Virus genome (UHGV): UHGV-1748743
Strand: one strand, 5' to 3'
DNA length: 10,714 bases
Source of the DNA: a virus
The notes under the pieces: generated by a model
Seen by the model: only the letters and a program-made list of their open reading frames with translations
Databases searched by the model: none
Told to the model about the DNA's origin: nothing
Program-made: the position numbers and the translations under genes
Shown: one piece after another, positions 1-10,714 of the stretch
How positions within the stretch are numbered: the stretch's first letter is position 1
Layout: the number at the start of each line of letters is the position of its first letter

Positions 1-1
1 A

Positions 2-208
2 AAGCTGCCTTCCATGAATGAAGCCGTTAAACAGATTGAGCAGGAAGTGCTTACCACCTGGCCCACAGAGGCAATTTCTCATGCTGAAAACGTGGTGTAC
101 CGGCTGTCCGGTATGTATGAGTTTGTGGTGAATAATGCCCCCGAACAGGCAGAGGACGCCGGGCCTGCAGAGCCTGTTTCTGCGGGAAAGTGTTCGACGG
201 TGAGCTGA
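2..208 (+). CDS. G: Tail assembly chaperone G, C-terminal part (5' end lies upstream of the window)
   Basis: Seen in sequence: the frame of the ATG at 14 stays open back to the window edge (codons 2-13 AAG CTG CCT TCC, no stop), so the Met at 14 is internal. It ends at TGA 206-208, just 3' of the GGGAAAG heptamer. The tail ...NNAPEQAEDAGPAEPVSAGKCSTVS and the position directly upstream of T and H fit lambda gpG (recalled, not aligned). Confidence 0.85.
   Translation, partial: KLPSMNEAVKQIEQEVLTTWPTEAISHAENVVYRLSGMYEFVVNNAPEQAEDAGPAEPVSAGKCSTVS
184..190 (+). other. Programmed -1 ribosomal frameshift slippery heptamer (G GGA AAG) joining G to T
   Basis: Seen in sequence: in the G frame the codons are GCG(182-184) GGA(185-187) AAG(188-190), followed by a stop 5 codons later. 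The -1 frame (GGG AAA GTG...) is open for 144 more codons. Established knowledge: lambda G-T uses exactly this heptamer type. Confidence 0.8.
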
Positions 209-624
209 GTTTTGCCCTGAAACTGGCGCGTGAGATGGGGCGACCCGACTGGCGTGCCATGCTTGCCGGGATGTCATCCACGGAGTATGCCGACTGGCAC
301 CGCTTTTACAGTACCCATTATTTTCATGATGTTCTGCTGGATATGCACTTTTCCGGGCTGACGTACACCGTGCTCAGCCTGTTTTTCAGCGATCCGGATA
401 TGCATCCGCTGGATTTCAGTCTGCTGAACCGGCGCGAGGCTGACGAAGAGCCTGAAGATGATGTGCTGATGCAGAAAGCGGCAGGGCTTGCCGGAGGTGT
501 CCGCTTTGGCCCGGACGGGAATGAAGTTATCCCCGCTTCCCCGGATGTGGCGGACATGACGGAGGATGACGTAATGCTGATGACAGTATCAGAAGGGATC
601 GCAGGAGGAGTCCGGTATGGCTGA
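190..624 (+). CDS. T: T-frame segment of the G-T fusion tail assembly chaperone, expressed only by -1 frameshift from G
   Basis: Seen in sequence: -1 frame relative to G, open from the slippery site to TGA 622-624. There is no ATG or Shine-Dalgarno of its own (the track start at 190 is a GTG read as Val). The stop overlaps the H start (ATGGCTGA). The 435-nt length equals the lambda T segment as I recall it. The acidic tail EDDVLMQKAAGLAGGVRFG... is repeated near the C-terminus. Confidence 0.85.
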   Translation: MFDGELSFALKLAREMGRPDWRAMLAGMSSTEYADWHRFYSTHYFHDVLLDMHFSGLTYTVLSLFFSDPDMHPLDFSLLNRREADEEPEDDVLMQKAAGLAGGVRFGPDGNEVIPASPDVADMTEDDVMLMTVSEGIAGGVRYG

Positions 625-3178
625 ACCGGTAGGCGATCTGGTCGTTGATTTGAGTCTGGATGCGGCCAGATTTGACGAGCAGATGGCCAGAGTCAGGCGT
701 CATTTTTCCGGTACGGAAAGTGATGCGAAAAAAACAGCGGCAGTCGTTGAACAGTCGCTGAGCCGACAGGCGCTGGCTGCACAGAAAGCGGGGATTTCCG
801 TCGGGCAGTATAAAGCCGCCATGCGTATGCTGCCTGCACAGTTCACCGACGTGGCCACGCAGCTTGCAGGCGGGCAAAGTCCGTGGCTGATCCTGCTGCA
901 ACAGGGGGGGCAGGTGAAGGACTCCTTCGGCGGGATGATCCCCATGTTCAGGGGGCTTGCCGGTGCGATCACCCTGCCGATGGTGGGGGCCACCTCGCTG
1001 GCGGTGGCGACCGGTGCGCTGGCGTATGCCTGGTATCAGGGCAACTCAACCCTGTCCGATTTCAACAAAACGCTGGTCCTTTCCGGCAATCAGGCGGGTC
1101 TGACGGCAGATCGTATGCTGGTCCTGTCCAGAGCCGGGCAGGCGGCAGGGCTGACGTTTAACCAGACCAGCGAGTCACTCAGCGCACTGGTTAAGGCGGG
1201 GGTAAGCGGTGAGGCTCAGATTGCGTCCATCAGCCAGAGTGTGGCGCGTTTCTCCTCTGCATCCGGCGTGGAGGTGGACAAGGTCGCTGAAGCCTTCGGG
1301 AAGCTGACCACAGACCCGACGTCGGGGCTGACGGCGATGGCACGCCAGTTCCATAACGTGACGGCGGAGCAGATTGCGTATGTTGCTCAGTTGCAGCGTT
1401 CCGGCGATGAAGCCGGGGCATTGCAGGCGGCGAACGAGGCCGCAACGAAAGGGTTTGATGACCAGACCCGCCGCCTGAAAGAGAACATGGGCACGCTGGA
1501 GACCTGGGCAGACAGGACTGCGCGGGCATTCAAATCCATGTGGGATGCGGTGCTGGATATTGGTCGTCCTGATACCGCGCAGGAGATGCTGATTAAGGCA
1601 GAGGCTGCGTTTAAGAAAGCAGACGACATCTGGAATCTGCGCAAGGATGATTATTTTGTTAACGATGAAGCGCGGGCGCGTTACTGGGATGATCGTGAAA
1701 AGGCCCGTCTTGCGCTTGAAGCCGCCCGAAAGAAGGCTGAACAGCAGAGTCAACAGGACAAAAATGCGCAGCAGCAGAGCGATACCGAAGCGTCACGGCT
1801 GAAATATACCGAAGAGGCGCAGAAGGCTTACGAACGGCTGCAGACGCCGCTGGAGAAATATGCCGCCCGTCAGGAAGAACTGAATAAGGCCCTGAAAGAC
1901 GGAAAAATCCTGCAGGCAGATTACAACACGCTGATGGCGGCAGCGAAAAAGGACTATGAAACGACACTGAAAAAGCCGAAGCAGTCCGGCGTGAAGGTGT
2001 CTGCGGGCGATCGTCAGGAAGACAGTGCTCATGCTGCCCTGCTGACGCTTCAGGCTGAACTCCGGACGCTGGAGAAGCATGCCGGAGCAAATGAGAAAAT
2101 CAGCCAGCAGCGCCGGGATTTGTGGAAGGCGGAGAGTCAGTTCGCGGTACTGGAGGAGGCGGCGCAACGTCGCCAGCTGTCTGTACAGGAGAAATCCCTG
2201 CTGGCGCATAAAGATGAGACGCTGGAGTACAAACGCCAGCTGGCTGCACTTGGCGACAAGGTTACGTATCAGGAGCGCCTGAACGCGCTGGCGCAGCAGG
2301 CGGATAAATTCGCACAGCAGCAACGGGCAAAACGGGCCGCCATTGATGCGAAAAGCCGGGGGCTGACTGACCGGCAGGCAGAACGGGAAGCCACGGAACA
2401 GCGCCTGAAGGAACAGTATGGCGATAATCCGCTGGCGCTGAATAACGTCATGTCAGAGCAGAAAAAGACCTGGGCGGCTGAAGACCAGCTTCGCGGGAAC
2501 TGGATGGCAGGCCTGAAGTCCGGCTGGAGTGAGTGGGAAGAGAGCGCCACGGACAGTATGTCGCAGGTAAAAAGTGCAGCCACGCAGACCTTTGATGGTA
2601 TTGCACAGAATATGGCGGCGATGCTGACCGGCAGTGAGCAGAACTGGCGCAGCTTCACCCGTTCCGTGCTGTCCATGATGACAGAAATTCTGCTTAAGCA
2701 GGCAATGGTGGGGATTGTCGGGAGTATCGGCAGCGCCATTGGCGGGGCTGTTGGTGGCGGCGCATCCGCGTCAGGCGGTACAGCCATTCAGGCCGCTGCG
2801 GCGAAATTCCATTTTGCAACCGGAGGATTTACGGGAACCGGCGGCAAATATGAGCCAGCGGGGATTGTTCACCGTGGTGAATTTGTCTTCACGAAGGAGG
2901 CAACCAGCCGGATTGGCGTGGGGAATCTTTACCGGCTGATGCGCGGCTATGCCACCGGCGGTTATGTCGGTACACCGGGCAGCATGGCAGACAGCCGGTC
3001 GCAGGCGTCCGGGACGTTTGAGCAGAATAACCATGTGGTGATTAACAACGACGGCACGAACGGGCAGATAGGTCCGGCTGCTCTGAAGGCGGTGTATGAC
3101 ATGGCCCGCAAGGGTGCCCGTGATGAAATTCAGACACAGATGCGTGATGGTGGCCTGTTCTCCGGAGGTGGACGATGA
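617..3178 (+). CDS. H: Tail tape measure protein
   Basis: Seen in sequence: 853-codon ORF with GGAGGAG (604-610) 6 nt upstream of ATG 617. It has a long Q/K/E/A/R-rich predicted helical middle (about 1650-2500), a Gly-rich hydrophobic segment GSIGSAIGGAVGGGASASGG, and ends ...GGLFSGGGR. Same length as lambda gpH (recalled) and in the expected position after G/T. Confidence 0.97.
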   Translation: MAEPVGDLVVDLSLDAARFDEQMARVRRHFSGTESDAKKTAAVVEQSLSRQALAAQKAGISVGQYKAAMRMLPAQFTDVATQLAGGQSPWLILLQQGGQVKDSFGGMIPMFRGLAGAITLPMVGATSLAVATGALAYAWYQGNSTLSDFNKTLVLSGNQAGLTADRMLVLSRAGQAAGLTFNQTSESLSALVKAGVSGEAQIASISQSVARFSSASGVEVDKVAEAFGKLTTDPTSGLTAMARQFHNVTAEQIAYVAQLQRSGDEAGALQAANEAATKGFDDQTRRLKENMGTLETWADRTARAFKSMWDAVLDIGRPDTAQEMLIKAEAAFKKADDIWNLRKDDYFVNDEARARYWDDREKARLALEAARKKAEQQSQQDKNAQQQSDTEASRLKYTEEAQKAYERLQTPLEKYAARQEELNKALKDGKILQADYNTLMAAAKKDYETTLKKPKQSGVKVSAGDRQEDSAHAALLTLQAELRTLEKHAGANEKISQQRRDLWKAESQFAVLEEAAQRRQLSVQEKSLLAHKDETLEYKRQLAALGDKVTYQERLNALAQQADKFAQQQRAKRAAIDAKSRGLTDRQAEREATEQRLKEQYGDNPLALNNVMSEQKKTWAAEDQLRGNWMAGLKSGWSEWEESATDSMSQVKSAATQTFDGIAQNMAAMLTGSEQNWRSFTRSVLSMMTEILLKQAMVGIVGSIGSAIGGAVGGGASASGGTAIQAAAAKFHFATGGFTGTGGKYEPAGIVHRGEFVFTKEATSRIGVGNLYRLMRGYATGGYVGTPGSMADSRSQASGTFEQNNHVVINNDGTNGQIGPAALKAVYDMARKGARDEIQTQMRDGGLFSGGGR

Positions 3179-3504
3179 AGACCTTCCGCTGGAAAGTGAA
3201 ACCCGGTATGGATGTGGCTTCGGTCCCTTCTGTAAGAAAGGTGCGCTTTGGTGATGGCTATTCTCAGCGAGCGCCTGCCGGGCTGAATGCCAACCTGAAA
3301 ACGTACAGCGTGACGCTTTCTGTCCCCCGTGAGGAGGCCACGGTACTGGAGTCGTTTCTGGAAGAGCACGGGGGCTGGAAATCCTTTCTGTGGACGCCGC
3401 CTTATGAGTGGCAGCAGATAAAGGTGACCTGCGCAAAATGGTCGTCGCGGGTCAGTATGCTGCGTGTTGAGTTCAGCGCAGAGTTTGAACAGGTGGTGAA
3501 CTGA
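3175..3504 (+). CDS. M: Minor tail (tail tip) protein M
   Basis: Seen in sequence: 109-aa ORF whose ATG overlaps the H stop (ATGA at 3175-3178), with GGAGGTGG at 3162-3169. Size and position match lambda gpM (recalled). Confidence 0.93.
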   Translation: MKTFRWKVKPGMDVASVPSVRKVRFGDGYSQRAPAGLNANLKTYSVTLSVPREEATVLESFLEEHGGWKSFLWTPPYEWQQIKVTCAKWSSRVSMLRVEFSAEFEQVVN

Positions 3505-4202
3505 TGCAGGATATCCGGCAGGAAACACTGAATGAATGCACCCGTGCGGAGCAGTCGGCCAGCGTGGTGCTCTGGGAAATCGACCTGACAGAGGTCGGTG
3601 GAGAACGTTATTTTTTCTGTAATGAGCAGAACGAAAAAGGTGAGCCGGTCACCTGGCAGGGGCGACAGTATCAGCCGTATCCCATTCAGGGGAGCGGTTT
3701 TGAACTGAATGGCAAAGGCACCAGTACGCGCCCCACGCTGACGGTTTCTAACCTGTACGGTATGGTCACCGGGATGGCGGAAGATCTGCAGAGTCTGGTC
3801 GGCGGAACGGTGGTCCGGCGTAAGGTTTACGCCCGTTTTCTGGATGCGGTGAACTTCGTCAACGGAAACAGTTATGCCGATCCGGAGCAGGAGGTGATCA
3901 GCCGCTGGCGCATTGAGCAGTGCAGCGAACTGAGCGCGGTGAGTGCCTCCTTTGTACTGTCCACGCCGACGGAAACGGATGGCGCTGTTTTTCCGGGACG
4001 TATCATGCTGGCCAACACCTGCACCTGGACCTATCGCGGTGACGAGTGCGGTTATAGCGGTCCGGCTGTCGCGGATGAATATGACCAGCCAACGTCCGAT
4101 ATCACGAAGGATAAATGCAGCAAATGCCTGAGCGGTTGTAAGTTCCGCAATAACGTCGGCAACTTTGGCGGCTTCCTTTCCATTAACAAACTTTCGCAGT
4201 AA
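3504..4202 (+). CDS. L: Minor tail (tail tip) protein L, with C-terminal cysteine cluster
   Basis: Seen in sequence: 232-aa ORF whose start overlaps the M stop (TGATG at 3502-3506). Five Cys lie within about 45 residues near the C-terminus (NTCTW, DEC, DKC, SKC, SGC). Established knowledge: lambda gpL is 232 aa and carries an Fe-S cluster. Confidence 0.93.
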   Translation: MQDIRQETLNECTRAEQSASVVLWEIDLTEVGGERYFFCNEQNEKGEPVTWQGRQYQPYPIQGSGFELNGKGTSTRPTLTVSNLYGMVTGMAEDLQSLVGGTVVRRKVYARFLDAVNFVNGNSYADPEQEVISRWRIEQCSELSAVSASFVLSTPTETDGAVFPGRIMLANTCTWTYRGDECGYSGPAVADEYDQPTSDITKDKCSKCLSGCKFRNNVGNFGGFLSINKLSQ

Positions 4203-4206
4203 TCCC

Positions 4207-4950
4207 ATGACACAGACAGAATCAGCGATTCTGGCGCACGCCCGGCGATGTGCGCCAGCGGAGTCGTGCGGCTTCGTGGTAAGCACGCCGGAGGGGGAAA
4301 GATATTTCCCCTGCGTGAATATCTCCGGTGAGCCGGAGGCGTATTTCCGGATGTCGCCGGAGGACTGGCTGCGGGCAGAGATGCAGGGTGAGATTGTGGC
4401 GCTGGTCCACAGCCACCCCGGTGGTCTGCCCTGGCTGAGTGAGGCTGACAGGCGGCTGCAGGTGCAGAGCGATTTGCCGTGGTGGCTGGTCTGCCGGGGT
4501 GAGATTCATAAATTCCGCTGTGTGCCGCATCTTACCGGGCGGTGCTTTGAGCACGGGGTGACGGACTGTTACACGCTGTTCCGGGATGCTTATCATCTGG
4601 CGGGGATTGAGATGCCGGATTTTCATCGCGGGGATGACTGGTGGCGTCACGGTCAGAATCTCTATCTGGATAATCTGGAGGCCACAGGGCTGTATCAGGT
4701 GCCGTTGTCATCAGCACAACCGGGCGATGTGCTGCTGTGCTGTTTTGGTTCATCGGTGCCGAATCATGCCGCCATTTACTGTGGTGATGGCGAGCTGCTG
4801 CACCATATTCCTGAACAACTGAGCAAACGAGAGAGGTATACCGACAAATGGCAGCGACGCACACACTCCCTCTGGCGTCACCGGGCATGGCGCGCATCTG
4901 CCTTTACGGGGATTTACAACGATTTGGCCGCCGCATCGACCTTCGTGTGA
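4207..4950 (+). CDS. K: Tail tip assembly protein K (JAB/MPN-like plus NlpC/P60-like domains)
   Basis: Seen in sequence: the first ATG of the open frame is at 4207, 5 nt after the L stop (the track start at 4165 is a TTG), giving 247 aa. It contains a JAMM-like H-S-H-P-x6-S-x2-D motif (HSHPGGLPWLSEAD) with a candidate catalytic Glu upstream (AESCGFVV), and C-terminal Cys/His candidates of an NlpC/P60 fold (TDCYTLF, PNHAAIY). Lambda K is annotated from the internal ATG at 4351 (199 aa, recalled). Confidence 0.88.
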   Translation: MTQTESAILAHARRCAPAESCGFVVSTPEGERYFPCVNISGEPEAYFRMSPEDWLRAEMQGEIVALVHSHPGGLPWLSEADRRLQVQSDLPWWLVCRGEIHKFRCVPHLTGRCFEHGVTDCYTLFRDAYHLAGIEMPDFHRGDDWWRHGQNLYLDNLEATGLYQVPLSSAQPGDVLLCCFGSSVPNHAAIYCGDGELLHHIPEQLSKRERYTDKWQRRTHSLWRHRAWRASAFTGIYNDLAAASTFV

Positions 4951-5489
4951 AAACGGGGGCTGAAGCCATCCGGGCGCTGGCCACACAGCTCCCGGCGTTT
5001 CGTCAGAAACTGAGCGACGGCTGGTATCAGGTACGGATTGCCGGGCGTGATACAGGTGAAACGGAATTATCAGCCCGTCTTAATGAACCGCTGGCAAATG
5101 GTGCTGTGATCCATATCGTGCCGCGTCTGGCAGGAGCCAAAAGTGGCGGTGTGTTTCAGGCTGTGCTGGGGGCGGCTGTTATGGCGGTTGCTATATGGAT
5201 GCCGGGGGTAGGAATTATGGCGAGTAATCTGCTGTTTTCTCTCGGTGCCAGTATGACGCTTGGCGGTGTTGCACAGATGCTGGCCCCTAAACCCAGACCC
5301 CCCCGCACACAGACAACGGATAACGGCAAACAGAACACCTATTTTTCTTCACTGGATAATATGGTTGCCCAGGGCAATGTTCTGCCCGTTCTGTACGGTG
5401 AAATGCGCGTGGGATCACGTGTGGTATCTCAGGAGATCAGCACAGCAGATGAAGGTGATGGTGGTCAGGTTGTGGTGATTGGTCGCTGA
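4848..5489 (+). CDS. I: Tail tip assembly protein I
   Basis: Seen in sequence: 213-aa ORF starting inside the 3' end of K in a different frame (103-nt overlap). The N-terminal region ends ...IVPRLAGAKSGG and is followed by a hydrophobic Gly/Ala-rich segment; the C-terminus is ...EGDGGQVVVIGR. Position between K and J matches lambda I (recalled as 223 aa). Confidence 0.88.
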   Translation: MAATHTLPLASPGMARICLYGDLQRFGRRIDLRVKTGAEAIRALATQLPAFRQKLSDGWYQVRIAGRDTGETELSARLNEPLANGAVIHIVPRLAGAKSGGVFQAVLGAAVMAVAIWMPGVGIMASNLLFSLGASMTLGGVAQMLAPKPRPPRTQTTDNGKQNTYFSSLDNMVAQGNVLPVLYGEMRVGSRVVSQEISTADEGDGGQVVVIGR

Positions 5490-5507
5490 TGAAAAACGTT
5501 TTATGTG

Positions 5508-5528
5508 AAACCGCCTCCGGGCGGTTTT
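5508..5528 (+). other. Intergenic stem-loop between I and J (8-bp stem AAACCGCC/GGCGGTTT, loop TCCG, short T run)
   Basis: Seen in sequence: a perfect 8-bp inverted repeat followed by TTTTAT, 10 nt before the J Shine-Dalgarno (GGAG 5538-5541). Function is unknown; it could be a weak terminator/attenuator or an mRNA processing/stability element. Confidence 0.4.
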
Positions 5529-5549
5529 ATCGTTTATGGAGCATGACGA

Positions 5550-8500
5550 ATGGGTAAAGGCAGCAGTAAGGGGCATACCCCGCGCGAAGCGAAGGACAAC
5601 CTGAAGTCCACGCAGCTGCTGAGTGTGATCGATGCCATCAGCGAAGGGCCGGTTGAAGGTCCGGTGGATGGATTAAAAAGCGTGCTGCTGAACAGTACGC
5701 CGGTGCTGGACAGTGAGGGGAATACCAATATATCCGGCGTCACGGTGGTGTTCCGGGCCGGTGAGCAGGAGCAGTCACCGCCGGAGGGATTTGAATCCTC
5801 CGGCTCCGAGACGGTGCTGGGTACGGAAGTGAAATATGACACGCCGATCACCCGGACCATCACGTCGGCAAACATCGACCGTCTGCGCTTTACCTTCGGT
5901 GTACAGGCACTGGTGGAAACCACCTCAAAGGGAGACAGGAATCCGTCGGAAGTTCGCCTGCTGGTTCAGATACAGCGTAACGGTGGCTGGGTGACGGAAA
6001 AAGACATCACCATTAAGGGCAAAACCACCTCGCAGTATCTGGCCTCGGTGGTGGTGGATAACCTGCCGCCGCGCCCGTTTAATATCCGGATGCGCAGGAT
6101 GACGCCGGACAGCACCACAGACCAGCTGCTGAACAAAACGCTCTGGTCGTCATACACCGAAATCATCGATGTGAAACAGTGCTACCCGAACACGGCACTG
6201 GTTGGCGTGCAGGTGGACTCGGAGCAGTTCGGCAGCCAGCAGGTGAGCCGTAATTATCATCTTCGCGGGCGCATTCTGCAGGTGCCGTCGAACTATAACC
6301 CGCAGACGCGGCAATACAGCGGTATCTGGGACGGAACGTTAAAACCGGCATACAGCAACAACATGGCCTGGTGTCTGTGGGATATGCTGACCCATCCGCG
6401 CTACGGCATGGGGAAACGTCTTGGTGCGGCGGATGTGGACAAATGGGCGCTGTATGTCATCGGCCAGTACTGCGACCAGTCGGTGCCGGACGGCTTTGGC
6501 GGCACGGAGCCGCGCATTACCTGTAATGCGTACCTGACCACACAGCGCAAGGCGTGGGATGTGCTCAGTGATTTCTGCTCGGCGATGCGCTGTATGCCGG
6601 TATGGAACGGGCAGACGCTGACGTTCGTGCAGGACCGACCATCAGATAAGGTGTGGACCTATAACCGCAGTAATGTGGTGATGCCGGATGATGGCGCGCC
6701 GTTCCGCTACAGCTTCAGCGCCCTGAAGGACCGCCATAATGCCGTTGAGGTGAACTGGATTGACCCGGATAACGGCTGGGAGACGGCGACAGAGCTCGTG
6801 GAGGATACGCAGGCCATTGCCCGTTACGGCCGTAACGTCACGAAGATGGATGCCTTTGGCTGTACCAGCCGGGGGCAGGCACACCGCGCCGGGCTGTGGC
6901 TGATTAAAACGGAGCTGCTGGAAACGCAGACCGTGGACTTCAGCGTGGGTGCTGAAGGGCTTCGCCATGTACCGGGGGATGTCATTGAAATCTGCGATGA
7001 TGACTATGCCGGTATCAGCACCGGTGGTCGTGTGCTGGCGGTGAACAGCCAGACCCGGACGCTGACGCTCGACCGTGAAATCACGCTGCCATCCTCCGGT
7101 ACCACGCTGATAAGCCTGGTTGACGGAAGTGGCAATCCGGTCAGCGTGGAGGTTCAGTCCGTCACCGACGGCGTGAAGGTGAAAGTGAGCCGTGTTCCTG
7201 ACGGTGTTGCTGAATACAGCGTATGGGGGCTGAAGCTGCCGACGCTGCGCCAGCGCCTGTTCCGCTGCGTGAGTATCCGTGAGAACGATGACGGCACGTA
7301 TGCCATCACCGCCGTGCAGCATGTACCGGAAAAAGAGGCCATCGTGGATAACGGGGCGCACTTTGACGGCGACCAGAGCGGCACGGTGAATGGTGTCACG
7401 CCGCCCGCGGTGCAGCACCTGACCGCAGAAGTCACCGCAGACAGCGGGGAATATCAGGTGCTGGCGCGATGGGACACACCGAAGGTGGTGAAGGGGGTGA
7501 GCTTTATGCTTCGCCTGACCGTGGCAGCGGATGACGGCAGTGAGCGGCTGGTCAGCACAGCCCGGACGGCGGAAACCACATACCGCTTCACACAACTGGC
7601 GCTGGGGAACTACAGGCTGACAGTCCGGGCAGTAAATGCGTGGGGGCAGCAGGGGGATCCGGCGTCGGTATCGTTCCGGATTGCCGCACCGGCAGCGCCA
7701 TCGCGGATTGAGCTGACGCCGGGCTATTTTCAGATAACCGCAACGCCGCATCTTGCCGTTTATGATCCGACGGTACAGTTTGAGTTCTGGTTCTCGGAAA
7801 AGCGGATTGCGGATATCAGGCAGGTTGAAACCAGCGCGCGTTATCTTGGTACGGCGCTGTACTGGATAGCCGCCAGTATCAATATCAAACCGGGCCATGA
7901 TTATTATTTTTACATTCGCAGTGTGAACACCGTTGGCAAATCGGCATTTGTGGAGGCTGTTGGCCAGCCGAGTGATGATGCATCCGGCTATCTGGATTTT
8001 TTCAAAGGAGAGATAGGGAAAACCCATCTGGCTCAGGAGCTGTGGACGCAGATTGATAACGGTCAGCTTGCGCCGGACCTGGCTGAAATCAGGACGTCCA
8101 TTACGGATGTCAGCAATGAAATCACGCAGACCGTCAATAAGAAACTGGAAGACCAGAGTGCAGCGATCCAGCAGATACAGAAGGTTCAGGTTGATACAAA
8201 TAATAACCTGAACAGCATGTGGGCCGTGAAACTGCAGCAGATGCAGGACGGACGCCTTTATATTGCGGGTATCGGTGCCGGTATTGAGAATACGCCAGCA
8301 GGAATGCAGAGTCAGGTGCTGCTGGCGGCGGACAGGATTGCGATGATTAATCCTGCGAATGGCAATACAAAGCCGATGTTTGTTGGGCAGGGCGATCAGA
8401 TATTCATGAACGAAGTGTTCCTGAAATATCTGACGGCTCCCACCATTACCAGCGGTGGCAATCCCCCAACGTTTTCACTGACACCTGATGGTCGACTTTC

Positions 8501-9032
8501 TGCGAGAAATGCGGATATCAGCGGTAACGTGAATGCGAACTCCGGGACGCTCAATAATGTCACGATTAACCAGAACTGTCGGATTCTGGGAAAACTGTCA
8601 GCTAACCAGATTGAAGGTGATATTGTCAAAACGGTGGGAAAAGCCTTTCCGAGAAATGGCAGTTATGCCAGCGGTACAATAACGGTCACTGTGTACGATG
8701 ACCAGGCTTTTGACCGTCAGATAGTCGTCCCCCCCGTTCTGTTTCGCGGTGGTAAGCATGAAAACTTCAACAGCAACAACCAACAGTCATACTGGTATTC
8801 AACCTGTAAGCTGCAGGTGCTGAAGAACGGACAGGAAATCTTTCAGCAACCCGCGACGGATGTCAGCAGGGTATTTTCATCAGTCATTGATATGCCTGCC
8901 GGACACGGCCATGTCACCCTGACTTTCAATGTTTCTTCATATGGTGCAAATAACTGGACGCCAACGACCAGTATCAGCGACCTTCTTGTTGTCGTGATGA
9001 AGAAATCAACAGCCGGCATCAGTATCAGTTGA
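5550..9032 (+). CDS. J: Central tail fibre / host specificity protein J
   Basis: Seen in sequence: 1160-aa ORF with GGAG 9 nt upstream. The N-terminus is [21 protein letters not shown]..., the central region is FN3-like (about 7380-7750), and the C-terminal region carries the putative receptor-binding domain. Follows I as in lambda (gpJ recalled as 1132 aa). Confidence 0.97.
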
Positions 9033-9051
9033 ATTTTAAAACCCAAATTCG

Positions 9052-9079
9052 GGCACCAGAAATGGTGCCTTTTTTATTT
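9052..9079 (+). terminator. Rho-independent terminator downstream of J
   Basis: Seen in sequence: a perfect 7-bp stem GGCACCA (9052-9058) / TGGTGCC (9063-9069) with a GAAA loop, followed by TTTTTTATTT (9070-9079), 20 nt after the J stop. Confidence 0.6.
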
Positions 9080-9090
9080 GTGGAGTGAAT

Positions 9091-10714
9091 ATGGCAGTAC
9101 AGATTTCAGGTGTGCTGAAAGACGGTGCAGGAAAACCGATACAGAACTGCACCATTCAGCTCAAAGCAAAACGTAACAGCACCACAGTTGTGGTGAACAC
9201 GGTGGCCTCAGAAAATCCGGATGAAGCCGGACGTTACAGCATGGATGTTGAGCATGGTCAGTACAGCGTCACCCTGCTGGTTGAAGGTTTTCCGCCTTCA
9301 CATGCCGGGACCATTACCGTCTATGAAGGTTCCAGACCAGGTACGCTGAATGATTTTCTCGGTGCCATGACGGAGGATGATGTACGACCGGAGGCACTGC
9401 GCCGCTTTGAGCAGATGGTAGAAGAGGTGTCACGTAACGCCTCCGCGGTTGCACAGAATACGGCAGCCGCGAAAAAATCAGCCAGCGATGCCAGTGCATC
9501 AGCCAGCGAGGCGGCAACTCATGCAACCGATGCTGCAGCCTCATCACGTGCCGCCAGCACGTCAGCCGGACAGGCCGCGTCGTCGGCTCAGTCAGCGTCT
9601 TCCAGCGCAGGAACGGCATCGACAAAGGCCCGTGAAGCAGCAAAAAGTGCTGCTGCTGCAGAGTCATCAAAAAGCGCGGCAGCTACCAGTGCCGCTGCGG
9701 CGAAAACGTCAGAAACGAATGCCGCAGCATCACAAAAATCGGCAGCCACTTCTGCATCCACAGCGACCACGAAGGCGTCAGAAGCTGCCACCTCGGCACG
9801 GGGTGCGGCGGCCTCAAAAGAGGCAGCGAAATCTTCAGAAACGAATGCATCATCAAGTGCCAGTAGTGCAGCTTCCTCGGCAACGGCGGCAGGAAATTCC
9901 GCGAAGGCGGCAAAGACGTCTGAGACAAACGCCAGGTCTTCTGAAACGGCAGCGGGACAGAGCGCCTCAGCTGCGGCAGGTTCAAAAACAGCGGCTGCAT
10001 TATCTGCCAGTGCCGCGTCAACAAGTGCCGGGCAGGCCTCAGCCAGTGCCACCGCCGCCGGAAAATCGGCAGAAAGCGCCGCATCATCCGCTTCAACAGC
10101 CACAACGAAGGCTGGCAAAGCCACTGAGCAAGCCACTGCAGCAGCGAGGTCTGCTTCTGCAGCAAAAACCTCTGAAACAAATGCAAAGACTTCAGCAGAC
10201 AATGCTGCTTCCTCTAAGGCGGCAGCCGCATCGTCAGCCAGTTCAGCGGCGTCATCGGCATCATCTGCGTCTGCTTCAAAAGATGAGGCGACCAGACAGG
10301 CGTCAGCAGCAAAGGGCAGCGCCACGACGGCATCCACGAAGGCGACAGAGGCAGCTGGCAGTGCGACGGCGGCAGCTCAGAGCAAAAGTACGGCGGAATC
10401 CGCGGCAACGCGCGCCGAGACAGCGGCAAAACGGGCAGAGGATATTGCATCCGCCGTGGCGCTTGAGGATGCGAGCACGACGAAAAAGGGGATAGTACAG
10501 CTCAGCAGTGCGACCAACAGCACTTCCGAGTCACTGGCGGCAACGCCAAAAGCGGTTAAGGCGGTAATGGGTGAAACGAACAAGAAAGCGCCCTTAAATA
10601 GTCCTGCACTGACCGGAACGCCAACAACACCAACTGCGCGACAGGGAACGAATAATACCCAAATCGCAAGCACGGCTTATGTTATGGCTGCGATCGCTGC
10701 CCTCGTGGACTCGT
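9091..10714 (+). CDS. stf: Side tail fibre protein, N-terminal 541 codons (3' end lies beyond the window)
   Basis: Seen in sequence: ATG 9091 with GGAG at 9082-9085; the frame is open to the window end (I translated it by hand; it is missing from the track only because it has no stop in the window). The N-terminus MAVQISGVLKDGAGKPIQNCTIQLKAKRNSTTVVVNT... resembles lambda Stf (recalled). A long Ala/Ser/Thr-rich heptad shaft follows, then the motif KKGIVQLSSATNSTSESLAATPKAVKAVM at 10483-10569. Confidence 0.9.
   Translation, partial: MAVQISGVLKDGAGKPIQNCTIQLKAKRNSTTVVVNTVASENPDEAGRYSMDVEHGQYSVTLLVEGFPPSHAGTITVYEGSRPGTLNDFLGAMTEDDVRPEALRRFEQMVEEVSRNASAVAQNTAAAKKSASDASASASEAATHATDAAASSRAASTSAGQAASSAQSASSSAGTASTKAREAAKSAAAAESSKSAAATSAAAAKTSETNAAASQKSAATSASTATTKASEAATSARGAAASKEAAKSSETNASSSASSAASSATAAGNSAKAAKTSETNARSSETAAGQSASAAAGSKTAAALSASAASTSAGQASASATAAGKSAESAASSASTATTKAGKATEQATAAARSASAAKTSETNAKTSADNAASSKAAAASSASSAASSASSASASKDEATRQASAAKGSATTASTKATEAAGSATAAAQSKSTAESAATRAETAAKRAEDIASAVALEDASTTKKGIVQLSSATNSTSESLAATPKAVKAVMGETNKKAPLNSPALTGTPTTPTARQGTNNTQIASTAYVMAAIAALVDS
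9472..10458 (+). repeat. In-frame 21-nt (heptad) periodic repeat region encoding the Ala/Ser-rich fibre shaft within stf
   Basis: Seen in sequence: residues about 128-456 align in about 47 consecutive 7-residue rows with consensus x-[ST]-S-A-x-x-A (Ala nearly invariant at position 7, Ser at position 3). The motif K-[TS]-S-E-T-N-A starts at 9703, 9829, 9913 and 10165, with spacings of 126, 84 and 252 nt, all multiples of 21. Confidence 0.8.

What the first reader, a model, noticed from the sequence alone, without database searches (positions are those of the whole stretch)
4207..5489. K/I pair: JAB/MPN plus NlpC/P60 protease-like K overlapping a ubiquitin-like I with an internal GG
K carries a complete JAMM-type metal-binding motif (HSHPGGLPWLSEAD) and an upstream Glu (AESCGF) that exists only if translation starts at ATG 4207 rather than at the internal ATG used in the classic lambda annotation (4351; recalled). 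It also has NlpC/P60-like Cys/His candidates. The overlapping downstream gene I encodes a compact N-terminal domain ending in ...AGAKSGG, directly followed by a hydrophobic Gly/Ala-rich segment. This is the arrangement proposed from comparative genomics for a ubiquitin-like protein processed by a cognate JAB peptidase during tail-tip assembly. I here is about 10 aa shorter than I recall for lambda, so its central segment appears variable.
Basis: partly seen in the sequence, partly recalled or inferred. Interest (0 to 1): 0.45.

Follow-up and report, generated by a model that had tools for sequence, protein, structure and literature searches.

The report
Lambda tail genes K and I
These are the well-known tail-tip assembly genes K (a two-domain peptidase) and I (a ubiquitin-like domain fused to the tail plug) of a lambda-like phage; the domain reading is correct but was published in 2006, and the full-length K is already the standard gene call.

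Summary
Window 4207-4950 encodes a 247-aa K protein. It has a complete JAMM/JAB domain (E19, H68-x-H70, S78, D81) and an NlpC/P60 domain (C121, H187, H199). Window 4848-5489 encodes I: a ubiquitin-like N-domain, an invariant G-[S/A]-K-x-[G/A]-G tail, a hydrophobic segment, and the C-terminal plug seen in lambda tail-tip structures.

The window is about 96-97% identical to lambda, 21, 434 and mEp332. The long K is the real gene. Homologs at 31-59% identity align from about residue 4-10, and substitutions in 4207-4350 favour the third codon position as in the rest of K.

Lambda's classic 199-aa K traces to one G missing from the reference NC_001416. Five other lambda-type records carry that G, as do at least 120 IMG/VR contigs. 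None has the reference allele.

The K-processes-I idea was published by Iyer, Burroughs and Aravind (2006) and is still unproven. Indirect support exists: K is absent from virions, only the post-Ubl part of I is seen by cryo-EM, and a 2026 preprint shows by mass spectrometry that the F-pyocin I homolog loses its N-domain, protease unidentified.

The exact scissile bond is open (after G101, or at G96-A97). Verdict: already known, low interest.

The parts
4200..4209 (+). End of L and start of K: L stop TAA (4200-4202), 4-nt spacer TCCC, K start ATG (4207-4209). No Shine-Dalgarno sequence, so translation is probably coupled to L.
   Evidence: In distant phages the annotated K start overlaps or abuts the L stop, e.g. 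by 4 nt in Serratia Rovert, Rhizobium Y2_11 and U136B.
4207..4950 (+). [quoted passage not shown]
   Evidence: The AlphaFold2 model has pLDDT 97.2 and pTM 0.91.
4213..4521 (+). JAB/MPN+ (JAMM) metallopeptidase domain, aa 3-105.
   Evidence: Pfam PF14464, 52.7 bits. PDB 2KKS matches at E=2.6e-6 over aa 7-109. Foldseek finds P. furiosus JAMM1 (5LD9/5LDA, TM 0.66-0.69), CSN5, AMSH and Rpn11.
4261..4263 (+). Codon for E19, the JAMM general-base glutamate, within AESCGF. It is encoded only by the long form.
   Evidence: Conserved in at least 90% of 96 homologs and in all 12 phage K sequences compared, including this window.
4335..4353 (+). GGAGG (4335-4339), then G4341, which is the base missing from NC_001416, then the internal ATG 4351 (M49). 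ATG 4351 is the classic 199-aa lambda K start.
4408..4449 (+). JAMM motif HSHPGGLPWLSEAD: zinc ligands H68, H70 and D81, plus S78.
   Evidence: H68, H70 and D81 are invariant, and S78 is conserved in at least 90%.
4546..4878 (+). NlpC/P60 (C40) papain-like domain, aa 114-224. Catalytic codons: C121 at 4567-4569, H187 at 4765-4767, H199 at 4801-4803.
   Evidence: Pfam PF00877, 46.7 bits. Conservation. Foldseek finds MepS/Spr, LytE and C. difficile autolysins.
4848..4950 (+). K/I overlap of 103 nt, with I in the -1 frame relative to K. The evolutionary constraint appears to switch from the K frame to the I frame at about 4887.
   Evidence: Distant phages have annotated K-I overlaps of only 8-23 nt, or gaps of 1 to 563 nt.
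4848..5489 (+). Gene I, 213 aa from ATG 4848. The alternative start ATG 4887 gives the 200-aa form that many NCBI records use.
4887..5150 (+). Ubiquitin-like (ThiS/MoaD/SAMP-type beta-grasp) N-domain of I, aa 14-101.
   Evidence: Pfam PF06805. The model shows beta-beta-alpha-alpha-beta-alpha-beta with pLDDT 56-72. Top Foldseek matches are SAMP1, MoaD and Urm1.
5133..5150 (+). Tail motif G96-A-K98-S-G-G101, the candidate processing site. G96, K98 and G101 are invariant.
   Evidence: (65 homologs).
5151..5285 (+). Hydrophobic Gly/Ala-rich segment, aa 102-146. Two helices are predicted. Its length varies: it is 10 aa shorter here than in lambda.
   Evidence: The lambda literature calls these helices H1/H2 and predicts them to be transmembrane (PMC11101478).
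5220..5486 (+). C-terminal plug domain, aa 125-213, equivalent to lambda gpI 135-223. It sits as a trimer in the tail-tip lumen.
   Evidence: PDB 8IYK, 9E7M. PMC10721106.

Best explanation
This is the K-I gene pair of a lambda-type tail operon (H-M-L-K-I-J-stf).

K is made as a 247-aa protein from ATG 4207, probably by translational coupling to L. It carries a catalytically complete JAMM/JAB zinc peptidase domain and a catalytically complete NlpC/P60 cysteine peptidase domain. It acts during tail-tip assembly and does not stay in the virion.

I is made as a precursor with three parts: an N-terminal ubiquitin-like domain, two hydrophobic helices, and a C-terminal plug.

Most likely mechanism:
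1. The ubiquitin-like domain keeps the hydrophobic part of I soluble or shielded while I joins J and L.
2. K's JAB domain then binds the ubiquitin-like domain and cuts at its conserved glycine tail (G96-A97 or after G101).
3. The mature hydrophobic-plus-plug fragment stays in the tip lumen and holds the C-terminus of the tape measure protein.

Shown here: the gene extents, the domain architecture, the conservation of catalytic residues, and the conserved tail motif.

Shown in the literature: K is absent from virions, only the post-Ubl part of I is seen in lambda tips, and the F-pyocin I homolog loses its N-domain on maturation.

Inferred: K's JAB domain is the protease, where the bond is cut, and what the NlpC/P60 domain does.
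For: Identity and synteny:
- The region is 95-97% identical to mEp332, 21, 434 and lambda, with the gene order M, L, K, I, J.

K architecture:
- Pfam JAB plus NlpC/P60.
- In 96 homologs at 31-59% identity, H68, H70 and D81 are invariant. E19, S78, C121, H187 and H199/H200 are conserved in at least 90%.
- All of these residues are intact in all 12 phage K sequences compared, except one H199Q.
- The model has pLDDT 97.2. Residues 1-48 supply helix 3-15 and strands 21-27 and 30-36 of the MPN core.
- Fold matches include JAMM1 in complex with SAMP2, CSN5, AMSH and Rpn11, plus MepS and LytE.
- There is a sub-threshold hit to the NCBIfam 'desampylase' family.

Long K is real:
- 247-aa clusters with thousands of members.
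- 1718 of 1748 phage records cover at least 80% of the 247-aa query by tblastn.
- Distant homologs align from residue 4-10.
- Variable sites in 4207-4350 fall 12/7/29 by codon position, against 49/25/100 in the rest of K.

I:
- Pfam Lambda_tail_I.
- Ubiquitin-like fold matches.
- P92, G96, K98, G101 and G108 are invariant in 65 homologs.

Literature:
- The hypothesis itself (PMC1779556).
- gpK was not detected in virions, and gpI was modelled from residue 135 (PMC10721106), 134 (PMC12617516) or 101 (PMC11101478).
- The single gpI peptide in virion mass spectrometry (9.87% coverage) fits only the C-terminal 22-mer.
- In F-pyocin, the N-region of PA0640 is present in stalled precursor tips and absent from mature particles. 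The K homolog PA0639 is essential for tips and absent from particles.
Against: - No experiment links K's JAB activity to cleavage of I. The F-pyocin preprint says the cleavage mechanism is unknown. It also reports that PA0640 expressed alone in E. coli loses its N-region to unknown host proteases.
- Authors of the lambda structures treat the N-domain as unresolved rather than removed.
- The I model has low confidence (mean pLDDT 47.9).
- The ubiquitin-like fold matches are weak: best E=2.7e-3 and none at or below 1e-3.
- Sequence-profile and hhalign comparisons to MoaD and the PDB are not significant.
- The ES18 I homolog keeps the G-A step but lacks the K-x-G-G stretch. The 'GG' is therefore not universal.
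Confidence: 0.6

Rival explanations
1. The N-domain of I is removed, but not by K. A host protease or the intrinsic instability of the linker does it. K's JAB domain acts on another substrate or serves only as a binding or chaperone module for the ubiquitin-like domain.
For: PA0640 expressed alone in E. coli loses its N-region to unknown host proteases. No direct K-I cleavage data were found in the literature searches.
Against: All JAMM catalytic residues are retained across homologs at 31-59% identity. A pure binding module would not need that. JAB-containing K and Ubl-containing I sit next to each other in every phage locus where an I homolog lay in the fetched stretch (none in Vibrio pVa-3). 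G96, K98 and G101 in the I tail are invariant.
Confidence: 0.2
2. In lambda-type phages I is not cleaved at all. The ubiquitin-like domain stays attached and is simply disordered, so it is invisible to cryo-EM.
For: Lambda structure papers describe an 'unresolved' N-terminal domain, and one speculates that it has a role during infection. Virion mass spectrometry found only one gpI peptide, so absence of N-terminal peptides is weak evidence.
Against: In the homologous F-pyocin, mass spectrometry finds the N-region in stalled precursor tips but not in mature particles. Three ubiquitin-like domains of about 100 aa would have to fit in or thread out of a closed tip lumen. The one lambda peptide detected is C-terminal, although the N-domain offers several good tryptic peptides.
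Confidence: 0.1
3. The 199-aa protein from ATG 4351 is a real, functional product made by internal initiation downstream of GGAGG. It would be made alone or alongside the long form, and its JAB half would be vestigial.
For: GGAGG lies 11 nt upstream of ATG 4351. ATG 4207 has no Shine-Dalgarno sequence. Several lambda records annotate 199 aa.
Against: The 199-aa call traces to a single G missing from NC_001416. Five other lambda-type records and at least 120 viral contigs carry that G. M49 is not conserved in the family, whose consensus there is Ile. The short form lacks E19 and three core secondary-structure elements. Region 4207-4350 evolves as coding sequence.
Confidence: 0.05
4. K's main role is as a peptidoglycan hydrolase used at infection, as proposed for the NlpC/P60-only protein g14 of the Rhodobacter gene transfer agent.
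For: The NlpC/P60 fold and triad are intact. RcGTA g14 degrades peptidoglycan and is needed for tail formation (PMC7296036).
Against: gpK is not found in lambda virions by mass spectrometry or cryo-EM. Lambda virions are reported to lack such an enzyme. PA0639 is absent from mature F-pyocin.
Confidence: 0.05

Closest known systems
Bacteriophage lambda gpK and gpI (tail tip assembly proteins K and I), with their orthologs in phages 21, 434 and mEp332
   Same: The DNA is 95-97% identical and the gene order is L-K-I-J. K is 247 aa, with the same 103-nt K/I overlap. The I N-domain and plug are nearly identical to lambda's.
   Different: I is 213 aa rather than 223 aa, because its hydrophobic central segment is diverged and shorter. 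The lambda reference record NC_001416 lacks one G and so annotates a 199-aa K.
The TAPK/TAPI system predicted by Iyer, Burroughs and Aravind 2006 (JAB + NlpC/P60 peptidase with a ThiS/MoaD-like ubiquitin-like tail assembly protein I)
   Same: The architecture and gene neighbourhood are exactly the same: a conserved C-terminal glycine on the ubiquitin-like domain, and a Gly-rich linker leading to a C-terminal domain.
   Different: Nothing differs in kind. This analysis adds that two glycines (G96 and G101) are invariant, so the scissile bond is ambiguous.
Archaeal JAMM desampylases with SAMP ubiquitin-like proteins (P. furiosus JAMM1-SAMP2, PDB 5LDA; Haloferax HvJAMM1)
   Same: These are the best structural matches for the K JAB domain (TM 0.66-0.69, rmsd 2.5 A) and for the I N-domain (SAMP1 4HRO, TM 0.68). 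They are minimal single-domain JAMM enzymes that cut at the glycine tail of a ubiquitin-like protein.
   Different: The window contains no E1-type activating enzyme and no conjugation step. The ubiquitin-like domain is translationally fused to its 'substrate'. The NCBIfam desampylase score is far below its cutoff (29 against 130 bits).
Pseudomonas aeruginosa F-pyocin PA0639 (K homolog) and PA0640 (I homolog, tip plug)
   Same: PA0640 has the same ubiquitin-like N-domain, ending in GSKQSG. Only its C-terminal part is visible in the structure. Its N-region is removed on maturation. PA0639 is essential for tips and absent from particles.
   Different: It is a tailocin rather than a phage. The preprint does not connect the cleavage to a JAB domain in PA0639.
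Rhodobacter capsulatus GTA g14 and the TIGR02219 phage NlpC/P60 family
   Same: The NlpC/P60 domain is related (weak hit), and the protein is needed for tail formation.
   Different: g14 is about 150 aa. Neither the paper passages nor its size suggests a second domain, but its sequence was not examined here. It is proposed to be carried in the particle and to degrade peptidoglycan.

Membership tests
JAB/MPN+ (JAMM) metallopeptidases, Pfam PF14464 Prok-JAB | Profile match above the curated threshold across the whole domain | tested here: met
   The long K scores 52.7 bits against a cutoff of 25 and covers profile 3-113 of 114. The short form scores 23.8 bits, below the cutoff.
JAB/MPN+ (JAMM) metallopeptidases, Pfam PF14464 Prok-JAB | Complete E-x(n)-H-x-H-x7-S-x2-D catalytic motif | tested here: met
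   E19, H68, H70, S78 and D81 are present and conserved across 96 homologs.
JAB/MPN+ (JAMM) metallopeptidases, Pfam PF14464 Prok-JAB | MPN fold | tested here: met
   The model has pLDDT 97.2. Foldseek matches JAMM1, CSN5, AMSH, Rpn11 and 2KKS at E of 5e-5 to 8e-4.
JAB/MPN+ (JAMM) metallopeptidases, Pfam PF14464 Prok-JAB | Zinc-dependent cleavage after the C-terminal glycine of a ubiquitin-like protein | not testable with these tools
   This needs biochemistry. No published assay for gpK was found.
NlpC/P60 (MEROPS C40), Pfam PF00877 | Profile match above the threshold, and a papain-like fold | tested here: met
   46.7 bits against a cutoff of 23. Foldseek matches MepS/Spr, LytE, Acd autolysins and 4HPE.
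NlpC/P60 (MEROPS C40), Pfam PF00877 | Cys-His-His/polar catalytic triad | tested here: met
   C121, H187 and H199/H200 are conserved in at least 90%, with one H199Q among the 12 phage K sequences compared.
NlpC/P60 (MEROPS C40), Pfam PF00877 | Demonstrated substrate (peptidoglycan stem peptide or protein) | not testable with these tools
   The substrate of the K NlpC/P60 domain is unknown.
Lambda tail assembly protein I, Pfam PF06805 (TAPI) | Profile match above the threshold, and a position between K and J | tested here: met
   86.7 bits against a cutoff of 23.8, over aa 14-97. Synteny. 364 bits to PDB 8IYK chain I.
ThiS/MoaD/SAMP/Urm1-type ubiquitin-like beta-grasp domains | Beta-grasp fold | tested here: inconclusive
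   The model is of low to moderate confidence (pLDDT 56-72 in aa 11-90). The 16 best Foldseek matches are nevertheless all ubiquitin-like proteins (SAMP1, MoaD, Urm1, SUMO) with TM up to 0.70, but E is only 3e-3 to 6e-2. Sequence profile and hhalign comparisons are not significant.
ThiS/MoaD/SAMP/Urm1-type ubiquitin-like beta-grasp domains | Conserved C-terminal glycine tail | tested here: met
   G96 and G101 are found in 65 of 65 homologs. G100 is Gly in 39 and Ala in 23 of 65.
Ubiquitin-like conjugation systems (E1/E2-dependent) | An adjacent E1-like adenylating enzyme | tested here: not met
   The window holds only tail genes: G/T, H, M, L, K, I, J and stf. This pair is a fused precursor plus a peptidase, not a conjugation system.

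The most novel reading that the evidence does not exclude
K could be the single missing protease behind both unexplained cleavages of lambda-type tail assembly. Its JAB domain would remove the ubiquitin-like domain of I, at G96-A97 rather than after the 'GG'. This would be the 'proteolytic checkpoint' just described for F-pyocin. [quoted passage not shown]
Probability: 0.1. Interest if true: 0.6.

Novelty: already known. Interest (0 to 1): 0.22.

Why it matters
The K-I pair is a textbook-phage example of a ubiquitin-like domain working with a JAMM peptidase without any conjugation machinery. Whether K really cleaves I has been open since 2006.

The question has become more pointed now that cryo-EM shows only the post-Ubl part of I in tail tips. 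A 2026 preprint also reports an unexplained 'proteolytic checkpoint' on the F-pyocin I homolog.

There is a practical point too. The lambda reference record carries a truncated K because one base is missing. Anyone designing K constructs or mutants from NC_001416 would omit the catalytic glutamate and the first 48 residues of the JAB domain. Nothing in this window itself is new.

Tried and rejected
1. Programmed -1 frameshift fusing K to I. No X XXY YYZ heptamer exists in the K frame over the overlap. Database K-I fusion proteins join at many different positions (K205 to K247 joined to I4 to I42) and are clusters of 1-4 sequences. They are therefore artefacts or pseudogenes.

2. The search for related loci with the diverse K alignment failed because no stretch was conserved enough. 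I used tblastn against phage records instead.

I spent the third homolog search to obtain admissible diverse I sequences. The model was still of low confidence.

4. The sequence-level link from the I N-domain to ThiS/MoaD was not significant. The profile against PDB gave only I homologs.

5. Literature on the K start or a reference-sequence erratum: Casjens & Hendrix 2015 and Liu et al. 2013 (lambda ribosome profiling) are not held. Keyword searches found nothing. I therefore cannot say whether the missing G has been noted in print.

6. The GenBank note on the phage 434 K start is truncated in the tool output.

7. The I-J intergenic hairpin, annotated as a terminator in phages 21 and 434, is not called by the consensus scan.
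Full report
**What the window is.** The 10.7-kb window is the distal tail operon of a lambda-type phage.
- It holds the end of G with the G/T slippery site, then T (190-624) and H (617-3178, 853 aa).
- Next come M (3175-3504), L (3504-4202), K (4207-4950), I (4848-5489) and J (5550-9032, 1160 aa).
- An stf-like side-fibre gene follows and runs off the window end.
- Region 3400-5700 is 97.4% identical to phage mEp332.
- The same region is about 96.5% identical to lambda, 21 and 434 over 92% of its length. The unmatched 8% is the central part of I.

**Observation check.**
- K from ATG 4207 is 247 aa.
- HSHPGGLPWLSEAD (aa 68-81, nt 4408-4449) fits the JAMM pattern H-x-H-x7-S-x2-D.
- The glutamate in AESCGF is E19 (nt 4261-4263), upstream of the internal ATG 4351 (M49).
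- ATG 4351 aligns with the K start annotated in NC_001416.
- I from ATG 4848 is 213 aa. AGAKSGG is aa 95-101 and a hydrophobic Gly/Ala-rich stretch follows.
- Lambda I is 223 aa, and the 10-aa difference lies in that hydrophobic stretch.
- These matches are not chance: the long K scores Prok-JAB E=4.7e-14 and NLPC_P60 E=3.4e-12, and I scores Lambda_tail_I E=1.4e-24.

**The K start, and why lambda says 199 aa.** Public records annotate at least four K lengths:
- 199 aa in NC_001416, DE3, HK630 and lambda imm21;
- 211 aa in KT232076;
- 233 aa in mEp332;
- 247 aa in phages 21 and 434.

An alignment shows that NC_001416 lacks one G (GGAGGC-TATTTC, window position 4341). That puts the upstream ATG out of frame. 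Five other lambda-type records all carry the G and have an intact 247-aa ORF. They are KT232076, Lambda_AGU LC730321 (48,503 bp), lambda imm21, DE3 and HK630.

In IMG/VR the allele with the G occurs in at least 120 contigs, and the reference allele occurs in none. The classic short K is therefore most likely an artefact of a one-base omission in the 1982 sequence. A strain-specific mutation cannot be fully excluded.

mEp332 has a different one-base deletion in the G5 run at about 4293-4297, which explains its odd start.

Independent evidence that the long form is the gene:
- Clusters of 247-aa proteins hold thousands of members, named 'C40 family peptidase' or 'phage tail protein'.
- There are 2774 representative homologs. 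The distant ones (35-50% identity, 230-260 aa) align from query residue 4-10.
- tblastn, which ignores annotation, finds 1748 phage records, and 1718 of them cover at least 80% of the 247 aa.
- Among 99 distinct close relatives, variable sites in 4207-4350 fall 12/7/29 by codon position. The rest of K gives 49/25/100.
- ATG 4207 lies 4 nt after the L stop and has no Shine-Dalgarno sequence. In distant phages the K start abuts or overlaps the L stop, which points to conserved translational coupling.

**K domains.**
- Across 96 homologs at 31-59% identity, H68, H70 and D81 are invariant.
- E19, S78, C121, H187 and H199/H200 are conserved in at least 90%.
- All of these residues are intact in the 12 phage K sequences compared (this window plus 11 named phages), bar one H199Q.
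- The AlphaFold2 model is very confident (pLDDT 97.2, pTM 0.91). Helix 3-15 and strands 21-27 and 30-36 lie in the first 48 residues. A protein starting at M49 would lack part of the MPN core as well as the catalytic Glu.
- Foldseek against the PDB splits between two groups. One is JAMM enzymes that act on ubiquitin-like proteins: P. furiosus JAMM1 alone and bound to SAMP2 (TM 0.66-0.69), CSN5, AMSH and Rpn11. The other is NlpC/P60 hydrolases: MepS/Spr, LytE and C. difficile autolysins.
- By sequence, the only solved relative is 2KKS (E=2.6e-6, aa 7-109), so no K structure has been solved.

**I domains.**
- Pfam Lambda_tail_I covers aa 14-97.
- The C-terminal part is the plug seen in lambda tail-tip structures 8IYK, 8K35, 8XCG and 9E7M.
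- My AlphaFold2 model of I is poor overall (pLDDT 47.9). Region 15-92 has pLDDT 56-72 and a beta-beta-alpha-alpha-beta-alpha-beta order.
- Its 16 best PDB matches are all ubiquitin-like proteins. They are led by SAMP1 (TM 0.68), MoaD (0.70), another SAMP and Urm1, but E is only 3e-3 to 6e-2.
- Sequence-profile and hhalign tests against the PDB and MoaD are not significant.
- I therefore rate the beta-grasp assignment as likely but not firmly shown here. It agrees with the PSI-BLAST result of Iyer et al..

**The junction.** In 65 I homologs (29-97% identity), P92, G96, K98, G101 and G108 are invariant.
- Position 97 is Ser or Ala.
- Position 100 is Gly in 39 and Ala in 23.
- Q104 is present in 61 of 65.

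The 'GG' is thus really G-[S/A]-K-x-[G/A]-G. A weak, non-significant local match to MoaD's last strand and tail (PLTDGDEVAFFPPVTG against PLANGAVIHIVPRLAG) puts G96 at MoaD's penultimate Gly, so A97 would correspond to the last one. ES18 keeps P-V-V-E-G-A but lacks the K-x-G-G stretch. One lambda paper says gpI is resolved from residue 101. The scissile bond could therefore be at G96-A97 or A97-K98, rather than after G101. This remains open.

**K/I overlap and the I start.**
- The 103-nt overlap was seen only in the lambda group: 9 of the 10 distant phages fetched have an annotated I homolog, lying from a 23-nt overlap to a 563-nt gap after K.
- Distant K homologs end at about residue 226-231 of this K, and conserved I begins at residue 14.
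- Variable sites in 4848-4886 follow the K frame (4/2/6). Those in 4887-4950 follow the I frame (8/3/11, against 3/11/8 in the K frame).
- Many NCBI-source proteins use the 200-aa I that starts at ATG 4887.
- I therefore think ATG 4887 is at least as likely as 4848. The counts are small, and 4848 has the better upstream GAGAGG.
- There is no slippery heptamer, and K-I fusion proteins in the databases join at scattered positions. Programmed frameshifting is rejected.

**What is already published.**
- Iyer, Burroughs and Aravind (2006) described TAPI as a ThiS/MoaD-like ubiquitin-like domain with a conserved C-terminal glycine. They described TAPK as JAB plus NlpC/P60, and proposed that the JAB domain releases the ubiquitin-like domain at that glycine.
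- Lambda cryo-EM and mass spectrometry did not find gpK in virions. They modelled gpI only from residue 135, 134 or 101.
- The virion mass spectrometry lists one gpI peptide at 9.87% coverage. That figure fits only the C-terminal 22-mer, residues 202-223.
- A 2026 bioRxiv preprint on F-pyocin shows by mass spectrometry that the N-region of PA0640 is present in stalled precursor tips and absent from mature particles. PA0640 is an I homolog with the same Ubl domain.
- The same preprint shows that the K homolog PA0639 is essential for tips and absent from particles. It states that the cleavage mechanism is unknown.

**Mechanism and rivals.**
- Best explanation (about 0.6): K is a non-structural, two-headed peptidase. 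Its JAB domain removes the ubiquitin-like domain from the I precursor during tip maturation, leaving the hydrophobic-plus-plug fragment in the lumen.
- Removal by another protease: about 0.2.
- No cleavage in lambda: about 0.1.
- A functional short K: about 0.05.
- K as an infection-stage muralytic enzyme like RcGTA g14: about 0.05.
- The role of the NlpC/P60 domain is unknown. A speculative option is the unexplained gpH to gpH* cleavage.

**Novelty.** The finding is correct but already known. The families are in Pfam, the hypothesis dates from 2006, and the 247-aa K is the prevailing database gene call.

By-products of this check:
- the one-base omission in NC_001416;
- the two invariant glycines;
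- the likely ATG 4887 start of I.

Interest is low (0.22).

Noticed in passing
window 4341 (equivalent to about NC_001416 14266): The lambda reference record NC_001416 lacks one G here (GGAGGC-TATTTC). That breaks the 247-aa K ORF and produces the classic 199-aa annotation. Five other lambda-type records and at least 120 IMG/VR contigs carry the G, and none has the reference allele. I could not find out whether this has been noted in print.
   Followed up: yes
window 4293-4297; L001 (mEp332): mEp332, the closest relative, has a 1-nt deletion in the GGGGG run. Its K is therefore annotated from a different start (233 aa). This is either a homopolymer sequencing error or a real frameshift.
   Followed up: partly
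window 4848-4950: The start of I is ambiguous. Public records use ATG 4848 (213 aa) or ATG 4887 (200 aa). Codon-position patterns of variable sites switch from the K frame to the I frame at about 4887, and Pfam and PHROG profiles begin at residue 12-14. The counts are small (12 and 22 sites).
   Followed up: partly
window 4848-4950 compared with L130-L140: The 103-nt K/I overlap was seen only in the lambda group. In 9 distant phages with an annotated I homolog, the K-I spacing runs from a 23-nt overlap to a 563-nt gap. Lambda-type K has about 20 extra C-terminal residues (a predicted helix at 230-243) overprinted on the I start.
   Followed up: partly
L130 (phage ES18) about 2180-2651: ES18 gp28, the I homolog, is annotated as only 115 aa. 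The same frame upstream encodes a ubiquitin-like-looking domain. Its junction is VPVVEGA followed directly by the hydrophobic segment, so the K-x-G-G stretch is missing.
   Followed up: partly
window 9033-10714: There is no lom gene between J and the side-fibre gene. An stf-like ORF starts at about 9091 (MAVQISGVLKDG...) and stays open through the Ala/Ser-rich repeat region to the window end. ORFs 9449-10495 (+) and 9588-10337 (-) are alternative-frame artefacts of that repeat region.
   Followed up: partly
window 5550-9032: J is 1160 aa, against 1132 aa in lambda. The C-terminal receptor-binding end looks different, so the receptor specificity may differ.
   Followed up: no
window 184-208: The G/T -1 frameshift site GGGAAAG (184-190) lies just before the G stop codon (206-208). 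The T frame stays open to 624.
   Followed up: no
window about 5505-5535: There is a hairpin AAACCGCC-TCCG-GGCGGTTT followed by TATCGTTT between I and J. It is annotated as a terminator in the phage 21 and 434 records, but the consensus terminator scan did not call it.
   Followed up: partly
proteins P0015, P0031, P0085, P0114, P0069, P0093, P0106; PHROG 28576 and 35166: K-I fusion proteins exist in the databases and even form PHROG families. Their K-to-I junctions are scattered, so they look like frameshift errors or pseudogenes rather than a designed fusion.
   Followed up: yes
window about 2690-3178 (C-terminal region of H): The glycine-rich C-terminal part of the tape measure protein is where lambda gpH is cut to gpH*. 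The literature read here says the protease is unknown. K, with two intact peptidase domains, is an untested candidate.
   Followed up: no

Follow-up and report, generated by a model that had tools for sequence, protein, structure and literature searches.

That lambdoid phages exchange the C-terminal end of their central tail fibre protein, J, is textbook mosaicism. This exchangeable end sets the host range, as in phage 434 and lambda h434, and the domain map of lambda gpJ, together with the role of its shaft in triggering, has been described (PMC11101478). Lambda gpJ (NC_001416; PDB 8IYK, 8XCJ and 8XCK) uses LamB as its receptor, and the J protein of phage 434 and of hybrids such as lambda h434 binds OmpC. 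For phage 21 the only native receptor is LamB (10.1101/2023.04.13.536812; PMC11336670). Hosts escaped the laboratory phage through LamB loss (10.1101/2023.04.13.536812), the receptor use of its ancestor is given as "L" only, and I1025T, one substitution outside the contact loops, adds OmpC (PMC11336670).

The window that we analyzed, a stretch of 10,714 nucleotides from the virus genome UHGV-1748743, a prophage, carries the already known phage 21 allele of J (Table 1). The protein matches six Pfam models above their cut-offs, in the expected order, which is that of lambda gpJ: FNIII-A_GpJ (amino acids 86–207), Phage-tail_3 (330–498), Ig_J (610–714), Ig_J_second (716–818), Phage_Tail_Tip (872–1000) and Ig_GpJ_C (1038–1160). 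The lambda and A8 gpJ structures match amino acids ~849–1160 with E-values of 1e-94 to 1e-144. The gene lies at the end of a tail cluster in the order H, M, L, K, I, J, followed by stf. The open reading frames at 617–3178, 3175–3504, 3504–4202, 4165–4950, 4848–5489 and 5550–9032 are colinear with the clusters of phage 21, PhiR47_2 and lambda, and E. coli annotations under matching sequence agree with this order. Over its full length, J is 96.4% identical at the nucleotide level to phage 21 (~3.6% divergence) and 99.2% identical to PhiR47_2. Phage 21 J (OL657228, CPT_21_21) has the same length of 1160 amino acids and the same long shaft, 28 amino acids longer than that of lambda. The two proteins differ at 21 amino acids, of which five fall within the distal third (N816D, G853D, V912I, D917A and K986R) and none past amino acid 986; residues 987–1160 are identical, including I1025 and V1026 at the junction between the fibre and the receptor-binding domain (RBD). 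The allele is common: near-identical copies of J occur in about one fifth to one third of complete E. coli genomes, and a protein database search with the distal 345 amino acids returned at least 8000 matches, of which the 120 listed consisted almost entirely of identical fragments. The matches usable for alignment were 98–100% identical and thus hold little diversity. Because the phage 21 allele has already been sequenced and studied experimentally, its presence here has little discovery value; it has some practical value. Taken as a whole, the locus is best explained, with good confidence, as a phage 21 J allele with two old, swappable distal modules and an RBD that binds LamB.

Table 1. Coordinates of J, its modules and its downstream neighbors in the window.
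Feature	Position (nt)	Strand	Evidence or remark
Gene J, central tail fibre / tip attachment protein, phage 21-type allele	5550–9032	+	Intact ORF, 1160 aa
Conserved trunk (hub domains and two Ig/FNIII domains), common to lambda, 434, 21 and others	5550–7957	+	97–98% aa identity to lambda
GC step (0.60 to ~0.50) at the first/second Ig-like domain boundary	7692–7725	+	Change point; Pfam boundary at aa 714/716
Module 1: 21-type alpha-helical shaft and upper beta-prism fibre (aa ~803–940)	7958–8371	+	Breakpoints, identity
Net 28-aa insertion relative to lambda (aa 836–856 and 860–866), in the alpha-helical shaft	8055–8147	+	Alignment gaps
Conserved lower central straight fibre, recombination linker between the modules	8372–8627	+	81–93% aa identity across all types
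Codon I1025, wild type here; I1025T gives OmpC use in phage 21	8622–8624	+	Residues 1020–1030 [11 protein letters not shown]; PMC11336670
Module 2: 21-type RBD (aa 1027–1160, Ig-like) and stop codon	8628–9032 (module from ~8580)	+	Pfam Ig_GpJ_C, aa 1038–1160
Codon E1071 (GAA); receptor-tested laboratory phage 21 has K (G18903A)	8760–8762	+	10.1101/2023.04.13.536812
Terminator-like hairpin and T run after J	9051–9080	+	Consensus scan; phage 21 has an annotated terminator at the equivalent position
stf 5' part, right-hand conserved flank of the RBD cassette	9091–10714, open to window end	+	ATG at 9091, 541 stop-free codons

The first-pass annotation of this DNA had proposed that J is longer than its lambda counterpart and departs from it at a mosaic junction, with protein divergence starting near nt 7990. 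Both proposals hold. Lambda J has 1132 amino acids and a like domain order, and the two proteins are far from uniformly similar. In 40-amino-acid windows, identity stays at 0.93–1.00 as far as amino acid ~815–820 and falls to 0.12–0.55 beyond ~820, apart from an island of 0.85–0.88 at amino acids 940–1000; over the last 150 amino acids it is ~0.40–0.55. Divergence starts at DFFKGE / [11 protein letters not shown], that is at amino acid 816 (nt 7995), and the maximum chi-square breakpoint on the DNA falls at nt ~7958. The junction is therefore real, near nt 7960–8000, and the allele distal to it differs from that of lambda. The additional length is local as well: the 28 extra residues form a single insertion, with no scattered indels elsewhere.

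Upon comparison with other lambdoid phages, the distal third resolves into two modules joined by a linker. Module 1 begins at a breakpoint that lies at 7958–7961 against lambda, 434 and 1W alike, and identity to 1W returns at 8372. Its amino acid identity to lambda is 25–43%, and it is 98–100% identical in ev099, 640R1 and Chlobot, whose RBDs differ. From its sequence, we infer that the 28-amino-acid insertion is helical and lengthens the shaft: amino acids 840–867 display a hydrophobic periodicity of 3.5–3.67 residues that was matched by 3 of 2000 shuffles. No Pfam model covers amino acids 819–871. A low-confidence model of amino acids 766–1160 from single-sequence AlphaFold2 places helices at 826–836 and 843–876 (mean pLDDT 40, pTM 0.31, too poor for a fold search or for conclusions on the insertion).

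Module 2, the RBD, has a different set of relatives. It is 100% identical in amino acids to GenBank phage 21 and 99% identical to that of phage 1W, whose shaft is of the lambda type; identity is 90% to Stx1_499, 81% to Chlobot and A8, 46% to lambda and 43% to 434. Phage 434 J thus has the same trunk as window J but a lambda-type shaft and a distant RBD, and the window RBD does not belong to the OmpC-binding 434 type. Nor does it belong to the OmpC-binding A8/Chlobot type, from which 29 substitutions separate it over amino acids 1000–1160, clustered in several surface stretches. Phage phi330 (PMC12502783) has a different RBD.

Crossovers are scattered over 8372–8645, at 8372 in 1W, 8459 in Chlobot, 8580 in ev099 and 8645 in 640R1, and partial E. 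coli matches span 1–656 or 375–1038 of the query. The pairs of shaft and RBD are lambda and 21 in 1W, 21 and 434 in ev099, lambda and 434 in phage 434, and 21 and 21 in the window, so that all four combinations occur in nature. In an IMG/VR sample biased to the 21-type shaft (seeded with a sequence that included amino acids 803–815 and limited to the best 80 loci), that shaft occurs in 73 of 75 loci, combined with RBDs of the 640R1 type (38), the 434 type (24), the 21 type (10) and the A8 type (1). The shaft/upper fibre and the RBD assort independently. The annotation had read the distal third as an exchanged module; a different allele is indeed present, but it consists of these two modules rather than one.

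Synonymous divergence bears on the age of the modules. Relative to lambda, dS rises from 0.14 for the trunk, where dN/dS is 0.09, through intermediate values of 0.4–0.9 for the linker to ~2.7 for the shaft module; the RBD has a dS of 2.3. The dN/dS ratio is 0.09–0.21 overall and only 0.16–0.21 in the distal segments. With both modules saturated at synonymous sites and dN/dS low, we read them as old alleles swapped by recombination. It is scarcely credible that rapid diversifying selection produced the divergence in place, without module exchange. Receptor-binding regions do evolve fast under host pressure, and phage 21 gained up to 11 J mutations within 21–24 days in the laboratory (PMC11336670), but the contrast in dS between the trunk and the distal segments, the low dN/dS, and the recurrence of these segments, at 97–100% identity, in other phages with different partners all argue against it. 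In the recombination model, homologous recombination would carry the modules from one lambdoid phage to another, using the conserved sequence around them in the trunk, in the lower fibre and at the beginning of stf. With its two cassettes and conserved linker, the end of J that determines host range offers a worked example useful for hybrid-fibre engineering.

In E. coli and in lambda, GC contents of about 0.50 are usual. The annotation had taken lower GC in the distal third as evidence of exchange, from hand estimates that were accurate (0.417 at 8161–8220, 0.483 at 8881–9000, 0.683 at 7381–7440 and 0.400 at 7861–7920). GC is 0.589 over 5550–7949 and 0.496 over 7950–9032, and GC3 falls from 0.73 to 0.53–0.56 across J. 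A single-change-point likelihood scan of 5550–9300 confirmed a significant break, from 0.600 to 0.489, but placed it at nt ~7725, upstream of the divergence point near nt 8000 (LLR 22.9, reached by none of 500 shuffles of 30-nt blocks, whose maximum was 10.5). Both GC and GC3 stay low from there to nt ~9300, which would fit a recent acquisition from a lower-GC donor by one phage lineage. We consider such an acquisition very unlikely. The step, at amino acid ~725, precedes the loss of identity to lambda by ~230–270 nt and sits in sequence still 95–97% identical to lambda, whose own J dips there too. All ten lambdoid J genes compared (including those of lambda, 434 and an Stx phage) have a GC content of 0.59–0.60 before amino acid 725 and 0.46–0.56 after it, whatever their distal alleles. 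Moreover, it is the trunk, at 0.58–0.60, that is GC-rich; the distal ~0.50 is ordinary. The GC step is no marker of the exchange: all lambdoid J genes compared have it, and it lies on the upstream side of the junction. A shift in GC close to a junction can thus be a shared feature of a gene and no mark of transfer.

The identity of the RBD with that of phage 21, combined with the published phage 21 experiments, indicates that the RBD of window J most likely binds LamB, the receptor that lambda gpJ uses as well. The annotation had suggested a receptor other than LamB, which is at odds with amino acids 987–1160 being those of GenBank phage 21. By this identity, the partner of the trimeric RBD would be LamB, itself a trimeric maltoporin. 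As in lambda, their contact would be expected to spread the RBDs, twist the fibre, refold the shaft and open the tail tip. The allele would be one mutation, I1025T, away from added OmpC use. The supplement of PMC11336670 contains no J mutations, and neither PMC12315714 nor a receptor-prediction preprint holds receptor data for the 21-type allele.

A single residue separates the tested phage 21 stock from the window RBD, K1071 in the former and E1071 in the latter, and E1071 is also found in GenBank phage 21 and in hundreds of E. coli prophages. This difference leaves room for an unlikely alternative, in which the native receptor of the natural E1071 form of the 21-type RBD is OmpC or another porin, either in place of LamB or beside it. 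The closest solved RBD is that of A8 gpJ (PDB 9wca and 9wcb), with Chlobot J, at 81% identity over amino acids 1027–1160. PDB 9wcb pairs A8 gpJ713 with an OmpC chain and contains no LamB chain; a literature search found no paper on A8 gpJ. A8 J has a lambda-type short shaft and Chlobot J a 21-type shaft, and the RBD of both shares with window J an identical [16 protein letters not shown] loop, which contains E1071, and identical C-terminal strands. That the LamB-only laboratory phage carries K1071 and acquires OmpC by one substitution outside the contact loops points in the same direction. Against this stand the 29 residues that separate the 21 and A8 types, and the observation that, save for residue 1071, the RBD is that of a LamB-requiring phage whose escape hosts had lost LamB. 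Since OmpC use was still within reach of the K1071 laboratory phage, there is no clear sign that residue 1071 acts as the switch. We therefore find it improbable that natural E1071 RBDs of the 21 type use OmpC beside or instead of LamB and that the LamB-only laboratory phenotype stems partly from E1071K. If true, the 21/A8 RBD clade would constitute a natural LamB/OmpC switch in which a few loop residues decide. LamB remains the most likely receptor for window J. Specificity does not follow RBD similarity, as A8, at 81% identity, is paired with OmpC and lambda, at 46%, with LamB; RBD similarity by itself does not reveal which receptor is used.

Downstream of J, the window resembles phage 21, where J, a terminator and stf lie in succession and lom is missing; in lambda, by contrast, lom comes after J. 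The gap between J and stf is 59 nt in phage 21 and PhiR47_2, and nucleotide identity to lambda stf is 78–93% from nt ~9072 onward. Scans of the window for Rfam families and tRNAs gave no hits. On the minus strand, 7950–9032 contains small open reading frames of 61–77 amino acids, without support. The lom gene is absent after J in the window, as it is in all ten loci with a 21-type RBD, compared with 6 of 59 loci with other RBDs (Fisher p 2e-8; the loci are not phylogenetically independent). The RBD cassette thus usually travels with a lom-less J–stf junction.

Gene order in the window, a lambdoid tail cluster running from H, M, L, K, I and J into the beginning of stf, is colinear with that of lambda, phage 21 and PhiR47_2. 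Matches to 80% or more of the window occur in over 3000 complete E. coli genomes. J, the central tail fibre, displays the complete gpJ domain series in Pfam. Judged by its sequence, the whole of J, and not just its distal end, is the phage 21 allele: along its full length it shares 96.4% of nucleotides with phage 21 (OL657228), it is 99.2% identical to PhiR47_2, and none of the 21 amino acid differences from phage 21 lies beyond residue 986. Many E. coli proteins contain the distal 345 amino acids unchanged (100% identity), with proteins from ST131 among the matches listed. Of 5426 complete E. coli genomes, 1642 contain 80% or more of the distal 1038 nt; in this search 990 records match at 95-99% identity.

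Features of J and its downstream junction, with divergence of J segments from lambda
Feature	Position	Strand	Basis or remark	dS	dN/dS
J	nt 5550-9032	+	intact ORF, 1160 aa		
FNIII-A	J aa 86-207		Pfam		
Phage-tail_3	J aa 330-498		Pfam		
Ig_J	J aa 610-714		Pfam		
Ig_J_second	J aa 716-818		Pfam		
Phage_Tail_Tip	J aa 872-1000		Pfam		
Ig_GpJ_C	J aa 1038-1160		Pfam		
Trunk (conserved proximal J)	J aa 1-815			0.14	0.09
Shaft module	J aa 816-930			2.7	0.16
Linker (lower fibre)	J aa 931-1005			0.84	0.13
Receptor-binding domain (RBD)	J aa 1006-1160			2.3	0.21
Terminator-like hairpin	nt 9051-9070		after J		
stf	ATG at nt 9091, open to window end		directly after hairpin		

In the protein alignment, J is 93-100% identical to lambda as far as residue ~820 and identity collapses beyond; divergence starts at residue 816 (nt 7995), and the DNA breakpoint lies at nt ~7958. 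The first-pass annotation had guessed ~7990, and its other figures were equally sound, including the length of lambda J (1132 aa) and four hand estimates of GC, each within 0.02 of the true value. Its proposal that the distal third is an exchanged receptor-binding module holds as to exchange. Synonymous sites against lambda are saturated while selection is purifying, which identifies old alleles united by recombination and rules out recent diversifying selection as the source of the distal divergence.

By contrast, the idea of one single module does not hold, since the distal third comprises two, a shaft/upper fibre (aa 816-930) and an RBD (aa 1027-1160), whose assortment we read from a ten-phage panel. 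The window, phage 21 and PhiR47_2 are 21-type in both. 1W joins a lambda-type shaft (25-42% identity to the window) to a 21-type RBD (99%), ev099 a 21-type shaft (98-100%) to a 434-type RBD (43%), and 434 a lambda-type shaft to its own RBD. All four combinations of two shaft and two RBD types thus exist, which requires recombination between the modules. On further 21-type shafts, 640R1 bears another RBD type (63%) and Chlobot that of A8 (81%). Crossovers differ in place within the conserved lower fibre (8372 in 1W, 8459 in Chlobot, 8580 in ev099 and 8645 in 640R1), and partial E. coli matches, limited to query 1-656 or 375-1038, point to the same two junction zones. Among sequenced phages, at 95% identity or more, the 21-type shaft occurs in 65 records and the 21-type RBD in only 23. 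The 75 IMG/VR loci divide into 640R1-type (38), 434-type (24), 21-type (10) and A8-type (2) RBDs; nearly all have the 21-type shaft, a skew due to the seed chosen (best 80 loci kept), and one of the two A8-type RBDs sits on a lambda-type shaft. Within the linker, 8460-8520 of the window, phage 21 and PhiR47_2 is only 0.70-0.80 identical to all other panel types, suggesting finer mosaicism in an otherwise conserved region. A terminator-like hairpin with a T run at 7982-8007 (+) (ATCCGGCTATCTGGAT TTTTTCAAAG), in the codons for SGYLDFFKG, lies exactly at the proximal junction, probably by coincidence.

Lower GC had also been taken as a sign of exchange. GC does fall, from 0.589 (5550-7949) to 0.496 (7950-9032), and GC3 from 0.73 to 0.53-0.56 along J. 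However, a likelihood change-point scan places the break at nt ~7725 (score matched by 0 of 500 block shuffles), at the Ig_J/Ig_J_second boundary (7692-7725, aa ~725), where identity to lambda still stands at 95-97% and the junction is ~270 nt further downstream. In all ten lambdoid J genes compared, GC is 0.59-0.60 up to aa 725 and 0.46-0.56 beyond. The step (0.60 to 0.50) is a property of the gene family, uninformative on exchange in this phage; it may record a junction of far greater age. RBD GC is somewhat lower in the 21-type (0.46-0.48) than in lambda (0.55), so the allele-specific share of the signal is small. A 461-aa antisense ORF within J (6642-8027, -) terminates where GC drops and is most likely a by-product of high trunk GC3.

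No lom lies between J and stf (9033-9090). Phage 21, PhiR47_2 and 1W likewise lack it there, unlike lambda, 434, ev099, 640R1, Chlobot and Stx1_499, and it is missing from 10 of 10 IMG/VR loci with the 21 RBD versus 6 of 59 with other RBDs. This tight link suggests that the RBD cassette extends from the lower fibre as far as the conserved beginning of stf. Set against lambda stf, the window has an additional ~300 nt at about 10000-10300; the Ala/Ser-rich repetitive part of the gene (9400-10500) contains long ORFs in other frames (9449-10495, +; 9588-10337, -).

A receptor other than LamB, raised as a possibility at first pass, is disfavored: the RBD is identical to that of GenBank phage 21, the phage 21 ancestor is given as LamB-only (Gerbino et al., PMC11336670), and LamB loss was the hosts' first escape route from phage 21 (10.1101/2023.04.13.536812). 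I1025T, just ahead of the RBD, adds OmpC, and more J mutations add OmpF (Gerbino et al., PMC11336670); the window retains I1025 and V1026. Pointing the other way, the best solved match, A8 gpJ 713 (9wca, 9wcb), has a Chlobot-type RBD 81% identical to the window's, and 9wcb contains an OmpC chain and no LamB chain. OmpC binding thus occurs among near relatives of this RBD, whereas the distant lambda RBD binds LamB. Moreover, the laboratory phage 21 stock used in receptor work carries G18903A (10.1101/2023.04.13.536812), by our calculation E1071K in an RBD loop, while E1071 is present in the window (codon 8760-8762), GenBank phage 21 and the OmpC-associated A8/Chlobot type. On balance, LamB is the best call and quite probably correct. 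The original observation is correct and its explanation ordinary (a known allele, a known mosaic gene, a published receptor); the two-module structure, shared GC step, lom linkage and close OmpC-binding relative with its E1071K caveat are modest refinements.

The 28 residues by which J exceeds lambda form a single local insertion (aa 836-856 and 860-866) in the shaft, within aa 819-871, the sole stretch without a Pfam model. Residues 840-867 display a hydrophobic periodicity of 3.5-3.67, equalled by 3 of 2000 shuffles, and are immediately preceded by G838 and P842. An AF2 model, unreliable at pLDDT 40, also has helices spanning aa 826-836 and 843-876. We infer that the insertion lengthens the helical bundle by up to about 4 nm. 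In lambda, shaft residues 841-861 refold to beta-strands on LamB binding (PMC11101478). A 21-type J fragment (protein P0001, on a 1680-nt E. coli contig) carries T1028A, beside the I1025 hot spot, and a 50-aa tandem duplication (ending GMQSQV) in the shaft/upper fibre, which reflects either natural variation in fibre length or an assembly artefact.

Follow-up and report, generated by a model that had tools for sequence, protein, structure and literature searches.

The closest described systems to the one presented here are the side tail fibre (Stf) of bacteriophage lambda and EPclA/B, the collagen-like tail fibres of E. coli prophages. Lambda Stf was counted among the long coiled-coil proteins by Rose (2005), and Yu (2025), using cryo-EM, cryo-ET and AlphaFold3, defined its residues 102–393 as a trimeric proximal coiled coil, the collar domain of the fibre serving to anchor it to the tail tube/tip junction (PMC12617516). 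A folded prediction conflicts with the cryo-ET of lambda, in which this proximal domain is extended (PMC12617516). Ghosh (2012) reported high coiled-coil prediction scores for the region homologous to the rod discussed below, and described a segment, PCoil, that has an Ala/Ser heptad and lengths differing by multiples of seven (PMC3368898). PCoil is without the usual large hydrophobic core, yet was found experimentally to be a trimer: CD showed a PfN–PCoil fragment without the distal domains to be α-helical, SEC-MALLS gave mainly a trimer, and in EM the fragment was a rod of 16 nm, a length consistent with an extended coil; it unfolded cooperatively at ~50 °C (PMC3368898). The PDB has only residues 1–94 of lambda Stf, and no atomic experimental structure of the Ala/Ser rod in the Stf family. 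The rod itself is already known, having been described for lambda and for E. coli relatives, and the example presented here is 15 heptads longer than that of lambda.

The window, by which we mean the whole stretch of 10,714 nt analysed from the virus genome UHGV-1748743, carries upstream of the fibre gene a tail module of lambdoid type in the order H (853 aa)–M–L–K–I–J (1160 aa). The stf (side tail fibre) gene starts on the + strand with an ATG at 9091, preceded by GGAG, and its first 541 codons fall within the window (9091..10714), the ORF being open at the window end. It comes after J, the central fibre gene, an order also annotated in E. coli prophages and in lambda, but unlike in lambda no lom gene is present between the two; in two close relatives, L096 and L097, a Caudo_TAP gene, the kind looked for as tail fibre assembly gene (Tfa), directly follows stf. 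At the nucleotide level stf is 90–91% identical to lambdoid-phage genes annotated as side tail fiber, and PHROG assigns the product to tail fiber families. Residues 1–134 match PF08400 (prophage tail fibre N-terminal, E=1.8e-70), and residues 1–94 (9091..9372, +) form an N-terminal collar domain that matches PDB 9e7m/9mgh, the lambda Stf residues 1–94 (E=1.1e-48). Just past the heptads the neck motif KKGIVQLSSATNSTSE begins at aa 465 (10483..10530, +); the motif is a conserved one, shared by lambda Stf and by phage Mu fibre protein S, of which residues 91–151 (PDB 5yvq/9ki1) align with aa 441–500 of the protein (E=1e-6).

The PF08400 collar, the position after J and a collinear Ala/Ser rod ending in the GIVQLSSATNSTSE neck identify the gene as a lambda-type stf. 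It shares with lambda Stf the orthologous position, the same collar, the heptad register and the neck motif, and apart from one gap the two proteins align collinearly with high similarity. In the EPclA/B fibres, too, this PfN domain at the N-terminus leads into a rod of Ala/Ser heptads, and L089, itself a protein of the collagen-bearing EPclA type, has its N-terminus and heptad phase in common with stf here. Unlike the present rod, those of the EPcl fibres are much shorter (~110 aa, 16 nm), contain more Glu, and are followed by a collagen triple helix in place of the GIVQLSSAT neck of Stf (PMC3368898). Thousands of prophages of E. coli and Shigella carry near-identical stf alleles, and the database has 6469 homologues.

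The proximal rod consists of 49 uninterrupted Ala/Ser heptads at aa 115–457 (9433..10461, +), recognised from the translation written in rows of seven, from periodicity and from AlphaFold2 (AF2) models. The first-pass annotation, made from the sequence alone, had described about 47 uninterrupted heptads at 9472–10458; this interval of 987 nt corresponds to 47 whole heptads, in register with the full run, and no indel breaks the phase at any point across the 49. The 7-residue periodicity it had reported over about 330 residues extends over 343, the Ala indicator having a Fourier power of 9.8 for a period of 3.5 and of 4.4 for a period of 7, against a maximum of 1.8 in 2000 shuffles. Self-identity of the rod protein is 0.39–0.47 at every multiple of 7 (z 6.5–9.7), compared with z ≤1.3 at other lags. 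A higher-order repeat or recent internal duplication is not supported, self-identity being flat over the multiples of 7 and the paralogue of the extra block described below being weak.

The composition of the 49 heptads, position by position, matches the consensus x-[ST]-S-A-x-x-A that had been proposed. Position 1 is most often Thr (15) or Ser (12), position 2 is Ser in 37, position 3 is Ala in 35 with six Lys and five Glu, position 6 is Ala in 47 and Val in the other two, and position 7 is mostly Ala (21), Ser (9) or Lys (7). Ala and Ser together make up 63% of the rod, large hydrophobics are almost absent, and none of the 343 residues is Pro, aromatic, Cys or Met. The recurring K-T-S-E-T-N-A units pointed out at first pass are present as K[TS]SETNA four times, at aa 205, 247, 275 and 359. 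Ordinary hydrophobic residues are confined to the ends, where they follow the Ala register: L103, F106, V110, V113 and V120 at the start, and I452 and V456 at the finish. The first four of these lie in two heptads in the register of the rod at aa 101–114 (9391..9432, +), which are probably the start of the coiled coil; the AF2 helix begins at residue 101, and the lambda coiled coil at residue 102 (PMC12617516).

Large Leu, Ile or Val residues at a and d are not found along the rod, whose core is Ala/Ser, with L/F/V/I only in the end heptads. The Ala counts at positions 6 and 3 give the pattern of an alanine zipper, with Ala at consecutive a/d layers, at the sequence level. An attempt to assign a and d from hydrophobic residues in the relatives was abandoned, as there is some enrichment at each of positions 6, 1, 3 and 2 and no register is singled out. 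With Lys or Glu at position 3 in 11 heptads and no canonical Leu/Ile/Val core, the register as read from the sequence may be either an a/d pairing or a three-position stripe of small residues.

Small-residue cores are known from coils outside phage fibres. The E. coli lipoprotein Lpp-56 is a parallel trimer of 56 residues with runs of Ala at core positions and forms a thin, tightly packed coil, its core layers being a mixture of Ala, Leu, Val, Ile and Met; unlike it, the rod here has Ala/Ser on its presumed inward face through all 49 heptads, and the two have no homology. The coiled-coil silks of bees and hornets likewise consist of long heptad coils rich in Ala and Ser, with an Ala-rich core, but they are four-stranded, built from four different proteins and eukaryotic, and show no homology to the rod.

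Sequence and structure searches found little for the rod alone. No Pfam family covers it, and a PDB search with the rod returned only T7 gp17 (E=0.1) and an RNA polymerase CTD (E=6.4, compositional), and no solved homologue of the rod. A hit to 9cod, an SGNH hydrolase domain protein, at aa 176–298 (E=1.3e-4) was obtained with the full protein and discarded, having been lost in the rod-only PDB search. T7 gp17 resembles the present protein in having an N-terminal tail-binding domain followed by a coiled coil (residues ~150–270) with similar SAGNSA..AA.SE.NA motifs, but that coil is the shorter of the two and its core is built of normal hydrophobic residues, and the match itself (aa 215–308 to gp17 172–265, E=0.1–0.2) is not significant and may be compositional.

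These features and the homology make it very probable that the heptad region is the proximal rod in a side tail fibre of lambda type, a long, thin, three-stranded α-helical coiled-coil stalk. The periodicity, the unbroken register, the helix prediction and the homology are observed directly in this protein, as are the length classes and deletion junctions described below in its relatives; its trimeric state and extended form would follow by analogy from the literature on homologues. Beyond this, the details of parallel packing, nucleation by the end heptads and any consequence of the added length for function are what we infer. In such a rod the inward stripe of the coil would consist almost entirely of small residues, namely the Ala of positions 3 and 6 and the Ser of position 2, and the ordinary hydrophobics of the first and last heptads would probably serve to nucleate the trimer and to cap it. 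The whole rod would then act as a thin spacer that keeps the hinge, the distal shaft and the receptor-binding tip off the tail.

The alternative that survives best is a chain folded back on itself, giving an antiparallel multi-helix bundle per chain and a shorter, thicker stalk in place of the extended parallel trimer. An Ala recurring every seven residues is typical of helices paired tightly in antiparallel fashion (the 'Alacoil'), and the AF2 model of the full-length monomer does break the helix, which runs over residues 101–243, 254–389 and 399–465, although this model is of low confidence (pLDDT 55, pTM 0.22). The two breaks (244–253 and 390–398) contain neither Pro nor Gly, and when aa 225–415 (191 aa) are modelled alone a single continuous helix with a pLDDT of 93 passes straight through both, so that we consider them fold-back artefacts of the full model. 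The cryo-ET of lambda, with its extended proximal domain (PMC12617516), and the EM length of PCoil (PMC3368898) also argue against folding back, which we judge very unlikely.

In a second alternative the region would be an Ala/Ser/Thr stretch of low complexity serving as a flexible linker, or would form a non-oligomerising single stable helix, with trimerisation left to the distal domains. The high Ala and Ser content, the near absence of large hydrophobics and the lack of a Pfam model would suit such a region. The strict 3.5/7 periodicity over 343 residues would be unexpected for a disordered linker, single stable helices are rich in Glu, Lys and Arg, as this rod is not, and the PfN–PCoil fragment is mainly trimeric and melts cooperatively even without distal domains (PMC3368898), all of which makes this reading extremely improbable. 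The chance that the rod is a β-structured fibre is negligible. Many phage fibre shafts are β-structured, which would favour a triple β-helix or β-spiral. That reading is already contradicted by helix over the whole region with no strand assigned to aa 101–465 in either AF2 model, by a period of 3.5 and not 2 (period-2 power in the rod is at background) and by the α-helical CD of the homologue (PMC3368898). The proposal of a helical coiled coil in preference to a β fibre is thus supported by the AF2 helix, the absence of Pro, the in-register hydrophobics at the ends and the published homologues (PMC12617516, PMC3368898).

The length of the rod is best seen against lambda. In a pairwise alignment with lambda orf-401 the motif KKGIVQLSSATNSTSE starts at aa 465 here and at 360 in lambda, close to the displacement of about 100 residues that had been given at first pass; it lies 105 residues later because of a single gap of 105 aa, or exactly 15 heptads. 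The block without a lambda counterpart was placed at aa 304–408 (10000..10314, +), a placement left ambiguous by the similarity of its two flanks, and its closest in-phase internal paralogue, aa 192–296, shares 53% amino-acid identity with it against an in-phase background of 43%. The rod thus counts 49 heptads compared with 34 in lambda, and with the textbook coiled-coil rise of 0.148 nm per residue an expected length of ~51 nm compared with ~35 nm, the extra block contributing ~15.5 nm.

Rod length and phase were compared in 205 relatives. In 144 of them the rod is exactly as long as here, and overall the rods, which range from about 9 to about 58 heptads, form discrete size classes with a common phase, varying mostly by whole heptads, a single phase being kept across the rod in ~190/205. 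This agrees, as does the difference of exactly 15 heptads from lambda, with the earlier suggestion that shaft length is set by repeat copy number. Among 13 distinct indel events six are multiples of 7, where 1/7 would be expected by chance (p=0.006). The other seven are out of phase. Unless the copies that carry them are defective, these show that the heptad phase, intact in the present rod, is no absolute requirement, and the bias towards in-phase indels could have its source as much in the mechanism of recombination as in selection.

In the DNA itself a 21-nt phase does exist, but it is weak. Scored against codon shuffles, the 11 top lags are without exception multiples of 21 (z 2.5–5.7), in keeping with the phase noted at first pass, but identity at lag 21 is just ~0.45 against a background of 0.40. 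Tandem Repeats Finder (TRF), run on 9000–10714, found only two trivial short repeats, and no array of 21-, 42- or 126-nt units, the sizes that the first-pass annotation had proposed to look for. Given this low lag identity and the lack of a TRF array, the phase reflects amino-acid constraints and not recent DNA repeats. The high-identity head-to-tail units of a slippage-prone tandem locus are likewise not found by TRF. What is present is a dispersed 33-nt repeat on the + strand in four copies, encoding AAKTSETNAAA (9697..9729), AAKSSETNASS (9823..9855), AAKTSETNARS (9907..9939) and AAKTSETNAKT (10159..10191), and a sole adjacent 21-nt duplicate at 9477..9512 (+), in which ATCAGCCAGCGAKGC occurs twice (2 × 15 nt spaced by 21).

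The end-points of deletions in relatives coincide with these repeats. Variants of −42 and −70 aa have DNA junctions inside KTSETNA-coding copies, both with copy 1 as their left end-point and with copies 2 and 3, respectively, as their right end-points. In a −112 aa class the gap was located from the protein alignment alone; it agrees with the distance between two further such copies, with copy 2 at its left and copy 4 at its right, and a −7 aa variant (aa 130–136) in L073 and a Shigella sonnei group coincides with the adjacent duplicate. The idea that the repeats are substrates for slippage and recombination therefore holds in that the 42-, 70- and 112-aa deletions fit the spacings of KTSETNA copies and the −7 aa variant falls at the 21-nt duplicate, but not as a slippage hot spot, there being no high-identity array. 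Length would instead shift by in-frame, in-phase recombination between the dispersed KTSETNA-coding repeats and similar heptad blocks.

Long antisense ORFs overlie the rod, and lambda has an annotated antisense gene, orf206b, at the equivalent place; such ORFs would be expected here because GCN and TCN codons dominate and stops on the opposite strand are rare. With the prominence of lags at multiples of 21, these ORFs could be taken to mean that the periodicity belongs to the DNA, as a hypervariable 21-nt array switching length by slippage or as an opposite-strand gene, a reading that is hardly credible given the low lag-21 identity, the lack of a TRF array, the exact rod length shared by most relatives and the codon usage that would account for the antisense ORFs.

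The finding matters little beyond correct annotation, to which it adds that the antisense ORFs across the rod should not be annotated as genes. It is conceivable, if rather unlikely, that rod length is an evolvable ruler, in which in-phase recombination between KTSETNA repeats would supply discrete lengths and selection would fit them to the depth of O-antigen or capsule, and that the all-Ala/Ser inward face might represent a distinct class of trimeric packing with three small residues buried per heptad. The packing of the Ala/Ser core is a small structural question. The rod is modular in whole heptads, and fibre length can therefore probably be engineered by whole-heptad changes at the KTSETNA repeats.

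A lambdoid tail module lies on the + strand of the window and consists of a tape measure gene (617–3178, 853 aa), M-, L-, K- and I-sized ORFs, a J homologue (5550–9032, 1160 aa; the lambda J coordinates 15505–18903 imply 1132 aa) and finally stf, which starts with the ATG at 9091 and is still open at the window end (10714) after 541 codons. The J–stf gap is filled by lom in lambda, whereas here lom is absent from 9033–9090 and a terminator-like hairpin (stem–loop 9051–9070 followed by the T run TTTTTTATTT) leads into stf; an Ail/Lom gene is found upstream of stf in a close relative (L097). Taken whole, the window shares 98.3% identity with an E. coli prophage, and over 3000 complete E. coli genomes contain 80% of it or more. 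The last gene of the matching prophage is annotated as 'prophage tail fiber N-terminal domain-containing protein', and the same gene is named side tail fiber protein in phage records. Pfam assigns PF08400 alone to the product (aa 1–134, E=1.8e-70), PHROGs places it in tail fiber families, and aa 1–94 align with the collar domain whose structure is known for lambda Stf (PDB 9e7m/9mgh, E=1e-48).

Laid out in rows of seven, residues 115–457 (nt 9433–10461) form 49 heptads with no indels. The first-pass annotation had described about 47 heptads forming the Stf shaft at 9472–10458, which proves to be exactly 47 of the 49 in the identical register. Counted in that register, position 6 is Ala in 47 heptads and Val in two, position 3 is Ala in 35 (with Lys in six and Glu in five, located in KTSETNA and SK heptads), position 2 is Ser in 37 and position 1 is Thr or Ser in 27. 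Ala makes up 39% and Ser 24% of the rod, which has four occurrences of K[TS]SETNA and contains no Pro, aromatic residues, Cys or Met. The regularity noted at first sight is confirmed by this unbroken register, by the Fourier spectrum of the Ala positions (power 9.8 at period 3.5, 4.4 at period 7; maximum 1.8 in 2000 shuffles) and by protein self-identity, which is 0.39–0.47 at all multiples of seven (z 6.5–9.7; z≤1.3 at other lags). Periods 3.6, 3.67 and 11 are at background level, and the repeat is therefore a true heptad and not a hendecad.

The same periodicity had been reported as a 21-nt phase in the DNA, which is real but weak: against codon shuffles the 11 top lags are all multiples of 21, but identity at these lags is only about 0.45 vs 0.40 and Tandem Repeats Finder detects no 21-nt array. 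The periodicity therefore lies in the protein and not in recent DNA repeats, and a DNA-level feature or antisense gene as its source is not supported. Long ORFs do cover the rod on the − strand (249 aa, 9588–10337; 167 aa, 9683–10186) and in another + frame (348 aa, 9449–10495), and the lambda record has an antisense 'orf206b' (20147–20767) annotated in the corresponding position; all of these look more like side effects of a periodic, GCN/TCN-rich coding sequence than like genes.

Positions 2, 6 and 3 are adjacent when the heptad is drawn as a helical wheel, so that Ser, Ala and Ala would make up one continuous small-residue stripe along one helix face, as we read the composition of the heptad positions. 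Ordinary hydrophobics appear in the same register in the two heptads before the rod and in its last heptad, at position 3 (L103, V110), position 6 (F106, V113, V120, V456) and position 2 (M109, I452), as would be expected of a coiled coil in which the stripe faces inwards and normal core residues serve for nucleation and capping. Positions 3 and 6 could correspond to a and d with Ser at g, or position 6 could point towards the axis, flanked by positions 2 and 3; a PDB search returned no atomic experimental structure covering any Ala/Ser rod of this family.

Both the observation and its interpretation are already in the literature, given three earlier studies of related fibres. Yu et al. 2025 (PMC12617516), using cryo-EM, cryo-ET and AlphaFold3 on Ur-lambda, describe each side fibre as an Stf trimer, with a collar (1–91), linker (92–101), proximal coiled coil (102–393) and hinge (394–422) followed by the distal domain. 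The prophage fibre proteins examined by Ghosh et al. 2012 (PMC3368898) share the N-terminal domain; their PCoil is Ala/Ser-rich, almost without Leu or Ile, follows a loose Ala-X-X-Ala/Ser-X-X-Ser heptad and varies in length by multiples of seven. CD showed the PfN-PCoil fragment to be alpha-helical, SEC-MALLS gave mainly trimers, and in EM it appeared as a rod of 16 nm. Rose et al. 2005 (PMC1322226) had also listed the side tail fibre of lambda among long prokaryotic coiled-coil proteins. One of our fetched loci (L089) encodes a collagen-bearing protein of the Ghosh type, with 92% identity in its N-terminal domain and the same heptad phase. Weak similarity links window aa 215–308 (nt 9733–10014) to residues 172–265 in the coiled coil of T7 tail fibre gp17 (E=0.1–0.2), with common SAGNSA..AA.SE.NA motifs, and PDB 9cod, an SGNH hydrolase domain protein, is matched with the full-length query only (E=1.3e-4); either could reflect a remote relationship or composition. 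A disordered linker or a single stable helix does not fit the rod, being at odds with its strict periodicity and composition and with the homologous fragment, which is mainly trimeric and melts cooperatively near 50 °C (PMC3368898).

An AlphaFold2 model of the 541 residues with 19 homologues gave helices at 101–243, 254–389 and 399–465 at low confidence (pLDDT 55, pTM 0.22). Since neither break contains Pro or Gly, aa 225–415 were modelled alone, yielding a single uninterrupted helix through both break points (mean pLDDT 93). The breaks are thus artefacts, produced when one chain of an oligomer is modelled by itself and folds back. A folded-back antiparallel bundle, suggested only by single-chain or full-length predictions, is contradicted by this sub-segment and by tomograms of lambda, which also conflict with the AlphaFold3 fold-back of full-length lambda Stf (PMC12617516). 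A beta fibre is excluded by structure prediction, the periodicity and the CD of the homologue. With helix predicted and the phase unbroken, neither of the outcomes that the first-pass annotation had named as refuting (a lack of helical propensity, a phase disrupted by indels) is seen, and the proposed coiled-coil rod is supported by the models, the periodicity and the published work on homologues.

Lambda orf-401 represents the N-terminal portion of stf, a gene that is frameshifted in lambda PaPa. The window protein aligns with it collinearly and with high similarity, interrupted by one gap of 105 residues or exactly 15 heptads, so that window aa 304–408 have no lambda counterpart. The neck motif KKGIVQLSSATNSTSE starts at aa 465 vs 360 in lambda; the earlier statement that it lies about 100 residues later than in lambda is right, and the cause is heptad number. 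At the textbook rise of 0.148 nm per residue, the extra block lengthens a rod of about 35 nm by about 15.5 nm. Its closest in-phase paralogue (aa 192–296) is weak, at 53% identity vs an in-phase background of 43%, and 51% for DNA; if duplicated, the block would have arisen long ago.

Length variation was followed in 120 database proteins (a cutoff of E≤1e-20 admits 6469) and 85 usable loci on viral or genome contigs, a sample biased towards close relatives, with heptad phase traced by a position-specific score and Viterbi pass. A single phase spans the entire rod in about 190 of these 205 relatives. The rod ends as in the window (aa 457/458) in 144 of them, making the 49-heptad form the modal allele in the sample and the lambda 34-heptad form a minority; other ends fall at aa 327, 344/346, 353 (lambda type), 230, 180 and so on, and the longest rod reaches aa 519. 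Relative to the window there are 13 distinct indel events, six in phase (−224, −112, −105, −70, −42 and −7 aa) and seven out of phase (−220, −31, −5, −4, −3, −1 and +61 aa), an in-phase excess over the one in seven expected (p=0.006). Each out-of-phase allele comes from one database protein or one fetched locus, except the −1 deletion (KSAAAAE to KSAAAE, window aa 185–191, nt 9643–9663), which is common to nine Shigella sonnei homologues (P0009–P0017) that also carry the in-phase −7 aa deletion, and which shifts the phase for the remaining 270 residues. In heptad arithmetic three out-of-phase alleles are +4 and one is +3, which correspond to the classical stutter and stammer, both tolerated in coiled coils. 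The S. sonnei deletion amounts to a six-residue insertion. Such insertions are reported to create beta-layers in trimeric coiled coils (PMC4786415).

The repeats had also been proposed as substrates for slippage and recombination. A repeat search identified four dispersed copies of a 33-nt element that codes for AAK[TS]SETNA (at 9697, 9823, 9907 and 10159), and every distance between them is a multiple of 21; spacings of 126, 210 and 336 nt equal deletions of 42, 70 and 112 aa. The DNA junctions of the −42 (L097) and −70 (L096) alleles lie inside these copies, the −126-nt junction within a 14-nt exact match (TCAGAAACGAATGC), and the gap of the −112 class (eight loci) falls between the copies at 9823 and 10159. 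The −7 allele (aa 130–136) coincides with the only adjacent 21-nt duplicate (9477–9512). Recombination is thus supported for the dispersed copies, but taken as a whole the rod is no tandem array prone to slippage. Since these repeats already keep the heptad phase, mechanism as well as selection may underlie the in-phase indel excess.

Two oddities of the databases were met among the relatives. Metagenome-assembled contigs assigned to Collinsella or Clostridiales (L087, L089, L094) carry this E. coli prophage fibre N-terminus at 92–100% identity, probably through binning contamination, and seven Stf homologues (P0045, P0057, P0062, P0069, P0080, P0085, P0092) are named 'short-chain fatty acid transporter, partial' at NCBI, which looks like a misannotation.

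In L085, L086, L088, L019 and similar loci the collar and heptad rod are joined to quite different distal parts: some have a collagen triple helix, some a module of about 900 aa that lacks the GIVQL neck, and others shorter C-termini that are unrelated. The distal junction is always at the heptad end, which makes this end a module boundary. With the observation confirmed and its interpretation supported, the rod is a feature of lambda-type side tail fibres that is very common and has been described before.
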